IMG/VR virus record: IMGVR_UViG_3300037478_000238
Location: 1-55,206 of that record
DNA: 55,206 nucleotides
Source: a virus
Taxonomy: Duplodnaviria; Caudoviricetes
Strand: one strand, 5' to 3'
Under the pieces are notes generated by a model. It was not told the DNA's origin. It saw only the letters and a program-made list of their open reading frames with translations, and made no database searches. Both the position numbers and the translations under genes were made by a program. How positions within the stretch are numbered: position 1 is the first letter of the stretch; each line of letters opens with the position of its first letter. This document shows, piece after piece, positions 1 to 55,206 of this stretch.

Positions 1-126
1 CCGCCGGCCAGCAGTCCCCACCTGGACAAGTTGGGAGGGAGGGGGTAAGATAAGGGGCAGGTCCCCCTGTACCATCGCTGGGACCCGGGCACACCCCCGG
101 CAGATGGACAGGTGGCGCACCGGCAG
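1..126. repeat. Left terminal inverted repeat (126 bp)
   Basis: 1..126 is the exact reverse complement of 55081..55206; 120..151 also matches the reverse complement of 55033..55064. Confidence 0.97.
23..51 (+). promoter_or_regulatory. Sigma70/HrdB-type early promoter in left TIR
   Basis: TGGACA-N17-TAAGAT, facing inward. Confidence 0.7.
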
Positions 127-134
127 AAAGGAGA

Positions 135-728
135 ATGAGGATGGGCGAACAAGCGCAAAACAGACAGGAGAAGAAGGGGTGGGAAGCGACAGTCGACCGG
201 GTACTGGAGGCGGCCGGAGAACTGACAGCCGCTTGGCGCCGCGAGCAGTTCGCCCGTGCCGAGCTGGCCGAGCGGACATGTGAGCGTGGCCACTCGGACG
301 CGACACTGGAGGCCGCTGCCCGCGACATGGCCCAGATGGCCATGGAAGACCGGCTGGATGAGGAGCTGGTCGGTGCCCGTCGCGAGTGCGACCGACTACG
401 TGGCGAGCGGAACGACCTCCGGCACCAGGCTTCGGTGCTTGAGGCGATGCTGGCCGGCGCCCGCGCCGAGCTGGCCGAGGTACGTCGGAGTCTGGCCCGC
501 CAATGGGCTGCCGACCATGCTGAGCTGACCACCAAGCTGGCCACTGCCCGCCGGGACGCCGCCACCGAAGCGCTGGCTTCTGGCGCAGGCTTGGCAGTGC
601 GTTGGGGTGAGCACGACCTCGCCGCCGACATGCGCCTGATCGCCGCCGAGATCAGGGACGGCATCCGCCCCGTCCCCGGCAGCCCGGAGCCGGCCCCAGC
701 CGGTGGAGAGGACTCGGACCATGGCTGA
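135..728 (+). CDS. Hypothetical coiled-coil early protein
   Basis: AAAGGAG RBS, GC-rich codon usage, heptad-like central region. Confidence 0.75.
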   Translation: MRMGEQAQNRQEKKGWEATVDRVLEAAGELTAAWRREQFARAELAERTCERGHSDATLEAAARDMAQMAMEDRLDEELVGARRECDRLRGERNDLRHQASVLEAMLAGARAELAEVRRSLARQWAADHAELTTKLATARRDAATEALASGAGLAVRWGEHDLAADMRLIAAEIRDGIRPVPGSPEPAPAGGEDSDHG

Positions 729-969
729 ATACCACCGTCCACCTGACGACTACAGCCCACCTACCTGGTGTGAGCAGTGCGGCGAAGTGATCATGTACAG
801 GCCGGTCATCGGCGGCTACATCTGGTCCCATGTCGTTCTGGCCGACCATGATGTGGTGATGCGTTCTGAGGGCTGGTGGGACGTGGCCACTGGCATGGTG
901 CGTTACGGCAACGGGCGGGCCGGGTTGGTCGCTCCGCTGGAGACCGGCCAGGGTGTCGGTCATGACTGA
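721..969 (+). CDS. Hypothetical protein (CxxC)
   Basis: ATG 721 after GAGGA; overlaps both neighbours. Confidence 0.6.
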   Translation: MAEYHRPPDDYSPPTWCEQCGEVIMYRPVIGGYIWSHVVLADHDVVMRSEGWWDVATGMVRYGNGRAGLVAPLETGQGVGHD

Positions 970-1252
970 GGAAATCATCCTGCGTGTTGACCTGCCCGAG
1001 GTTGTTGAGACACCGGTCCGGATTGAAGTCCGTTGTGGCGAGATAGCTGTCTATGTACACGAACATGGCATGCAGGGCAGTGGGTCGTGGGCGGCGTGGC
1101 TTAGCTCTGGCCATACGATTGGCGAGCAGGGGCGTAAGTATTTACCCAGTATCGACCAGGCACTTGAAATGGCACGTGAATATGTTCGCGACCGGGAACG
1201 TTCACGACGGGCACATGCTCAGTTAACGGTGAAACTGGTAAGTAAGGAGTGA
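962..1252 (+). CDS. Hypothetical protein
   Basis: Overlaps upstream stop; fills the operon. Confidence 0.6.
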   Translation: MTEEIILRVDLPEVVETPVRIEVRCGEIAVYVHEHGMQGSGSWAAWLSSGHTIGEQGRKYLPSIDQALEMAREYVRDRERSRRAHAQLTVKLVSKE

Positions 1253-1354
1253 CTTAGTTGTGCCTACTTGGCTTCTAAGTGTCGGGTTTACATTGATATT
1301 TGTTAGTACAATATACGTGGTCTGGCTCATGTTCACCGATGACGAGACGGATGA

Positions 1355-1666
1355 TTGGTGACTACATCAACTGCTGAGCGCCCATCACTGCGCAAGGAAC
1401 CGGCTTTCGATTGGCGCGATGATGCGGCATGTCTTTCCGTGGACCCGGAACTGTTTTTCCCGAACATGGAGCATCGTGTTGGTGGCCGGCGACAGCTTAC
1501 GCGAGAGAGCCAGGATGCTATTGCGATCTGTAACGGCTGTTCGGTACAGGGCGATTGTCTTAAGTGGGCGCTGGAACATGGAGAGGTTGGTATCTGGGGC
1601 GGCACCACTACCGATAAACGTCGTCAGATCTCTCATCAAATGAAAGAGATCGGGGCGAGAAGCTGA
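1355..1666 (+). CDS. whiB: WhiB-family Fe-S transcription factor
   Basis: WRDDAAC..DPELFFP..CxxC..C..GIWGG. Confidence 0.95.
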   Translation: MVTTSTAERPSLRKEPAFDWRDDAACLSVDPELFFPNMEHRVGGRRQLTRESQDAIAICNGCSVQGDCLKWALEHGEVGIWGGTTTDKRRQISHQMKEIGARS

Positions 1667-1689
1667 TACCTGATCATTAGAGGAAGGTA

Positions 1690-2094
1690 GTGGGGACATT
1701 GCTCGTTTCTGAACGGCTCATTGAGCTTAATAAATGGATCGATAGTACAAACAAGAACCGTGATCCGGAGGCTGCTACCTGGAGCCGACTAGCGAAGATC
1801 GGTGAGGAGTACGGCGAAACGGTTGCAGCCTACATAGGAGTGACTGGACAAAATGTCCGTAAGGGCGTTACGCACAGCGTGGATGACGTGGCCCACGAAC
1901 TGTTGGACACTGCCGTTACGGCGCTACTGGCACTGGAGCATTTGAGCAGTAACCGTGGCGATTCCCTACAAATGATGTTCCAGCACATCATAGAGCTGCA
2001 CAAGCGCATGGAAACGGCGTACCGATGGAACCCGGGCTGGCCCATGACTGAGACGGAGATCACACCTAAGACTGTCCACAGTTTTGTATACTAG
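1690..2094 (+). CDS. MazG-like NTP pyrophosphohydrolase
   Basis: KIGEEYGE ... ELLD all-alpha NTP-PPase motif. Confidence 0.85.
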   Translation: MGTLLVSERLIELNKWIDSTNKNRDPEAATWSRLAKIGEEYGETVAAYIGVTGQNVRKGVTHSVDDVAHELLDTAVTALLALEHLSSNRGDSLQMMFQHIIELHKRMETAYRWNPGWPMTETEITPKTVHSFVY

Positions 2095-2108
2095 AAGGGA
2101 AGGTAGGG

Positions 2109-2207
2109 ATGGATTACGTAAAGGCGGCGCTGTACACCCTCGGGATACTGACCATGGTGACGCTGTACGTAGCCCTGCTCATAGCAGGGCTTAAGCCCAA
2201 CTGCTGA
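2109..2207 (+). CDS. Small single-pass membrane peptide (32 aa)
   Basis: GGAAGG RBS; MDYVKAALYTLGILTMVTLYVALLIAGLKPNC; below the ORF-track cutoff. Confidence 0.55.
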   Translation: MDYVKAALYTLGILTMVTLYVALLIAGLKPNC

Positions 2208-2218
2208 AAGGAGAACCC

Positions 2219-2695
2219 ATGATTGAGCTACCCGGTGGGGTAACCTCCGAGCACATCCACCAGTCAAACCTGATCGAGAACATCAACGACCCGGAAGCTG
2301 ACACGGACAGTCGCTTGGCCTGGACCTGGCTGGTGGACCAGGATGTCCTGAACCCACTCACCATCCAGATCCTCCACTGGTTGATTACCCTCAACCAGCT
2401 CCCTAGTGAGTACGCCGGACGGTTCCGGGAGGTGAACGTGATGGTGGGACGCTATCATTGCCCAAACTGGAGACTGGTCCCGGAGCGGATGGGCGAGTGG
2501 CTGCATGCAATGAACCGGGAACCCAGCCAGGACCCCAAGGAAATGCACGTGCGGTTCGAGAAGATCCACCCATTCATTGACGGCAATGGTCGAACCGGAC
2601 GGATGCTCATGTGGCGGCATCAGATGATGCTTGATGTAACGCCGACCCTGCTGCGCGCCGACGAAAAAGACAGGTACTACCAGTGGTTCAAGTAG
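2219..2695 (+). CDS. Fic-domain protein (putative AMPylase)
   Basis: Intact catalytic motif HPFIDGNGRTGR. Confidence 0.93.
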   Translation: MIELPGGVTSEHIHQSNLIENINDPEADTDSRLAWTWLVDQDVLNPLTIQILHWLITLNQLPSEYAGRFREVNVMVGRYHCPNWRLVPERMGEWLHAMNREPSQDPKEMHVRFEKIHPFIDGNGRTGRMLMWRHQMMLDVTPTLLRADEKDRYYQWFK

Positions 2696-2707
2696 TTAGG
2701 AGGATCT

Positions 2708-3526
2708 ATGAATTTCAGCCTTCGTGAAACTGACCTGGATGTGCTCAACTCGGTCACCAAGTACCCGTCCATCGCCACGTACCACACCCTGAACCCGGAC
2801 GACCCGGGGATTCTTAGCGAAGAGCATGTGGTGTTCCCGCCCGACTCGGAGGTGATTGCTACCGAGAAGATCAACGGCGCCAACGCCAGGATCATCCTCA
2901 CCCCGGACAGTCAGTGGCTGATCGGGTCCCGGGAAATGCTGTTGTCGGCCAGGGGCGACCTGATTGCCAACCCGGCCGAAGGCATCGTGGAGGCCCTGCG
3001 CGACAAGGCGGAAGCCATAGTCCGTCAGCGTCAAATGGGCCGGGATATCATTCCCGGAGGTGACATCCTGGTCCTGTACGGGGAAGTTTACGGAAACAGG
3101 ATCGACGGCTGGCAGCAGTACACCGATAGTAGCCGAAGGTGGTTCGGGTTCCGGTTGTTCGACGTCATGGTTCTGAACCCGGAGCATACAGGGGTACTCG
3201 ACTGGCCCCGGGACAGGATCGCCGGCTGGCGGTCACGTGGCGGACAGCCGTTCCTGTCGGAAGCCGCACGGGTCGTGTTAGCACGTGCGTACTTGGTTGA
3301 CCTGGCCCCAAGGTTGTTTACCTTAAAGGCTAAGCAGCTTCCGGAGACCCTGTTGGACACACAGCGTTTCATGCAGCAGTTCCGTGATACCCGAGCCTCA
3401 TTGGATGGAACCATTGGCAAGGCGGAAGGTATTGTTCTGCGCACTCCCGCCCGGTCCGTGATCGTCAAGGCCCGGTTTGACGACTACCGCCGGAGCCTTC
3501 AACGTAGACAGGAGAAGAGTCGGTGA
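2708..3526 (+). CDS. RNA ligase family (Rnl2-like) nucleotidyltransferase
   Basis: Motifs EKINGAN, YGEVYG, FRLFDV, EGIVLR, IVKAR. Confidence 0.8.
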   Translation: MNFSLRETDLDVLNSVTKYPSIATYHTLNPDDPGILSEEHVVFPPDSEVIATEKINGANARIILTPDSQWLIGSREMLLSARGDLIANPAEGIVEALRDKAEAIVRQRQMGRDIIPGGDILVLYGEVYGNRIDGWQQYTDSSRRWFGFRLFDVMVLNPEHTGVLDWPRDRIAGWRSRGGQPFLSEAARVVLARAYLVDLAPRLFTLKAKQLPETLLDTQRFMQQFRDTRASLDGTIGKAEGIVLRTPARSVIVKARFDDYRRSLQRRQEKSR

Positions 3527-3735
3527 CGCCAGAGCCGTACGACCCGATGTGTAACAGGTTGGCAGCGGACATGCCCCACCTGGACAGTTTCCTGGAACAC
3601 ACCAACCAGACCCGGGCGCAATATGTGATCGCCAACGAGGGTACGTACAACCGGGTCAGTGGGCACTTCCTGTGCGACACCTGCTACATCAAGGCGGGGA
3701 TACCCACCAGCCCTCTTGGTTGGGTGTGTCCATAA
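3523..3735 (+). CDS. Hypothetical protein (CxxC)
   Basis: GTGA overlap with ligase; LCDTCY. Confidence 0.6.
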   Translation: MTPEPYDPMCNRLAADMPHLDSFLEHTNQTRAQYVIANEGTYNRVSGHFLCDTCYIKAGIPTSPLGWVCP

Positions 3736-3744
3736 CAGAAAGGA

Positions 3745-4011
3745 GTGTTGATGGTCCTAGGTCTGATCATCTTACTGATAGCGACCAACCTGGTCACCGC
3801 AGTTCTCACCGGACTGTTCACCTTACACATGGAGCGTAAGAACCAGCCACCACAGTCGACCATACAGCGTCGGTGGCTGCTGGAGGACTCCGTGTCCTAC
3901 ATCCGGGCTGTGACCAACCCGATGGACCCCATGGTCCACTTGCCCTCGGAACTGCGTGGACAGGGAGAACAGTTAGTTAACAGATACACCAAGGAGGTGG
4001 AAGGTAAGTGA
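3745..4011 (+). CDS. Membrane protein
   Basis: N-terminal hydrophobic helix; AAGGAG RBS. Confidence 0.65.
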   Translation: MLMVLGLIILLIATNLVTAVLTGLFTLHMERKNQPPQSTIQRRWLLEDSVSYIRAVTNPMDPMVHLPSELRGQGEQLVNRYTKEVEGK

Positions 4012-4949
4012 AACTGAACCGTTCGATCAAGGCAACGGTACTGGCCGTCGCTGGGATTTCTACCATGCTGGCCCTGTCCAGTTGCGGTTACGCAACCCCA
4101 CGGCCTGACGAGATTGGGCTGTACTACAACGAAGGATGGAAGGAGGGCAACAACTTCGACCACATCGTCGCACCGGGCACCTCGGATAACACGTTCGCGT
4201 ACAACGATGAGGTCGTGTATCTGCCTACCAGCCTGCGGACCTGGAACATCACCCCCGACGACGGCGGTGACCAGAAGGAGCCGATCGTCGTCCCCACCGC
4301 CGATGGGGTGCTGGTGCACGTGTGGCTACAGGCCAACTTTGTACTCAACTCCAACTCTGAGGACATTGACGGGTACAAGGGTGGCACGATCCGTAAGTTC
4401 TGGGAGGAGATCGGTCACCGTTACAAGGCGGACAAAGAAAAGGGTTGGCGGAATATGATGCTGGTGACCGTGGTGCCGGCACTGGAGAAGGCCACCACGG
4501 ACACGGTCCGGGCCTATGCGGCGGACCCGTTGGTGTACAACACTGATGGTATCTACGATGAGGTCCAGGAGGCCATCGGTACCCGGTTCCTGGCGAACCT
4601 GGTGCGGCTGTCCGGTGGAAACTTTTTCTGTGGACCGACCCTGATCCGTGGTTCCGGACAGTGCCCGGACCCGGAGCTGATCCTGCGGGACGTGGACTTC
4701 TCCAACCCGGCGATTCAGCAGGCCCGGGACCAGCGGCGCACCGAGCAGGAACTGGCACAGGCCCGACTGGAAGAGGCCCAGGGCCACCTGGAGGCCCAGG
4801 AGCGGCTGAATGAGGCGATCAACGATCCGGCGTACCTGGAGTACCTGAAGGCGCAGATGCAGCTTGAGGCTGCTCAGGCGTGTGCCGCATCGGAGTCGTG
4901 TACCTTTATCCAGGGGGCAGGAGTCACCCCTACCATTCCCGCTAGGTAG
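4008..4949 (+). CDS. SPFH/Band-7 family lipoprotein
   Basis: Lipobox LSSC, SPFH-like core, C-terminal coiled coil. Confidence 0.8.
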   Translation: MKLNRSIKATVLAVAGISTMLALSSCGYATPRPDEIGLYYNEGWKEGNNFDHIVAPGTSDNTFAYNDEVVYLPTSLRTWNITPDDGGDQKEPIVVPTADGVLVHVWLQANFVLNSNSEDIDGYKGGTIRKFWEEIGHRYKADKEKGWRNMMLVTVVPALEKATTDTVRAYAADPLVYNTDGIYDEVQEAIGTRFLANLVRLSGGNFFCGPTLIRGSGQCPDPELILRDVDFSNPAIQQARDQRRTEQELAQARLEEAQGHLEAQERLNEAINDPAYLEYLKAQMQLEAAQACAASESCTFIQGAGVTPTIPAR

Positions 4950-5044
4950 ACTTCTGGCTACTGGTAGGCCAGAAGACCGGGTGCCTCAGGTTCATGGACG
5001 GTGCCCGAGGCACCCGGTTATTACAGATACAAAAAGGAGCAAGA

Positions 5045-5632
5045 GTGTTTAAACGAGCAACCACCTGGACCACAGCCCTTGGGCTGGGCCTGGTGGCCGG
5101 ACTGGCGTTGACCGCCGTCCCGGCGGCGGCGCAGGATGAGACCTCGTCCACATATTCGACCGAGTTCCCGTCCCCGCCCCCGCCCCCGCCCCCGTCCGAG
5201 ACCCCAACCGAGACCCCAATCCTGTCATCAACGGCCGAGCCGACCGTGGAACCTACAGAGCCTGGACTACCGGAGTGCGTGGACGTCAACAGTGACAACG
5301 TCGAGACGCTGCTGCTGCTGCTGCACATCGACGCCGACCGGGCAGCGCAGATCCAGGCCCTGCGCCCGTTCGACTCGACCGAGGATCTTGACCGGGTAGA
5401 CGGCCTACGGGCCGGTGGTCCTCGGCTGGCCGAACTGGTCGCCGGTGACGACACACATCCGCCGCTGTGTGACATCGATCAGGCTGGCAGCGGCGACGGA
5501 AATGACGCCGACAAGACCAACCTGCCGCAGACCGGCAGCCCGGCTCTGGTGCTGTTCGGTATCGGTCTTGGCCTGGCCACCTTCGGCGGACTGGGAATGG
5601 CCCTGGGGCGGCGAGCGCCGCAGGTGCGGTAA
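5045..5632 (+). CDS. Secreted, LPXTG-anchored ComEA-like helix-hairpin-helix protein
   Basis: GTG after AAAGGAG; signal peptide ending AAA-Q; Pro/Thr linker; CVDVN..HI...RAAQI...RPF.S..DL.RVDGL; LPQTG + TM + basic tail. Confidence 0.8.
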   Translation: MFKRATTWTTALGLGLVAGLALTAVPAAAQDETSSTYSTEFPSPPPPPPPSETPTETPILSSTAEPTVEPTEPGLPECVDVNSDNVETLLLLLHIDADRAAQIQALRPFDSTEDLDRVDGLRAGGPRLAELVAGDDTHPPLCDIDQAGSGDGNDADKTNLPQTGSPALVLFGIGLGLATFGGLGMALGRRAPQVR

Positions 5633-5639
5633 CACAGAC

Positions 5640-5704
5640 TCCGGGCCGGGTGTAGGCGCACCAAGAAGGTGCTGCGAGGGGGCAAAGCCTGCACCCGGCC
5701 CGGA
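5640..5704 (+). other. Intergenic structured element (18-bp stem with inner hairpins)
   Basis: TCCGGGCCGGGTGTAGGC / GCCTGCACCCGGCCCGGA enclosing GCACC/GGTGC. Confidence 0.6.
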
Positions 5705-5725
5705 CCATGTAGAAAGGAGAAGATC

Positions 5726-6136
5726 ATGAGAAAGGTAATTGCACTATTAGTGTTATCGGTTGCACTGTTAACCGGTTGCAGTATCACAACAGAACCAGCT
5801 TCAAAGCCTCTGAACCGGGGAAGTACACCGCAGCCACAGGCTAGTTTCCAGCTGCCGGAACCGGAAGACTTCACCTTGTCGATCCGGATGCTGGAAAAGC
5901 ATTGCTTTGGCTCGGCCGGGTGTAACGTCACCTTTCAGGTAGAGGTGGATTACGACGGCCCCGACCTTGACCCGACTACCGCCTACCTGTTGACCTACGA
6001 GGTCAACGGGACCGAGGATACGTACCTGCACACGGTACGGGTCGTGGACGGGCGCTACACTTCCCAGAATCACTACGCCGGAACCACCTCCAGCGATGTG
6101 GAACTGACCGCTGCGGTGGTGGAAATCAGTGACTGA
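5726..6136 (+). CDS. Lipoprotein
   Basis: MRKVIALLVLSVALLTG-C lipobox; AAAGGAG RBS. Confidence 0.8.
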   Translation: MRKVIALLVLSVALLTGCSITTEPASKPLNRGSTPQPQASFQLPEPEDFTLSIRMLEKHCFGSAGCNVTFQVEVDYDGPDLDPTTAYLLTYEVNGTEDTYLHTVRVVDGRYTSQNHYAGTTSSDVELTAAVVEISD

Positions 6137-6617
6137 CAAACTGATTGTGGTATTTAGTGGCTGGCGTCACTGGTCTGATGAGGCATTCATAGAGTCGGTC
6201 CTTGACACATACTGGCTGGGCGGCGCGATGCCACATATCCGGGTCGGTGACTGCCGCACCGGTGCCGATGCCATAATCCGGGGCTGGTGCCAGCGGGCAG
6301 GACTCCAGTTTAGTCAGTACCTGGCCAACTGGGACCTGTACGGGCGGTCAGCTGGCCCGATCCGCAACTTTGAAATGATCACCGGTCGCCCCTACCCGGC
6401 CGGCCTGGTGACCATGAAAGGGGCCACCACTGACGGGGCCTCCATCAACCCACCCGGGGACCTGGCCGACATACTGATCGCATTCCCCGAACCCGGTGCC
6501 AGGCCAGGTACCGGCTCCGGCACCTGGGGGTGCATAAGCGAAGCGTGGAAGGCCGGAGTGGAGGTACATTTGCCCTCCTACCCGAAAAGAAGGCTATATG
6601 TAGCCCAAAGTAGCTGA
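6129..6617 (+). CDS. SLOG-family (DUF2493/YspA-like) protein
   Basis: SGWRHW, GDCRTGAD, W..YGRSAGPIRN, LIAFP..GSGT. Confidence 0.8.
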   Translation: MTDKLIVVFSGWRHWSDEAFIESVLDTYWLGGAMPHIRVGDCRTGADAIIRGWCQRAGLQFSQYLANWDLYGRSAGPIRNFEMITGRPYPAGLVTMKGATTDGASINPPGDLADILIAFPEPGARPGTGSGTWGCISEAWKAGVEVHLPSYPKRRLYVAQSS

Positions 6618-6662
6618 TGCCGTTATCCGGCATCGTCAACAACAGATTTAAGGGGAACGTTT

Positions 6663-6917
6663 ATGGACTGGGTAGAGCAACCAACTGTTACGTATGTGTT
6701 TACCAGCTCCGAGTTCGTTAAACTGGACTCCGACACGGAAGCACGCCGGGTCAGGGGACGGTGCCTGGGTTTTGCGCGACGACTCGATGATGGGTCGTGG
6801 GAGACTAAGCTGTCGGGGCCAAAGCACACCCCACAGGCAGCCGTTAGCAGAGCTGACGCACACCGGATGCTCAAGCAGTTGGTGTATGGAACGAAACCCT
6901 CCCGGGGCGTAAAATAG
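6663..6917 (+). CDS. Hypothetical protein
   Basis: AAGGGG RBS, ATG. Confidence 0.55.
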   Translation: MDWVEQPTVTYVFTSSEFVKLDSDTEARRVRGRCLGFARRLDDGSWETKLSGPKHTPQAAVSRADAHRMLKQLVYGTKPSRGVK

Positions 6918-6928
6918 TAGGCACTTTG

Positions 6929-7123
6929 ATGGAATGTCAAAACTGTGGGGCGCCGTTTGATCCGGTCTCGTGCCGGTGGCGGTGCCCCACGTGCGGCTGG
7001 AAAGACACCTGCTGCGACGGTGCCCCACTTGCTGTCACTGGCGTCTCGGATGAACGTGCACCTGCCAGCGCTTCTGCTTGTTGTGCGAATCGACACCAGA
7101 GCTGCGGATTGTCAGACCGTTGA
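6929..7123 (+). CDS. Small zinc-finger protein
   Basis: CQNC..CPTC..CC; 3' end overlaps the convergent primase gene. Confidence 0.5.
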   Translation: MECQNCGAPFDPVSCRWRCPTCGWKDTCCDGAPLAVTGVSDERAPASASACCANRHQSCGLSDR

Positions 7124-9773
7124 CCCAGCGGCCATCCCGGTAACGGAGCCACCGTGCCAGCGACTTGGCCACCGACGCGGCCCGACTGTTGTTCTTGTAG
7201 ACCTTGTCCGGCAGGTCCCCGGGCAGGCTGTCAATCGAAAGTCCGGCCTGGAAACCGCAACCAGCCAACAGTTCACCAACGGTCCAGGGGAAGACGCTTT
7301 TGACCCGGTACACCGCCTCCAGGAAGTCCGACCAGTCGGTCTCGTCGGAACCCACACCCTCGGGCACCGTGTCAGGAGCACCAAACAGGCCCGGAACCTC
7401 AGCATAGGCTAGGATTCCCCGGATCACCTGGTGCCAGTTGGCGTATGAGTCGGCCCGGTCCTTGTCCGGGGCCGGGCAGCCGGCCACCACCCAGGCCCGG
7501 ATCATTGTCAACAGTGCGCACAGCAGGTCCCCCCGCATGGCCGTGACCACTTCCCGTAGATCCTTGATGGTGAAGTCGGTCCGCAACCATGGATACTCCT
7601 CATTGGAGTCCATCCGGATCTCAAGGGTCCGCCGGGGTAGGTCCCCGCCGATGGTTACGTTGTTGCCGGTTACCACCCACAGCCGGTCGTTCAGTACCGA
7701 AATCTGATCGGGTGTTCCCAGTCGTCGGTCGTCCCAGCGGCCTGAGGTGAGCAGGCCGGCGAGGATCGGGCTGGCCAACACGCCGGTTACGTTGTCGATG
7801 TGGATCACCGGACCGGTGGTTGTGTCTAGAATGGAGGATATCTGTTTACGTAGTTCTGCACCGTTCTCTGGCATTTCAGCCCGGAACACCCCGCCATGCA
7901 CGATCCGGCACACGTCGGCTAGCAGAGTCTTGCCGGTACCCGGCATGGGTGCGGTGATCGCAAACATCTGATACGGGGGAGGGACGATGGTCCGCAGCAG
8001 AGGGGTGATCATCATCCCCATGAAGTTGGCCAGGTCGTCATCGGTCTTGAACGGGAACTGCTTCACCAACTCCCACATCGCGTCCCGGCTGTCCCGCACG
8101 TCCTCTCTACTGGGATGCGTGGGGACCGGGGGGACCGTCAGTCCAGGCTCCGGCAGAAACAGGGTTCGGGTCTGTTCATCATAGCCGGGAGTGTACATGA
8201 TGGACCCATCGGGTCGGATCAGTGGCGTGTGAGTCACTGAAGTCAGTGGCCGTAGGTGTGGCATTTCTTCCGGGACCGACACGGCGATCACGGCAGCATG
8301 AACCGGGACCGTAGCATTGACGGTATCCCCGTTGCTCCTACGCTTGTAACACTCGTAGGTGTACTGGACCTTACCCGCCAGCCACGCCGGGGTCACCAGC
8401 CGGACCTGAGCCGGGCCATCTTCATCCGCGTCATGACTTGGTGATACATACCCTTGCTCGCCGATCCTGGGACAGTAGACCATGTCCCCGGACCGTATGA
8501 ACACCCCCGACAGTTTCCCCCGGCCCAGGTTGTCCCGGTACCATTCCGCTACTGTGCCAGCGTTACCTACTTCTAACGGCTCCCTTTCCCCATTGCCTGG
8601 TGTCGGCGGGTCGTCCGGTCCCAGCACCCGGACGTCGATCGGCTCCATCGGCTTCGGAAGGCTCTTGGTGATCACCCGGGCCGGCAGCGGGTCTCCGTAG
8701 CCTTGCCGGCGCAGCTCCCCAGCCGCTGCCGCATAGTCACCATTGTGGTGCAGTAGTGCGTATACCGCGAACTTGGACAGGGGCTTTTCTACCGGCAGTA
8801 GGGTAGAAGAGCTGAACACGTACAACCTGTCCTGTTCAGCGCTTCGGCCGGTGGTGGCGGAGTAGCCGTCTCGTAGAGCCTTGTCCGGTCGAGTCCAGTA
8901 TACTGTGGAACCAACCTTGTGATGAACCTGCCAGTCGTGTAATAGCCACGAACTGTCCCATGGCTCCCGGTTGTTGAAATCATCCCCCGGACGTAGGCCG
9001 TCAGCTGGTTGCCCTACTGGTACCGGAAGACGTGGCGGCTCTGGCGCTGGAAGCCGCATCGTGGCCTCGACGGTGATATGGAACAGGTCATCGAAGCCAT
9101 ACAGGACGCCGCTTCCGCCATTAGTCAGACGGCACTGTTGGTACGAGCCGGGAACCTTCCGGTTTACGGTTCCCACGATTCGGGTGACCCGGGCCAGATC
9201 CTTGACTTCGGTACCGTAATGCCAACCCAGCTGACTTGCGCTGTGGGCGATCAGGTCCTGCCACATCCGGCACAGTGATGCCGCCCGCTCCAGGGAATCG
9301 TCATCGGTGGTGCGGTACGGCTCCTGTAGTAGCCACCAGGGGTACATGCCCCCACCGGAATGTATCCACAGGGTCGGTTCCGGTAACCCCGAGGAGGCTA
9401 TGATCTTTCGGGCATCAGTTTCTGATCCCGGGAGACGGTGAGGGGACTTGTGGCCGGGGCCGGCGATATCGATATCAGCCCACATACCAGGTAGAAAAGC
9501 TGCATCTGACGATTTCCCCCGAGTCCCGGGCTTTAGCTTTTCCCGGAGCGTGGTGACCCGAACATAGATTCCGGGCGCCTTACGGAGATCCATCATCTGC
9601 ACATAGCCAACGGCTTCATCAACGGTGGCGCAGGCTACGCCCGACCAGTTATCGGTTGCGCATACGTGGATGAAACCTTCACTGTCTCCGTGTAGCTGCT
9701 CCAGCCAGTACCGGACGGCGGACTCATCAAGCACCGGTTGACTACCCGTAATTTGCTCTGTTAGCATAGTCAA
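7035..9773 (-). CDS. DNA primase-helicase (RepB/AEP-like N-terminus + P-loop helicase)
   Basis: WADID, SGGG.Y.WW, R..R..GT.N.K primase motifs; Walker A PGTGKT, Walker B IHIDN. Confidence 0.88.
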   Translation of the reverse strand: MTMLTEQITGSQPVLDESAVRYWLEQLHGDSEGFIHVCATDNWSGVACATVDEAVGYVQMMDLRKAPGIYVRVTTLREKLKPGTRGKSSDAAFLPGMWADIDIAGPGHKSPHRLPGSETDARKIIASSGLPEPTLWIHSGGGMYPWWLLQEPYRTTDDDSLERAASLCRMWQDLIAHSASQLGWHYGTEVKDLARVTRIVGTVNRKVPGSYQQCRLTNGGSGVLYGFDDLFHITVEATMRLPAPEPPRLPVPVGQPADGLRPGDDFNNREPWDSSWLLHDWQVHHKVGSTVYWTRPDKALRDGYSATTGRSAEQDRLYVFSSSTLLPVEKPLSKFAVYALLHHNGDYAAAAGELRRQGYGDPLPARVITKSLPKPMEPIDVRVLGPDDPPTPGNGEREPLEVGNAGTVAEWYRDNLGRGKLSGVFIRSGDMVYCPRIGEQGYVSPSHDADEDGPAQVRLVTPAWLAGKVQYTYECYKRRSNGDTVNATVPVHAAVIAVSVPEEMPHLRPLTSVTHTPLIRPDGSIMYTPGYDEQTRTLFLPEPGLTVPPVPTHPSREDVRDSRDAMWELVKQFPFKTDDDLANFMGMMITPLLRTIVPPPYQMFAITAPMPGTGKTLLADVCRIVHGGVFRAEMPENGAELRKQISSILDTTTGPVIHIDNVTGVLASPILAGLLTSGRWDDRRLGTPDQISVLNDRLWVVTGNNVTIGGDLPRRTLEIRMDSNEEYPWLRTDFTIKDLREVVTAMRGDLLCALLTMIRAWVVAGCPAPDKDRADSYANWHQVIRGILAYAEVPGLFGAPDTVPEGVGSDETDWSDFLEAVYRVKSVFPWTVGELLAGCGFQAGLSIDSLPGDLPDKVYKNNSRAASVAKSLARWLRYRDGRWVNGLTIRSSGVDSHNKQKRWQVHVHPRRQ

Positions 9774-9829
9774 GCCTTTCTTGAGAGTCTGTTTTGCACA
9801 GCCTGGTCGGGCTGGAACACTCCTTTCCT

Positions 9830-9862
9830 AGAAGGCCCCCGGACTTTCTCCGGGGGCCTTCT
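9830..9862. terminator. 14-bp stem hairpin
   Basis: AGAAGGCCCCCGGA-ctttc-TCCGGGGGCCTTCT. Confidence 0.7.
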
Positions 9863-9865
9863 GTG

Positions 9866-9895
9866 TACTTCACTTCACTTCACTTCACTGCACTG
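9866..9895. repeat. Pentamer tandem repeat (six CACTT/CACTG-type units)
   Basis: tactt cactt cactt cactt cactg cactg. Confidence 0.85.
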
Positions 9896-9897
9896 TT

Positions 9898-10734
9898 TTA
9901 GAACGGGTACTGCTCCTGGTCAATGGGACCGTTCGAGGCGTCAGCGCTGTTTTGCTGAGCAGCCTGGGCGCGTAGTCGTTCCACCACCGAACCACCTACC
10001 GGGGGCGGGGGGGGTGAGACCGGTGGCGCAACCGGTGCTGCCGGGGCTGGCGGCGCTACCGGAACCGGTGGTGTTGCCGGGGCCGGTTGCTGCCAGGTGC
10101 TCTGCTGTGGGGATGGGGCTGGCGGTGCTACCGGAACCGGTGGTGTCGGCGGTACCGGCGGTGTTGGTGGTGCCGGCGATGTAGCCGGTTGCGGCCACGA
10201 CTGGGTCTGTTGCGGCCACGACTGGGTCTGTTGCGGCCACGGCTGGGTCTGCTGTGGCCACGGCTGGGTCTGCTGTGGCTGCATTGGCTGTCGTACCGAC
10301 TGCTGCGGGTTGGCCGCAGCCATGTTCACATCACCCTGGCAGGTTTCCAGGAACTTTGGATTAGCCGTCAGCCACTGCGTGGCCAGGTTCTTGGTGTACT
10401 CATCCTGGGTGAGGCTGTTGAACGTCCATGCCTCGAAGCCACCCTGGGTCTTCTCCTTGGACAGGTACCCCAGGAACATCTTTCCGATCTTGGGCCGGAA
10501 CGCGGAGATCAGCCGACCCCCGAACCACAGTGCCCCGTTGTACTGGGCGCCCTGGTTATCCAGGTCCACCACGTTGATCCGGATACCGTCGACCATCTCC
10601 CCCCGCTGGGTGCGGATCTGGGGGACATACTCGATCGGGACGATGATCAGGCGCCGGTGCCTGGCCTCTTCGGCGGTGAACCGGTCGCCGCCCTGCTGGG
10701 GTTCCTCGAACTGGCTACCGAACGGTTGTGTCAC
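9898..10734 (-). CDS. Putative ssDNA-binding protein with Q/P-rich tail
   Basis: Lies between exonuclease and primase; beta-rich N-terminus, low-complexity linker, acidic-aromatic end DQEQYPF. Confidence 0.6.
   Translation of the reverse strand: MTQPFGSQFEEPQQGGDRFTAEEARHRRLIIVPIEYVPQIRTQRGEMVDGIRINVVDLDNQGAQYNGALWFGGRLISAFRPKIGKMFLGYLSKEKTQGGFEAWTFNSLTQDEYTKNLATQWLTANPKFLETCQGDVNMAAANPQQSVRQPMQPQQTQPWPQQTQPWPQQTQSWPQQTQSWPQPATSPAPPTPPVPPTPPVPVAPPAPSPQQSTWQQPAPATPPVPVAPPAPAAPVAPPVSPPPPPVGGSVVERLRAQAAQQNSADASNGPIDQEQYPF
10188..10279 (-). repeat. 21-bp tandem repeat encoding QQTQ(P/S)WP x4
   Basis: Units start at 10188, 10209, 10230, 10251. Confidence 0.9.
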
Positions 10735-10751
10735 TTCACGTCACCTTACTT

Positions 10752-11612
10752 CTACTTGCCCGGACAGCCGTAGCCGTTGCTAGGGCCGGGGTCTGGAGTA
10801 TAGAACCGACAGAAGGAGCATAGCTGGGAGGGGGTGGGTGGCACCTCCATGACACGCCCGAGATCCTGGTCCGCGTTGAGCCGGACCAGCTGTTCAGCCA
10901 GATGGTACATCCGGGACAAAGCAGCCAAGGCTATACTTTCATCGTATGGTTGGGACCAAAGCCATTTACCAGACAACCATCCGGCTCGGGGCAGCATGAT
11001 CAAACCTACCCGGCGGACCGGGTAGCCGGCCCTGACCATTCCCATGCCGTACAGATGGACCTGAGTCCGATAGGACTCCGGGGGACCCTCCTGCCGGAAC
11101 TTGCTCAGCCGCTGCGAGTTGACAGTCTTGAAGTCCCACACGCACCCGGTTTCCAGGTCGTACAGATCACAATGACCCAGCACCAGATCGTCAACAACAA
11201 CCTCGGTCTCCGTCAACCAGCGGGTCCGGTTGACCTCGACCTGAAGCCCACTGAAAGCTGTTTCCAGCCAGGAATGCACCGACGTGCCCACGATCGCCGG
11301 CCATGGGTCGGTACGGGTGTTGACGGTGGGGGCGCCGACCAGCCGATAGGCCAGTTTGCGATCGCAGGAATCACCCAGCTCACTGGGTCCCACCATCTGT
11401 TGCCGGTTACGGGCTAAGCCCCCGTAGGCCCAGAGGACTACATCATCCAAGTCCCGGGCCATTGAGTCGTTCAACGGGTCGGCGCCGTCCGGGTCCACAA
11501 ACAGTTTCATGTCCCGGTTAGGTCCACATGTGGGGTGGTAGTCCGGACTCAGGCCCGCTTCCAGGCGTGTGATGGTCATGTCACAGGCTCGACACAGACC
11601 ATGAGTCGTCAC
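10752..11612 (-). CDS. Cas4-family PD-(D/E)XK exonuclease
   Basis: GPSELGDSC, GTSVH, GHCD, DFKT, QVHLY, CxxC..C. Confidence 0.88.
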   Translation of the reverse strand: MTTHGLCRACDMTITRLEAGLSPDYHPTCGPNRDMKLFVDPDGADPLNDSMARDLDDVVLWAYGGLARNRQQMVGPSELGDSCDRKLAYRLVGAPTVNTRTDPWPAIVGTSVHSWLETAFSGLQVEVNRTRWLTETEVVVDDLVLGHCDLYDLETGCVWDFKTVNSQRLSKFRQEGPPESYRTQVHLYGMGMVRAGYPVRRVGLIMLPRAGWLSGKWLWSQPYDESIALAALSRMYHLAEQLVRLNADQDLGRVMEVPPTPSQLCSFCRFYTPDPGPSNGYGCPGK

Positions 11613-12050
11613 CTACACCCCCTGCGGCACCTCGCCTAACTCTGCACGTTCTACGTATAGCCCCAACGGCCCAAGATCAACGCACTTGAGTGCCCCGGAC
11701 CTGCACATCCGTTCCAGGGTGGCATATGACCGGGCCAGAAATTGGCTAGCCAGAGACACGTGGACCAAGTCTGTAAGTGATCCTATGCCCGCTTGCTGGA
11801 GCGTGTCTATCGCCTGTTCGTACCACGCCTGGACCTTGAGGCAGCTATCCAGCGCAGGGATGACCTCGCCTGATTCCCACCTCCGCACTGCTATCGGCTG
11901 CACTCCCATCATGTGTGCCTGCATGGTTACCGAGAGTCCTAATTTTTGCCTCAGCCGTCGAAGATCCCCGTTCAGTATCAACTGGTAAGCCGGATGGCCC
12001 GTTGAAGCTAATCGATGAGACTGTTGCGGTAGATCATTGATGACTGCCAT
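11613..12050 (-). CDS. Helix-turn-helix DNA-binding protein
   Basis: LRRLRQKLGLS...A..MGV....VRRWESGE..P XRE-like HTH, plus a second HTH-like C-terminal segment. Confidence 0.75.
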   Translation of the reverse strand: MAVINDLPQQSHRLASTGHPAYQLILNGDLRRLRQKLGLSVTMQAHMMGVQPIAVRRWESGEVIPALDSCLKVQAWYEQAIDTLQQAGIGSLTDLVHVSLASQFLARSYATLERMCRSGALKCVDLGPLGLYVERAELGEVPQGV

Positions 12051-12112
12051 GTAGCCAGACTACACCCATACCGACCCGTTGCACGTAAAAGTTGACCTAT
12101 ACCATTCCCTAT

Positions 12113-13603
12113 ATGGGTTTGAGTCTGGCACGGCAACTGGCACAGCTCCCAGAGGAGACCGTGCAGAAATGGCTCCAGTCCCTGTCCGATGACATGATTG
12201 CAGAAATGGCCAGGGGGGAATGGTGGTACACCGCCCGGCCAGAACAGATCCCGCCCGCTGGCATTTGGTTCATTCACATGGTCCTTGCCGGACGTGGATT
12301 TGGTAAGTCTCGGGCCGGCTCTGAATGGTTGGTGGAACAGACTATTCGGCATCCACTTGACCGGCACGGATTCCCTACCGAATGGCTGGTTATTGCAGAA
12401 ACCACCTCCGACTCACGTCGAATTTGCCTAGAAGGACCGTCCGGTATCCTACGGGTGCTGGAACGAAAAGAGATCGAATACCGTCTTGTTCGGTCCCCGA
12501 AGCCAACTATCACTATTCAGCCAGAAGGCACAAAAATCTACTTCGAAGGGGCCGACTCGCCCGATGTGGGCCGTGGCTATAACGCTGCCGGCGGATGGTT
12601 GGATGAAATTGCGAAATGGAGAGACCCGCGCCGATCCTGGATCGAGGGGATCGCCCCGTCCATGCGGGCCGACCTGTTAGAGGACCACCCCAGAGTCTTC
12701 GTCACCACCACCCCGAAACCAATCACCCTGATCCGGGAATGGGTGGAACGTGACGATGACAGCGTGTCCATCGTCCGTGGCTCTACTTTCGACAACGCGG
12801 ACAACCTGTCGCCGGTCATGCTGGAGGAAATGCGAAAGCGGTACGAAGGCACCACGATCGGTCGGCAGGAGCTGTACGGCGAACTACTGGACCTGCTGGA
12901 AGGCTCCCTGTTCAAGTGGTCCGACATCCAAGCTAACCGTTTAAACATGGGGCCGGTCAACGTTATGGCCCGGGTAGTCGGAGTCGACCCGTCGCTGCTC
13001 TCTAGCGGAGAGCAGGCACTTACCAGTGGACCCTCTGATGAAATGGGTGTAATCGTGGTGTCCCGGGACCGTCGCAATCACATTTACGTGGTTGCCGACG
13101 AATCAGTCCCACTTGCCGGCCGAGAAGCAGCGCTACATATTTGGAACGTGTTCGGGCAATACAAATGTGATTTTGTTGTCTACGAAAACAACCTGGGTAA
13201 AAGGTGGATGGCAGACGTTCTCGCCGACGCCTACAGGGAACTTCAAAAAAGGGGCGTGTTCCCAGCCAATACAACAGCACCCTTGAAGCCCGAGCATTCG
13301 CTGTACGGAAAGGTGTTACGGGCTGAACCAGTGGCAATGCGATACGAACAGGGCGGCATCCACCATATTGGCGAGTTCGAGAAATTAGAAAAGGAAATGA
13401 TTTACTGGGATCCGTTGGACGCTAGTAAGCACAGCTCTCCGAACCGGCTGGATGCCCTGGTGCATGCCTGCCGGCACCTCATGGGTACCGAGAAGCAGGT
13501 CGCTAGCATCCATACCCCTGGTTCATATCAGCCCCAGCGGGGGCGTCGACCCAGTTCCGCTAACCGAAACATTGGCTTGTACACCCTCGGTGGCCGGAGA
13601 TAA
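12113..13603 (+). CDS. Terminase large subunit
   Basis: AGRGFGKS Walker A, WLDE Walker B, TTTP, VGVDP and NRLDA nuclease motifs. Confidence 0.95.
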   Translation: MGLSLARQLAQLPEETVQKWLQSLSDDMIAEMARGEWWYTARPEQIPPAGIWFIHMVLAGRGFGKSRAGSEWLVEQTIRHPLDRHGFPTEWLVIAETTSDSRRICLEGPSGILRVLERKEIEYRLVRSPKPTITIQPEGTKIYFEGADSPDVGRGYNAAGGWLDEIAKWRDPRRSWIEGIAPSMRADLLEDHPRVFVTTTPKPITLIREWVERDDDSVSIVRGSTFDNADNLSPVMLEEMRKRYEGTTIGRQELYGELLDLLEGSLFKWSDIQANRLNMGPVNVMARVVGVDPSLLSSGEQALTSGPSDEMGVIVVSRDRRNHIYVVADESVPLAGREAALHIWNVFGQYKCDFVVYENNLGKRWMADVLADAYRELQKRGVFPANTTAPLKPEHSLYGKVLRAEPVAMRYEQGGIHHIGEFEKLEKEMIYWDPLDASKHSSPNRLDALVHACRHLMGTEKQVASIHTPGSYQPQRGRRPSSANRNIGLYTLGGRR

Positions 13604-13631
13604 AGGTCTCTTCACTGATTATGCTGGTCAC

Positions 13632-13940
13632 ATGCCCAGTGTGGTTATTCTGATCCTTCTAGCCCTTGCGGTGGCGGAAGTGACCTGGCTTGTGGTGGAC
13701 GCAGCCATAACCACGCCTGTGCGACGCTGGGTAACTAACCGGTTCGGGGTTGAGGGGAAGCTGACCTACCTGGTGCACTGTCCCGGGTGCACGGCGGTAT
13801 GGGTGTCAGTGCCGCTGACCGGCATAACGTTCGCCACTCAGCACCTGGCCTGGGTGGCTTTCCTGGCAGTGCTGGCCATGGCCAAGTTGGCGCCAATGGT
13901 GCTTTCAGCCAGTGACCGGTTAGAAATACGGGGCAGCTGA
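13632..13940 (+). CDS. DUF1360-like membrane protein
   Basis: TM helices, LVHCPGCTAVW; typical position before portal. Confidence 0.65.
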   Translation: MPSVVILILLALAVAEVTWLVVDAAITTPVRRWVTNRFGVEGKLTYLVHCPGCTAVWVSVPLTGITFATQHLAWVAFLAVLAMAKLAPMVLSASDRLEIRGS

Positions 13941-15781
13941 TGGTCTTTCGCCGAAACAAATTACCGGTACCTGGATCTCTGATCGCCTCAGCTACCCGGA
14001 TCACCACCTCCGACCCGGTATGGAACGCCTATCGGCTCCGGGACCAGCAATGGCAGTCGGAAACCTGGCGACTGTACAACATTATTGGTGAGTTCCGGTT
14101 CGCTGCCAACTATGTCGGATCAGCCTGTTCCCGGGTCCGACTATTTGTGGCCGAAGTAGACGAGCTGGGTCGGATCGGAAACGAAACCGAAGATGATGAA
14201 ATCCAAGCAGTGGCCGACACCCTATTCGGGGGAGTTTCAGCTAAATCGGAACAGCTACGTGCTATCGGTGTGAGCCTGACCGTGGCCGGGGAATGTTTCA
14301 TCGTTGGCCGGGCCGCCAACAGCGGGATAGGCAAACGGGACCGCTGGTACGTGATCGCCCCATCGGAGCTGCGCAGAAGTGCCGGCGGTATCCAGTTCCG
14401 GTTCAACGGGGAAATAATCAAACTGAACCCGAGCCGGGACATCATCATCAGGGTATGGACCCCACACCCGGGCTCCCCGGACCTGGCTGACGCCCCCGCC
14501 CGTGCCGCCCTGCCAGTGCTGACCGAACTGGAACAGCTCAACTGGTACATCCAGAGCCAACTGCTGTCCAGGCTCGCCCTGGGTGGGATTCTACCCATTC
14601 CGAACAACATCGACTTCCCCAAAGACGATGGGACCCCGGGTGGCACCGAAGGGCTGATGCAGGCCCTGATGGAGGCGATAACCACTAACCTCCAGCATCC
14701 CGGAACGGCTGCCAGCCTGGCGCCGATCCTGCTCCAGATGGATAAGGAAGCCATCGACGTGATGCCGGACAGGCCAATCACGTTCGAGTCGGTCCTGTCC
14801 GAGCAGCATGTTCAACTACGCCAGGAAGCGATCCGTAGACTGGCCACCAGCCTGGACATGCCACCGGAAGTGCTGGAAGGGGCGTCGGAGACGAACCACT
14901 GGGGCATGTGGTATGTGGAAGAAAACGCCATCAAAGTCCACATCGAACCATTGGTGGTGCGGATCTGCGATGCACTCAACGAGGCATATCTTGCCCCGGC
15001 GTTACGTGCTCTCGGGCGGGAGCCAGGTAGGTTCTCCCTCTGGTACGACACCGGACCGCTAACCCACCGCCCCAACCGGCTCCAGGACACTCTCAACCTG
15101 TACGAGCGGGGCATTGTGTCCCGGGAAGAGGTACTGCGGTCCGGGGACTACAACCCGGATACGGCAGCACCGGACCAGGATGAGGAAAACATCCGCTTCA
15201 TCAAGGAACTGATGCTGCGCGACCCTGGGCTGTTCGCATCCCCACCACTGCGTGAGGCCATTGGAATCGACATTGACACAGTCACCCCGATGGAGGTGGA
15301 AGGTACCGGGCCACCGCCACCGCCAGCCCCGGAACGTAACGTCACCAACGACACGTCCCCCACCCCTGAACTACCTTCAGCGACCCGACCCGCTAACACC
15401 ACCCAGGACAACCTGATCGCCGCAGCCGACCTGGTACCTGGACCCACCCCGCTGCTCATGGCAGCCGACATCTTGGTCACCGAAGCCCTACGCAAGGCCG
15501 GTAAGCGGCTACTGGCCAACCGCAGCCTGCGGGGCCAGTTCCGGGAGGTGCCAGAAGAGCGTATCCACACCAAGCTGAAGGTTGTTTCACAGGAACACGT
15601 GGAGCGTCTGCTGGAAGGTGCCTGGTCCCGGGTCGGCGCCTATGTGGCGTCTATTGATGTAGACCCAGTCATTTTGTCGGAGTCGTTGCATGATTACACG
15701 GGCGGGCTGCTAAAAGAAGCAGTTGGTCATGACTTAACTACGCTGCGGATGGTACTACGGGTACGAGGATTTTTAGCATGA
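13940..15781 (+). CDS. Portal protein
   Basis: 613 aa after terminase; RLATSLDMPPEVLEG..NHWG motif of cluster-B-like portals. Confidence 0.88.
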   Translation: MVFRRNKLPVPGSLIASATRITTSDPVWNAYRLRDQQWQSETWRLYNIIGEFRFAANYVGSACSRVRLFVAEVDELGRIGNETEDDEIQAVADTLFGGVSAKSEQLRAIGVSLTVAGECFIVGRAANSGIGKRDRWYVIAPSELRRSAGGIQFRFNGEIIKLNPSRDIIIRVWTPHPGSPDLADAPARAALPVLTELEQLNWYIQSQLLSRLALGGILPIPNNIDFPKDDGTPGGTEGLMQALMEAITTNLQHPGTAASLAPILLQMDKEAIDVMPDRPITFESVLSEQHVQLRQEAIRRLATSLDMPPEVLEGASETNHWGMWYVEENAIKVHIEPLVVRICDALNEAYLAPALRALGREPGRFSLWYDTGPLTHRPNRLQDTLNLYERGIVSREEVLRSGDYNPDTAAPDQDEENIRFIKELMLRDPGLFASPPLREAIGIDIDTVTPMEVEGTGPPPPPAPERNVTNDTSPTPELPSATRPANTTQDNLIAAADLVPGPTPLLMAADILVTEALRKAGKRLLANRSLRGQFREVPEERIHTKLKVVSQEHVERLLEGAWSRVGAYVASIDVDPVILSESLHDYTGGLLKEAVGHDLTTLRMVLRVRGFLA

Positions 15782-16509
15782 GTAGCCCCGAGGTCCGTCG
15801 TCACGAGCAAGCGACACTGCCCCGGGTGGTGGAAGCGTTACGGCGCTGGCTAACGGCAGTGTCAACAGCGGTACTGTTCCCGACAGTCCGGTTCCTTGGT
15901 TTACCGGACCCGGTTGCGGTGTACTCCAAGATGCAGTTATGGGAACGTGAAGTTACCGATCTACGGCCAGAGCTGGAAACAGCGGCCCGGATTGGATGGA
16001 GTCAGGTGTTTGGCCAGCCCACATTTTCCTCCACCAGCTCCCATGTCCTTGCGGCCCTGAACGGTTCTCACGGGTTTCTCATGCAGCTGCCCAGCGAAGT
16101 CAATGGGATGGTTGTTCGTCAGATTAACGACGGTTTATCAGCGGGCCTGAGCCGGGAGAAGATTTCCGGCTCAGTGGAACAACTGCTGACGATGACCGGC
16201 AACGACACGTTTCGTAACCGAGCCCGGCTGATCACCGGTACCGAGATCACCCGGGCCGCCAACGCCGGGGCACTGGCCGCTGCTATTGATGCGCAGAACA
16301 CGCTGGGGCCGATCCTGAAGCGGTGGAACGACACCGGGGACGACCAGGTACGCCAGTCTCATGACCTGGCTGATGACACAGAGATCCCGGTGATGCAGCC
16401 GTTCGTGGTGGGCGGTTTCCCGTTGATGTATCCCGGTGACCCATCGGGGCCGCCGTGGGAGGTCATCGCGTGCCGATGCAGCCTTAGTTTCAGGAGGGTC
16501 AATGGTTGA
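15778..16509 (+). CDS. MuF-like minor head protein
   Basis: KRW...D.QVRQSH..PF.VGG..LMYPGDP..EVIACRC. Confidence 0.85.
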   Translation: MSSPEVRRHEQATLPRVVEALRRWLTAVSTAVLFPTVRFLGLPDPVAVYSKMQLWEREVTDLRPELETAARIGWSQVFGQPTFSSTSSHVLAALNGSHGFLMQLPSEVNGMVVRQINDGLSAGLSREKISGSVEQLLTMTGNDTFRNRARLITGTEITRAANAGALAAAIDAQNTLGPILKRWNDTGDDQVRQSHDLADDTEIPVMQPFVVGGFPLMYPGDPSGPPWEVIACRCSLSFRRVNG

Positions 16510-17404
16510 CGGCCCGATTTCCTCGATCCGGTTCCGGGGGCTGATCGCTCCCGAAGAACCGGTCATCACCGGTGACTACCGTAAGTTCGCCCGAGGGTCG
16601 CTGAGTCATCGTAGACTGCCCCGTCCGGTCATGTTCACGCGGGAAAACAACCGGGGACACTTGGGCGCTACCACCGTAGGGCGCCTGGAACAGGTGGAGT
16701 ACCAGCCTGGCCGGGGCTGGATAGGATCGGGGTCCTTTCTGGACCCACAGATCATTCCGGAAGTGGTACAGGCTATCTACCTGGTCCAGCAAGGTGTCTC
16801 TACCCCCAGTGTGGACCTACAGCCGGACATGACCTATGAGATCGTGCCACACTCCCATCAGCCGGACCAGAGTGTGGCGCGGATACTAAAAGGTCGTATA
16901 GCCGGGTTCACGTTCGTCCCGTTCGCCGCGTTCGAGGAAACCGAAATTACCGTTTCGGACGAGTCCGACCAGGCGATACTGGCCAGCGCCGGCATCGAAC
17001 TGGAACTGACCTTTTTCGCAGTCAACAGCAGTTCCTGGCGACAGATGCCGATTGCTGAACGGGACGCCCCGTTCGAGTTTGAGGCCGCCATCGAACGGAT
17101 TCTACAATGGTCCAAGGGTCGTCCTGCCCTGTTCAACCGGGCGTTCCTGTACCGCAACAACGAAACCGCTGACACCTCCCGGGTGGCCTACCACCTACCC
17201 ATCGCGGACATCATCGACAACAAACTGACCCTGGTGCCCCGGGCGGTACATTCCGCAGCCGTATTCATGGCCGGTGGGCACGGTGGCCTGCCGAACATCT
17301 CCGAACAGGAACAGGAACAGATCCGGCAAGTACTCAATGAGATATACGATGTGCTCCGGGGGCGGTTCGGTGACCCACGGATCAAAGCCCCATGGCAGAA
17401 GTGA
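16502..17404 (+). CDS. Capsid maturation protease (N-terminal part)
   Basis: TGDYRKF, H.GA..VG, SVDL, TFVPFAAF. Confidence 0.65.
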   Translation: MVDGPISSIRFRGLIAPEEPVITGDYRKFARGSLSHRRLPRPVMFTRENNRGHLGATTVGRLEQVEYQPGRGWIGSGSFLDPQIIPEVVQAIYLVQQGVSTPSVDLQPDMTYEIVPHSHQPDQSVARILKGRIAGFTFVPFAAFEETEITVSDESDQAILASAGIELELTFFAVNSSSWRQMPIAERDAPFEFEAAIERILQWSKGRPALFNRAFLYRNNETADTSRVAYHLPIADIIDNKLTLVPRAVHSAAVFMAGGHGGLPNISEQEQEQIRQVLNEIYDVLRGRFGDPRIKAPWQK

Positions 17405-17417
17405 GGATGAGTCAGCC

Positions 17418-18626
17418 ATGCCTACGTACAACGTGAACGTAGACCCGGAAACCAGCATGGTCACCTGGGAAGACACCAGCACCGGGACCACGGGTGTCGC
17501 TGTTGACCCCGTGTTCGCAGACGACGACTGCGGGAACCTGGACACTCCAGATGCCGGTGACCTGAACACTGCTGCCCGTAAATGTGCTGCTCGGCGTGGT
17601 TGGGCGATGAAGGACGGCTCATATCCGATCCGGTCCAAGGAGATGCACGGTGCCGCTGACCTGGCCAAGGCCATCAAGGCGGTGGGTCGCGGTGGCGGCT
17701 CCCATGACGAGATCCGTCAGCACATCATGAAGCGGGCGCGGTCGCTGGGACTTGGTAATCAGATCCCTGAGAACTGGACCAGCAGTGGCTCCAGGAGTGG
17801 TGAATCTTCTACTGAGCCGGATGCATTTCAGGGACAGAGTGATGAGGATTGCCCCGAAGGACAGGTCCGTGACGAAAGCGGTGACTGCGTGACTCCTGAA
17901 AATGACAATGGCGACGACCAGGGCTACCAAGCCTCTGCCGTCCACCGACCTCCGGCCCACATGTTCACCAACCCGGCCCTTAACCGGACCACTCCTTTGA
18001 CCGTGGACGACAACGGCTACGTGTACGGGCACCTGGCCACGTGGAACGAATGCCACGTGGGTATCGGAAACCGGTGCATCACTGCTCCACGGACGGCCAC
18101 CAACTATGCCTACTTCACCACCGGGGAAGTGGTCTGCGACGACGGCAGCCGGAACCGGGTCGGCAAGATCACCCTTGGCACGGGTCACGCCGACCCCGCG
18201 CTGGGGTTCATCCCCGCCGCTGAACACTACGACAACACCGGCACTTCGGTAGCGGTAGTGGCCTGCGGGGAGGACCGGTTCGGGATCTGGGTCGCCGGTA
18301 GCCTGGTTCCTGGTTTAAACGAGGAGAAGCTTGCTGAGCTGCGCCGCTCCCCCCTGTCCGGGGACTGGCGTAGGATCGGCGGAAACCTGGAACTGGTGGC
18401 CGCCCTGGCGGTCAACACACCCGGTTTTCCGGTACTGCGGGCCAGCGCTGACAGTGAGGATGAGCTGGAGGTGTTACTGGCCGCCGGGGTGGTTACTGAG
18501 CCCGGGGAGGTGGTGGTCGATGAGGCCGCTGACCGGGCCAAGCGGTGGCGCGAGGTGGAAGACACGGTCCGTAGTGAGCGGGTCAAGCGACTACTTGGAG
18601 AACGACATGGATCATCTGGATCTTGA
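17418..18626 (+). CDS. Capsid maturation protease-associated protein (C-terminal part)
   Basis: GHLATW..CH, YAYF..G, LSGDWR, LELVAALAVN.PGFP; insert AMKDGSYPI...IPENW. Confidence 0.65.
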   Translation: MPTYNVNVDPETSMVTWEDTSTGTTGVAVDPVFADDDCGNLDTPDAGDLNTAARKCAARRGWAMKDGSYPIRSKEMHGAADLAKAIKAVGRGGGSHDEIRQHIMKRARSLGLGNQIPENWTSSGSRSGESSTEPDAFQGQSDEDCPEGQVRDESGDCVTPENDNGDDQGYQASAVHRPPAHMFTNPALNRTTPLTVDDNGYVYGHLATWNECHVGIGNRCITAPRTATNYAYFTTGEVVCDDGSRNRVGKITLGTGHADPALGFIPAAEHYDNTGTSVAVVACGEDRFGIWVAGSLVPGLNEEKLAELRRSPLSGDWRRIGGNLELVAALAVNTPGFPVLRASADSEDELEVLLAAGVVTEPGEVVVDEAADRAKRWREVEDTVRSERVKRLLGERHGSSGS

Positions 18627-18825
18627 GAACCGGTTCACCTTCCACCCGGCGAAGGGAGACCAGCCTTCGCGGTATCAGACCATCCGGAGCATGTGTGGTT
18701 CGCTGGCCAACTACCTGAACGAGGCGGTGCCGGAATCCCGGGAAAAGAGCCTGGCCATCACCCACCTGGAAGAGACGGTGTTCTGGGCTAACGCCGCCAT
18801 TGCCCGCCATGGGGACCGGGAGTAG
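18607..18825 (+). CDS. Acb2/Tad1-like helical-hairpin protein (putative signal-nucleotide sponge)
   Basis: RF.FH...SREKSLAITHLEETVFWANAAIAR. Confidence 0.7.
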   Translation: MDHLDLENRFTFHPAKGDQPSRYQTIRSMCGSLANYLNEAVPESREKSLAITHLEETVFWANAAIARHGDRE

Positions 18826-18827
18826 CC

Positions 18828-18971
18828 ATGGGCTGTAACTGCGGTAAGACTGCACCGACCAAGTTTGAGGTGAGGCTGCCGGACGGGAGCGTCAAGACGG
18901 TCACGTCTCCGGCCCAGGCCAGGGCGGAGATCACCAAAGCTGGTGGCGGCTCGTACAAGCCAAAAAAATGA
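18828..18971 (+). CDS. Small MGCNCG-start protein (47 aa)
   Basis: GGGAG RBS; type often found near actinophage capsid genes; below the ORF-track cutoff. Confidence 0.65.
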   Translation: MGCNCGKTAPTKFEVRLPDGSVKTVTSPAQARAEITKAGGGSYKPKK

Positions 18972-18985
18972 CCAGATATCTGGTC
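18970..18985. repeat. 16-bp palindrome, left boundary of the RNA island
   Basis: GACCAGATATCTGGTC; 14/16 match at 23571..23586. Confidence 0.7.
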
Positions 18986-19067
18986 GGTTTCGCCTGCGGA
19001 GCCGTGGTGGCATTAACTGCCGGCACGGCCTGGCTCATGTGGCATCTCCGGAACGTGTTCAAATGAG

Positions 19068-19155
19068 CGGAGGAGGGGAGGGTCGAACTCCCACGGGTGT
19101 TACCCCCAACAGTTTTCAAGACTGCGACCGGCGCCAACTGTTGGCTGGCCCCTCC
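19068..19155 (-). tRNA. tRNA-Ser(TGA)
   Basis: Acceptor GGAGGGG/CTCCTCC, loop CT-TGA-AA, long variable arm, GTTCGAC. Confidence 0.9.
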
Positions 19156-19208
19156 AATGATCAACCGGCCCCGATCCTTTGCGGGGCGCTCCTGAGGCCG
19201 GTTGATCG

Positions 19209-19280
19209 AGCGGTGCCGGGGACTTGAACCCCGCCTGTCAGCTTGGAAGGCTGATGCTCTACCAGATGAGCTAGCACCGC
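19209..19280 (-). tRNA. tRNA-Gly(TCC)
   Basis: GCGGTGC/GCACCGC, CT-TCC-AA, GTTCAAGT, discriminator U. Confidence 0.93.
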
Positions 19281-19285
19281 ATAAG

Positions 19286-19510
19286 CTACCCTACCGCTGC
19301 TCGGTAGAAGTAGCCTGACCAGAAGTGGGCAAAACACTTGTCCTCAGCGGACAGCTCAGGGTCATTATGGATGGCCTTTTGTGCCCGTGCAGACTGGTTG
19401 GCATCGGATGGGTCGAACGACACCAGTACCCGCTCGGTGTCATCCTCGTAAAGAAGTACCTCTCCGTTGATCTGCTGGATCACGTACCGTTCACTAGGCA
19501 GTCTAGCCAT
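19286..19510 (-). CDS. Hypothetical protein
   Basis: GGGAGGG RBS, 74 aa. Confidence 0.7.
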   Translation of the reverse strand: MARLPSERYVIQQINGEVLLYEDDTERVLVSFDPSDANQSARAQKAIHNDPELSAEDKCFAHFWSGYFYRAAVG

Positions 19511-19561
19511 CTACGCCCCTCCCCCTTCGACCATGGTCGCGTTCGTCTGGTCCAGCACAGC

Positions 19562-19804
19562 TCAGCCCTCCCCGCCGGTCGCATCGGCACGCCCGGCTAG
19601 GTGCCGGTAGGCGCAGTCGTACTTCTCGCCCTGCGGCTCAAGCAGGTGGAGCCGCCGCTCTACCTCCCGCTCGACTTCGGCCCAGTCGCGCTCGCCGATG
19701 TCCGGGTAATCCTCCCACTGGAGCGGGTTACGGCGGGCGGCGGCGGCGATGGCATGGCGGGCAACGTCCCGGACCGCCAGTTCGGTCATGGTCGGGTTGG
19801 TCAT
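19562..19804 (-). CDS. Hypothetical protein
   Basis: ATGA overlap with the phosphoesterase stop. Confidence 0.65.
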   Translation of the reverse strand: MTNPTMTELAVRDVARHAIAAAARRNPLQWEDYPDIGERDWAEVEREVERRLHLLEPQGEKYDCAYRHLAGRADATGGEG

Positions 19805-20352
19805 CTTCGTATCAGCTCCTCGATCTGATGACTGGAAACCGGGTAGAAGTCCCACATATCCACTCCCACATTGATCTGGCGTCCCTTCACCTGCCATAGG
19901 TTGTGGATGTGGCCATGCAGCAGCCAGCGGCCCTTGTCCGCCGGGTAGAACCCGGCAAACCTGTCCTGGTGCCGTGAGTCCTCTTCGTAGGGGAAATGGC
20001 AGAGGGTCCACGCTTCCATGTGCCATTCTTGCGGTCCGATGGTGAAATCCGCGTCCCGGTACCTATTCACATCAGCTGGGCGTACCTCCTTGTGCCCTGG
20101 CCAGCACCGGTCATGGTTGCCAGGGATTAGGATCTTGTTACCCTTCAGTTGTCGGCAGACAGGTAGCGTTTCGGCCAGCTTTCCCAGGGCCACATCACCG
20201 AGTACGAACACCGTGTCTTCTGGAGCGACACGTTCATTCCAGCGCCGGACCAGTTCCCGGTTCATGTGGTCCACATTGTAGAACGGCCGGTTGCAGTACT
20301 TGATGATGTTGGCGTGACCAAAATGCGGGTCAGCCGTGTACCAAACAGTCAT
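19801..20352 (-). CDS. Calcineurin-like metallophosphoesterase
   Basis: DPHFGH, LGD, GNHD, HGHIH. Confidence 0.92.
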   Translation of the reverse strand: MTVWYTADPHFGHANIIKYCNRPFYNVDHMNRELVRRWNERVAPEDTVFVLGDVALGKLAETLPVCRQLKGNKILIPGNHDRCWPGHKEVRPADVNRYRDADFTIGPQEWHMEAWTLCHFPYEEDSRHQDRFAGFYPADKGRWLLHGHIHNLWQVKGRQINVGVDMWDFYPVSSHQIEELIRR

Positions 20353-20370
20353 ACGTACCCCCTTCCTCGG

Positions 20371-20444
20371 GGTGTGTGACGGGATCTGCCCCCGCGAGAA
20401 CTGGAGCCACATTCCAGTGCCTAATGCTGTCCGGCTTCACACAC
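20371..20444 (-). tRNA. Atypical tRNA-His(GTG)
   Basis: Acceptor GTGTGTG/CACACAC, C discriminator, stem CTGGA/TCCAG with AT-GTG-GC loop; non-canonical T-loop GGCAGAT. Confidence 0.7.
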
Positions 20445-20446
20445 AG

Positions 20447-20519
20447 CACCCCCGACAGGAGTTGAACCTGCAACCTACAGCTCCGGAAGCTGTCGCTCTA
20501 TCCATTGAGCTACGAGGGC
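20447..20519 (-). tRNA. tRNA-Arg(CCG)
   Basis: TAGCTCAATGGATAGAGC D-arm, TT-CCG-GA, GTTCAACT. Confidence 0.93.
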
Positions 20520-20522
20520 AAG

Positions 20523-20605
20523 ATGGTGACTTGTGTCATTCATAACGACGTGAATCCAACCAGCCCAATTCCATAACACAAGTTCTTGCCTGGCTGTCCG
20601 ACCAT
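20523..20605 (-). ncRNA. Candidate structured small RNA between the two tRNA-Arg genes
   Basis: ATGGT/ACCAT ends; 11-bp ACTTGTGTTAT/ATGACACAAGT stem. Confidence 0.4.
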
Positions 20606-20617
20606 TCTATTTCGCAG

Positions 20618-20689
20618 TACCCCCAGCAGGAGTCGAACCCGCATATACGGTTCCGTAGACCGTCGCTCTGTCCATTGAGCTATGGAGGC
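20618..20689 (-). tRNA. tRNA-Arg(ACG)
   Basis: ACGGT CT-ACG-GA ACCGT; canonical D and T arms. Confidence 0.93.
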
Positions 20690-20694
20690 TTAAA

Positions 20695-20730
20695 GTGGCC
20701 CCTGGAACAGGGAAGTAACCCAGGGGCCAC
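20695..20730 (-). other. Hairpin downstream of ro60 with GTTACTTC in the loop
   Basis: GTGGCCCCTGG-gttacttccctgtt-CCAGGGGCCAC. Confidence 0.6.
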
Positions 20731-20744
20731 CTCGCTTCCAAATA

Positions 20745-22427
20745 CTACCCCACGGAAGGGGTACGGTCAAGCCATGGCCAGTCCGCGTTGACTCCACGCT
20801 CCACCAACGGGATCAGCCTGAACATTGCATCCGACACACCGCCGTAAACGTGTCGATTGTTCTCACCAGACGGCATCATGCCCTTGGTGTAACCCACCAG
20901 GTTGATCGTGTGCATCGGCACATGCTCCGGCACACATAAAGTCACCTCACCGGCGTGCATGTCAACACTGGCCTGCTCGTCAGTGATGATGATGACCCGA
21001 TCGTGGCCGTGGTAGTGAGTACGTAATGCCTGAGCGGTACGAGTACCACCACCCAGCTTGTACTCGTGATCGAACCGGGTCCAGGCCCTTATCATCGACT
21101 CCCCCGTAACCAGCGGGAACTCCATGGTGCGGTTCGAGAACGACACCACGGTGGCGTCCTCCGCCCGCGTGGCCAGGGCCACACCGAACAGGGCAGCCTG
21201 CTGCATCTGGCCGATGCCACCCCGGATCGAGAACCGGCCGAACATCGAAGTGGACGTATCCACCAACACCAGGGTCCGTCCCGGCAGTGACGGCACGTTG
21301 GCCAGGGACAGATTCAGGGCCTTCTCCAGTGGGTACGACCACCGCAGTGATGGCACGTTCACGTGTGCGGTGATGAACCGGAGCGGAAGCTGCCGCGACC
21401 ATGCCACCTGGTGTGGGTCGGTCAGTCGATCGATCACCTGCTGGGCAACCTCATCCGACACCCCGGCCTGGTCGAAGTTACGCAGGTTCCGCAACAGTGC
21501 CATGTATCCCATGGACGGGATCATGGCCTCCCATAGGTCCTTCTTGGACACCTTGTCCCCGGCCAGTGAGAGTACATCCTCCCACGTCATCCCGGCCTCC
21601 TTCAGCCGGTTCAGGTCCAGCAGCGCCCTCGGGTCGGTCAACGCCTGCTGACGCAGTTCGCTGTTTGCCTTAATCATGTACAGGAATGTTGAGATCTCGG
21701 GGGTTGGATTGTAGCGCCGCTCCAGGGCAAACTTGAACAGTTGGTTTTGCCTCCAGAGGGTAACCTTCGGATGAGTCAGCATGATCACATCCGCGAACCG
21801 GAACCCGTGCGAAGCAGTGTCGTACTTCAGCAGGGACCGCTGCGTGTACAGATCCACTGCTGCATCGCCGATGCCCCGCTTGATCGGCATCGGCATGGTC
21901 CGGCCGTAGTGCCGGAACCAGTACGCCACGGCCTCACCAGGCTCGTCGCCGCGCCTGATCCCAGCCTTGGCCAGCAGCCGGGTGACACCCTGGCCATACT
22001 TCGGATGCAGGCCGGCACCGCCGGTCACATGGGCCTTGTTGAACTTGTCGGTGTGGAACTTACGGTGCAGGGCCAGGAACTGCCCATCCGACAGGTCGTT
22101 GACAGCCTTGGCCGCCTCCAGGCCCAGCACCAGGGACACGGTGCGAAGGTTCTGCTTGTCACGCAGCCACCACACCAGCTCCAGTGTCCACGCCGGGTCC
22201 TCAACCGCCACCTGGCGGACCAGGCCCAGCAACCGGTTGTCGCGGTCGTCCATCAACTCGTAGAACGTGTCCGCGTTCATGAAGTTGGACGCGGACAGTA
22301 GCAGCAGCTCCGACTTCGGGTCGCGGTCGTAACCGGTGGCCCCCTCGTAGGTGGCGCCGGTCCGTCCAGTGGAACGCACCGGACTGCGGGCCTGGGTACG
22401 GGTCCGGCGAGTGTTGAACTTTGCCAT
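20745..22427 (-). CDS. rsr: Ro60-related TROVE + vWA RNA-binding protein (560 aa)
   Basis: T.EGA.GY..DPKSEL, DTFYE, MGYMALLRNLRNF, SRQLPLRF, vWA LVDTSTSM, GGT, IITDEQ; GGAGGAG RBS. Confidence 0.95.
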   Translation of the reverse strand: MAKFNTRRTRTQARSPVRSTGRTGATYEGATGYDRDPKSELLLLSASNFMNADTFYELMDDRDNRLLGLVRQVAVEDPAWTLELVWWLRDKQNLRTVSLVLGLEAAKAVNDLSDGQFLALHRKFHTDKFNKAHVTGGAGLHPKYGQGVTRLLAKAGIRRGDEPGEAVAYWFRHYGRTMPMPIKRGIGDAAVDLYTQRSLLKYDTASHGFRFADVIMLTHPKVTLWRQNQLFKFALERRYNPTPEISTFLYMIKANSELRQQALTDPRALLDLNRLKEAGMTWEDVLSLAGDKVSKKDLWEAMIPSMGYMALLRNLRNFDQAGVSDEVAQQVIDRLTDPHQVAWSRQLPLRFITAHVNVPSLRWSYPLEKALNLSLANVPSLPGRTLVLVDTSTSMFGRFSIRGGIGQMQQAALFGVALATRAEDATVVSFSNRTMEFPLVTGESMIRAWTRFDHEYKLGGGTRTAQALRTHYHGHDRVIIITDEQASVDMHAGEVTLCVPEHVPMHTINLVGYTKGMMPSGENNRHVYGGVSDAMFRLIPLVERGVNADWPWLDRTPSVG

Positions 22428-22453
22428 CTGGTTCTCCTCCTTTCGTTTGCCGT

Positions 22454-22530
22454 TGGTCGGGATGACAGGACTTGAACCTGCGGCTTCCTGGCCCCAAACC
22501 AGGCACTCTTCCAATCTGAGCTACATCCCG
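22454..22530 (-). tRNA. tRNA-Pro(TGG), CCA encoded
   Basis: CGGGATG/CATCCCG-ACCA, TT-TGG-GG. Confidence 0.95.
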
Positions 22531-22534
22531 TGCA

Positions 22535-22594
22535 GAAAGGCCCCTTCCACATGCCTCCGGGCGGGAGGTGGTGCATGCGTGGAAGGGGCCTTTC
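22535..22594. other. Long hairpin (16-bp perfect stem)
   Basis: GAAAGGCCCCTTCCAC/GTGGAAGGGGCCTTTC. Confidence 0.7.
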
Positions 22595-22599
22595 GCGGT

Positions 22600-22683
22600 G
22601 TGCCACGGGTACGGCACTTTGGGACAAAAGGAAAGGAGGTAGAGTCTATGGCTCGACTCGTGACGGTCTCCTGCCCGTGGCAC
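22600..22683 (-). ncRNA. Candidate small RNA with an anti-Shine-Dalgarno-like loop
   Basis: 10-bp closing stem GTGCCACGGG/CCCGTGGCAC; inner hairpin GAGTC/GACTC; loop TACCTCCTTTCCTTTTGTCCC. Confidence 0.45.
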
Positions 22684-22690
22684 GTGTTGC

Positions 22691-22766
22691 CCCTCCGAGA
22701 AAAAGTCGACCCCGGTTAAATGTCATTTTGCAGAATGAAGTAGCCGTTGTCATTCGCAGCGGAGGG
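22691..22766 (-). ncRNA. Minimal Y RNA (no tRNA-like domain)
   Basis: CCCTCCG/CGGAGGG stem; TGCGAA..GAC..CGG.TACTTC scaffold shared with the other two Y RNAs. Confidence 0.7.
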
Positions 22767-22781
22767 AAATCTTCAGTTGTG

Positions 22782-22817
22782 GGCGATGATGCAGCCCTGG
22801 GGGACTGCACCACCACC
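22782..22817 (-). other. 16-bp GU-rich hairpin downstream of tRNA-Tyr
   Basis: GGTGGTGGTGCAGTCC-ccca-GGGCTGCATCATCGCC; wobble pairs form only on the minus strand. Confidence 0.5.
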
Positions 22818-22819
22818 AG

Positions 22820-22901
22820 TGCGGGTGAAGGGATTCGAACCCCCTCAGCGCGTGCACCTGGTTTACAGCCAGGCCCGGCTCTCCCACTCCGGCGCACCCG
22901 C
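22820..22901 (-). tRNA. tRNA-Tyr(GTA)
   Basis: GCGGGTG/CACCCGC, CT-GTA-AA, long variable arm, GTTCGAAT. Confidence 0.9.
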
Positions 22902-22904
22902 ATG

Positions 22905-23040
22905 GATTCCCGAGAAAATATTGACATCCGAAACGTAGCGCTCTGCCATTGAGCTACATCTGGTGAACCAGAAGATAGGACTCGAACCTATAACCACTCG
23001 ATTAGTAGTCGAAGTAACGGCTGTCTTCGCATCGGGAACC
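22905..23040 (-). ncRNA. yrlA: YrlA-type Y RNA (circularly permuted tRNA mimic)
   Basis: Closing stem GGTTCCCGA/TCGGGAATC; GTTACTTC; T-arm ATAGG-TTCGAGT-CCTAT, loop-closed acceptor-like stem CTTCTGG-ttca-CCAGATG, then D-arm TAGCTCAATGGCAGAGC; next to ro60. Confidence 0.88.
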
Positions 23041-23090
23041 TATGTAGTTTTGAAAGTCTCACCAGTCCCGGGGGGCGGCGAGAAGTTGAA

Positions 23091-23230
23091 GACGCCTGAG
23101 GAAAATCGATCCCGGATAGCTGCGAGGCGTTACCCTCGACGGTGGGACTCGAACCCACAACTCATTCTCCGTAAGGAATGTGATCTACCATTTGATCTAC
23201 GAAGTATCCGTGATCTGCGCATCAGGCGTC
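23091..23230 (-). ncRNA. Y RNA variant with a non-permuted D/anticodon/T-arm module
   Basis: GACGCCTGA/TCAGGCGTC stem, TGCGCA-GATC-a-CGGA-TACTTC scaffold, D-arm GATC/GATC, CATTC-cttacgga-GAATG, GTGGG-TTCGAGT-CCCAC. Confidence 0.75.
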
Positions 23231-23234
23231 CTGG

Positions 23235-23447
23235 TCAGATCTGGGTACGGAACTCCTTCATGAACTTCGACCACGAGTCCGGGTCGAAACTCAGATGGAT
23301 GTCCGGCAGCTGGTTGTTGCGGACCAGTACCTCGGTGGTTCGATGGGCCACTTCCACGCACAGGTCGTTGTCGCACCTGCTGGACTTGCGCCAGGTTACT
23401 TCTGCGCAGTTCCCGTTGTCACACCTGCTGGACTTACGCCAGTTCAC
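23235..23447 (-). CDS. DUF397-family protein with tandem WRKSS motif (70 aa)
   Basis: GTG start; WRKSSRCDNGNCAEV / WRKSSRCDNDLCVEVA..VRN..L.F...W..F; 48-bp internal duplication. Confidence 0.9.
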   Translation of the reverse strand: MNWRKSSRCDNGNCAEVTWRKSSRCDNDLCVEVAHRTTEVLVRNNQLPDIHLSFDPDSWSKFMKEFRTQI

Positions 23448-23558
23448 TGCACCACCCCCTTTGTCCCTTGGGAGCCTACCCCTAACAGGTCTGGTTCCTA
23501 GCGTGGCACGAGACCCGGGTTCCTGCAAGCTCCCAACCTGGCTAGTGACCCAAGTCAC

Positions 23559-23587
23559 ATAATAAAACTGGACAAGATATCTGGTAA
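23559..23587 (-). promoter_or_regulatory. Candidate promoter of the RNA island, overlapping the right boundary repeat (23571..23586)
   Basis: TTACCA-N17-TATTAT on the minus strand. Confidence 0.4.
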
Positions 23588-23661
23588 CCTTGCCAACCAG
23601 AAGCGCGTGCTGGCGTGAGGGCCGACGTGGAAAGTTAAACTTGCCACGGAAGGCCCCGAAA

Positions 23662-25347
23662 ATGGCTTTTGTCATCCCAGAAGACCTTGCAGTCTTCAGC
23701 ACCGAAGGACTCAGCGACCTTCGCCGGGTAGCCGCTGCCGAGCGGGACGAGCTACGCGCCTCAACCACCGCCGATGCCATCACCGACGAGCAACTGGACC
23801 GGCTGGAAACCCTGGTCGCGTTCATCGGCACCGCCGATGAGGAGATCACGGGCCGACAGGCACGCCAGGCCCGGTTCGACGCCACCGCACCGCCGCCGGC
23901 GCCAGAACCAGCCCCCGCCTCTGAACCTGAGCCCGAGCCTGAGCCGGTCACCGCCAGCGGCGACCCGGAACCCGCGCCAGACAGTGGACAGGATGAGCCA
24001 CCGGCGCAACCAGCCCCGGCAACCCGGGTGGACGTGGCGGCCCTGGCCGCCGGCAGTGACGGGACAACCGGCACCGCCGACGCCCTGCCGCCGTCCGCGT
24101 TCGGTGACCATGTCATCGTCGCCGCAGCCGACATCCCCGGCGTCACCACCGGAGCCGAGCTGGACAGCTGGGATGCGGTAGCCACCGCATTCGTCAACCG
24201 GACCCGGGCCTACTCCGGACGCACCCCGACCCGGCACGCCGTGGCCGAGATCCAGCGCCGGTTCGGCACCGAGTTCACCATCACCCAGGCCGAATCCCGA
24301 GACAAGGTCGCGGCAAACAACAAGCTTCAGCATGTGATGAATGAGGCCCGACTTCCGGGCGGCTCGCTGCTTGCGGCCAACGGGTGGTGCTCCCCATCGG
24401 AGAACCTGTACACCACCTGTAACCAGATCGGCACCGATGGCATGTGGTCTGGTCCGGAGGTGTCCGCGCCACGAGGTGGGATCAACCACAACCAGGGCAT
24501 CGAGTTCGATGCGGTGTTCGGTGACGGCTCCGGGTTCACGATCATGACCGAGGATGACGTGATCTCCGGAGAGGTGAAGACCTGCCGCGAGGTCCCATGC
24601 CCGCCGTTTGTGGACGACCGGCTGAAGATCAGCGCCCTGTGCCTGACCGGCAGCATCCTGCAGAACCGCACCTACCCGGAGTTCGTCTCCGAGTTCATCC
24701 AGGGCTTCATGGCCGTGGGCGCCCACAACCTCAACCGGCAGATCATCGCCGATGTGGTTGCCGGCTCCACCGCCGTGGACCTGACCGCTGCTGCCCCATG
24801 GAACAGCGACTCGTCAGTGGTCAGCCAGACCCTGTCGGCCGTTGCCCACGCCATCGTGGACATCAAGTACCGGCTGCGGCTGCCCCAGTCCAGCACCCTG
24901 GAAGTGGTGCTGCCGTTCTGGGTCATCGAGCAGTACCGGGCCGACTACATCCGTCGCAACGGGGTGAGCGACCCGAACCTGGCCGACGCCCAGCTGGCCG
25001 CCTGGTTCGCCACCCGTAGCGCCCGGGCGCAGTACGTCTACGACTGGCAGGACGCCTTCTCCGACTCCGGGGTCGGCTACGGGGCCGACGACGCCCTGAC
25101 AACCGTGCCCACGTCGGTGGACTTCCTGGTCTACCCGGCCGGCACCTGGGTCCTGGCCCGGCTGGACGTGATCCGGCTCGACTCCGTCTACGACAGCGTC
25201 AACCTGCCGCAGAACCTGGTCACCCAGCTGTTCATGGAAGACGGATTCCGGGCAATGCGCATGTGCCCACTGTCGCGGGTGTACACGGTGCCGATCTGCC
25301 CAACCGGCCACACCTCCGACCTTCAGACGGTCAGCTGCGGATCGTAA
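23662..25347 (+). CDS. Major capsid (hexamer) protein
   Basis: Scaffold-like N-terminus, then L.A.GWCSPSE..Y, RGG, KTC.EVPCP.F, YPE, QYVYDWQ, YPAGTW as in cluster-B-like capsids. Confidence 0.85.
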   Translation: MAFVIPEDLAVFSTEGLSDLRRVAAAERDELRASTTADAITDEQLDRLETLVAFIGTADEEITGRQARQARFDATAPPPAPEPAPASEPEPEPEPVTASGDPEPAPDSGQDEPPAQPAPATRVDVAALAAGSDGTTGTADALPPSAFGDHVIVAAADIPGVTTGAELDSWDAVATAFVNRTRAYSGRTPTRHAVAEIQRRFGTEFTITQAESRDKVAANNKLQHVMNEARLPGGSLLAANGWCSPSENLYTTCNQIGTDGMWSGPEVSAPRGGINHNQGIEFDAVFGDGSGFTIMTEDDVISGEVKTCREVPCPPFVDDRLKISALCLTGSILQNRTYPEFVSEFIQGFMAVGAHNLNRQIIADVVAGSTAVDLTAAAPWNSDSSVVSQTLSAVAHAIVDIKYRLRLPQSSTLEVVLPFWVIEQYRADYIRRNGVSDPNLADAQLAAWFATRSARAQYVYDWQDAFSDSGVGYGADDALTTVPTSVDFLVYPAGTWVLARLDVIRLDSVYDSVNLPQNLVTQLFMEDGFRAMRMCPLSRVYTVPICPTGHTSDLQTVSCGS

Positions 25348-25353
25348 CGATGA

Positions 25354-25391
25354 GCATGGCCCCGGGTTCCGCACCAGACCCGGGGCCATGC
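25354..25391 (+). terminator. 14-bp hairpin between the two capsid genes
   Basis: GCATGGCCCCGGGT/ACCCGGGGCCATGC. Confidence 0.7.
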
Positions 25392-25413
25392 CCACCTCAT
25401 GAAGGAGGTTGAT

Positions 25414-26259
25414 GTGGCAGTCCTGACCGGACCGGTGTACGTACCGAACCCGACTCCGCAGACCCTGCGGTACGGGCTGTTCACCGTTGCCACAGGCCCC
25501 CTGGACCTGCCGCCCCACGGCGGTGACGGCGGCATCGTCTACCTGTCGAACTCCTGCGGCATCGCAGAAGGTTTCGAGGCGCTGTGCATCGCCGACTCGG
25601 GTAACCCGACCAAGGGTCCGTTCACCGATGGCATGTCCAACACACAGGCCACCCCATTCGCGGTGGTGGCCGGGTTTGAATGTGCGGCTGTGGGCCTGTC
25701 GACCCAGGAGCGGGAACAGTTCGCGTTCGAGAAACTGAAGGCCGGCGAGCAGGCTGCGGTGGAGGACATTTTCAGCCGGGGCACGTTCGGCCAGTCCCCG
25801 TCGCTGGCCAACAACACGGTTCCGGCCACGGATGTGGGGCCGGCGGTTGACCTGGTGGAGGCCGTGTCGCAGCTGGAAGCGGCCTTCTACGCCGGGTACG
25901 GGTACGGCGGTGTGATCCATCTGCCGCACGCGGGCTCCGCGTTTGCGGAAGCTGCTCCGGTGATGTCGATGCAGGGCCGGCTGTGGCGTACTGCGGCCGG
26001 TTCGGTGGTTTCGATCGGGAACTACGCCGGGTTGTCCCCGGCTGGTGCGGCCCCGGCGGCGGGTAGTACCTGGATCTATATCACCCCTGCTGTGACGATC
26101 TGGCGTGCCCCGGACACGGCTGTGTTCATCTCGCCGATCGAGGGCGCCCTGGACCGGAGCACAAACGAAGTGACCATGTTCGCTGAACGTGAATACGTTG
26201 TGGCGTACGACAACTGTCCCATTTTCGCCACCCAGACCACTCTCGCGGAAGGTTCGTAA
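25414..26259 (+). CDS. Major capsid pentamer protein
   Basis: GTG after AAGGAGG; YGLF, PF.V.AG..C, EQAAVE, N....AEREY.V; follows the hexamer gene. Confidence 0.78.
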   Translation: MAVLTGPVYVPNPTPQTLRYGLFTVATGPLDLPPHGGDGGIVYLSNSCGIAEGFEALCIADSGNPTKGPFTDGMSNTQATPFAVVAGFECAAVGLSTQEREQFAFEKLKAGEQAAVEDIFSRGTFGQSPSLANNTVPATDVGPAVDLVEAVSQLEAAFYAGYGYGGVIHLPHAGSAFAEAAPVMSMQGRLWRTAAGSVVSIGNYAGLSPAGAAPAAGSTWIYITPAVTIWRAPDTAVFISPIEGALDRSTNEVTMFAEREYVVAYDNCPIFATQTTLAEGS

Positions 26260-26951
26260 TGCCTGCCATCTGCTACTCCGTGCTCAGGGTCCCCAGGGTC
26301 CGGGCCACTCTGCTGGACGCGTGCGGCGAACCCGAGGTGGGCTCGTGCGTACAGGTGGTCGCTGGCGGTATCACCAGCATCGCCGAAACCCGGGAACAGA
26401 ACGACCGTCAGGACTTCTTCACACTCGACGCTGATGGTCAGGCGTGTGTCACCGACACCAGCCCACCGATCCTGAAGTGGCTGAACCTGACCCTGTCGTT
26501 CTGCCGGGTGGACCCGGAGCTGTTCAACATGCTCACCGGGGAGCCACTGGTGCTGGACGGGGCGGGTAACGCGGTCGGGTTCCGCACCCGGGAAGGCTCG
26601 GTGGACACGGTCAACTTCGCCCTGGAGGCGTGGACCCGGATTTCCGGAGCCAGTGCCTGCGGCGAGAGCGGCAACGTCCGGTTCGGGTATGTGCTGTACC
26701 CGTGGGTGGTGGAGGGTGTCACCGGGGACCTGAGCCTGGAAAACGGCCTGGCCACTTTTACGGTGACCGCCCGTACCCGCAACGAGTCCCAGTGGGGGAC
26801 CGGGCCGTACAACGTGGTCCTGAACGACGCCAGCGCCCCGTCGCCACTACTGGTACCGATTGCCAGCGGTGACCATCGCCATCTTCAGATGACCGAGCTG
26901 GCACCGCCTGAGGCAGCCTGCGGCTGTGGGCCAAGCCCCGGCTGCTCGTAA
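26259..26951 (+). CDS. Major tail protein
   Basis: R.T.LDACG, FC.VDP.L, FALE.W, WG.GPY.V. Confidence 0.8.
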   Translation: MPAICYSVLRVPRVRATLLDACGEPEVGSCVQVVAGGITSIAETREQNDRQDFFTLDADGQACVTDTSPPILKWLNLTLSFCRVDPELFNMLTGEPLVLDGAGNAVGFRTREGSVDTVNFALEAWTRISGASACGESGNVRFGYVLYPWVVEGVTGDLSLENGLATFTVTARTRNESQWGTGPYNVVLNDASAPSPLLVPIASGDHRHLQMTELAPPEAACGCGPSPGCS

Positions 26952-26956
26952 CAGCT

Positions 26957-27865
26957 ATGCGGTTGTTCCTGCTGGGAGCAACCAGGCCCGGCCAGTGGAA
27001 GTGCGATGTCGCTGACGCTGGCCGGGCCTTAGGGTGGCAGGTCACCCACCAGCTGGACCGGGATGTCTCCTGTGACGAGGTGGTGCGGCTGGCCACCGGG
27101 CATGACCTGTTCCTGTGGGCCAGGACTCACGGAAAGCAGCCGTCTGGCAACATCGCGATCATGATCAGCCGACTGCGTGGGCTGTCAATCCCCACCGTGG
27201 GTTTGCACCTGGACCTGTACCATGGCCTGACGCATCGGGACTCTCGTGTGGGCCGTGACCCTTGGTGGTCCATGGACTACATGTTCACGGCCGATGGTGG
27301 GCACCAGAAGTGGTTCCGTGACCGGGGGGTGAACCACTTCTGGTGCCCACCAGCTATGGGCCTGGCCCGGTTGGGTAGGGGCCGGGTGGTGCCGGAACTG
27401 TCGAGCCGGGTGGCGTTCACTGGCCGGTTGACTTCGTTTCATGGCCGGCACCGCCGGGACCTGCTGGTGTGGGCCAGGCGCACCTTCGGTAAGGGTTTTG
27501 TCCAGTATGTGCCACCTAACAACGGCATCTACGGCGCCCGTTTAAACGACCTGTGCGCCAGCGCCTGGGTGATGGTCGGGGACTCGGCCCCATCTGGTTG
27601 GTACTGGTCTGATCGGATACCAACTACCATGGGTAGGGGTGGTATGTTAGCTCATCCCCGGACCCCGGGGTTGAGTGACCAGGGCTTCACCAAGGAGAAC
27701 ATGATCCTGTATGACCGGTTCAACTTCCAGGAGCTGGCGCGCCAAATCAGTGACCTCACCGAGCAGGACCGAAAAGACCGCACCGAGGCGGCCCTGGCCC
27801 TCATCGCAGACAGACACCTCTGGACTCACCGACTTGTCCGCATTGCCGAAACTGTCCTCAGGTGA
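26957..27865 (+). CDS. Glycosyltransferase (GT-B, CgeB-like)
   Basis: VAF.G, YG..LN.L.AS, YWSDR....GRGG.L.HP, H.W.HR. Confidence 0.8.
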   Translation: MRLFLLGATRPGQWKCDVADAGRALGWQVTHQLDRDVSCDEVVRLATGHDLFLWARTHGKQPSGNIAIMISRLRGLSIPTVGLHLDLYHGLTHRDSRVGRDPWWSMDYMFTADGGHQKWFRDRGVNHFWCPPAMGLARLGRGRVVPELSSRVAFTGRLTSFHGRHRRDLLVWARRTFGKGFVQYVPPNNGIYGARLNDLCASAWVMVGDSAPSGWYWSDRIPTTMGRGGMLAHPRTPGLSDQGFTKENMILYDRFNFQELARQISDLTEQDRKDRTEAALALIADRHLWTHRLVRIAETVLR

Positions 27866-28508
27866 CACCAGGGTCATCATCGCCTGTGCCGGCCGGGTTC
27901 CTGATCTGAAATGGAACAACTATCTCGGGGTGCCCAAGCACCTAGTTCCAGTCAACGGTGTCCCGCTGCTACACCGGACCGTGGAACAGTTCTGGGACGC
28001 TGACGAAACCTACATCATCCATCCCCCTGGGCAGTTCAGCGCTTACCACGTAGCTGACGCCATCATGGTTGAAGCTGATGGTGAAAACGAGTACGTCAAC
28101 AGCCAGCCCTGGTGGAACCCGAACGGACGTACCATCCTGTTGCTCGGAGACGTGTACTTCAGCGCTACCGCAGTTGTACGGATCATGGCCGAGAAACGCA
28201 ACCAGGTCACCTGGTTTGGCCGGTTCGGGGCCAGCAAGGTAACCGGAACCCGGTACGGGGAAATCTTCGCTGTCAGCTGGACCTGGGTCCAGCATCCAAT
28301 GCTCGGAAAACACCTACTGAGGGTGATCAACTCCCCGACGATCAAACGTCCACCGGGCTGGAAACTGTACCGGTCGATCCATGGTGGCGACATGGGTACG
28401 CATCGCTACTTCGGCCTACAAACCTGGACAGAGATCAACGACGAAACCGATGACTTCGACTTCCCCAAGGATTACGAACGCCACCCGGCAGTGAGGAGAG
28501 GGCGATGA
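27843..28508 (+). CDS. Sugar nucleotidyltransferase-like protein (start uncertain)
   Basis: IIACAG...W....PKHL..VNG.PLL.RT, LLGDVYF, DDFDFP.DY. Confidence 0.7.
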   Translation: MPKLSSGDTRVIIACAGRVPDLKWNNYLGVPKHLVPVNGVPLLHRTVEQFWDADETYIIHPPGQFSAYHVADAIMVEADGENEYVNSQPWWNPNGRTILLLGDVYFSATAVVRIMAEKRNQVTWFGRFGASKVTGTRYGEIFAVSWTWVQHPMLGKHLLRVINSPTIKRPPGWKLYRSIHGGDMGTHRYFGLQTWTEINDETDDFDFPKDYERHPAVRRGR

Positions 28509-29179
28509 GCAGGTTCCTGATCGTCGGCACCGGCCGCTCCGGTACCCGGTTCATGTCCCACCTGATGCGCTCGGCGGGGATTAACTGCGGACATGAAAGC
28601 GTGTACACGCTCAAGTTCGCCACCCAAAATGCTCCCAGCCGGGACCGGCGGCCGAGCTGGGGTAACTATGAGGCGGACTCTTCCTGGCTGGCGGTCCCGT
28701 ATCTGGACCGGCTGGACATACCGTCGATCCAGGTTGTTCGGCACCCCTTGGCCACCGTCCAGTCCATGTTGGAGTTGGGCTGGTTCAGTGGCCAGCGACG
28801 CAACGTGATCCCCCAGATCATCTTCAGTTCCAGGCCCGAGATCCGGTATGAGAAGACCCGGCCGGACAAATGCCTGGCCTTCTGGATCTACTGGAACCAG
28901 ACCGCGCAGATGTACGCCCGGCGATGGTTCTCCCTGGAACACTTCAACTACTGGGACATGAAAATGCTCCTTGGAGAGGTAGGGCAACCGGCGGACAGGA
29001 AAGTGGACTGGAACGTGATGGAGAAGCTGGCTGATGATCCGGTAGCCACCAACAAGAAGCCGAAAGACGAGCGGGAACCCTGGGACATCACCTGGGACAG
29101 CTTCCGGCCACGGTTGAAGAAAATCGCCCGGAGGATGGCCGTGGACTTCGGCTGCCCCGCCACCTGGAGGGACCAGTGA
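28505..29179 (+). CDS. Sulfotransferase-like P-loop protein
   Basis: IVGTGRSGT, HE, VRHP...S PAPS-binding-like motifs. Confidence 0.72.
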   Translation: MSRFLIVGTGRSGTRFMSHLMRSAGINCGHESVYTLKFATQNAPSRDRRPSWGNYEADSSWLAVPYLDRLDIPSIQVVRHPLATVQSMLELGWFSGQRRNVIPQIIFSSRPEIRYEKTRPDKCLAFWIYWNQTAQMYARRWFSLEHFNYWDMKMLLGEVGQPADRKVDWNVMEKLADDPVATNKKPKDEREPWDITWDSFRPRLKKIARRMAVDFGCPATWRDQ

Positions 29180-29850
29180 CGAAAACCGGCCTGGAAACCT
29201 ACCTGGACCTGGAAGCCAGTATGAACACGTTCGGTAACCGCGAACACGAACAGTTCCCGTTCGGGGTGCGGATGTGGAAGACCAGGCAGGACATGGCCCG
29301 GTATGAGGCCGTCATCAGGAACGCGAAGCCGGAAATGGTGGTGGAGACCGGCACCAAGTGGGGTGGTTCCGCTCTGTGGTTCGCCAGCCTTGGCCTGAGC
29401 GTCGTCACTGTGGATGTCAACTTAGACCCGTCCCGTACCGCCCACGCAATCGCTGGTCATCAAGGCTTCAAGATCCGGTGGGTGCGGGGCAGCAGCACCG
29501 CCCCAGAGACATTCAACCTGGTGCAGAAGCTGGTCCGGGGCAAGCGGGTCATGGTGTCGCTGGACTCCGACCACCACAAGAGGCACGTGATGAACGAGAT
29601 CGCCCTGTACGGGACCCTGGTGACGCCCCACCAGTACCTGGTGGTTGAGGATGGGATCTTCGACCTGGCCGGGACCCGGGGGCGACGTGGTGGCAAGCGC
29701 ATCCCCGCCGAGGGTGGACCGTTGGCCGCGATCAACGAAATGCTGGTGGTCAACAACGACCCGGCGTTCTGGTTCGACCGGGACACGCGGGTGGAGAAGA
29801 TGTCCCCGGTGACGCACCACCCGGCCGGTTGGTGGTGGAGGGTCGAATGA
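29176..29850 (+). CDS. CmcI-family SAM-dependent O-methyltransferase
   Basis: P..VVETGT..GGSA, VMVSLDSDH..HV..E..Y, YLVVED. Confidence 0.85.
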   Translation: MTKTGLETYLDLEASMNTFGNREHEQFPFGVRMWKTRQDMARYEAVIRNAKPEMVVETGTKWGGSALWFASLGLSVVTVDVNLDPSRTAHAIAGHQGFKIRWVRGSSTAPETFNLVQKLVRGKRVMVSLDSDHHKRHVMNEIALYGTLVTPHQYLVVEDGIFDLAGTRGRRGGKRIPAEGGPLAAINEMLVVNNDPAFWFDRDTRVEKMSPVTHHPAGWWWRVE

Positions 29851-30578
29851 TCAAGGCGGTAGTAGCAATCCCCACCAGGGGGCGACCTGGGAACATCGCC
29901 AAGGTAGTCAGAGCGTGGCGTAAGACACGGGCGTTTCAGGGTACCGACATGTTACTTGGCATTGACCAAGACGACCCCGAGTATCGGAACTATGTGGATC
30001 TGGTGATGAAGGTTAACGAGCCTGGTTTTGATTTCATCACCTTTGAGTCGTGGCGGCCAATGGTGACCAAACTTAACGTCATGGCCAACTACCTAGCGGA
30101 AACAGACTTATTCATAGGGTTCGCTGGTGACGACCACATTCCACGTATCAACCATTCCTCAGGGTGCTGGTCTGACTTGTACCAGGCCAAGTTAACGGAC
30201 ATGGGTACCGGCATTGTATACGGCAACGATCTACACCGACAGGGCACCCTGTGTACAGAATGGATGATGACGGCAGACATTATCCGTGCACTGGGTCGAA
30301 TGGTACCGGCTCCGGTAGACCACTTGTTCAGTGACCGGTCGGTGATGGAACTGGGAAAGCAGGCGGGCTGTATCCAGTACCTGCCAAACGTGGTCATCGA
30401 ACATATGCACTACCAGGCCGGAAAAGCCAACAAGGACGCCACGTACCAGCTGTTCAACACCAAGGAGAACTTCCTCAGGGAGCAGAAGATTTACTGGGAA
30501 TGGATGCAGCGTCAGCTCCCTGAGCAGTCAGCCATGGTTCGTGCGCTGAGACCGGAACGGGATACAAAGTGGGGATGA
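29847..30578 (+). CDS. GT2-like glycosyltransferase
   Basis: IPTRGRP, GDDH, H..D, IEH.H. Confidence 0.78.
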   Translation: MIKAVVAIPTRGRPGNIAKVVRAWRKTRAFQGTDMLLGIDQDDPEYRNYVDLVMKVNEPGFDFITFESWRPMVTKLNVMANYLAETDLFIGFAGDDHIPRINHSSGCWSDLYQAKLTDMGTGIVYGNDLHRQGTLCTEWMMTADIIRALGRMVPAPVDHLFSDRSVMELGKQAGCIQYLPNVVIEHMHYQAGKANKDATYQLFNTKENFLREQKIYWEWMQRQLPEQSAMVRALRPERDTKWG

Positions 30579-31294
30579 TGGCTCCTAGGCTGAGTATTTC
30601 CATAGCCGCCCACGAGAAACGGGAAAACCTGGTGTGGGACCTGGTGGACCGGCTCCGGCTCGCCCGGGAAAACGCGCTCACCTGGTGGACTATTGCCTGG
30701 GACCGGGACGATGACGAATGGGACACTCACCGCCGTGCCTGGTCGAAGTGGCCCGCCACCTCCACCCATCACCTGGTACTCCAGGATGACGCACTGCCCT
30801 GTCGGAACCTGATTCCCGGGCTGGAACAGTGGGTGCTGCCGTACATCGGCGACCGGCCCATTTCCCTGTACTTCGGCAACGCACTGAGCCATCCGAAGAT
30901 CCTTCGGGCCACCAGGCAGGCCAATGACAACAACGCCTCCTGGATCGTGTCCAGCGGGGTTTGGTGGGGGGTGGCCGTACTCCTTCCGGTTAGCCTGATC
31001 CAGCCCATGCTGGAATTCTGCTCGCCACGTCGGGAGCTGTACGACCGGCGGTTGACCATCTGGTGCGAGAACCGGGAACTACTTGTCTACTACCCCTGGC
31101 CTTCCCTGGTAGAGCACCGGGACGAACCCAGCCTGGTCAACCCGGGCCGGCGCCCCGGACGGACAGCCGTCAACTTCGCAGGTGAGGACTTTTCAGCCCT
31201 GGATTTCAACCCAACCGGCCCGGTGGTGCCCTGTGGTCGTGTTTCCAGTGCTCTTTCCACTAGAATTATCAGGAAGATCGCAGGTGAGGACTAA
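30575..31294 (+). CDS. GT-A-fold glycosyltransferase
   Basis: AH..R, LVLQDDALP, GVA, PSLVEH. Confidence 0.72.
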   Translation: MMAPRLSISIAAHEKRENLVWDLVDRLRLARENALTWWTIAWDRDDDEWDTHRRAWSKWPATSTHHLVLQDDALPCRNLIPGLEQWVLPYIGDRPISLYFGNALSHPKILRATRQANDNNASWIVSSGVWWGVAVLLPVSLIQPMLEFCSPRRELYDRRLTIWCENRELLVYYPWPSLVEHRDEPSLVNPGRRPGRTAVNFAGEDFSALDFNPTGPVVPCGRVSSALSTRIIRKIAGED

Positions 31295-31297
31295 GAC

Positions 31298-31732
31298 ATG
31301 GCCGGTTTGACAGATACCGTAGAGCGGGACGTTCTCAACGGCCTGCTCCAGGACCCCCAGTGGGCCGGGTACGCCAGCCTGTGGCTGGCCCTGTCCAGCA
31401 CCACCCCTACCGACGCCGGGGGTAACTTCACCGAACCGTCAGGCGGCGCGTATGCCCGGGTGCAGACCCAGGCCGCCGACTGGGACCCGGCCACCGGCAC
31501 CGCCCCGGCAACCAAGTCCAACAGCGGTACCCTGTCTTTCCCGCAGGCCACCGCCGACTGGTTGGCAGGGGTCGACCTGACCCACGCCGGCCTGTTCGAC
31601 GCCTCCACGGCCGGGAACCTGGTGGCCTTTGGGGCGCTGGCCACTGCTAAGCCGGTCCTGGACACTGACACTGCCTCGTTTGCGGCCGGTGAGCTGACCA
31701 TGCAGCTGGGCGACCCGTCAGACTCATTCTAA
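31298..31732 (+). CDS. Virion structural protein (tail-fibre associated)
   Basis: LAL...P.D.G...E.SGG.YAR, FP.AT.DW, DA.T.GN. Confidence 0.7.
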   Translation: MAGLTDTVERDVLNGLLQDPQWAGYASLWLALSSTTPTDAGGNFTEPSGGAYARVQTQAADWDPATGTAPATKSNSGTLSFPQATADWLAGVDLTHAGLFDASTAGNLVAFGALATAKPVLDTDTASFAAGELTMQLGDPSDSF

Positions 31733-31768
31733 GGAGCCATCGGGCGCCATGGGCGATGAGCGTGTGTC

Positions 31769-33856
31769 ATGGGCCTAGTCGCCGGTGTCGTTGATAACGG
31801 GAACGCGGCAACACTGTCTGCTGCTGCCGGGCAGCGGATCATTTGTGTGGCGTGGAACCGGTCAGGTGCCACCACCTTCGGGGTGACGCCCAACGCAGGC
31901 AGCGGGACCTGGGTGAACCGGCTGGTTGAGGCAACACTGCCCGGTGACGATGCGGCTCGCCGGTCATTGGCCGTGGCCGAGTTGCTGGTGGCTTCCACGG
32001 TGTCTGCCGTGTCATTCACTGCGGCATGGAACATCGGTGACACTGATGCCCTGTGGATGGTGGTTGAGGAGGGTTCTGGTTACGACTTTGCCGACGTGAC
32101 GGTGGCTGACTCAGGTACCAACCTTGTGTCGTCGCTGACTACCGATTCTACTTTGGATATAACTACCGGGGATGTGCTGGCAATCGCAGCCTTGGCATCC
32201 CGTGATGGAGATACTGGCAACGTCACATGGTCGACCACCGACGTCAACCCTTCCTTGGTCGGGGGCGGCTCAATCCTGCTGGATCACTACGGTGGCGTGG
32301 GAACCGGAGGTGGAAACGCTGGAGCGGCCGGGTATCTGGCCGCGACCAGTCAGCCCGAACAGGCTTATGCGGATACGGTGACCTTGCCGGGTGCCGGTGC
32401 GCAGACTCGTCATCTGACCGCCGCACTACTGGTCTGGTCAACCGGTGAAGCGGTCCCGTCGACCACCCCGACAAAAGTCGCCGATAGGGGTTCGGCAGAA
32501 AACCTGACCTCCAGTCAGTCGACAGCGGTGGATCTACCCGCCGGCAGTAGCATCACAGTCGGGAATGTGTTGATAGCCCGGCTGGCGATGGACAACACCG
32601 GCGGCGGTGGTCAGGCTACTGCTGTCACCATCTCCGACCCACGCGGCAATACGTGGACGGTCGGGGAGGCGGCCAACCGGGACCCGGGCGCAGCCAGTGC
32701 TGGAATCTCCTGCCGTATCGCCTATTGCGTGGTGGAGAACGCCTACAGCGACGGCGATGACCTCACGGTCAACTTCGGCAACAACACGGTCGCCGACTCT
32801 ACCGTAGTGGAAGAGTGGGAAAACATTGATCCGGTCGCTCCAGTAGCAGTTGCTCAGGTTGTTAACAATGGCGGCTCAGCTACTCCTTCGGTGACAATCA
32901 CTCCTACTGCTCCGGATCAGTTGACGTATTGTGCGATCGCGATCGAGGGTCCAGCTGGCGACACGTACACCCAGGACTCGGACACCACAAACGGAGCATG
33001 GTCGGGACTAACAAGTCTATCCACCACATCCGGAACAGCAGTCAGCAACGCCACTGTCCGGGGAGCATCAAAGCTAGTCACCGCTGCCGGGGATCAGACG
33101 TGGAATCCCGGTATCACAAACCGGGACTGGGCTGCGGTTGCGATCGTATTTGCTCCGGCCGTACAGGAGGACGTTGACTTCTCCGTGGCGCTTCCTATCG
33201 CTGATGACGCGCAGGGGAACTTGGCTGTTGCCCGGCCCTTGTCATCGTCGTTGGGTAGTGCTGGTGAAATGGCCGGCAACCTGACCGTTGCCAGGTCGTT
33301 CTCCTGCTTACTACCATCAGCGAATAGCCTTCAGGCTTTCCTGGATAGAAATCGACTCCTGTCCTGTAGCCTGTCTAGTGCAAGTGGACTTAGCGGAAGT
33401 CTTTCCATTGTCCGCGCCTTGTCCGGTAACCTACCTAGCGCCGGCGACCTGGTCGGGGATCTAACGGTAGGGACCGTTGGTGCGGTTGACTTCAGCGCCA
33501 CTTCACCTGGTGCTTCTGATATGACCGGCAGTCTGTCAACTGTCCTCGCCCTGGTCGGCAACTTACCCAGTGCCAGTGGGTTGACCGGGGACCTGGCGGT
33601 GGGAACTGTCAACGTAGTTGATTTTAGTGCAAGTTTGCCTATTGCCGGCAGCATGACCATGGCGCTGACGAGGCTACGTTCCATGTCTGCCTCTATGCCT
33701 AACGCCAGTGGTCTAGCCGGGAACCTGGGTACGGGTGCCACTTCTATAGCCGAGCTGACTGGGACTGCCTTGGTACTCGGACTGGCCGGGACTGCCTCGG
33801 TGGTGGGGCTATCTGGTGGGGTAACGGTAAAGGGTCTGGCTGGTACCGTTACGTAG
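31769..33856 (+). CDS. Minor tail / fibre protein with C-terminal repeats
   Basis: T/S/A/G-rich beta domains; recurring VDFS..LP.A....G.L.V units. Confidence 0.65.
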   Translation: MGLVAGVVDNGNAATLSAAAGQRIICVAWNRSGATTFGVTPNAGSGTWVNRLVEATLPGDDAARRSLAVAELLVASTVSAVSFTAAWNIGDTDALWMVVEEGSGYDFADVTVADSGTNLVSSLTTDSTLDITTGDVLAIAALASRDGDTGNVTWSTTDVNPSLVGGGSILLDHYGGVGTGGGNAGAAGYLAATSQPEQAYADTVTLPGAGAQTRHLTAALLVWSTGEAVPSTTPTKVADRGSAENLTSSQSTAVDLPAGSSITVGNVLIARLAMDNTGGGGQATAVTISDPRGNTWTVGEAANRDPGAASAGISCRIAYCVVENAYSDGDDLTVNFGNNTVADSTVVEEWENIDPVAPVAVAQVVNNGGSATPSVTITPTAPDQLTYCAIAIEGPAGDTYTQDSDTTNGAWSGLTSLSTTSGTAVSNATVRGASKLVTAAGDQTWNPGITNRDWAAVAIVFAPAVQEDVDFSVALPIADDAQGNLAVARPLSSSLGSAGEMAGNLTVARSFSCLLPSANSLQAFLDRNRLLSCSLSSASGLSGSLSIVRALSGNLPSAGDLVGDLTVGTVGAVDFSATSPGASDMTGSLSTVLALVGNLPSASGLTGDLAVGTVNVVDFSASLPIAGSMTMALTRLRSMSASMPNASGLAGNLGTGATSIAELTGTALVLGLAGTASVVGLSGGVTVKGLAGTVT

Positions 33857-33866
33857 GAGGTGGGCC

Positions 33867-34220
33867 ATGGCTACCAGGGTGGACATTGTCCTCCATGAGG
33901 ATAATGATGAGGTTCTGAGCCTTGTTGTCACTCCGGTTGACGCAAATGAGGATCTTACCGACATCACTACCCTGGAGCTGTATCTGAAGCCGCAGAACTG
34001 CACCAGTGATGAAGATCCACTTGTGCTGGTTTTGACTTCAGCCGACGTATTACAGATCAATATCACCACCCAGAGCGCGGTACTGATCACCGCAGACGCC
34101 TTCATCCCTGCCAGTGCTCTTGCCAGTCCCTACGATAGGTTCTGGAGACTCGACACCCTAAACGCTGCCGGAGACCGGCGTACGGCTATGTACGGAGAAG
34201 TGGCGGTGGTGAACCTGTGA
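33867..34220 (+). CDS. Putative tail/baseplate protein
   Basis: AGGAGG RBS; structural context. Confidence 0.55.
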   Translation: MATRVDIVLHEDNDEVLSLVVTPVDANEDLTDITTLELYLKPQNCTSDEDPLVLVLTSADVLQINITTQSAVLITADAFIPASALASPYDRFWRLDTLNAAGDRRTAMYGEVAVVNL

Positions 34221-35005
34221 ACGCACCCTGTAGCTGGACTCTGGACGACATCGTCTGTGGGTGTGGATGTGAGACCCACCCTCCGGCGGTGCAGGAGCGG
34301 GCCGAGCAGTACGCCTCCACCATCCTATGGGCGGCCACTGGCCGCCGGTTCGGGCTATGCGAGCAGACCGTTCGCCCCTGTGGCCGGCGCAAGGGTTCAT
34401 GCTCCCCCTCATTCGGCTGGGGTGCGGTAGCCACTGGTGGCCTATGGTTGCCGTACATCGGCCCGGACGGACTGTGGCGTAACTGTGGTTGTCGGAACTG
34501 GTGTAACTGTTCGCCCAACTGTGAGGCTTATCTGCCTGGGCCGGTCAACAGTGTGGTGGAGGTTCTGGTCAATGGCGAGGTGGTGGACCCGGCCACCTAC
34601 GAGGTTCAAGATCACCATTGGCTTGTGCGTTTAAACGGGGACTGCTGGCCAGAATGCCCCGACATGGCTACCAACGAGCAGTTTGAGGTCACCTACCTCA
34701 AGGGCGAACCGGTGCCGACAGTGCTGGCCACCGCCGCTCGTACCCTGGCCTGTGAGTTCGCCAGGGCCTGCCAAGGGGAAACCTGCCGCATCCCCGGCCG
34801 GCTCCAGTTCATCGCCCGGCAGGGCGTCACCGCTCAGATGGTCGACCTGGAACGGCTCATGGACAGGGGCCTGACCGGGGTGGTGGAAGTCGACCAGGTA
34901 ATCGCCGCCTACAATCCGTGGGGCCTGAAGGAGCGTCCACGGGTATGGAGCCCAGACCGGCCCTTCCCCCGGACCGTGACCACACCAGCGGGAGTGAGTA
35001 GTTGA
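34217..35005 (+). CDS. Head-to-tail adaptor
   Basis: LWAATGRRFG.C..TVRPC, LACE..RAC...CR.P...RQGV, TG..EVD....NP. Confidence 0.78.
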   Translation: MNAPCSWTLDDIVCGCGCETHPPAVQERAEQYASTILWAATGRRFGLCEQTVRPCGRRKGSCSPSFGWGAVATGGLWLPYIGPDGLWRNCGCRNWCNCSPNCEAYLPGPVNSVVEVLVNGEVVDPATYEVQDHHWLVRLNGDCWPECPDMATNEQFEVTYLKGEPVPTVLATAARTLACEFARACQGETCRIPGRLQFIARQGVTAQMVDLERLMDRGLTGVVEVDQVIAAYNPWGLKERPRVWSPDRPFPRTVTTPAGVSS

Positions 35006-35244
35006 TGGCTGAACCAAGCAGAGCCCAAACGATTGCTAAGGCTTTCCATGAAAGCTACGAGCGGCAGGCACCCTTGTTCGGTTATCAGACCCGACAGGCC
35101 AGTGCGGTTGACTGGGCAGATGTTCCGGCCGACAACAAGCGGTTGATGATGGCCGTGGTCAACGACCTACTGGACCGGGGCATCATCTACGCCAACCTCG
35201 ACTCCCCCGTAACTCCCCTGACCCCCCGAACGATGTGTTACTGA
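35005..35244 (+). CDS. Hypothetical protein
   Basis: TGATG overlaps on both sides. Confidence 0.6.
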   Translation: MAEPSRAQTIAKAFHESYERQAPLFGYQTRQASAVDWADVPADNKRLMMAVVNDLLDRGIIYANLDSPVTPLTPRTMCY

Positions 35245-35789
35245 TGCCAGGCGCTGACAGTGTCGACCGGGCCATCGCCCCCAGCGCCATCGCCCTGCTG
35301 TCCTGCCTGGAACAGCGAATGGCGCTCAACCCGAACCTACCGGAGCATTTCGTGATCCGGGTCGGCTCCGACCCGGTCGCGGCGGACTTTGACGAATACA
35401 ACGACTACTGCTGCCAGGGACTGGTCTACGTCCGGGTAATGCGACGGTTTCCGTCCGGTCAGCAGTTCCCGATCTCCGACGAACTGGCCAGCAACTGCAT
35501 GCCCACCAGCTGGGGTGTCGACCTGGCGATGGGTTCGTTTCGCTGCGCCCCGGACGCATTCAACCCGGAAGGCTGGCTGGAAACGTTCCAGAATGTACAG
35601 AACGACCAGCAGGCCATGGCCGATGCCATATGCTGCTGGAAGGACCAACAGGAACAGGAAAACCCGGGTAACTTCCTGAACTGGTTCAGCCAGGACTGGC
35701 TACCGTTTGCCCTCCAGGGCGGGTGTACGGGTGGGGAATGGCGGATAACAGCCCAGTTCAACAGCTGCGAAGAATGCTCCGGAGACTAA
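35244..35789 (+). CDS. Putative tail terminator / neck protein
   Basis: Cys-rich, RC.P, QGGC.GG.W; position. Confidence 0.6.
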   Translation: MPGADSVDRAIAPSAIALLSCLEQRMALNPNLPEHFVIRVGSDPVAADFDEYNDYCCQGLVYVRVMRRFPSGQQFPISDELASNCMPTSWGVDLAMGSFRCAPDAFNPEGWLETFQNVQNDQQAMADAICCWKDQQEQENPGNFLNWFSQDWLPFALQGGCTGGEWRITAQFNSCEECSGD

Positions 35790-35790
35790 T

Positions 35791-36069
35791 ATGACCAGAA
35801 GGCACGTGTACCAGATGAACCGGGCGGTGGGGATCATGGACAAGGGTGACAAGTTCACCTCAGAGCCGGACAACCCGATGGTGGTGTCACTGGTAGGTGC
35901 CGGGTACGCGGACCTGGTGTACATCGGCGACGACGACGTTGAACATTCGCAGGTGACGGAACCTGTTGTCAGGGGTGGTGAAGATGGTGCTGAGGTTCGT
36001 GGAGAACCCGGTGACGATGCGCACCGAGCCACTGAAGCTGGCGTTTACCCACACCCGGACAACCTGTAA
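35791..36069 (+). CDS. Hypothetical acidic protein
   Basis: Directly after upstream stop. Confidence 0.5.
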   Translation: MTRRHVYQMNRAVGIMDKGDKFTSEPDNPMVVSLVGAGYADLVYIGDDDVEHSQVTEPVVRGGEDGAEVRGEPGDDAHRATEAGVYPHPDNL

Positions 36070-36424
36070 CCAGATCGCCAGGGCGGCCCGGCGGATCGCC
36101 CCGGAAAACACCACCGGGTGGCGGCGCCCAGGTCCACACCTGAACCGGACCATCACCGCCACCACCCGGATCACCGGCCCCACCCAGGTTCAGGGGGACG
36201 TAGGTTCGGAGCTGCGTCACGCGCTGGTTGCTCACAATGGCGCCAGGCCGCATCCGATCTTTCCTAGAAGTTCCGGGGGGGTGTTGCGGTTCTTCTGGAC
36301 CCGTAAGGGTCGATGGGTCAGGTTCTCTGGCGTCAGTCACCCGGGTATGGATGGAACTCCATACTTGACTGCGCCGTTGCTGTTTATCGGCGTAAGTCGC
36401 GGTTACCGGGTCATCATCGCTTGA
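35984..36424 (+). CDS. Tail completion (HK97 gp10-like) protein
   Basis: AR..AP..T, H.G..PH.I.P, LRF.W, V.HPG...PYL. Confidence 0.65.
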   Translation: MVLRFVENPVTMRTEPLKLAFTHTRTTCNQIARAARRIAPENTTGWRRPGPHLNRTITATTRITGPTQVQGDVGSELRHALVAHNGARPHPIFPRSSGGVLRFFWTRKGRWVRFSGVSHPGMDGTPYLTAPLLFIGVSRGYRVIIA

Positions 36425-36454
36425 ACCCCCACCGACCCCTGATATGTTGTTGGC

Positions 36455-36817
36455 ATGGCAACCAATAGCAGCGCTGAGACCTTTGTACGCACCATCGGCG
36501 AACGGGAGATCGAGTTCCGGCCCCCCACTGATGCGCAGATGCTGGTCATCGGTCGGATGATCAAAGTGGTTGAGGGCATTGATGAGAACGACGTGACCCA
36601 GGTGTCCGGCTCGGTGCAGAAGGTGTCCCGGGTGCTGGACATCATCGACTACATGGTGGTCGACCCAGCTGACCGGGACTGGCTGGAGGATCGAATCGTG
36701 GCCGGGGAACTGGTGATGAGTCAGCTGACAGAGGTGTTCGACGTGGAGCCGGCCACTAACCGGGCCGGTCGCCGGAGCGTGGCCAAGAAGACCACCAGCC
36801 GTGCCCGTAAGAGCTGA
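36455..36817 (+). CDS. Tail assembly chaperone
   Basis: Two genes before tape measure; NRAGRR basic tail. Confidence 0.6.
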   Translation: MATNSSAETFVRTIGEREIEFRPPTDAQMLVIGRMIKVVEGIDENDVTQVSGSVQKVSRVLDIIDYMVVDPADRDWLEDRIVAGELVMSQLTEVFDVEPATNRAGRRSVAKKTTSRARKS

Positions 36818-37355
36818 TGCTTCGGCTCATTTCCGCAACGCCCGGATTGCCGTAACGGTCGGTAATCACGAATACACCATTCCTCCGGCTCCGGCGGCGA
36901 CCTGGTTGGCCATCCTGACCGCTGAACAGCCAGATGCCACCGAGATCATTCCGGGAATGTTCACTACCAGCGAGCAGGCCCTGTTTGACGATCAGCTACT
37001 GGCCGGCAATATCTCCGTGGTCGAAATCGGTGAAGCCACCCGGGACGTCATCACCATCGCCTCCGGCCATCCCTGGTGGTGGACCCTTGGGCTGGTCTCT
37101 GTCGTCACCGGAGAACACGGCACCCAAGCTTTGGGGGAAATGGCCCGCCTAGACACCTATAACCTGACATTCGGCGCCTGGCTGAACGCTCTCTACGCCC
37201 TGGTGGTCCGGCATATGAAAGACCAGGACCGGATGCAGTTCGACGCCCAGCTGGACGCCCCCCCAGCTAGTGTGGAAATAGACTCTGAAGACCTGATTGA
37301 CGAAGACGCGGCCACTGCCGCCTTCTTCGGTATGATGAATCAAACCAACGGCTAG
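36801..37355 (+). CDS. Tail assembly chaperone 2
   Basis: Immediately before tape measure; SGHPWW. Confidence 0.55.
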   Translation: MPVRADASAHFRNARIAVTVGNHEYTIPPAPAATWLAILTAEQPDATEIIPGMFTTSEQALFDDQLLAGNISVVEIGEATRDVITIASGHPWWWTLGLVSVVTGEHGTQALGEMARLDTYNLTFGAWLNALYALVVRHMKDQDRMQFDAQLDAPPASVEIDSEDLIDEDAATAAFFGMMNQTNG

Positions 37356-37364
37356 GATCAGCTT

Positions 37365-39578
37365 ATGTCGCTTGGCAGAGCCTTTATATCGGTACACGCC
37401 GATACCTCACCCTTTGCCAGGGAAGTACGCCAAGGGCTACGCAAGCTGGCAATAGATCTGCGGGAAGACACCGACCGGGCCGGCAACCTCATCGGTCAAC
37501 GGCTGGGCCTACGAGCCAGGCAGGGAATGCGACAGGCATTCGGTCGCCGCGACCTGAACCTAAACGCAAAAATCAACCTGTCCCAGACCAGCCTGGCCCG
37601 CACCGAAGCGGCGTTACGGGTCGCTACCCGGAACCGAGAGGTAGATGTCCGGGTGAACCGGCGCGGACTACTGCGCTCCCTGGGGCTGGTGGGAAGCCTG
37701 GTTGGCACGTTCGTGCTGAGCCTGGTGCGCATCTTCGGGGACCTGTTCAACTTCGGCCGTCAGATCGGGCAGATCTTCGGAGAAGCATTCAAAAACCTGT
37801 CCGCCGCGCTCAGTAGTTCCACAGCAGCAGCCGTCTCCCTGTCCAGTGCGATCGTGCAACTGGCCGCCGCAGCAGCCGCCCTAACTGTGGTGATCGTTCT
37901 ACTGGTAGGCATTTTCGGAGTCCTACTGGCCATTCTGATCCCGGTGGTGGAAACCGTCCAGCTGCTACTGACCCTGATGCCGGGACTGGCCGCTGCCTTC
38001 CTGTTCGCCATAGGCCCACTGGTGCTGGTCTTCTCCAACCTGGGTAAGGCGATCAAAGCCACCAGCGAAGAAGCGGAAGCATTTCAAAATGCCATTGAAG
38101 AACTAGGACCCAACACCCGTAGTAGCCTGCGGGGCCTACGGGAACTGGTACAGTTTTTTCAAAGCATCCGAAAAGCGGTGCAGGAGTCGTTCTTCGGCCC
38201 CATCAGTGAAGCAGTAAGAGAACTGGATGGACGCCTGGGGCCAACATTTCGGCAAGGGTTCATTGATGTAGCCGAAGCTGCTGGCGAATTCGCTGGTAAG
38301 TTCATTGAACTGTTCGACCACCCGATGGCGATCCCGTTCTTCGACGCCTTGTTCGGCCTGGCCGAGTTGGGCTTCGAACAGATCGGTGACGCCATCATCA
38401 ACCTGATCGGGGCGTTTGCCAACCTGACAGATGAGTCGATCCCCAATGTTCGGCGGGGTATTGACGGTATCGCGGACACCATTAACGGCTGGGCGGACAG
38501 TATCAACGACTTCGCCAACGATCCCAACTTCCAGGAAACCATTGAAGACTGGGAGGAGTCGTTCACCGCCGTCCGGGACCTACTCAGTGAAATTGGTCGG
38601 TTGGCCGGGAACCTGATTGACGGGTTCCGGGAAGATGGTATTCCGGTGATGGAACAATTTACCGGAATGATCGAAAAACTGAATGAGTTCCTGGAGTCGG
38701 ACACAGGTGCAGCATTCTTCGACGGGCTACGGATCTCGGCCCAGTTCCTACTGATCGTCTTACAGTCCCTGGTTACCCCACTAGTGTTTATGATCACTCT
38801 GATCGGGCGGATCGAACAAGCCTTTAAGAAAGATGTCCTGGGCGCGGTGCAGCTGCTGTTCTCCCCATTGACATTTATCATCACCAGGCTGGTGGACTGG
38901 CGTGCTGTCTTAACTAGCATCAAGGACTGGTGGGACCGGATCGTGGCCGGGGTCCGCCGGTTCGTGGACATTCTCTCCGGCCGAGGAATTCCACTGACCG
39001 GAACCCTGAGAAGTATTGTCAGCGGCATTAGTTTGCACGCTAACATTCTCAGGTCCCGGCTTAGTGGAGCCCTGAACATCATGCTCAGAATGCTGTCACC
39101 GATACGTCATGCACGTACCGCACTGGCCGCTGCGGCCGGGTTCGCTCGTACCATCAACAGCGTGCTCAGTGGTGCCGCGTTTTGGGCCGGGCAGATCCGG
39201 GACCGCATCAACAGCATCCGGATTCCGAGCCTCGGTGGGTTGGCCGGGATAGCAGGGCTGGCCGGAAGGGCGATCTTCGGACAAGAGGGCATGATCATCA
39301 CCCGGCCCACTAGCCTGATCGCCGGGGAGGCCGGCCCGGAAGTGCTGATCCCCCTTACCCGCCCCGACCGGGCCAGGGAACTACTGGTGGCCTCCGGCCT
39401 GGCCAACATGATCCGAGGCGGAGATGGAGCATTCGCCGGCATGCCGGGTGCCACAGTCCCGAGCATCCATCTGATTTTTGAATCAGATGGAGGTGCCGCC
39501 AGTGATGCAATCCTGGAAGTTCTCCGGCGCGGGGTACGGATCAGGGGTGGCAACGTTCAGCAGGTGATCGGTCAATGA
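37365..39578 (+). CDS. Tape measure protein
   Basis: LGRAFISVHADT..F N-terminus, helical Ala/Leu-rich body, TM stretch, GEAGPEVLIPL. Confidence 0.9.
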   Translation: MSLGRAFISVHADTSPFAREVRQGLRKLAIDLREDTDRAGNLIGQRLGLRARQGMRQAFGRRDLNLNAKINLSQTSLARTEAALRVATRNREVDVRVNRRGLLRSLGLVGSLVGTFVLSLVRIFGDLFNFGRQIGQIFGEAFKNLSAALSSSTAAAVSLSSAIVQLAAAAAALTVVIVLLVGIFGVLLAILIPVVETVQLLLTLMPGLAAAFLFAIGPLVLVFSNLGKAIKATSEEAEAFQNAIEELGPNTRSSLRGLRELVQFFQSIRKAVQESFFGPISEAVRELDGRLGPTFRQGFIDVAEAAGEFAGKFIELFDHPMAIPFFDALFGLAELGFEQIGDAIINLIGAFANLTDESIPNVRRGIDGIADTINGWADSINDFANDPNFQETIEDWEESFTAVRDLLSEIGRLAGNLIDGFREDGIPVMEQFTGMIEKLNEFLESDTGAAFFDGLRISAQFLLIVLQSLVTPLVFMITLIGRIEQAFKKDVLGAVQLLFSPLTFIITRLVDWRAVLTSIKDWWDRIVAGVRRFVDILSGRGIPLTGTLRSIVSGISLHANILRSRLSGALNIMLRMLSPIRHARTALAAAAGFARTINSVLSGAAFWAGQIRDRINSIRIPSLGGLAGIAGLAGRAIFGQEGMIITRPTSLIAGEAGPEVLIPLTRPDRARELLVASGLANMIRGGDGAFAGMPGATVPSIHLIFESDGGAASDAILEVLRRGVRIRGGNVQQVIGQ

Positions 39579-42439
39579 CGTTTTATCAACAGAACGAGAT
39601 CATTGTTGAACTGTTCTACGACAACGAGTGGAACAACATCACCAATGATGTCCGCGGCCAGCCATCGGAAGGCTTCGGAGCCTCTATCGACCGGGGCAGC
39701 TCTAACGAGTCGGACACCGCTGACCCTTCCCGGACCTCTCTCTATCTGAATAACCTTGATGGTCGGTACACGATTGACAATCCGAACTCCCCCCTGTTCG
39801 GAAAAATTCAGCTGAATACGCCTATCCGGATTACTGTCAACAATTCAATCCGGGTAGTGAATGAAGTTTCTGAATGGCCGGTGGACTGGGACCGGTACGG
39901 TAAAGATGTGTGGGCGCCGATACAGGCATCCGGCATCCTGTCCCGGCTAAACCAGGACCGAGAAGTTGTCAGTGCCATGTTCGGGACCATCACTGGAAGC
40001 AACATGGTACCTGTGCTCGTGGCCTACTGGTCGCTAGAAGACGAGCAGGGAGCCTCGGTGGCGGCCAGTGGCATCCCGGGTCAGCCTTCAATGAGGCCCT
40101 CGTCTACTAATTTCCCCGATTTTGGTGGGCGAAACGACGTACCGGTTGGGACCAAGGCACTTCCCGATTTTTCAATCGCCACAGCCTCAGAGAGGCAGCT
40201 GGTCGGCCAAGTCCCCAACATGGACCAGGTACTGGGAGCAGGTGGGTCTTGGACCGTGTCTTTTTTGGTGTCCTACCAGGACACGGCTGACTACCGGCCA
40301 ATCATCCTGCAACTTTTAAACGCCCCGGGCAACATAGAACGACTCGTGTTGGAGTTTCAGAATACCCAGCTGGGATTGACTGCCATTGATGGGGAAAGTA
40401 GTTCATTTTCTGTTGGTACAATTGCGCAGACGTTAAACGACGGGGCGTGGTACTGGGTACAGTTTGAGTCGTATGAAAATGGTGCGAACATAGAGTACGA
40501 CCTAACTGTGTACAACGAGCTTGGGCAGTTGGTTTTCACTGACAACTTCGGCTCTTTAGCTGGCTCCTCGGTTGGTTCGATCACTCAGGTGATGACCCGT
40601 GCCCGCCCCGATAGCCAGCCGGTTTCGATCGGGCACATTTCAGTGTGGGCAACTTCGGCTGCAACAGTTACCGGCCTTACGATGGTGCAGGCAGCAGTTG
40701 ACGGGTTTTACAACGAACGAGCCGGGCGTCGCATCGAACGGTTGTGTGCGGAAAACCAGATCCCATTTACTTCAGCCAACGATTTGGACGACACCCAGTT
40801 TTTGGGCGTCCAGGAGCCGGGTCAGTTTCTTTCTGTTTTGCATGATGCGGAGGAAGCTGATCAGGGGATCTTGTTCGAGACCCGTAACCAGCTTGGTTTG
40901 AGTTATCGGACTGGGCGTAGTTTCTACAACCAGGACCCTGATCTGGCAATTTCGTACAACGCATGCCAGCTTCGTCATCCGCTACGGGCGACCAGGGACA
41001 CCAGGTTTGTCAAAAACGACATCATCATCAGCAGGACTGGCGGGTCCAGTTTCCAGCTACGGAAGGAAACTGGCCCGTTATCAGTGCAGCCACCTCCCGT
41101 AGGTATTGGTCATTATGATGACTCTGTTTCGGTTAACGTTGCGCATGATCTGCAACTTCCGAACCAGGCGGCGTGGCGGTTGCTTCTAGGGACTCTCAGT
41201 GAGGCACGGTTCCCGGTGGTCAGGTTACGTAACCTGGCTCCATTGAACTGTCCTAGCGACCCACTTTTTCTTTCAGCAGCTTCCACACTGGAGGTTGGGA
41301 GCAAGATAGTAATCCTTGACCCTCCCCCATGGCTACCGCCTAATGCGATAGAACAGATTATTCGGGGATACGGTGAAGAGTACGACTTGTACAAGTGGTT
41401 GATGCAGAACAACACCACACCCGCCAGTCCGTACACTATTGGGCTCCGAGCTGATACCCAGACCCCGTTGACTTCAGTCAACCAGCTCACCAATGACGAC
41501 TCCAGCTCTAATCCCGGCACCACAGCTAGCGTGTCTCCGAATAATAATTCACTTCTATTACTGGCCGTGGTAGTAGTAACACCAGACGGCCCAGCTCCGG
41601 ACCCGGGCGATGTATCGGTAGACGGGCTGGGGCTAACCTGGGTCTTGGTCGCTTCACAGGACTACCGGCTACGCCGCCGCCTGTATCTGTTCCGGGCACA
41701 GGGTGGTGCGGCAACCGGTACGTTGACCATCACCTACGATGGAACACCCTCATTCCAGGAAATGCAATGGTCCCTATCGGAATGGACCGGGACCATCGTT
41801 GGAAACAATGGGGCGAATGCGGTCAAGGGCATTAACACTTCTACGCTGAACGCTGGCGGGGAACAGCTGGCCGTCAACATCGGTAGTACGGTTAACGAAG
41901 GTGACACCACTTACGTTGCGTTCGGGGTGGAGGAAGCTGGTGGCCCACCAACACTGAAGGTTGGCTGGAACCAGCTCTCATCATTGGAGTCGTCCAACGT
42001 GCGGCACCTGGTATGTGCCCGGGACCCGGACCAGGACCAGACTCCAAGCATCTCCTGGACCGATGCGGCAAACGGGGCGGCAGCAATCGGCCTGATTGTT
42101 ACAGCAGTAACAGCTGCCGCAGTTCCAGCCCCAGCGAGCCCGACCCGCAGGGACACGGCAGGGAGCGTGCTGGATGCTGCCTTCGATGCCGGTACCGACA
42201 CCAGCTTTGATGTGGAAACCACCCTTGGGCCACTGTGGGGCCAGACGGGAGCATCAAACATAAGCCTCCCATTCGATGTGAACATTTCAGGTGCCCGGGT
42301 CCGGGTTACCGCTATCGGTGCACCTACCGGGCAGGTACAGACGTTCACCTGCCAACAGGCCATTCTCAATAATGTGAACAAAACCATTGCTGCTGGTGTC
42401 GATGTACGACTATGGCAGCCAGCTGTTAGGGGGCTGTAA
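39575..42439 (+). CDS. Minor tail protein with LamG-like domain
   Basis: W..IT.DVR, L.N.DGRY, AYW.L, RI.RLC.E; follows tape measure. Confidence 0.8.
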   Translation: MTFYQQNEIIVELFYDNEWNNITNDVRGQPSEGFGASIDRGSSNESDTADPSRTSLYLNNLDGRYTIDNPNSPLFGKIQLNTPIRITVNNSIRVVNEVSEWPVDWDRYGKDVWAPIQASGILSRLNQDREVVSAMFGTITGSNMVPVLVAYWSLEDEQGASVAASGIPGQPSMRPSSTNFPDFGGRNDVPVGTKALPDFSIATASERQLVGQVPNMDQVLGAGGSWTVSFLVSYQDTADYRPIILQLLNAPGNIERLVLEFQNTQLGLTAIDGESSSFSVGTIAQTLNDGAWYWVQFESYENGANIEYDLTVYNELGQLVFTDNFGSLAGSSVGSITQVMTRARPDSQPVSIGHISVWATSAATVTGLTMVQAAVDGFYNERAGRRIERLCAENQIPFTSANDLDDTQFLGVQEPGQFLSVLHDAEEADQGILFETRNQLGLSYRTGRSFYNQDPDLAISYNACQLRHPLRATRDTRFVKNDIIISRTGGSSFQLRKETGPLSVQPPPVGIGHYDDSVSVNVAHDLQLPNQAAWRLLLGTLSEARFPVVRLRNLAPLNCPSDPLFLSAASTLEVGSKIVILDPPPWLPPNAIEQIIRGYGEEYDLYKWLMQNNTTPASPYTIGLRADTQTPLTSVNQLTNDDSSSNPGTTASVSPNNNSLLLLAVVVVTPDGPAPDPGDVSVDGLGLTWVLVASQDYRLRRRLYLFRAQGGAATGTLTITYDGTPSFQEMQWSLSEWTGTIVGNNGANAVKGINTSTLNAGGEQLAVNIGSTVNEGDTTYVAFGVEEAGGPPTLKVGWNQLSSLESSNVRHLVCARDPDQDQTPSISWTDAANGAAAIGLIVTAVTAAAVPAPASPTRRDTAGSVLDAAFDAGTDTSFDVETTLGPLWGQTGASNISLPFDVNISGARVRVTAIGAPTGQVQTFTCQQAILNNVNKTIAAGVDVRLWQPAVRGL

Positions 42440-42903
42440 TGCCTGACCTTCTCGCCGGCACCACCATCCTGGCCTTAGACACACCCCCAACCCAGACCGC
42501 CCGGGATGCCACCACGGTCACTGGTCTGACCAACACCGACTACGAAACTGACCCGGGGGTAGCGGACACGGTTTCCGTTACTTTCCTGGCACCAACAACT
42601 GGCCGGGTGCATCTAACCGTATGGGGGGGTTTGCGCGTCTCGTCTGGTTCGACCAGGGCTCAGGCTGGTTACATCGTACGCGAAACCGATGAAACCGGTA
42701 CAATCGTTAGCGAAACCGGGACTAGCAACCCGTTGATCGGCACCAACACGGGCTCCACTTCCTACGTCTACGGGGAAGGCAGCACCATCATCCCCAGCCT
42801 GACCCCAGGTGCCGTCTATTGGGCTGCGGTCTCCACCCGGGTAAGTGTCGCCGGTGCCTACGATTTTTCCGACCGTCGTATCACCATAGCGCCGGCCACA
42901 TAG
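42439..42903 (+). CDS. Minor tail protein
   Basis: TAATG overlap; F.APTTGRV; Thr-rich. Confidence 0.65.
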   Translation: MPDLLAGTTILALDTPPTQTARDATTVTGLTNTDYETDPGVADTVSVTFLAPTTGRVHLTVWGGLRVSSGSTRAQAGYIVRETDETGTIVSETGTSNPLIGTNTGSTSYVYGEGSTIIPSLTPGAVYWAAVSTRVSVAGAYDFSDRRITIAPAT

Positions 42904-42907
42904 GAAA

Positions 42908-43378
42908 CTAGCGACCTCGACCCCACTGCACCTGGTCACCGGTCTTCCAGCCCCGGCGCCAGTGAAAATGGTCCGGGTCCCGGCAGGCCCGGCAGGACCG
43001 TACTGACAGCTGCGGGCCGGGCTCAGAGCCATCTTCTGGTTTAAACACTCTCTTGCCCTGCTCGTCGGTGAACCGGGCGTTTTTCAACGTGGGTGGGGTT
43101 TCGATCCCCACGTGCTGCACCATGTGCGTGCCGATCCCGGACTGGGTGGCCAGGCCGGCGATCAGGGCCGGCGCCCGCTTCCTGATCCACCACCGGTCAT
43201 GCCCGGTCATGGTCAGCTTCAGCAACACGTGGTCGTCGTAAAGGTCCAGCTCGGCCAGCTGGACCCACCGGTTCAGGTTCTGCATCCGGGTCAACGGGTC
43301 CAGTAGTTCGCGGTGCATCGCATCAACATCCCAGCCGGGTGGTGTGTCGATGCGCCACGTGTACTTCTGTCGGGCCAT
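42908..43378 (-). CDS. Hypothetical protein
   Basis: ATG just after the holin stop; CxxC near the C-terminus. Confidence 0.6.
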   Translation of the reverse strand: MARQKYTWRIDTPPGWDVDAMHRELLDPLTRMQNLNRWVQLAELDLYDDHVLLKLTMTGHDRWWIRKRAPALIAGLATQSGIGTHMVQHVGIETPPTLKNARFTDEQGKRVFKPEDGSEPGPQLSVRSCRACRDPDHFHWRRGWKTGDQVQWGRGR

Positions 43379-43382
43379 GGCC

Positions 43383-43595
43383 CTATTGTGGCTTCTCCAC
43401 GAACCCGGCGTTGGGTACTTGGTACACGGCAATGATGGTCAGGGCCGCCTCAACGCCCACGATGGCCAGGGTGCCGATCTCGTTGGTGCTGATGAGGTTG
43501 TCGGCCAGGACTGCGGACAGGGCCATCACTACGGTGCCGATGGCGGCTACCCAGGCTTTAGCTGCACGCATTTTAGTGCCCCATTTCCCGTTCAT
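43383..43595 (-). CDS. Putative holin (2 TM)
   Basis: AKAWVAA..., VYQVPN; in lysis cluster. Confidence 0.7.
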   Translation of the reverse strand: MNGKWGTKMRAAKAWVAAIGTVVMALSAVLADNLISTNEIGTLAIVGVEAALTIIAVYQVPNAGFVEKPQ

Positions 43596-43794
43596 CCTCA
43601 GAGTCGTTTATTATCGGGACCCTGATTCCGTGGGCGGTTAATGCTGCGGTGAGGTTTTTGATATGTCTCTTCAATTGTGCATTTGCCGAGTTGGTTAACA
43701 CATGCACTTGTTGTACCTGGCGCCTGGTACGAATGGTAACAATCGTACTGAATAGTACAACTATTGCAGTGGCCAATGTCACCAACTCTGTCAT
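43573..43794 (-). CDS. Single-TM lysis-associated protein
   Basis: N-terminal TM, VHVLTNS; between lysin and holin. Confidence 0.6.
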   Translation of the reverse strand: MTELVTLATAIVVLFSTIVTIRTRRQVQQVHVLTNSANAQLKRHIKNLTAALTAHGIRVPIINDSEDEREMGH

Positions 43795-43802
43795 TTCTGA
43801 CG

Positions 43803-44516
43803 CTAACCCTTCCAGGAAATGCCCATGTGACGCCAGGTTACGGGTCCCACGATCCCGTCTACCGTGATGCCCCGGATGCGCTGATACCAACGCACCCCGG
43901 CCACGGTCTGCTGGCCGTAGATGCCATCCACCGGCCCGGCACGCCGGGTGCCGACCCACCGCTGCACATGCTTGACATCAGGCCCACGCATCAGGGGGCT
44001 GGCCAGGCGCAGCACCCGGGTCCCGGGCTGGTTCTTGGTCGGGGTTGGCGCAGGGGCAGGTGCCGGCTTGGGTGGGTTGAGCACGTTGCGGATGGTGGCG
44101 GTGGTCAGGTTCTTAGCCGCTGCCTGGGTCAGCTCCACGTGCAGGTGCCCGGTGTGCGGGTTGGACCCGACGTAGTTACGCCAGCCGGCGTGGGGAAAGT
44201 TGGCGGACCAGATCGTCCGGTCGAAGATGATCAGCTGGACACCCAGCTCCTTGCTGTTTAAACGCAGCTTCTCAGCAAGCGTCCAGCCCCAGGGTGGCCT
44301 GCTGTACGGGGCGGTACCCAGGTCGGCGGCCCGGCCCTCGGCGTGCAGGGACCATCCGGACCCGAGCCGTTCGCACAGGTAGATGCCCAGGTTGGCGGGC
44401 CGAGGGTCGGTCCGGTTGGCGTAGGCACCCAGGTAGTAGGCCATGAGCGCTTTAGCGCCGGGGGTGGGACCCTCTGAGCAGCCGGTGGCCCACTGGTAGG
44501 TGGTGTTGATGGCCAT
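43803..44516 (-). CDS. Endolysin: Zn-peptidase (M15-like) + peptidoglycan-binding domain
   Basis: SLHAEGRAAD, HTGHLHVE; GPDVK.VQ, VDGIYG..T, DGIVGPVTW. Confidence 0.85.
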   Translation of the reverse strand: MAINTTYQWATGCSEGPTPGAKALMAYYLGAYANRTDPRPANLGIYLCERLGSGWSLHAEGRAADLGTAPYSRPPWGWTLAEKLRLNSKELGVQLIIFDRTIWSANFPHAGWRNYVGSNPHTGHLHVELTQAAAKNLTTATIRNVLNPPKPAPAPAPTPTKNQPGTRVLRLASPLMRGPDVKHVQRWVGTRRAGPVDGIYGQQTVAGVRWYQRIRGITVDGIVGPVTWRHMGISWKG

Positions 44517-44517
44517 G

Positions 44518-44673
44518 TCAGTCGTCCCCTGGGTCGGTGGCCTGCGGGTCCGGTTCGACGTAGCTGGGGTCGTCTGCGGCGACCTCTTCCCGGTTCGGGT
44601 CGTCAATGCTCGGGTGGCCGATCAGGTCACCGGTGTCCTTCGGGTTTGTCGGTGGTCCAACCTGGGTTTGCAT
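44518..44673 (-). CDS. Acidic Pro/Asp-rich peptide (51 aa)
   Basis: AAAGGAGGT RBS; MQTQVGPPTNPKDTGD...DPGDD; below the ORF-track cutoff. Confidence 0.65.
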   Translation of the reverse strand: MQTQVGPPTNPKDTGDLIGHPSIDDPNREEVAADDPSYVEPDPQATDPGDD

Positions 44674-44709
44674 TGCACCTCCTTTCAGGGAAAGGTACCA
44701 GATTCGGGT

Positions 44710-44759
44710 ACTAAAGTAGGCCGGTAGGTGTGTTGAGCATCTACCGGCCTACTTTTAGT
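44710..44759. terminator. Intrinsic terminator, probably bidirectional
   Basis: AAAGTAGGCCGGTAGGTG/CATCTACCGGCCTACTTT. Confidence 0.75.
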
Positions 44760-44763
44760 TACG

Positions 44764-45411
44764 TCACGAAGAAACGTTGACCTCGACGTTGTGATAAAAC
44801 AACAGGGACCGCAACATGTGCGACACTTCGTTCAGCTTCACCAATGCCCACATGATTCGGTCTTCCTTCCGTAGGGCACAGGTAGCGAGCCAGCCGGACT
44901 GGATCTGTCCATCTTCTTCTCGGTGAACAGCGAACATTCCATGAGTTGACGAGCTGAACAGCAGCCTCTGCCTGCGTTCCTGCTTTCCTGTCTCATTTTC
45001 CCGCATCTCGTTGAGCAGGAAGGTGAAACCGATGAACCCGGGACGGCTGACGATCTTCCGAAGCCATTCGGCTTCATCCTTGAAAACATCTTCAGTGATC
45101 AGGTCAACCATGGTCGCTAGTCCCACATACGGGTTGGCCACCACCAGTTCCGGTAGGTCTGACATGAGGTTCAGGGTGATGACTCCTGAAGCTGCCGACT
45201 CGTTGGCCTTGCTGATAGTTTCAGCTGGTAGGCGCTGAAGGGCTTCTGGATGTTCGTTTTCGTCAAACACCTCTGAATAGACCACGGCTAGCATGGCACC
45301 CGGCCGATCCCAGCCGTGGTCAGCGTGAGATCGTTCCTCCATTCGCGCAAGTGCTTCGGTCAGAACCGAATCACTGCTACAGATTTCGATACTTCCCCAA
45401 GTTTCTGGCAT
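44764..45411 (-). CDS. Hypothetical protein
   Basis: AAAGGGAG RBS, 215 aa. Confidence 0.7.
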   Translation of the reverse strand: MPETWGSIEICSSDSVLTEALARMEERSHADHGWDRPGAMLAVVYSEVFDENEHPEALQRLPAETISKANESAASGVITLNLMSDLPELVVANPYVGLATMVDLITEDVFKDEAEWLRKIVSRPGFIGFTFLLNEMRENETGKQERRQRLLFSSSTHGMFAVHREEDGQIQSGWLATCALRKEDRIMWALVKLNEVSHMLRSLLFYHNVEVNVSS

Positions 45412-45426
45412 AGCTCCCTTTCTTGA

Positions 45427-45558
45427 TTAGATCTGTGCTAATAGGTATCCGATTATGCCTCCGCATGTAGTGCACATTGCCATAAGTCCAAATAGGCCCA
45501 TGACAGCGGCTGCGGTGTACTTGCTCCGTTCGTTGTAGGGGTCATCTCCTGGGTCCAT
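45427..45558 (-). CDS. Small membrane peptide (43 aa)
   Basis: Fills the gap; hydrophobic C-terminal half. Confidence 0.45.
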   Translation of the reverse strand: MDPGDDPYNERSKYTAAAVMGLFGLMAMCTTCGGIIGYLLAQI

Positions 45559-45559
45559 A

Positions 45560-45865
45560 CTACCCCTGCCCTCCCAACTTGTCACCCCTGGGGAAGACTC
45601 GCTCCAGTAGCCCCATCATTGCCAGGACCTGCGCCAAAGCCTGCACCTGTTCACTTTCCGGCAGCCGCATAGCGGCCCTCGCCAGCCCTCGTTGACAGGT
45701 TAGTTTCTGACTGGGCAGGGGCTTACCGAACGAACCTAGTTGATGAACCTTACCCCCGGTGCCGACCCCGACACTAGAGCTACGTGACGAGATCATCGCT
45801 GCGTCTACATGACTCGTACTAGACGTATGCACCCACTTACTTCCCTTGTGATCGATCGTTTTCAT
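45560..45865 (-). CDS. Hypothetical protein
   Basis: ATGA overlap with the resolvase. Confidence 0.55.
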   Translation of the reverse strand: MKTIDHKGSKWVHTSSTSHVDAAMISSRSSSVGVGTGGKVHQLGSFGKPLPSQKLTCQRGLARAAMRLPESEQVQALAQVLAMMGLLERVFPRGDKLGGQG

Positions 45866-46422
45866 CGTTCACTCCCGTATCCGGCACAAATTACTAGATC
45901 GTTTAAACGGGCCAAGGTGCTGACCACGTATTCGTAGCGCTGGTCCTTTATGCCCTTCGGCTTGATGATGATCGCTTGGCTGTGGTGGTTGTACAGATGC
46001 TCCTTCATCATCTGGGACAGGTTGCTGATCTTCGCCCCCGACAGAGGGAATGTTGGGCAAGGCACCCCAGGACATAGACCATTGGTTGCTGCCAAACGCA
46101 GCAAATCAAAATGCCCCCGGTACATGGCCGCCCACCACTGGTCGGTACGGGTGGCACCCATCCGCACCGGCTTGATCACCAGGATGCCGAAGTCGGACCT
46201 GGATGCCACCCGTTCCCGTTCAGTTTCCCGCAGCCACCCGGCCAGGGCCAGGGTCTTAGCTGCTTTTACTTCCCAGCACACACCAGGGGTTCCGGTGATG
46301 TCACCCCAGTCTTCGCTCCCCCGCAGGGAACGACGCTCAGCGTGCGGATGGCCATGTTCGCGTAGATACCGCACCACTGCTGTTTCGGCGTTAGTCCCCT
46401 TGACTCGGGGCTTGTTCACCAT
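45862..46422 (-). CDS. Holliday junction resolvase (PD-(D/E)XK)
   Basis: KGT.AE..V..YL...G, ERR.L.G..D.GDI.G, EVK. Confidence 0.82.
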   Translation of the reverse strand: MVNKPRVKGTNAETAVVRYLREHGHPHAERRSLRGSEDWGDITGTPGVCWEVKAAKTLALAGWLRETERERVASRSDFGILVIKPVRMGATRTDQWWAAMYRGHFDLLRLAATNGLCPGVPCPTFPLSGAKISNLSQMMKEHLYNHHSQAIIIKPKGIKDQRYEYVVSTLARLNDLVICAGYGSER

Positions 46423-46693
46423 CTTCCAGCCCCTTCAACTGAAGCTTGATCACAATCCGTTCGGCCACATGCCAGTAAGCCGCAAGCCGTGCCTGACGGC
46501 GGTCGCGGATACTGTGCATATTGAATAACGCACCACTCCAATCTTCACAGGTGCATTTCCATCGATAACTACTAAACCCACTCTGACCCGGGTCGTACGT
46601 GTCCACCACCCGATGCTCGGCAAGCACCTGGGCAATCGCAGACTCCGGCAAGTGTTCGGTTTCCGTTTCAGCCACAGTCACGCAACACTCCAT
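46391..46693 (-). CDS. Hypothetical protein
   Basis: TGATG overlap; W.C.C..W. Confidence 0.55.
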   Translation of the reverse strand: MECCVTVAETETEHLPESAIAQVLAEHRVVDTYDPGQSGFSSYRWKCTCEDWSGALFNMHSIRDRRQARLAAYWHVAERIVIKLQLKGLEDGEQAPSQGD

Positions 46694-47055
46694 CAGACAT
46701 CCTTCGGTCGCCACTGCCGGGACTGATACTGGCTGTACAGGTTGGGATGGGCTTCCTTGAACGCCTCCACATCGAAGAAGTCCACCAGCCGTGGCCGGGT
46801 GAACTCCTTGTACAGGACCGGGTTGTCGTCGGCGAACTGGGTGGTGCGGAACCGGTCGATCGGCTGGTAGGTGACCACCACTTCTCCGAAGATGGTCGCG
46901 GCGACAGCGTCACCGACCTCGTTGCGCAGTTCGGTCTCCAGCCTCTTGAGTCGCCTACCCAGGTCGGCGTAGTTGGCGGCCATTTCCCGGTACTGCAACC
47001 ACTTCCCGGACACGTGGTCGATGGGCTTGGGGCGGACCGCGATTTCGTTACTCAT
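46693..47055 (-). CDS. Hypothetical protein resembling the YqaJ C-terminal region
   Basis: Coiled coil, then duplicated F...F....P.LY motif. Confidence 0.55.
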   Translation of the reverse strand: MSNEIAVRPKPIDHVSGKWLQYREMAANYADLGRRLKRLETELRNEVGDAVAATIFGEVVVTYQPIDRFRTTQFADDNPVLYKEFTRPRLVDFFDVEAFKEAHPNLYSQYQSRQWRPKDV

Positions 47056-47353
47056 CCTTGCCCTCCTTGCTCTCAGGGTCTTGCACATCTTGCTGGTCGG
47101 CGTCTGAGGTGTCACCGAGTAGACCACTGGCCGGGTCGACGGGTTGCTGACTGTCGGCCGGCTGCTCGGGTAGCTTTACCAGTTCTTCGCCTACGGCCAG
47201 CATCCGTGGAAGCTGGAGCTGGTCGTAGGCGGTGGCGGCCACCGGTTCAGCATCCTGAGACGGTTCTTTCAGGTAGGCACGTAGTTCTTCTAGCACTGGA
47301 ACCGGTTTCTGCGGGTCGAACCCGTATTCGTCGATAGTCTCATCGTAGATCAT
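47048..47353 (-). CDS. Hypothetical acidic protein
   Basis: GAGGA RBS; TAATG overlap. Confidence 0.55.
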   Translation of the reverse strand: MIYDETIDEYGFDPQKPVPVLEELRAYLKEPSQDAEPVAATAYDQLQLPRMLAVGEELVKLPEQPADSQQPVDPASGLLGDTSDADQQDVQDPESKEGKDE

Positions 47354-47502
47354 TAGCACTTCCTCAGATTTTGTGAGCCGGGACGGTGGTAGTCCATTGC
47401 CTCGATCCGCTTGGTCCCGGGACGGCTCAAGCTGCCAGGTAGCGCTTCCCATGAGTCCTGCCGCCTCTTGAGGCGGGCTGCGATCTTCTTCGACTTCTTC
47501 AC
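47353..47502 (-). CDS. Small basic protein (49 aa)
   Basis: GTG after GAGG; MKKSKKIAARLKRR...HRPGSQN. Confidence 0.55.
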   Translation of the reverse strand: MKKSKKIAARLKRRQDSWEALPGSLSRPGTKRIEAMDYHRPGSQNLRKC

Positions 47503-47777
47503 AGGTTCCTCTCTCCTCTGCGTATGGTTCCCACCGGGAACCCGTGGGAACGTTCCGCCGCTAGCTCTGGGTCACCGAACTCCCCAACGGAGCCTCCTCT
47601 GCCGCAGGTTTGGCATTCCCAGTAATGCCGATTCTTGACAGTGGAGTATTGGACGTAATGTGCCTCTCTTTCTGGCATGTTCCCTCCTTCCCAATGCTGG
47701 CAGTCGCACCATGAATAGCTTCCGTTGATGGTGGCGCACTGCTGGTGTTCCTGTTCACGGCAATGCTTGCAGATCAT
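47499..47777 (-). CDS. Cys-rich zinc-binding protein
   Basis: CKHC, CDC.H, CQTC. Confidence 0.55.
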   Translation of the reverse strand: MICKHCREQEHQQCATINGSYSWCDCQHWEGGNMPEREAHYVQYSTVKNRHYWECQTCGRGGSVGEFGDPELAAERSHGFPVGTIRRGERNL

Positions 47778-48064
47778 GGCTTCTCCAGCCCGGGGAGTGG
47801 TTCCTCCCCTTCGAACTGTGGGGCTAGGTAGGGTTCCTTCTTGAGCCGCTTAATCAGATCCTGAAGGTACTTGATGGCGTCGTTGCGGTCCCCCGTGAAC
47901 AGGCCCCAGCCCTCCCATGTGTCATCCCAGCTGTTGTGCTCGCCGGGCTTCTGCTTGTCCACGTAAACTCTGTACATCAAGGCCCCGCATTCTTGACCAC
48001 GATCACGATCAGTACAGCGAACAAGCATGCGGCCACGAAGATAAAAGGCCACCTCTCGTACCAT
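47774..48064 (-). CDS. Hypothetical protein
   Basis: Tiles the operon. Confidence 0.55.
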   Translation of the reverse strand: MVREVAFYLRGRMLVRCTDRDRGQECGALMYRVYVDKQKPGEHNSWDDTWEGWGLFTGDRNDAIKYLQDLIKRLKKEPYLAPQFEGEEPLPGLEKP

Positions 48065-48071
48065 CGATACT

Positions 48072-48287
48072 TCATGGCCACACCGCCACGATACGGCCGT
48101 TGTATCCGGCGGCGTGCCGTCCAGTGTGTTTGGTTAGCCGTGTACAGACAAACCCTCCGGGCCAGTATCTACCGTGAAACTGTAAACAATATTGCCCTTT
48201 GGGCTGGGTTGAGAGCAGGTTGGGCGGCAGAACTGAATCCCGTATTTTCGGGTCAATGTCATGGATAGACCATTCCTGAACGATCAT
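48072..48287 (-). CDS. Hypothetical protein
   Basis: C...H....C....H.G.H.A motif; ATGA overlap. Confidence 0.5.
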   Translation of the reverse strand: MIVQEWSIHDIDPKIRDSVLPPNLLSTQPKGQYCLQFHGRYWPGGFVCTRLTKHTGRHAAGYNGRIVAVWP

Positions 48288-48748
48288 GGCAGCACTATGC
48301 CCGCTGGTCGGCTCAGGCTCACCTGGGCGTGGGCGGCAACCTTATGCCATAGCTGCGGGTTGCGGCACCCAATCCGGGTTCTCGGGAAGGGCCACCACCC
48401 GGGCGCCGCCTTGCGTACGGTGTAGTAGTGGTGCCTGCCTAGTGATAATGGGTCGGGGCTTTCCTCAGCCCTGGTCGGGTTTTTCCCACAGGGGCGGTGG
48501 TTGCGTCGCCAGTCCAGGCAGTGAGTACCGCCGCAACCGCCTCGCCTGACCGGGCACCGGGCGCGCTCCTTGCGTCGTTCCTGACTCATCAGGGACAGCT
48601 CACTGGTAGGTGCTGTGTCCCAGCCGGGGTGCTGATCCGACCGTTCGGCCCGAACCTCCTGGAATACCAGGATGGCGGCAGCCAGGGCGGCACCCAGGAT
48701 GACAGCGAGTACGACGAAGAAGATGATGGATGCTCCAGTGGGTATCAC
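48284..48748 (-). CDS. Membrane protein
   Basis: GTG after GGAGGG; N-terminal TM. Confidence 0.5.
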   Translation of the reverse strand: MIPTGASIIFFVVLAVILGAALAAAILVFQEVRAERSDQHPGWDTAPTSELSLMSQERRKERARCPVRRGGCGGTHCLDWRRNHRPCGKNPTRAEESPDPLSLGRHHYYTVRKAAPGWWPFPRTRIGCRNPQLWHKVAAHAQVSLSRPAGIVLP

Positions 48749-48809
48749 ATTGCCCTCCAAATGATCAGTCCACCTAGGATGATGAACATGATAATGAAAA
48801 CAACCCAGG

Positions 48810-49124
48810 TTACTCGGACGTTGGGCACGGTGCCGATCCGCCACGCCGGGCCAGCTCCATCAAATACATGGCAGCGTTGATCAAAGCGAACCGACCATAC
48901 ATCTGCTCCTCGTCAATCACGTCCCGCACTTCATTCTCCCGGAGGAAAGTAAAGTGCAGGGTTCGCTTGCGCATATGCGGGCGGTCTGCCACGTACGCCT
49001 TACGCATCTCATAGAACTGGTAGTGACGCTCGCGGTGAAGCCGGTAATACTGCACCGCCAACAGGTGCAGTTGCTCCAGATCCAGTTCGTGGTACGTCTG
49101 ATCGTACTGAGTCGCGGTAGTCAT
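48810..49124 (-). CDS. Hypothetical protein
   Basis: GGAGG RBS. Confidence 0.6.
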   Translation of the reverse strand: MTTATQYDQTYHELDLEQLHLLAVQYYRLHRERHYQFYEMRKAYVADRPHMRKRTLHFTFLRENEVRDVIDEEQMYGRFALINAAMYLMELARRGGSAPCPTSE

Positions 49125-49225
49125 CCAGCACCTCCCTCACATTCCTTACATCAATATCGGTTGCCCGGCCCAACCGGGTCAGCAGCCGTAACTGGTCGGT
49201 CGCCCGGACTAATTCACACGCCGCC

Positions 49226-49537
49226 CTAAGCCGGCGGTTTCTTCGCACGTTCACCCACCTCCTTCGCGGCCAGGTCCCGGATCAGGGCTACCACCCCAGC
49301 CTGTGCAGCTAACGCCGTCACACTGTTCGACCCATACCAGCGAACAATGTCAGTGATCGACATGTTCTCCAGCTTGTCAGCGACACCAAACAGGGCCTCT
49401 GAGCGGGTCTTCGCTGCCATGGCACCGGTGAACAGGTGGTTCCAGTAGTCCAGGTACTCGAAAAGGTCCCTGCCCAGGCGCCGAGCCTGTTCGGCTCGAC
49501 GCCTGAGCAAACGGTGTTCAGCGGGAGACATCATCAT
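49226..49537 (-). CDS. Hypothetical protein
   Basis: Coding-like composition; start uncertain. Confidence 0.5.
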   Translation of the reverse strand: MMMSPAEHRLLRRRAEQARRLGRDLFEYLDYWNHLFTGAMAAKTRSEALFGVADKLENMSITDIVRWYGSNSVTALAAQAGVVALIRDLAAKEVGERAKKPPA

Positions 49538-49658
49538 TGCTCTTGTGGTTACACCTGTAGGTAACGAAGGTTGGTGGACCACCAAGCGCCCAGGCTAACG
49601 CTATAGCCACTGCGATCGTTGCAACTACCTCAGGCCAGCCCATTGTCCCCGCTTTCCC

Positions 49659-50513
49659 TTAGTTGACTGTAGGCATGTTGTTCCTGCGCCAACCGCCCCT
49701 CGGGGTCATCAGCCGCTGGACGCTGGCTCCCTCCCGGGTAAGGTTCCAGGACAGGATGGTGAACCGGAAAGCGTCGTCGGGGCTCATTGACCTACCTTCC
49801 AGCTCCCGGGTACGCAGCAGCCGGTTACGCAGAGCCAGCACCGGTTCGCCATCGTGCAGGTCCAGGCCGAAGATCAGCTTGTTGAAGAAGCTGTCGGCCA
49901 GTGGCTTGTCCTTCTCTGCGCACAGGAAGTAGGCAGCTCCGAGGATCGCCGGAGACACCGGCAGTTTACGGCCTCCCACGTAGCTCTTCTGGGCCACGTC
50001 CACCGCAGCGGTCAAAGCATCCGGGTGCTTGTTGATGAAAGTGGTGCTTTCGCTGATGGTGGGGTAGTAGTCCCCACCTTCGGTCCCGCGCCCGTGGAAA
50101 TAGGTCAGGACGCGTCGGACGATCGCCCCCAGGGTGCGTCCCTTGATGTGGCCACCGAACAAGAGCAGGTCTCCCAGGGTGCGGGCAGAGCCGGTGTCGA
50201 TGACCGAGTGGGCTTCCATGGGAACGTTGATGATGGCGAACAGCTGTGGGGTGCCGGACTGCACCACGGCGGTGAGTCGGTGCTGTCCGTCGATGAGCCG
50301 CCCGGTTTCACGGTCGAAGCGGATCGGATCGCCGGTGAAGTACCAAAACCCACCCTGCATGTCCCGCACCATGGCGGCGACACGGGTCCTTTCCCGTAGG
50401 GTGCGCTCGTTGTCGAAGCGGGTGTCCAGCCACTTCTGGGCCATCTCCGGGTCAACTTCGACCACGGGGATTGAGTCTAGAGCTTCTACGGTCTTGCTGA
50501 ACTTACTACGCAC
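49659..50513 (-). CDS. ParB/Srx-like (DGQHR) protein
   Basis: A..WL, N.R, M..G.W, I.F...G.LIDGQHRL.A, ID.G..R. Confidence 0.8.
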   Translation of the reverse strand: MRSKFSKTVEALDSIPVVEVDPEMAQKWLDTRFDNERTLRERTRVAAMVRDMQGGFWYFTGDPIRFDRETGRLIDGQHRLTAVVQSGTPQLFAIINVPMEAHSVIDTGSARTLGDLLLFGGHIKGRTLGAIVRRVLTYFHGRGTEGGDYYPTISESTTFINKHPDALTAAVDVAQKSYVGGRKLPVSPAILGAAYFLCAEKDKPLADSFFNKLIFGLDLHDGEPVLALRNRLLRTRELEGRSMSPDDAFRFTILSWNLTREGASVQRLMTPRGGWRRNNMPTVN

Positions 50514-50593
50514 GTTGTCTCCCTTCCTTGTGTCTGCGTACCTGGTGATGGCCCACGGCCTGTGGTCTATGGGCCACCCCCAGGGATGTTGCT

Positions 50594-50622
50594 ACCGTAC
50601 ACCCCCTCCCTGGGGTTGTCAA
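50594..50622 (-). promoter_or_regulatory. Sigma70-type promoter for the ParB-like operon
   Basis: TTGACA-N17-TACGGT; contains GGGAGGGGGT, as do the TIR promoters. Confidence 0.7.
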
Positions 50623-50634
50623 GGACTAGCCCCT

Positions 50635-50808
50635 CTACGTTTCCCAAAAAGTCAGAACAGCGACTACGACCAGGAAGTTCACCACGCAGACAGCGGCAGC
50701 GTCAGTCGCCCTGAGCGGCCTACGTGGCTTACCAACGTCCATGATCATCCCTATCGTGTTCAGGACCAGGGCCAGCACCAGAGCCCACTTGAACAGCTCT
50801 GCCACCAC
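50635..50808 (-). CDS. Small 2-TM protein (57 aa)
   Basis: GTG after AGGGG; two hydrophobic helices. Confidence 0.5.
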   Translation of the reverse strand: MVAELFKWALVLALVLNTIGMIMDVGKPRRPLRATDAAAVCVVNFLVVVAVLTFWET

Positions 50809-50813
50809 TGCCC

Positions 50814-51029
50814 CTAGCCGCCCCCCACGCCCGTTTGGCGTACGGTCACCTCGATCAGATCCGGGTTTCCGATCATGGCCAGTGCCTTCTTCTGCACGTA
50901 CAGAGTCCCCATGACCAGGATGCGGTCAGGATGAGTCACCTCCTCGAACTTGACTGTGTTCGTGGTCGAACGCTGCTTGACCAACAGCACCTTCAGGTGC
51001 TGTTGCTTGGCCTGTGGCTTATCCACCAT
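50814..51029 (-). CDS. Hypothetical protein
   Basis: GAGGAG RBS; T.NTVKFEE..GTLYVQK. Confidence 0.6.
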   Translation of the reverse strand: MVDKPQAKQQHLKVLLVKQRSTTNTVKFEEVTHPDRILVMGTLYVQKKALAMIGNPDLIEVTVRQTGVGGG

Positions 51030-51318
51030 AGGAACTCCTCTCTCCAATGAGGCGCATCACCGTCTGAGGTGACGCACCAACCAGTTCAGCCAACCGGCGG
51101 GTAGCTTCGGTCAGGCTCAGCCCTTCCTCTTCCACCAACTTGCTCCGGCCAGTGTCTGCCATGGCCCGGCGGACAGCTGCCAGTTCTGGCAGCAACGTAC
51201 TGCGTGCTTCATCGATGGCCAAGGTAGCTTCTCGTAGACCTTCCACCGGGTCGGACAGGTTACGCAGCCAGTGAACCAGGTCCATCATGTCAGGCTTCAT
51301 GCTTGTGCTCATCTGCAT
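51019..51318 (-). CDS. Helix-turn-helix DNA-binding protein
   Basis: ELAAVRR..., LAELVGASPQTV.RL. Confidence 0.6.
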   Translation of the reverse strand: MQMSTSMKPDMMDLVHWLRNLSDPVEGLREATLAIDEARSTLLPELAAVRRAMADTGRSKLVEEEGLSLTEATRRLAELVGASPQTVMRLIGERSSYGG

Positions 51319-51583
51319 CAACTTCCTTTTCTCCATATAGTTCCGTAGGGGACAGCCATGACATCCTGGTGGTATGCCACCAGCCTGGTTGGTACGGGCA
51401 TTCATATACCCGTACCCGTCGCCATCGCATGGCCTCAACTACATTATTTACCCCCTTTTCATCGAAGGCTCTTTTCTCGCAGTAACGACACCATCCAGTT
51501 AGGGGTATTACGTGACGTGGAGGTGGAACCCGGTTACGTTTACTCTTCTGTTGCCTGGTCCCCTTCTGCCGCTTCATTGTCAT
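51290..51583 (-). CDS. Hypothetical zinc-binding protein
   Basis: CRYCEKR.F, RVYECP...WWH.T. Confidence 0.55.
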   Translation of the reverse strand: MTMKRQKGTRQQKSKRNRVPPPRHVIPLTGWCRYCEKRAFDEKGVNNVVEAMRWRRVRVYECPYQPGWWHTTRMSWLSPTELYGEKEVDADEHKHEA

Positions 51584-51812
51584 CCTCTACATGAGAAGGG
51601 GCCTGTTCTGTGGGTTCGTCAGTATGGACGAAGTAGCCACCACTGACCCGGCCGTTCACCGCCCATTGGCAGGCGGTGCACTCTAGCCGGTACATGTCAT
51701 AGGCGACGACCTTGACCCCTACGCCGGCGAGCGAGAATGAACCAAACGGCTTGGAGACCAGTATCCGGTCCAGGGTCAGGGTCTGCTGACCGCAATTTGG
51801 GCAGTTTTTCAT
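51540..51812 (-). CDS. Zinc-ribbon protein
   Basis: CPNC...CTAC. Confidence 0.6.
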   Translation of the reverse strand: MKNCPNCGQQTLTLDRILVSKPFGSFSLAGVGVKVVAYDMYRLECTACQWAVNGRVSGGYFVHTDEPTEQAPSHVEDDNEAAEGDQATEE

Positions 51813-52000
51813 CAGAGAGCCTTTACAAAAGGACTAGAGTGCATCCAGTCGTCTCGCCCGGTCTCCGGGTCTTTGAACCGGAACGTCTCCGGACCGAACT
51901 CGCAGCTGTCACCCTGTTCGCACTCGCCGATCTCCAGCACTTCCACGATGAACGGGACCCCGGGCATCTGTACCTGGTCGCCCACATTGAACTTAGACAT
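51812..52000 (-). CDS. Small SH3-like hypothetical protein
   Basis: GGAGG RBS; KFNVGDQV. Confidence 0.6.
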   Translation of the reverse strand: MSKFNVGDQVQMPGVPFIVEVLEIGECEQGDSCEFGPETFRFKDPETGRDDWMHSSPFVKAL

Positions 52001-52001
52001 A

Positions 52002-52244
52002 TCAATCCTCCTCCAACCTTCGCTTGTCTTCTTCCAGAATCCGGTCGACGGCTGCCATCAGGTCACTCTCGACCGCTTCCTTGTCCTGCTGTAGCGCCGC
52101 CCAGTCCGCCTCGAACCCGGCCTGAAGGGCACGGTAGGCGGCTTCCCGGTCCAGCCCGGCCGGGGTGTGGAAGTATCCCAGCCGGATCATGTCGTAGATC
52201 CGGTTCACTGACCGCCACGGGGGCCTACTAGTCTGTCTTGGCAT
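52002..52244 (-). CDS. Hypothetical protein
   Basis: Tiles the operon; start uncertain. Confidence 0.5.
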   Translation of the reverse strand: MPRQTSRPPWRSVNRIYDMIRLGYFHTPAGLDREAAYRALQAGFEADWAALQQDKEAVESDLMAAVDRILEEDKRRLEED

Positions 52245-52482
52245 CAGACACCTCCTCATCTACGTGAAGATTCTTTTCGACGACCCAAACCGCGTCACCC
52301 TCATCTGTCAGACTGGCGTGGTACAGCCAGCCGTCAATGGGTTCCTCCTTCGCGTCGGGGTAGCGGGCAGCAACCCTCTGCGCGAAACCGATTGCCCACT
52401 GGGATGTCATGAAAACCTCACAGTCCGGATCGGTGTGCCGGTCCTGCATCACCACCACATATACCGGTTGCTGCTCAGGCAT
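52228..52482 (-). CDS. Hypothetical protein
   Basis: ATG after GGAAGG. Confidence 0.6.
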   Translation of the reverse strand: MPEQQPVYVVVMQDRHTDPDCEVFMTSQWAIGFAQRVAARYPDAKEEPIDGWLYHASLTDEGDAVWVVEKNLHVDEEVSDAKTD

Positions 52483-52486
52483 CAAA

Positions 52487-52810
52487 TCACCCTTCCTCGA
52501 CGAGTGCGGCCTTGGTCGACTCCAGCCGCCGGTGCAGTGTCTCGGATGGCTGCCTACCGGTCCGGTAGCAGGCCAACAGGTCCTCCAGGGCGGCGATCCG
52601 GCGCTGATACGGTATCCGGACCCGGGCGTCACGGGCAGGCAACGCCACTTCTTGTAGTTTCTGCCAAACATGCAGCAAATGGAGCCGGCCAAGGTCACCG
52701 GCGCCCATACCCCAGCCGCACAGGCAGGAGCCGGCATCGCGGCGCTGGTGGCCGATGAGCACCTTCACAGCATAAAAATCAGCTTCCGGGGTGTAACGAA
52801 CATCAGGCAT
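52487..52810 (-). CDS. Hypothetical protein
   Basis: GGAGG RBS; H.R....CLCGW. Confidence 0.6.
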   Translation of the reverse strand: MPDVRYTPEADFYAVKVLIGHQRRDAGSCLCGWGMGAGDLGRLHLLHVWQKLQEVALPARDARVRIPYQRRIAALEDLLACYRTGRQPSETLHRRLESTKAALVEEG

Positions 52811-53153
52811 CACGCACCTCCCGTTCCAGCTGCGCAATCTCCGCCTCAAGGCGCCGACGCTCCGCCTCAAGGCGCTGGTGCTCCGAGCGCAGCTTCTCGG
52901 TGCCGGTGTGCGCGAACATCAGTATCACCGGCAGTGCCACCGGCCAGGTCACCAGGCATGCGACGCTGGCCCTGACGGCACGGGCGAATGGGCCGGTCCA
53001 CCCGTTCTCCACCGTGTACCGGCGGTTGTACTGATCTTTGCGGTCAACAAGGCCGCGCCGGGGCTGGTCGCCGAGGATGTGCACAAACACGGCCCGGCCG
53101 ATGATGGCGCCGACCAGTAGCCAACCCCAAATGGCCAATAGTGTGATCATCAC
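52803..53153 (-). CDS. Membrane protein with C-terminal coiled coil
   Basis: Two TM helices, WPVALP; AGGAGG RBS. Confidence 0.6.
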   Translation of the reverse strand: MMITLLAIWGWLLVGAIIGRAVFVHILGDQPRRGLVDRKDQYNRRYTVENGWTGPFARAVRASVACLVTWPVALPVILMFAHTGTEKLRSEHQRLEAERRRLEAEIAQLEREVRDA

Positions 53154-54478
53154 CGGCTCTTGACCTCCTCTCCGGTGGCCCTGGTGACCTCCCGGACGAT
53201 CTCGGTCGCTTCCCGCACGCTGATCATCCCCATGGGTGTGTCGCTCTCACCGAGTAGCGCCCGGGCGGCGTCCTCACCAGCCTTTGCCCGTTCCTGCGCC
53301 CGGATGACGGCTATCAGCCGATCCGCCTCTTCACGCGTGCCACGCTGGTCCGGCGCCAGCCACCCGGCGGCGGTAAGCGCGTCCAGCACGGCGGTGGCGG
53401 TCCGGTGGCAGCCGTGGTTCTGTTCCTGGGCGTGGCGGATGGCGGCGGCGGCCAGGTCCCGGTCGGTGGGTGTCCAGCGGGGGCCGGTAGGGCCGGGCGC
53501 TGCGGTGGCGTCTCCGGCCGGCACGGACTGGCTCACGGCCAACTCCCGCTCCCACTCGGCCAGCTGGCGCTCCGGTGGGTCGGCGAGGAAGGCATCAGCC
53601 GGTGCCGGGTCTCCGTCGTCGAAGTGACGCGGCTCGCTGTCCGGCTCCGGGCCGCAGCCGGCGCACAGGCCAGCTGCATCCACTTGGCTGCTCCGGTTGT
53701 CGCATCCACGGCATAACGGCAGCGAGGCCGGGCCGACCAGCGCCAGCAACGTCATAACGGAAGTTGGCCGAGCCCACGGGGTGATCTTGCCCGTCTCGAT
53801 CCGGTGCGCATCGATCTCCAACACGTCGGCAAAGTATCGTGATACCTCTGCGGTTTTCGTGTTTTTGACAGCCTCCCACCGTGGGGCGGCCTCGCGGAGC
53901 TGGTTGGCCTCCCACCGCAGCGACCCGGCCCACACGCGACGACAAAACGCATCTTCCAGCACCACCATAAGATCTGGCGGTCCGCCGTGCAGGAGGCCGT
54001 CAGCAGCGGCCGGGTCCGGGCAGTCTGGTCGCGCACAGGTGACATGGCCATCGACGGCCAGGAACAGGCCACTGCCACGGCATGCGGGGCAGTGGCCGGC
54101 TACCAGCGGCATGCCCTGGCCAGGTCCGGACGCGTGAGTCACCAGTGCCGACGTTGACGGGGTAACCGGTGTGGACTGGGTGGCCCAGTCGGGCAGTGGC
54201 ATGGTCATCAGGTCTCCCCTCGGGAGGTCGGTGATCTCGAAAGCGACGGCCAGCGCCGCGCCGACGCGGGTGAACGTGTAACCACAGTCACCCCACAGGT
54301 GCCAGCGGCCCTGGACCTTACCGGGCAGCGACGGATGGTCGAGTGGCACCGTGACGCCGTAGCGGGTGACGTCCCAGCGCCAGCGACGGAAGCGGGCCAG
54401 CCGGTGACAGTGTGGCGCGGAGGCCACTCGGCTGATGCGGGCCTCGAAAACCCGCTGGTACGGGTCCGGGATAGTCAT
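53150..54478 (-). CDS. Mosaic hypothetical protein with a second in-frame start at 54208
   Basis: Identical RBS+ATG units at 54478 and 54208; CPAC..C...CPDP and CRGC..C..C motifs. Confidence 0.6.
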   Translation of the reverse strand: MTIPDPYQRVFEARISRVASAPHCHRLARFRRWRWDVTRYGVTVPLDHPSLPGKVQGRWHLWGDCGYTFTRVGAALAVAFEITDLPRGDLMTMPLPDWATQSTPVTPSTSALVTHASGPGQGMPLVAGHCPACRGSGLFLAVDGHVTCARPDCPDPAAADGLLHGGPPDLMVVLEDAFCRRVWAGSLRWEANQLREAAPRWEAVKNTKTAEVSRYFADVLEIDAHRIETGKITPWARPTSVMTLLALVGPASLPLCRGCDNRSSQVDAAGLCAGCGPEPDSEPRHFDDGDPAPADAFLADPPERQLAEWERELAVSQSVPAGDATAAPGPTGPRWTPTDRDLAAAAIRHAQEQNHGCHRTATAVLDALTAAGWLAPDQRGTREEADRLIAVIRAQERAKAGEDAARALLGESDTPMGMISVREATEIVREVTRATGEEVKSR

Positions 54479-54494
54479 CAGGTCTCCCCTCGGG
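54204..54494 (-). repeat. 21-bp direct repeat (54204..54224 and 54474..54494) containing RBS and start codon
   Basis: CCCGAGGGGAGACCTGATGAC twice, 270 bp apart. Confidence 0.9.
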
Positions 54495-54747
54495 TCAGGT
54501 TGACCTTGACCACCAGTCCCCTGCGGGCGACGTCGGTCAGTGTGTCGGTCAGTTCCTGTCGGGTGTCGTACTCGGCCCGAAGCAGGGCACATCCGGCAAG
54601 GCCGCCGCAGTCGGACCGGTCTGGGTGCACGGTGTCATGGGCGCGGACCATGTTCGTGTGGTCATACAGGTGCTGGTTGATGATGTTGGTGATGTTGGTG
54701 ATGTTGGTGATGGTCGCCTGGACGGTGATGGTCCCGTCCCCGGTCAT
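54478..54747 (-). CDS. Hypothetical protein with (ITN)3 repeat
   Basis: ATGA and TGATG overlaps; 9-bp tandem repeat 54682..54708. Confidence 0.6.
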   Translation of the reverse strand: MTGDGTITVQATITNITNITNIINQHLYDHTNMVRAHDTVHPDRSDCGGLAGCALLRAEYDTRQELTDTLTDVARRGLVVKVNLTRGET

Positions 54748-55049
54748 CCTTGCCGCCGTCGACCGTCGCGGATATAGGTAGCGCCCAGCTCGGCCAGGTG
54801 CAGCCACAGGTCCGTGATCAGCTCCCGGTCGTTTTCAAGGCCGATCAGGCTGCGGCCATGCATCGTTGGTGCGACGATGCGCGCGGCTGTGTCGAGTGCC
54901 TGGGCACGGAACTCTTGTTCCGGGGTCATTGTCTCGGCGATCAGCCGTTGTAGCCGGTCGTGTTCGTATTCCAGCTTGTCTAGCTTGGCTGCGACGGTGT
55001 CGAGAATTTCCAGGTACTTGTCGAGGTTGATCTGTTCGCCCATCCTCAT
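54744..55049 (-). CDS. Hypothetical early protein
   Basis: Same RBS and MRMGEQ start as the left terminal gene. Confidence 0.75.
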   Translation of the reverse strand: MRMGEQINLDKYLEILDTVAAKLDKLEYEHDRLQRLIAETMTPEQEFRAQALDTAARIVAPTMHGRSLIGLENDRELITDLWLHLAELGATYIRDGRRRQG

Positions 55050-55080
55050 TCTCCTTTCTGCCGGCCTGCTACCTGTCCGT

Positions 55081-55206
55081 CTGCCGGTGCGCCACCTGTC
55101 CATCTGCCGGGGGTGTGCCCGGGTCCCAGCGATGGTACAGGGGGACCTGCCCCTTATCTTACCCCCTCCCTCCCAACTTGTCCAGGTGGGGACTGCTGGC
55201 CGGCGG
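55081..55206. repeat. Right terminal inverted repeat (126 bp) with promoter copy at 55156..55184
   Basis: Exact reverse complement of 1..126. Confidence 0.97.

Follow-up and report, generated by a model that had tools for sequence, protein, structure and literature searches.

A leftward cassette in an actinophage head module that probably encodes a Ro60–Y RNA system with phage tRNAs

Introduction

YrlA RNAs were found next to Ro60 in 254 bacteria and in 22 phages, of which one has three copies; under the model that still stands, each different Y RNA connects a single Ro60 to a different partner (Chen et al. 2014, PMC4201824). A complex of Rsr, Y RNA and PNPase has been reported. In Mycobacterium smegmatis the Y RNAs directly precede the Ro60 gene and share its strand; YrlA and YrlB, one a permuted tRNA mimic and one short, with a 5' motif of the GNCGAA type, are processed from one precursor, and RNase P cuts YrlA (PMC4201824). 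The Salmonella rsr-yrlBA-rtcBA RNA-repair operon combines Ro60 with two Y RNAs and has been linked to tRNA damage, while Yrn1 of Deinococcus radiodurans has its tRNA-like arms ordered unlike YrlA, with the middle stem at the place of the anticodon arm (Chen et al. 2014). Among phages, the cluster C mycobacteriophages (Bxz1, ET08 and others), Caulobacter phage CcrColossus and Bacillus phage G carry Ro60 with a YrlA that shares its strand and is no more than 4 kb away; in CcrColossus there are three YrlA copies (Chen et al. 2014, Table S2). In Thermus phage phiLo two Y-like RNAs, Yrl1 and Yrl2, lie upstream of the Ro60 gene, and their binding by Ro60 and a complex with host PNPase were shown (NAR 2025, PMC12135203; 9KOP, 9L5Y). 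That phages use TROVE proteins and tRNAs in RNA repair to counter tRNA-cleaving defences has already been proposed (Iyer et al. 2021, PMC7824862).

The DNA analysed here, referred to as the window, is a 55,206-nucleotide stretch from a soil or sediment actinophage, and its cassette of Ro60, Y RNA and tRNA genes is a well-formed representative of a kind of system known before from bacteria and from other phages. It resembles the M. smegmatis locus in the position, strand and types of its Y RNAs, and both Ro60 proteins are of actinobacterial lineage; the window system, however, is phage-borne, has three RNAs including a non-permuted tRNA mimic, and is interleaved with real tRNA genes. Whereas the phages of Chen et al. 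have genomes of 150–500 kb and a non-structural locus, the window is a 55-kb genome in which the locus is reversed and lies inside the head-gene block. The relation to phiLo is distant in sequence; the Thermus RNAs were found via a CGAA motif, and no tRNA-like modules are mentioned in what PMC12135203 reports on them. Streptomyces phages BRock and Alone3 and Gordonia phage VanLee (GenBank 'Ro-like RNA binding protein') have ro60 within a tRNA array, as in the window, after 2–5 units in tandem that are built on the same GAUGCGNAG...UACUUC...UUUCUAG scaffold, but their Ro60 is 43–44% identical, their genomes measure 85–116 kb and the locus lies outside the head module. The records of these three phages carry no Y RNA annotation. 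Unlike the Salmonella operon, the cassette is without RtcB, RtcA and RtcR, and the possible repair enzymes are limited to its metallophosphoesterase, which is uncharacterised, and a PF09414 ligase far off in the genome. The Y1 RNA described below has its arms arranged as in Yrn1, but shows no sequence relation to it and bears the actinobacterial YrlA-type scaffold.

Organization of the cassette

Positions 19069–23570 form a single minus-strand cassette, flanked by a head-protease-like gene on one side and the major capsid gene on the other. We propose that it is an accessory unit, transcribed leftward against the head genes, and consider it likely that it codes for a complete phage Ro60–Y RNA RNP system together with phage tRNAs. 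Its order is DUF397, Y1, Y2, tRNA-Tyr, Y3, two structured elements, tRNA-Pro, ro60, two tRNA-Arg genes, metallophosphoesterase, two small ORFs, tRNA-Gly and an aberrant tRNA-Ser-like element. The protein genes and borders are:

17274–18626, plus: head-protease-like gene (phrog_18402 2e-55, phrog_859 1.3e-70)
18960–18985, minus: terminator-like hairpin with T7 run at the cassette 3' end; left copy of the border palindrome
19286–19510, minus: 74-aa ORF without family; 95% aa identity in L126
19562–19804, minus: 80-aa ORF, variable, without family
19801–20352, minus: calcineurin-type metallophosphoesterase (Pfam Metallophos 1.2e-6; phrog_547 2.9e-51; PDB 1XM7 2.7e-8)
20745–22427, minus: ro60, TROVE and vWA with DxSxS metal site (Pfam TROVE 5.4e-20; phrog_850 4.6e-35)
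23235–23447, minus: DUF397 small protein (Pfam PF04149 8.6e-17, two stretches)
23559–23587, minus: promoter-like site TTACCA-17-TATTAT (consensus scan, 9/12 matches)
23590–25347, plus: major head (capsid) gene (phrog_777 1.6e-128)

Three small plus-strand ORFs separate the protease gene from the cassette. The capsid–cassette–protease synteny is kept in two related phage contigs, L126 and L127, in which the DUF397 protein, first in the cassette and marked by an internal 48-nt tandem duplication (repeat D3), has 75–80% aa identity. The 80-aa ORF has no match in Pfam, PHROG or NCBIfam and no tblastn match in L126 or L127, and positions 19520–19808 are skipped by one metagenome contig. Gaps of 2–30 nt between the DUF397 stop codon and Y1, Y2 and tRNA-Tyr, the long hairpin and tRNA-Pro, and tRNA-Pro and ro60 give an operon-like layout. 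A single operon is nevertheless not assured, because several strong hairpins lie between Y3 and tRNA-Pro and might end transcription there or divide it. The calls of promoter and terminator rest on weak consensus matches that are no more frequent than background; the promoter-like site, which lies in the divergent gap between capsid gene and cassette and overlaps the right copy of the border palindrome, is weak evidence since three sites occur in the region against 1.5 expected.

The product of ro60 is a full-length Ro60 with TROVE and vWA domains. Its best solved relative is phiLo Ro60 (9KOP/9L5Y, 1.5e-23), and the comparison of the two aligns VDTSTSM with VDVSGSM. It has 6142 homologues at E<=1e-40; cellular and metagenomic actinobacterial ones are 52–57% identical, GenBank phage copies only 24–44%. 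With the NCBIfam Rsr equivalog it scores 36 bits against a cut-off of 900.

Three Y RNAs on a common scaffold

Judged by covariance models R1 and R2, trained on unrelated Ro60-adjacent loci with the window and its two close relatives excluded, Y1, Y2 and Y3 are genuine Ro60-type Y RNAs:

23089–23232, minus: Y1 (R2, 35.9 bits, E 5.5e-6, match through the scaffold)
22905–23040, minus: Y2 (R2, 103.9 bits, E 2.3e-20, full length 1–141)
22690–22767, minus: Y3 (R1, 47.5 bits, E 1.2e-8)

Y3 is the only significant R1 match in the 55-kb window, the next best reaching 13.3 bits. A check against the Rfam YrlA model, suggested by the first-pass annotation, fell short, the core matching Y2 with 32.2 bits (E 3.7e-4; cut-off 69), but the independent R1 and R2 models match all three RNAs. 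The same annotation had described a shared scaffold with different inserts, and this is borne out by the model matches, the covarying helices and the motif count below. The scaffold has two covarying helices, the closing stem and a second one, together with an internal loop and an invariant UACUUC. The 5' strand of the loop reads UGCG(A/C)A(G/U), the published GNCGAA-type Ro60 motif; note that the published motif starts with G where the window RNAs have U, and that Y1 reads CGCAG where CGAAG would be expected. What had been taken for a 3' U-tract is really the 3' strand of this conserved loop, UUUUC before the closing stem (UUGAUC in most relatives), and not a terminator tail. The 55-kb window has four copies of the combination TGCGMA-N5-10-TACTTC where 0.04 would be expected, one in each of the Y RNAs and one antisense within ro60. 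A CTGCGAA at about 20617, considered as a fourth Y motif, was rejected, as alignment with L126 and L127 identifies it as the stump of a deleted tRNA-Met.

The inner modules differ. Y1 holds a non-permuted tRNA-like domain (D arm, anticodon-like arm with 8-nt loop, T arm) without acceptor stem, plus an extra hairpin; the Rfam tRNA model matches it with 37.2 bits at 23140–23201 (model positions 6–65), and compensatory changes relative to L126 and L127 are found in its closing stem and helix 2. Y2 carries a YrlA-type permuted tRNA mimic (T arm, stem, D arm), and Y3, of YrlB-like size, has a small variable loop and no tRNA-like part. Thus the modular RNP put forward earlier holds in its parts, a common, putatively protein-binding scaffold with three inner modules in one cassette with ro60 and tRNAs, but not as a novelty in view of the model of Chen et al. 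(2014).

As predicted by the annotation, closing stem and inner helix covary across homologous loci, evident from 42 short and 35 long units. In the short units 86.6% of cells are paired against 70.5% in shuffles and 37–55% in slid controls, with 111 double-sided changes against 36 in shuffles; 0 of 500 shuffles reach the observed value. Six of the eight pairs of their helix 2 covary, a helix not imposed by the selection of units, as do 18 of 27 pairs in the long units. The R2 survey gave 188 matches with E<=1e-3; they fall in 84 loci, always on the strand of ro60, and reach 44 of 48 loci that supplied no training sequence. By hand tally, at least one match is present in 76, at least two in 60 and at least three in 28 of 80 viral Ro60 loci; next to Ro60, arrays of several Y RNAs are usual, not exceptional.

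tRNAs and other structured elements

The claim of a minus-strand island with DUF397, three Y RNAs, ro60, metallophosphoesterase and hairpins between protease and capsid genes is confirmed, but its seven tRNAs reduce to five canonical ones on which ARAGORN and Rfam agree: the supposed seventh is the match inside Y1, and the sixth is aberrant, lying below the Rfam tRNA-Sec cut-off and receiving no ARAGORN call.

19069–19155, minus: aberrant class-II tRNA-like element, anticodon UGA (Rfam tRNA-Sec 34.9 bits, cut-off 47)
19209–19280, minus: tRNA-Gly(UCC) (ARAGORN; Rfam)
20447–20519, minus: tRNA-Arg(CCG) (ARAGORN; Rfam)
20521–20617, minus: spacer, tRNA-Met stump followed by a conserved hairpin element (alignment with L126, L127)
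20618–20689, minus: tRNA-Arg(ACG) (ARAGORN; Rfam)
20692–20733, minus: hairpin just 3' of the ro60 stop codon, Y-RNA motif UUACUUC in the loop (script)
22457–22530, minus: tRNA-Pro(UGG) (ARAGORN; Rfam 61 bits)
22535–22594, minus: long hairpin, 16 perfect bp (inverted repeat I3, 100% complementary)
22600–22683, minus: branched element, 12-bp closing stem, pyrimidine-rich interior (RNAalifold of window, L126, L127)
22782–22817, minus: 13-bp hairpin directly 3' of tRNA-Tyr (read from sequence)
22820–22901, minus: tRNA-Tyr(GUA) (ARAGORN; Rfam tRNA 43.8 bits)
23058–23082, minus: small conserved hairpin between Y1 and Y2 (read from sequence)

The aberrant element has extra bases between D and anticodon arms and is 94% identical in L126 and L127, which keep a tRNA-Met(CAT) where the window has only the stump. 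Nucleotide identity to these contigs is 94–99% for tRNA-Tyr, -Pro and -Gly, 95–96% for Y2 and 83–86% for ro60. The long hairpin is kept in both, the branched element is conserved with one compensatory pair in its closing stem, and a G.U pair of hairpin 23058–23082 is A-U in L126. The tRNAs of the cassette would mainly serve the phage's own codon use, in which CGG makes up 45% of Arg, GGA and GGG 40% of Gly and CCA 21% of Pro codons; these are read by its own tRNAs.

Proposed function and alternatives

The best explanation is probably that the leftward accessory cassette constitutes a complete Ro60–Y RNA RNP system with phage tRNAs, RNAs released at the tRNAs and tethering of Ro60. One or a few long transcripts would start in the gap beside the capsid gene, and cuts by RNase P and RNase Z at the tRNAs would release not only the Y RNAs but also the mRNAs of ro60 and of the phosphoesterase. 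A role of the tRNAs as processing signals freeing small RNAs, raised before, is plausible; there are 3 nt between the end of the Y2 closing stem and tRNA-Tyr, 4 nt between the long hairpin and tRNA-Pro, and 29 nt between tRNA-Pro and the ro60 start codon. Each Y RNA would then be bound by Ro60 via the common scaffold, and by analogy the variable modules may tether or gate Ro60 toward other factors, most likely host PNPase, a partner taken from other systems, and tRNA-handling enzymes. During infection, the RNP could thereupon help to survey or degrade RNAs that are structured or damaged.

That the Y-like units are instead decayed or rearranged genes of the tRNA array, unrelated to Ro60 and with the scaffold as a by-product of tRNA-gene duplication, is scarcely credible. 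Two of the three units do contain tRNA-like arms, the Rfam tRNA model matches the inside of Y1, ARAGORN calls the L126 copy of Y1 a tRNA-Cys, and the loss of tRNA-Met attests to tRNA turnover in the cassette. Yet Y3 has the full scaffold (E 1e-8) with no tRNA-like part, both scaffold helices covary, the scaffold is on the ro60 strand in 76 of 80 Ro60 loci, Y2 is as conserved as the real tRNAs, and binding of the same RNA class by Rsr was reported for three bacteria (PMC4201824); covariation, R1/R2 matches and the locus survey largely refute this reading. Very improbable, too, is an autoregulatory sponge, in which Ro60 would bind the UUACUUC hairpin and upstream structures to set cassette transcript levels in competition with the Y RNAs, its role being gene regulation and not RNA decay. 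The conserved hairpin directly after ro60 in all three genomes of the clade (window, L126, L127) and the two further conserved structures between Y3 and tRNA-Pro speak for it, but a role of UUACUUC in Ro60 binding is supposition, the Ro60/Y RNA literature examined offers no precedent, and the hairpin is restricted to this clade: among 78 other viral loci the script found three more (L128, L144, L167), none directly after ro60.

The cassette might further be a counter-defence or RNA-repair platform, in which Ro60–Y RNPs, the phosphoesterase as a putative healer of 2',3'-cyclic or 3'-phosphate ends, a phage RNA ligase and spare tRNAs detect, replace or repair tRNAs that anticodon nucleases of the host have cleaved. 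We regard this as unlikely, although it draws on the adjoining Acb2/Tad1-hairpin-domain gene (PF24729, 1.2e-19; a family of anti-CBASS/anti-Thoeris sponges), on a phosphoesterase in the same operon as ro60, and on a PF09414 RNA ligase (6e-17) that adjoins a Fic/DOC gene and a YAcAr SLOG gene. TROVE proteins and tRNAs have been proposed as phage RNA-repair gear (Iyer et al. 2021, PMC7824862), and phage tRNAs as a means to evade tRNA-targeting defences (eLife 2023, PMC10264068). Pfam, PHROG and NCBIfam searches, however, detected neither RtcB nor RtcA nor a polynucleotide kinase among the cassette genes, the ligase is 16 kb off, and the phosphoesterase is found with ro60 in just 4 of 80 viral loci and does not resemble RNA end-healing enzymes in any specific way; 1XM7, its only relative of solved structure, is an uncharacterised protein. 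The tRNA set suits plain codon supply, and damage sensing is conjecture of which the cassette analysis gave no sign. The same reading also draws on the genomic slot, which holds different reverse cassettes in relatives. This hot spot inside the head module is modestly new as the site of a Ro60 system, as is Y1 as a rare non-permuted tRNA mimic.

Organization of the cassette

The window, a whole IMG/VR virus record of 55,206 bases with inverted terminal repeats, a CheckV completeness of 77% and a G+C content of 60.5%, is an actinophage. PHROG family matches mark portal, MuF-like, protease-like, major head, major tail, tape-measure and lysin genes. The capsid protein shares 41% identity with its counterpart in Actinoplanes phage phiAsp2 and 29-36% with the capsid proteins of Gordonia, Microbacterium and Mycobacterium phages. 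Between the head-protease-like and major head genes lies a cassette in which every element, from 23570 to 18986, is on the minus strand:

near 23570, minus: weak promoter-like site (consensus scan), first element of the cassette
23447-23235, minus: DUF397 gene
23232-23089, minus: Y1, closing stem beginning 2 nt past the DUF397 stop codon
between Y1 and Y2, minus: small hairpin
23040-22905, minus: Y2
from 3 nt past Y2, minus: tRNA-Tyr
between tRNA-Tyr and Y3, minus: 13-bp hairpin
22767-22690, minus: Y3
22600-22683, minus: 84-nt branched element with a 12-bp closing stem and pyrimidine-rich interior
22535-22594, minus: 16-bp perfect hairpin, between the branched element and tRNA-Pro
between the 16-bp hairpin and ro60, minus: tRNA-Pro, followed by the ro60 ribosome-binding site
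22427-20745, minus: ro60
20692-20733, minus: hairpin of 12-15 bp with a UUACUUC loop, right 3' of the ro60 stop codon
downstream of the UUACUUC-loop hairpin, minus: tRNA-Arg(ACG), a 97-nt spacer, tRNA-Arg(CCG)
downstream of tRNA-Arg(CCG), minus: metallophosphoesterase gene, then two small ORFs
downstream of the two small ORFs, minus: tRNA-Gly, then a long hairpin
19069-19155, minus: aberrant tRNA-Ser(UGA)-like element
far end of the cassette, minus: terminator-like hairpin with a T7 run
17274-18626, plus: protease-like gene, followed by three small ORFs (one flank)
23590-25347, plus: major head gene (other flank)

The first-pass annotation had described a minus-strand island dividing the protease and capsid genes; this is borne out, and the order is the same in two related viral contigs, L126 (= L057) and L127. 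A megablast search of the cassette against GenBank phages gave no match at the DNA level. The three Y RNAs share the strand of ro60 and precede its start codon by 263-805 nt, making up a compact, clearly bounded phage Ro60 system of one protein and three architecturally distinct Y RNAs in about 0.55 kb, placed in a small genome and open to comparison with two natural variants.

Y1, Y2 and Y3 share one scaffold

The window contains four occurrences of the motif TGCGMA-N5-10-TACTTC where 0.04 would be expected; three belong to Y1-Y3 and one lies antisense within ro60. Every unit is closed by a stem of 8-11 bp and continues with an internal loop whose 5' strand reads UGCG(A/C)A(G/U) and whose 3' strand ends in UUUUC, a helix 2 of 8-9 positions with one or two central purine-purine mismatches, and the heptamer (A/U/C)UACUUC, after which follows an insert that differs from unit to unit. 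The 5' loops of Y2 (UGCGAAG) and Y3 (UGCGAAUG) resemble the Y-RNA motif GNCGAAN0-1G reported by Chen et al. 2014 (PMC4201824), with U replacing the first G, Y1 reads UGCGCAG against the same published motif, and UGCG(A/C)AG is the reading in most homologues. Another CTGCGAA near 20617 was rejected as a fourth Y RNA, the sequence being the stump of a deleted tRNA-Met. Note that thermodynamics by itself does not expose these RNAs: single-sequence folding energies gave no signal for Y1 (z -0.18) and Y2 (z 0.08), and z -1.73 for Y3.

In order to test the assignment without circularity we used Ro60 loci collected from IMG/VR. A single-protein scan of viral contigs confirmed no relative, and an alignment-based scan was required; with an alignment of the window Ro60 and 20 homologues as query, 186 stretches were confirmed, the best 80 of which are denoted L126-L205. 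In most collected loci a script detected this motif upstream of ro60, again with a closing stem. Covariance models were built from 39 short units (R1) and 35 long units (R2), excluding the window and its two close relatives from both; units were admitted only with 6 or more bp in the closing stem, which partly imposes pairing there.

With filters off, the sole significant match of R1 in the window was Y3 (47.5 bits, E 1.2e-8; next best 13.3 bits), and Y2 (11.9 bits) and Y1 (11.3 bits) gave weak scaffold matches only, because of their large inserts. R2 matched Y2 over its full length with 103.9 bits (E 2.3e-20) and Y1 with 35.9 bits (E 5.5e-6), aligning the scaffold and skipping the interior; its other weak matches were tRNA genes. 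Y1, Y2 and Y3 are therefore members of one RNA family accompanying Ro60.

Covariation in homologous loci was found as well. For 42 short units (the 39 of R1, Y3 and its two orthologues) 86.6% of cells were paired, compared with 70.5% in shuffles and 37-55% with the partner slid, and double-sided changes were counted in 111 cells versus 36 in shuffles, a value reached by none of 500 shuffles. The closing stem, partly imposed by selection, was 97.3% paired with covariation at 7 of 10 pairs, and in helix 2, which was not imposed, 6 of 8 pairs covary. For the 35 long units, RNAalifold recovered closing stem, helix 2, T arm, middle stem and D arm, and 18 of the 27 pairs covary. The initial reading of the sequence as a Ro60/Y-RNA system, with three Y RNAs on a common scaffold carrying different inserts, was correct. 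The units also agree with three criteria of Chen et al. 2014: all three lie less than 4 kb from the Ro60 gene on its strand and possess a long stem joining the 5' and 3' ends, and the locus holds at least one tRNA-like D/T module, in Y2 and Y1.

Architecture of the inserts

Alignment to the Rfam YrlA family presents the Y2 insert as a permuted tRNA mimic of YrlA type, with T arm, middle stem and D arm in this order. The Rfam YrlA search proposed in the first-pass annotation detected Y2 below the gathering cut-off of RF02553 (32.2 bits, E 3.7e-4; cut-off 69 bits) and gave no match to Y1 or Y3. The Y1 insert follows the normal tRNA order of D arm, anticodon-like arm, variable bases and T arm, without an acceptor stem and with an extra hairpin; its core scores 37.2 bits with the Rfam tRNA model over positions 6-65. 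In the window and L127 the anticodon-like loop is 8 nt long; in L126, whose copy of the core is called tRNA-Cys by ARAGORN, it is 7 nt. The Y3 insert is a short loop only.

A motif heuristic applied to 65 distinct long units from 78 loci (among the best 80 of 186) classified 42 as permuted, 17 as having a T arm only, 3 as non-permuted and Y1-like (from L139, L151 and L181), and 3 as unclassified or false. The Y1 type is therefore rare, though not unique. In Deinococcus Yrn1, too, the order of the arms differs from that in YrlA (Chen et al. 2014, PMC4201824), and the same study puts forward the idea that additional Y RNAs broaden the range of Ro60 partners. In this survey, some viral loci have five Y-type units, lying downstream of ro60 and not upstream (L139 6349-8038, L151 6466-8286, L181 5670-6596 and L145 5676-6689), and inside one L181 unit is a tRNA-like body with 61.7 bits in the Rfam tRNA model.

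Ro60 and the tRNA genes

The window Ro60 matches PF05731 (TROVE) with 72.4 bits at a cut-off of 23 and aligns with the phage Ro60 9KOP over residues 22-103 and 273-545, where DTSTS occupies the place of the MIDAS; both the TROVE HEAT-repeat ring and a C-terminal vWA domain with a DxSxS metal site are represented. With 36.4 bits against the curated cut-off of 900 of NCBIfam NF041674 (Rsr), the protein is homologous to the Deinococcus/Salmonella-type Rsr of that model without being its equivalog. It is 52-57% identical to cellular and metagenomic actinobacterial proteins, with Micromonospora, Asanoa and Nocardiopsis as named sources, but only 43-44% to the best GenBank actinophage copies, which suggests a separate capture from a host lineage.

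Among seven tRNAs initially assigned to the cassette, five (Tyr, Pro, two Arg and Gly) are canonical, combining a full ARAGORN cloverleaf with more than 29 bits in Rfam RF00005 (43.8-65 bits); the Ser-like element and the Y1 core fail by this measure. The former (19069-19155, minus) shows an acceptor stem of 7 bp, T and long variable arms and the anticodon UGA, but its D loop is devoid of GG and its anticodon stem is preceded by about 6 extra bases. ARAGORN gives no call for it, and its identity in L126 and L127 is 94%. The cassette tRNAs read codons used heavily by the phage (CGG 45% of Arg, GGA and GGG 40% of Gly, CCA 21% of Pro), so that codon supply is a sufficient reason for their presence.

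Conserved hairpins and a border palindrome

The UUACUUC-loop hairpin after ro60 is kept in the window, L126 and L127, and its loop contains the invariant Y-RNA heptamer; no such hairpin directly follows ro60 in 78 other viral Ro60 loci (among the best 80 of 186). The branched element at 22600-22683, with one compensatory pair in its 12-bp stem, and the hairpin at 22535-22594 are likewise conserved, and neither has the Y scaffold. A 14-nt palindrome, ACCAGATATCTGGT, stands once at each cassette border (18971-18984 and, with one mismatch, 23572-23585), inside 22-nt direct repeats. These are its only two copies in 55 kb, against 0.07 expected. The terminator-like hairpin of the minus strand is formed by the left copy, which also overlaps with the beginning of a small membrane ORF, and two synonymous changes in L126 preserve the palindrome. 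Candidate explanations are an operator, a terminator and a recombination scar.

Relatives and turnover of the cassette

Ro60 of L126 and L127 is 85% and 79% identical to that of the window, respectively. Both contigs preserve the order throughout, from capsid gene, DUF397, Y1, Y2, tRNA-Tyr, Y3, structures, tRNA-Pro and ro60 on to tRNAs, phosphoesterase, tRNA-Gly, Ser-like element, small ORFs and protease gene. Compared with these relatives the closing stem of Y1 shows the compensatory changes C-G to U-A and A-U to G-C, further compensatory changes fall in helix 2 of Y1, and a C-G to U.G change is found in the closing stem of Y2.

Nucleotide identity of cassette elements to the window in the two related contigs
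Element, L126, L127
Y2, 96%, 95%
tRNA-like core of Y1, 90%, 95%
Y3, 76%, 91%
tRNA-Pro, 99%, 99%
ro60, 86%, 83%

A tRNA-Met(CAT) adjoins tRNA-Arg in both relatives (L126 5341-5412, L127 5275-5346) and is cleanly deleted in the window, where a few bases of its 5' end remain (20521-20617, minus); the hairpin element of about 75 nt behind this place (20521-20617, minus) is conserved in all three. The 60-nt stretch past tRNA-Arg(CCG) is 98% identical in L127, and L126 carries a tRNA-Arg(CCU) at the position of tRNA-Arg(ACG). An 80-aa ORF of no known family (19562-19804, minus) is missing from L126 and L127, and in one sediment-metagenome contig 7 other letters stand in place of 19520-19808, which shows a presence/absence variant within the cassette. 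Of 24 listed runs, none is an RNA run. None of the DNA contigs of four runs joins across the whole cassette, and the only clean joint is the one skipping 19520-19808.

The slot between protease and capsid genes and a possible mechanism

In phiAsp2 six minus-strand genes, pas8-pas13, occupy this slot (L005 3805-6536), flanked by the genes for protease-like Pas7 and the major head protein. None of these six ORFs matches a Pfam family and Pas11 has no similarity to the phosphoesterase, and we rejected this cassette as a homologue of that in the window. Microbacterium phage Fregley has just one small ORF between the protease and capsid genes. With unrelated genes in one phage and a single ORF in the other, the slot is, in this capsid lineage, a hot spot at which accessory cassettes are carried in reverse orientation. 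An optional region of about 5 kb that includes a Ro-like gene has been described for the 71-76-kb genomes of L2 mycobacteriophages (PMC12714340, 2025).

Beyond the parts and their conservation, which are observed, we infer the steps of a mechanism. The cassette may be a single leftward operon, which would fit the very short gaps and the terminator-like hairpin with its T7 run at the far end; promoter and terminator scans were at background level. The spacing of the elements is consistent with tRNA-guided processing, for which M. smegmatis offers a precedent, as YrlA and YrlB are there processed from one precursor with RNase P cleavage (PMC4201824). Family-wide conservation of the internal loop and helix 2, along with the published role of the 5' motif, points to Ro60 binding through the scaffold. 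By analogy, the RNAs might tether Ro60 to PNPase or tRNA-handling enzymes: in Thermus phage phiLo two Y-like RNAs encoded upstream are bound by Ro60, which forms a complex with host PNPase (PMC12135203, 2025).

A role of the cassette in counter-defence has some colour. TROVE proteins with a tRNA-like partner have been counted, together with tRNAs and ligases, as phage RNA-repair gear (Iyer et al. 2021, PMC7824862). The cassette occupies a hot spot and includes a phosphoesterase in the same operon. One of the three small plus-strand ORFs on the protease side, conserved in L126 and L127, contains an Acb2/Tad1 hairpin domain (PF24729, 1.2e-19; phrog_1454) at residues 103-159 of the ORF 18331-18825 (plus), the actual gene probably being a short one that starts near 18607; PF24729 is the family whose phage members act as sponges for the signalling nucleotides of CBASS and Thoeris. 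At 2.2-6.6 kb the window encodes a Fic/DOC-family protein (2219-2695, plus; PF02661, 3.5e-15), directly followed by a PF09414 RNA ligase (2708-3526, plus; 6e-17; phrog_548), and a YAcAr SLOG-family protein (6129-6617, plus; PF10686, 6.5e-8), further candidates, by their family matches, for conflict or RNA repair. However, sequence comparison gives the phosphoesterase no specific RNA-repair relative, and such a gene stands beside ro60 in only 4 of 80 viral loci (the best 80 of 186). Neither RtcB nor RtcA, at least one of which is expected in an rsr-rtcBA RNA-repair operon, was detected among the cassette ORFs in Pfam, PHROGs and NCBIfam searches, and a kinase is absent from the cassette. In its most far-reaching form this reading would make the slot a counter-defence bay of this phage lineage and the Ro60 cassette a tRNA-damage module: Ro60 would present Y1, with its whole non-permuted D/anticodon/T body and its fast-changing anticodon-like loop of 7 or 8 nt, as bait or sensor for host anticodon nucleases, and the operon phosphoesterase, the phage RNA ligase and the spare tRNAs would bring back translation. 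Taken jointly, we regard these proposals as improbable.

Distribution of Y-RNA arrays

YrlA was reported beside Ro60 in 254 bacteria and 22 phages, namely 20 cluster C mycobacteriophages and Bacillus phage G with one copy each and Caulobacter phage CcrColossus with three (Chen et al. 2014, PMC4201824). The window cassette thus belongs to a known kind of system and opens no new category; its position in the head module, the non-permuted beside the permuted tRNA-mimic Y RNA and the clade-specific structures are small variant features.

A Y-motif scan of viral contigs gave mostly single matches, probably by chance, and only L057 and L072 proved to hold ro60. L043 (IMGVR_UViG_3300038528_000004), a 5.7-kb stretch with neither ro60 nor tRNA, matches the Y-RNA 5' motif four times in 700 nt (2501-3184), which could reflect an orphan Y-RNA array or a ro60 gene beyond the stretch.

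Surveyed with R2, 84 loci gave 188 matches at E<=1e-3, all on the ro60 strand, a few of which, in tRNA arrays, are probably tRNA pairs. By hand tally of 80 viral Ro60 loci (the best 80 of 186), 76 contain at least one match, 60 at least two and 28 at least three, and two of the four loci with none carry almost no upstream DNA. R2 also matched 44 of the 48 loci that had supplied no training sequence. Tandem Y-RNA arrays that share the invariant UACUUC and the two-helix scaffold are thus the norm beside actinobacterial and actinophage Ro60 genes. The RF02553 cut-off was reached in none of 16 actinobacterial-type Ro60 loci tested (from L126-L205 and L002-L004), and the curated model therefore does not cover this lineage, while the same RNAs reach 100-150 bits with a lineage-specific model. 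This whole branch of Y RNAs therefore escapes standard annotation, a point of use to annotators; Streptomyces phages BRock and Alone3 and Gordonia phage VanLee bear 2-5 unannotated units ahead of ro60, inside tRNA arrays. BRock and Alone3 are lab-tractable relatives with the same kind of array, and could be used to ask what a phage gains from Ro60.

Follow-up and report, generated by a model that had tools for sequence, protein, structure and literature searches.

A tRNA-shaped Y RNA with its arms in natural order beside divergent Ro genes of phages and bacteria

The locus

The stretch of DNA analyzed here, the window, comprises 55,206 nt of a tailed phage from soil or sediment (Caudoviricetes; IMG/VR record IMGVR_UViG_3300037478_000238). 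Its minus strand carries a Ro60/TROVE gene, tRNA genes and two structured RNAs (Table 1). The Ro protein is 43–44% identical to the 'Ro-like RNA binding protein' of Streptomyces and Gordonia phages. The RNA closer to the Ro gene is a permuted YrlA-type Y RNA, which the Rfam YrlA model matches at 22937–22998 with 32.2 bits (below the gathering threshold of 69; E = 8.2e-5 in a 1.2-kb search). Adjoining it, ~660 nt upstream of the TROVE gene and on the same strand, lies a second RNA of 140 nt (hereafter, the element). An earlier note on this DNA had described the element as a Y-type scaffold beside a TROVE gene with a non-permuted tRNA body. This observation is confirmed: the fold, the Rfam alignment and a match to a family model built from other sequences (model R2, see below) agree, and every feature lies on the minus strand where it had been placed. 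The distinction drawn from the permuted neighbor holds as well, as the order of the arms differs and the Rfam YrlA model matches the neighbor only, with no match on 23091–23230 even at E up to 10.

A promoter-like site lies upstream of a small DUF397 ORF and of the Y RNA/tRNA/Ro cluster; the consensus scan returned two sites where 0.3 are expected, which is a match of sequence alone and no sign of function. A calcineurin-type phosphoesterase is encoded in the Ro cluster, separated from Ro by two tRNA-Arg genes, and an RNA-ligase-family protein (PF09414, 62.7 bits) is encoded elsewhere in the same record, in which RtcB was looked for and not found. A megablast search of the region against GenBank phages gave no match.

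Table 1. Features of the Ro locus and parts of the element, by position in the window (MFE, minimum free energy).
Feature	Position	Strand	Basis
Ro60/TROVE gene, 560 aa from ATG at 22427	20745..22427	-	Pfam TROVE, 72.6 bits
tRNA-Pro(UGG), immediately upstream of Ro	22454..22530	-	ARAGORN and Rfam
tRNA-Tyr(GUA), between the Y RNAs and Ro	22819..22901	-	ARAGORN and Rfam
Permuted YrlA-type Y RNA (V hairpin, T arm, closed acceptor hairpin, D arm)	22905..23045	-	Rfam, fold
Whole natural-order tRNA-like Y RNA (the element)	23091..23230	-	Sequence, fold, full-length family-model matches
Outer Y stem, 3′ strand UCAGGCGUC	23091..23099	-	Fold and covariation
Middle and inner Y stems, 3′ strands (UAUCCG, G, GAUC)	23108..23118	-	Fold
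Extra hairpin 'Z', 3′ of the T arm: CGAGG / GUAACG / CCUCG	23123..23138	-	MFE fold
Acceptor remnant, 2 bp (C23201-G23140, G23200-C23141), 3′ side (C66, G67)	23140..23141	-	
T arm GUGGG / UUCGAGU / CCCAC	23142..23158	-	Rfam tRNA alignment
Variable loop AGUU	23159..23162	-	Last U can form Levitt pair with D-loop A15
Anticodon-like arm CAUUC / CUUACGGA / GAAUG	23163..23180	-	Sequence, Rfam alignment, family covariation
G7, U8, A9 and D arm (GAUC / AAAUGGUA / GAUC)	23182..23200	-	Rfam tRNA alignment
D arm itself, GAUC/GAUC stem, loop AAAUGGUA	23197-23182	-	Sequence
UACUUC junction motif, common to YrlA-type and short Y RNAs	23201..23206	-	Sequence comparison
Inner Y stem, CGGAUA with UAUCCG	23210-23205 with 23118-23113	-	MFE fold
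Middle Y stem, GAUC	23215-23212 with 23111-23108	-	MFE fold
Conserved 5′-strand motif GAUGCGCAG, presumed Ro-binding site	23215..23223	-	Likeness to related Y RNA motifs
Outer Y stem, 5′ strand GACGCCUGA	23222..23230	-	MFE fold; pairs with 23091-23099
Promoter-like site TTACCA, 17 nt, TATTAT	23559..23587	-	Consensus scan

Fold of the element

Read 5′ to 3′, the element has its arms in natural tRNA order (D arm, anticodon-like arm, variable loop of 4 nt, T arm), followed by an extra hairpin, and a stem that joins its 5′ and 3′ ends (the Y stem) encloses them all. Its minimum free energy is −51.3 kcal/mol (z = −2.86), and one of 200 shuffled sequences is equally stable. As reported before, the anticodon-like loop is 8 nt long and the acceptor stem is vestigial, with only two contiguous pairs; both are seen directly in the window sequence. 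The loop, CUUACGGA at 23175–23168, includes a UACG (UNCG-type) turn.

An alternative fold, in which CUUCGUA pairs with the anticodon-loop region, was favored by RNAalifold when three close sequences were used alone; only the wider family decides for the cloverleaf, and the covariation of its D and anticodon stems rules the alternative out.

The 5′ strand of the Y stem carries the conserved motif GAUGCGCAG, whose counterparts are GAUGCGAAG in the adjacent YrlA-type RNA and GAUGCGYAG or GGUGCGNAG in the Y RNA arrays of Streptomyces, Gordonia and Arthrobacter phages. It is similar to GNCGAAN0-1G, a motif tied to Rsr binding by Chen et al. 2014 (PMC4201824), and this likeness suggests that Ro may bind here.

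Close relatives

Two loci, L006 (85% identity) and L007 (79–81%), contain both RNAs in the same order upstream of their Ro genes, including the permuted YrlA-type neighbor. The sequencing runs listed for this stretch include none of RNA, and the contigs recovered from four DNA runs are merely L006-like and L007-like variants. Across L006, L007 and the contigs of runs X3 and X4, changes in the tRNA-like body are confined to loops, and changes in the Y stem (whose outer pairs are maintained by compensatory changes in L006 and L007) and in the extra hairpin are compensated. The stems of this hairpin read ACGGGG/CCCUGU in L006 and GCAGGG/CCCUGU in L007, both capped by GCAA.

The anticodon-like loops sit on identical stems and differ: CUGCAAA (7 nt) in L006 and CUUUCGGA (8 nt) in L007. 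The earlier note had read the window loop as that of a tRNA-Arg(ACG)-like gene with one extra base, captured into a Y RNA, a reading that these other loops on the same stems contradict. Kinship with the tRNA-Arg(ACG) of the window fares no better, as the tRNA-like body agrees with it at 40/58 aligned positions, exactly as with the tRNA-Gly (40/58) and less than with the tRNA-Arg(CCG) (44/61) of the same DNA. Distant members of the family described below agree with the body at 43–44/58 positions, and thus are as close to it as these tRNAs or closer.

A family in phages and bacteria

The element is not a one-off, since ~30 phage contigs and 44 bacterial genome records contain elements of this architecture next to strongly divergent Ro genes. 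Searching IMG/VR DNA with a pattern composed of UACUUC and the D arm matched 54 stretches, 34 of which were judged by eye to have the architecture, resulting in 31 distinct elements besides that of the window. A narrower pattern applied to genome_contigs gave 44 matches, all with the architecture (44/44), and a scan of metagenome_contigs with the D arm of the window clade gave one match, from another clade. Among the bacterial carriers are Lachnospiraceae bacterium A4, Lewinella sp. W8 and Ereboglobus sp. PH5-10, whose record titles lack the word 'MAG'. The architecture is thus common to at least 76 phage and bacterial elements, and therefore any capture of a tRNA must be old and family-wide, rather than an event in the window phage.

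The window Ro, used as a single query against IMG/VR proteins, found no match, and an alignment-based search was needed; blastn of a low-GC family member against GenBank phages returned true tRNAs only, and Rfam holds no family for a natural-order tRNA-like Y RNA. BLAST is too insensitive for RNAs of this kind. Covariance model R1 was run on 85 sources, namely the window plus 84 Ro loci of actinophage type; its strong full-length matches were limited to the window element (84.6 bits), L006 and L007. Other R1 matches listed as full-length, at 26–60 bits, are true tRNAs with chance alignment of their flanks (the one in L002 was inspected by eye). The Ro loci of Thermus phage phiLo, Xanthomonas MET23-P3, Caulobacter CcrPW, Microcystis Mvi-JY20, PhiCrAssBcn17, a Rhizobium phage and a Vibrio phage yielded no convincing member; the matches in the Xanthomonas and Caulobacter loci proved to be YrlA-type.

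The recurrence of the architecture near other TROVE genes, which had been proposed as a check, is common. A Ro ORF is present in 23 of the 31 phage loci outside the window and in 28 of the 44 bacterial loci, and in none of the 20 pattern matches that lack the architecture. An iterated HMM search in which stops were read as X added a 24th phage locus (L111) and, in bacteria, matches in L172 and L173; a 25th phage locus, L092, has its Ro on the same contig, in L007. The same search found no Ro within L092, L095, L107, L114, L126, L134 and L139. L107 and L139 belong to one contig, and the elements of L114 and L134 lie near the end of their loci; L095, L107, L126 and L139 (three contigs) have no Ro within ~1.6–4.4 kb on each side of the element. 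The Ro proteins of the family loci are just 22–30% identical to that of the window.

tRNA genes or tRNA arrays abound in the family loci. Both Y RNA classes, natural-order and YrlA-type, occur together in 19 of 75 loci including the window (by a strict regular expression), and short Y RNAs without a tRNA module share arrays with those that bear one.

Covariation and family models

Compensatory change is widespread in the family. In the 32 phage sequences, 89.1% of cells are paired and 25 of 29 pairs are compensated, with a covariation of 0.590 (shuffles, 0.198; slid partners, no more than 0.191). The 74 sequences outside the window clade behave alike (92.4% of cells paired, 23/26 pairs compensated, covariation of 0.689 against 0.202 for shuffles and at most 0.185 for slid partners). 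The anticodon-like stem covaries across the family at all five pairs (98.1% of cells paired), the T stem has 99.4–99.5% of its cells paired and 4/5 pairs compensated, and the D stem is 100% paired, a figure that the search patterns fix in part. Because these patterns contain part of the D arm (and, in the bacterial set, the whole D stem), the D-stem statistics and the apparent invariance of UACUUC and the D arm arise partly by construction; the statistics of the anticodon arm, T arm and Y stem are unaffected.

Tertiary and flanking elements follow the same trend. The nucleotides of the Levitt pair 15:48 are complementary in 51 of 76 members, against a mean of 22.7 and a maximum of 38 in 10,000 shuffles, and the acceptor pair 7:66 is GC in 25, UA in five, AU in one and GU in one of 32 sequences. 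The outer and inner helices of the Y stem covary across the family, the inner one as two helices in the 32-sequence set and as one in the 74-sequence set. Loss of the outer stems in homologs, which the earlier note had named as evidence against its reading, is thus not observed: the Y stems are conserved and covarying. The extra hairpin is more variable, reaching at least 4 bp in 56 of 76 members (24.9 expected from shuffles; 29 are GNRA-capped) and being absent from the other 20.

Model R2, built from the 74 other family members with the window clade left out, finds the element as its best match in the window: 23081–23235 on the minus strand, model positions 1–150 of 150, with 72.3 bits (E about 1e-15 by rough calibration). 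The true tRNAs of the window match only model positions ~33–114, with at most 53.7 bits. A full-length match to a model made without its clade means that the element is more than chance. The partial tRNA match and the many tRNA genes nearby could also be expected of a decayed tRNA pseudogene amid chance inverted repeats, a notion that is contradicted by flanking stems that covary throughout the family, by the nearby Ro genes and by the R2 match over the full length, and to which we give hardly any weight at all.

Resemblance to tRNA

The element shares with tRNA (RF00005) a D arm, a 5-bp anticodon stem and a T arm, and further canonical traits are shared: a 4–5-nt variable loop, the T-arm sequence UUCRANY, U8-A9 and G18-G19. 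The Rfam tRNA model matches it locally at 23140–23201 on the minus strand (positions 6–65 of 71; 37.2 bits against a gathering threshold of 29; E = 2.8e-4 over the whole window). ARAGORN, from which a pseudo or undetermined call had been expected, makes no call at the element. It departs from tRNA at the acceptor end, where a canonical tRNA has a 7-bp acceptor stem and a free 3′ end and the family has 1–5 contiguous pairs (two here); a discriminator and CCA are lacking, and the 3′ strand continues into the hairpin and Y stem. The canonical anticodon loop of 7 nt gives way to one of 8 nt in both the window and L007.

Across the family, 59 of 76 members have an anticodon loop of 7 nt, and the other 17 have one of 5–9 nt. 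The 59 seven-nt loops contain 24 different anticodon triplets, with most preserving the U33/R37 signature of tRNA (U33 in 53/59, a purine at 37 in 56/59). No member has all seven acceptor pairs (0/76), and a single one has CCA at 74–76 (1/76). The varied loop lengths, the 24 triplets and the lack of a full acceptor stem therefore indicate a tRNA mimic rather than a decoder.

These RNAs could instead be real tRNA genes or precursors, with the outer stems acting as a leader-trailer duplex from which RNase P, RNase Z and the CCA-adding enzyme free a working tRNA. The score above the Rfam threshold speaks for this possibility, as do the ARAGORN calls made at 17 of the 32 phage members, one csAssE-Sib copy with 6/7 acceptor pairs (read by eye) and the YrlA of M. 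smegmatis, which RNase P cleaves and to which CCA is added (PMC4201824). Given the two acceptor pairs, 8-nt loop, missing CCA and missing ARAGORN call in the window, and the acceptor counts, 17 odd-sized loops and covarying Y stems in the family, we regard it as very improbable.

The family is often mislabelled as tRNA genes. The 17 ARAGORN calls include two 'SeC(tca)' and one 'Stop(tta)', and in GenBank two csAssE-Sib copies are labelled tRNA-Tyr and tRNA-Lys and the cr111_1 element tRNA-Gln. Such RNAs could inflate counts of phage tRNAs as well as inferences drawn from 'suppressor tRNAs'.

Proposed function

The element has the traits of a Y RNA in the broad sense: a Ro neighbor on the same strand, a long end stem and a shared 5′-strand motif. 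We consider it likely that it is a Ro-associated Y RNA of a conserved, widespread class whose effector module is a natural-order tRNA mimic. It would be transcribed from the minus strand within the DUF397/Y RNA/tRNA/Ro cluster. Its position and shared motif suggest that the Y stem would bind the ring of the phage Ro, leaving an L-shaped tRNA-like end with the elbow and anticodon-like arm free and the acceptor end blocked. This end may be recognized by a tRNA-binding partner, thereby tethering Ro to the partner or competing with tRNAs for it. The element itself would be neither aminoacylated nor decoding.

There is precedent both for tRNA-like modules in Y RNAs and for Y RNAs that tether Ro to an effector (PMC4201824; bioRxiv 10.1101/312249). 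The first possibility that Chen et al. 2014 (PMC4201824) raise for the tRNA fold of YrlA is stability, and the module of the element might likewise do no more than shield the Y RNA from nucleases by its compact fold, with no partner of its own. This would fit the freedom of triplet and loop length and an extra hairpin that is dispensable in 20/76 members. Covariation at tertiary pairs and the kept U33/R37 instead suggest selection for a tRNA-like surface beyond compactness, and the short Y RNAs in the same arrays do without the module, so we hold stability alone to be improbable.

A more specific version of the Ro-associated tRNA mimic, which does not exclude it, is that of a decoy or competitive inhibitor. 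Here, a Ro-tethered look-alike would soak up or block host anticodon nucleases, or modifying and repair enzymes, and phage and host tRNAs might thereby be protected during infection. A real anticodon-like arm is exposed, unlike in YrlA, with U33 and R37 largely kept; the loci are tRNA-rich, and the phage encodes the RNA-ligase-family protein and phosphoesterase mentioned above. Hughes et al. 2020 (PMC7790460) consider YrlA's tRNA-like domain as a possible competitive inhibitor of an anticodon nuclease and link rsr-yrlBA-rtcBA to tRNA damage. The 8-nt UNCG-type loop of the window and L007 could perhaps bind such an enzyme without being a normal substrate. Against these points, the 24 triplets and the 17/76 loops that are not 7 nt long mimic no particular nuclease target, the window loop is unlike any natural anticodon loop, and the search for RtcB came up empty. 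We therefore view the decoy as possible and rather unlikely, and the protection of tRNAs that it might serve is, in our analysis, equally doubtful.

Taking all its parts jointly, we lean slightly towards a wider proposal: that phages, prophage-like tRNA-array islands and bacteria harbor a second, widespread class of Y RNAs mimicking tRNA, undescribed to date, whose Ro stem is grafted on the acceptor end of a complete tRNA body in natural order while the anticodon arm and elbow are free (the mirror image of YrlA), whose members are routinely annotated as tRNAs, apparent suppressor and SeC tRNAs among them, and whose fast-changing loop may reflect conflict with host anticodon-arm enzymes. A Ro RNP with a free anticodon-like arm amid phage tRNA clusters would be placed in the very setting of tRNA cleavage and repair conflicts.

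Comparison with known Y RNAs

The earlier note knew of no described Y RNA with this architecture. No description was found in the full-text literature; the supplements of Chen et al. 2014 (phage and bacterial candidates) or Y RNA reviews might hold one. To this extent the statement is mostly right. Yrn1 of D. radiodurans has been modelled in the same order of arms, with a weak D arm (PMC4201824, Fig. 2E). In the literature searched, Yrn1 and YrlA are the closest described RNAs.

Yrn1 is Ro-bound, and its distal end can be drawn as a D-like arm, a 5-bp 'anticodon arm' and a T arm, as here, with an orientation opposite to that of YrlA. As described in PMC4201824, it is without a full D arm or V arm, has a 6-nt loop and gave no detectable dihydrouridine. 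Compared with Yrn1 by description only, the element differs in having a D arm, V loop and Levitt pair that are complete and covarying.

Yrl1 and Yrl2 of Thermus phage phiLo are phage-encoded Y-type RNAs upstream of a phage Ro, as here, that bind this Ro and, with Ro, host PNPase (NAR 2025, PMC12135203). They are described as stem, bulge and stem with a CGAA motif, and the portion of that paper used here makes no mention of a tRNA-like body; R1 and R2 gave no match on the phiLo Ro locus (L186) at the thresholds used.

YrlA (RF02553) shares much with the element. As presented in PMC4201824 and bioRxiv 10.1101/312249, it is encoded beside Ro/Rsr and has a long 5′/3′ stem with a conserved 5′-strand motif, followed by a conserved YUAY, the counterpart of UACUUC here. 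Its tRNA-like end has T and D arms, elbow nucleotides and a covarying 15:48 pair, with no free CCA end. The D-arm consensus is nearly identical, GUAGCUCAauuuGGUAGAGC in Rfam YrlA and GUAGCUCAauUGGUAGAGC in models R1 and R2. The order of the parts is not: in YrlA it is V, T, closed acceptor hairpin, D, and in the element D, anticodon arm, V loop, T. The Ro-binding stem of YrlA takes the place of the anticodon stem, in keeping with the statement of Wang et al. 2018 that the structure 'lacks the anticodon loop' (bioRxiv 10.1101/312249), whereas that of the element stands in for the acceptor stem; the two Y RNAs of the phage would thus offer Ro the same kind of elbow in two geometries. This provides a handle on what the tRNA-like end of Y RNAs binds, as a partner that needs the anticodon arm could fit the natural-order class and not YrlA, and an elbow-only partner could bind both. 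The design space of bacterial and phage Y RNAs is thereby widened: one Ro scaffold accommodates either of two opposite topologies of a tRNA mimic, and the two can be neighbors within a single phage.

A tRNA-like body in a Y-type stem

The element is a conserved, structured RNA gene in which a Y-type closing stem carries a tRNA-like body in natural arm order. The features described in the earlier note (D, anticodon and T arms in the order of a tRNA, an 8-nt anticodon loop, an extra hairpin and only about two acceptor pairs) are all present at the positions given there, and the 140-nt RNA folds with a closed long stem (z = -2.86). Its body matches the Rfam tRNA model locally, over model positions 6–65 (37.2 bits; gathering score 29). 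ARAGORN, from which a pseudo or undetermined call had been anticipated, makes no call at this site. A UACG (UNCG-type) turn lies within the 8-nt loop, CUUACGGA; ViennaRNA prolongs the anticodon-like stem into this loop, which does not resemble a functional anticodon loop. The neighbouring RNA is indeed of the permuted YrlA type (T, closed acceptor, D), with a sub-threshold match to the YrlA model (32.2 bits versus 69).

Both RNAs lie in a cluster of tRNA genes around a Ro60-type (TROVE) gene. The 55,206-bp IMG/VR record has inverted terminal repeats, and near-identical DNA occurs in sediment and soil metagenome runs. An actinobacterial host is likely, because the Ro protein shares 43–44% identity with Streptomyces and Gordonia phage proteins named 'Ro-like RNA binding protein'. 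A 'phosphatase' likewise adjoins the tRNA/Ro cluster of Arthrobacter phage Atuin. More speculatively, the phosphoesterase of the window might be an RNA end-healing enzyme. RtcB was not found anywhere in the record. A conserved hairpin (CUCGCCG...CUGGUGAG in the window, CUCACCG...CUGGUGAG in the relatives L006 and L007) lies in the spacer that separates the two Y RNAs; no T-run comes after it, and it may serve in processing or as punctuation.

Features of the window around the element, with the cluster in 5′ to 3′ order
Feature	Position	Strand	Remark
Promoter-like site	23587-23559	-	consensus scan only
Small DUF397 ORF	between promoter-like site and element	-
Element (natural-order tRNA-like Y RNA)	23230-23091	-	downstream of DUF397 ORF
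Spacer with conserved hairpin	23046-23090	-	between the two Y RNAs
YrlA-type RNA	about 23045-22905	-	next after element
tRNA-Tyr, then tRNA-Pro	between YrlA-type RNA and Ro gene	-
Ro60/TROVE gene	22427-20745	-	Pfam TROVE, 72.6 bits
Two tRNA-Arg genes	between Ro gene and phosphoesterase	-
Calcineurin-type metallophosphoesterase	19801-20412	-	phrog_547, 176.7 bits; same cluster as Ro
tRNA-Gly	after phosphoesterase	-	last in cluster
Major head protein gene	23590-25347		opposite strand to cluster
Fic/DOC-family ORF, then directly RNA-ligase-family ORF	2219-3526	+	57 bits; PF09414, 62.7 bits

Close relatives and actinophage arrays

A Ro alignment-based search of IMG/VR gave 80 loci. Two of these, L006 (Ro 85% identical) and L007 (79–81%), have the same two RNAs in unchanged order. 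Both share the D, anticodon and T stems of the window unchanged but have other anticodon loops (CUGCAAA, 7 nt, in L006; CUUUCGGA, 8 nt, in L007). Among the three, the extra hairpin and Y stems vary with compensation, for instance from CGAGG/CCUCG in the window to ACGGGG/CCCUGU capped by GCAA. The same variants recur on contigs of other metagenome runs, where the body differs in loops only.

The window and 84 Ro loci (80 of IMG/VR origin, four from GenBank phages) contain 211 Y-type 5′ motifs, and only in the window, L006 and L007 does a D arm precede the T arm, in agreement with a covariance model of the family. In place of the element, actinophage relatives have arrays of short and permuted Y RNAs. 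These arrays (L002–L005 and many of L008–L085) comprise 3–5 Y RNAs, some short, others permuted and bearing an anticodon-like V hairpin. Their annotation is largely missing or, in part, reads tRNA; the tRNA-Ser(gct) of Alone3 and the tRNA-Arg(tct) of VanLee, for example, each overlap a YrlA-type RNA.

A family tied to Ro genes

The earlier note had proposed a search for the same architecture near other TROVE genes; pattern searches found it in phages and bacteria alike. An IMG/VR pattern (UACUUC junction motif plus D arm) matched 54 stretches, 34 of which have the architecture by eye (31 distinct elements besides that of the window); the others are one true tRNA (7/7 acceptor pairs) and 19 unrelated sequences. 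A narrower pattern matched 44 genome_contigs records, all 44 with the architecture, from Saprospiraceae and other Bacteroidota, Verrucomicrobiota, Holophagaceae, Lachnospiraceae, Prevotella and others. The family is tied to Ro genes: a Ro ORF is present in 23/31 phage and 28/44 bacterial loci and in 0/20 non-family pattern matches. Reading stops as X added Ro HMM matches in phage locus L111 and bacterial loci L172 and L173. Of the loci still without a Ro match, most stop no more than about 1.3 kb from the element; in four phage loci (three contigs) there is none despite room on both sides. Family Ro proteins are only 22–30% identical to that of the window.

Upstream of the L111 element, the Ro homolog is recognised only with stops as X (E = 3.4e-160), which suggests in-frame stops; their cause could be an alternative genetic code, a frameshift or damage to the gene. 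In many bacterial loci the element sits in a dense tRNA array, possibly part of a prophage or of a mobile tRNA-array island; L149, L152, L156, L158, L164, L179 and L183 have about 9 to >25 tRNA hits within 8 kb beside Ro, and L171:6910-7332 also holds a GOLLD RNA (152.7 bits). Rfam matches to the elements at the gathering threshold are limited to partial tRNA ones, with none to YrlA. One member (L119:2379-2503) has a short internal D-arm duplication (GCAGAGCAGAGCA) relative to its near-twin L105, which could reflect misassembly or decay of this copy.

Constraint without a decoder

The 32 aligned phage sequences have 89.1% of cells paired and 25/29 pairs compensated, with covariation of 0.590 (shuffles 0.198; slid partners at most 0.191). 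For 74 sequences excluding the window clade, the values are 92.4%, 23/26 and 0.689 (0.202; at most 0.185), and the resulting model recovers the window element as its top match, at full length (72.3 bits).

Because UACUUC and part of the D arm (the entire D stem for the bacterial set) were prescribed by the search patterns, only the counts for anticodon arm, T arm and Y stems escape this bias. Among 76 distinct members, 67 have all five anticodon-stem pairs. Of the 59 members with a 7-nt loop, 53 have U33 and 56 a purine at 37; the other 17 loops range over 5–9 nt. A tertiary signature is under selection: positions 15/48 (the Levitt pair) are complementary in 51/76 (shuffled mean 22.7, maximum 38 in 10,000 shuffles). 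A hairpin follows the T arm in 56/76, versus 24.9 expected from shuffles, 29 of them GNRA-capped. The requirements of a decoder are absent: no member has 7/7 acceptor pairs (1–5 contiguous pairs from 7:66; two in the window), and CCA follows in 1/76.

Several members are labelled as tRNA genes. Phage csAssE-Sib (OR575929.1; L190:2600-2900) has two tandem copies just upstream of a 'Ro sixty-related protein' gene, labelled tRNA-Tyr and tRNA-Lys in GenBank and likewise called tRNA by ARAGORN, with 4–5 additional bases after UACUUCG. One copy, read by eye, has 6/7 acceptor pairs, which suggests that the distance to processable tRNAs may be smaller in some lineages. A strong family-model match in Crassvirales phage cr111_1 is annotated tRNA-Gln. 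ARAGORN also calls tRNA-SeC(tca) in L097 and L114 and tRNA-Stop(tta) in L139, which could be mistaken for suppressor tRNAs; the L107 member has a UCA triplet too, yet no call.

Possible mode of action

The element stem probably binds the phage Ro protein, as its 5′ motif GAUGCGCAG recurs in the YrlA-type neighbour and is similar to the one linked to Rsr binding by Chen et al. 2014 (PMC4201824). The L-shaped end would be offered to a tRNA-binding partner. In the window, T stem (5 bp), acceptor remnant (2 bp) and extra hairpin (5 bp) together make 12 bp, as long as the acceptor/T helix of a tRNA; speculatively, the hairpin may thus rebuild a capped acceptor arm.

The idea of a tRNA-like decoy for anticodon nucleases or modifying enzymes fits the exposed anticodon-like arm, the surrounding tRNA genes and the phage-encoded RNA-ligase-family and phosphoesterase genes, and it has a precedent for YrlA in PMC7790460. 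However, the scattered triplets (24 kinds among the 59 7-nt loops) and variable loop lengths oppose mimicry of any single nuclease target.

Comparison with known RNAs

A full-text literature search, with the supplements of Chen et al. and some reviews outside its coverage, returned no description of a natural-order tRNA-like Y RNA class, and we lean only slightly towards the class being truly undescribed. The element departs from tRNAs in acceptor stem and loop, and from YrlA in arm order and Rfam model. In YrlA, as set out in parts of PMC4201824 and bioRxiv 10.1101/312249, the Ro-binding stem stands where the anticodon stem would be, and a closed hairpin forms the acceptor. The element would have the mirror geometry, with the Ro-binding stem in the acceptor-stem place and the anticodon arm free, and we infer that it works like a YrlA-type tRNA-mimic Y RNA. 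The closest described arrangement, compared by description only, is D. radiodurans Yrn1, drawn by Chen et al. (PMC4201824) in the arm order of the element; its D arm is doubtful, its loop has 6 nt and a V region is lacking.
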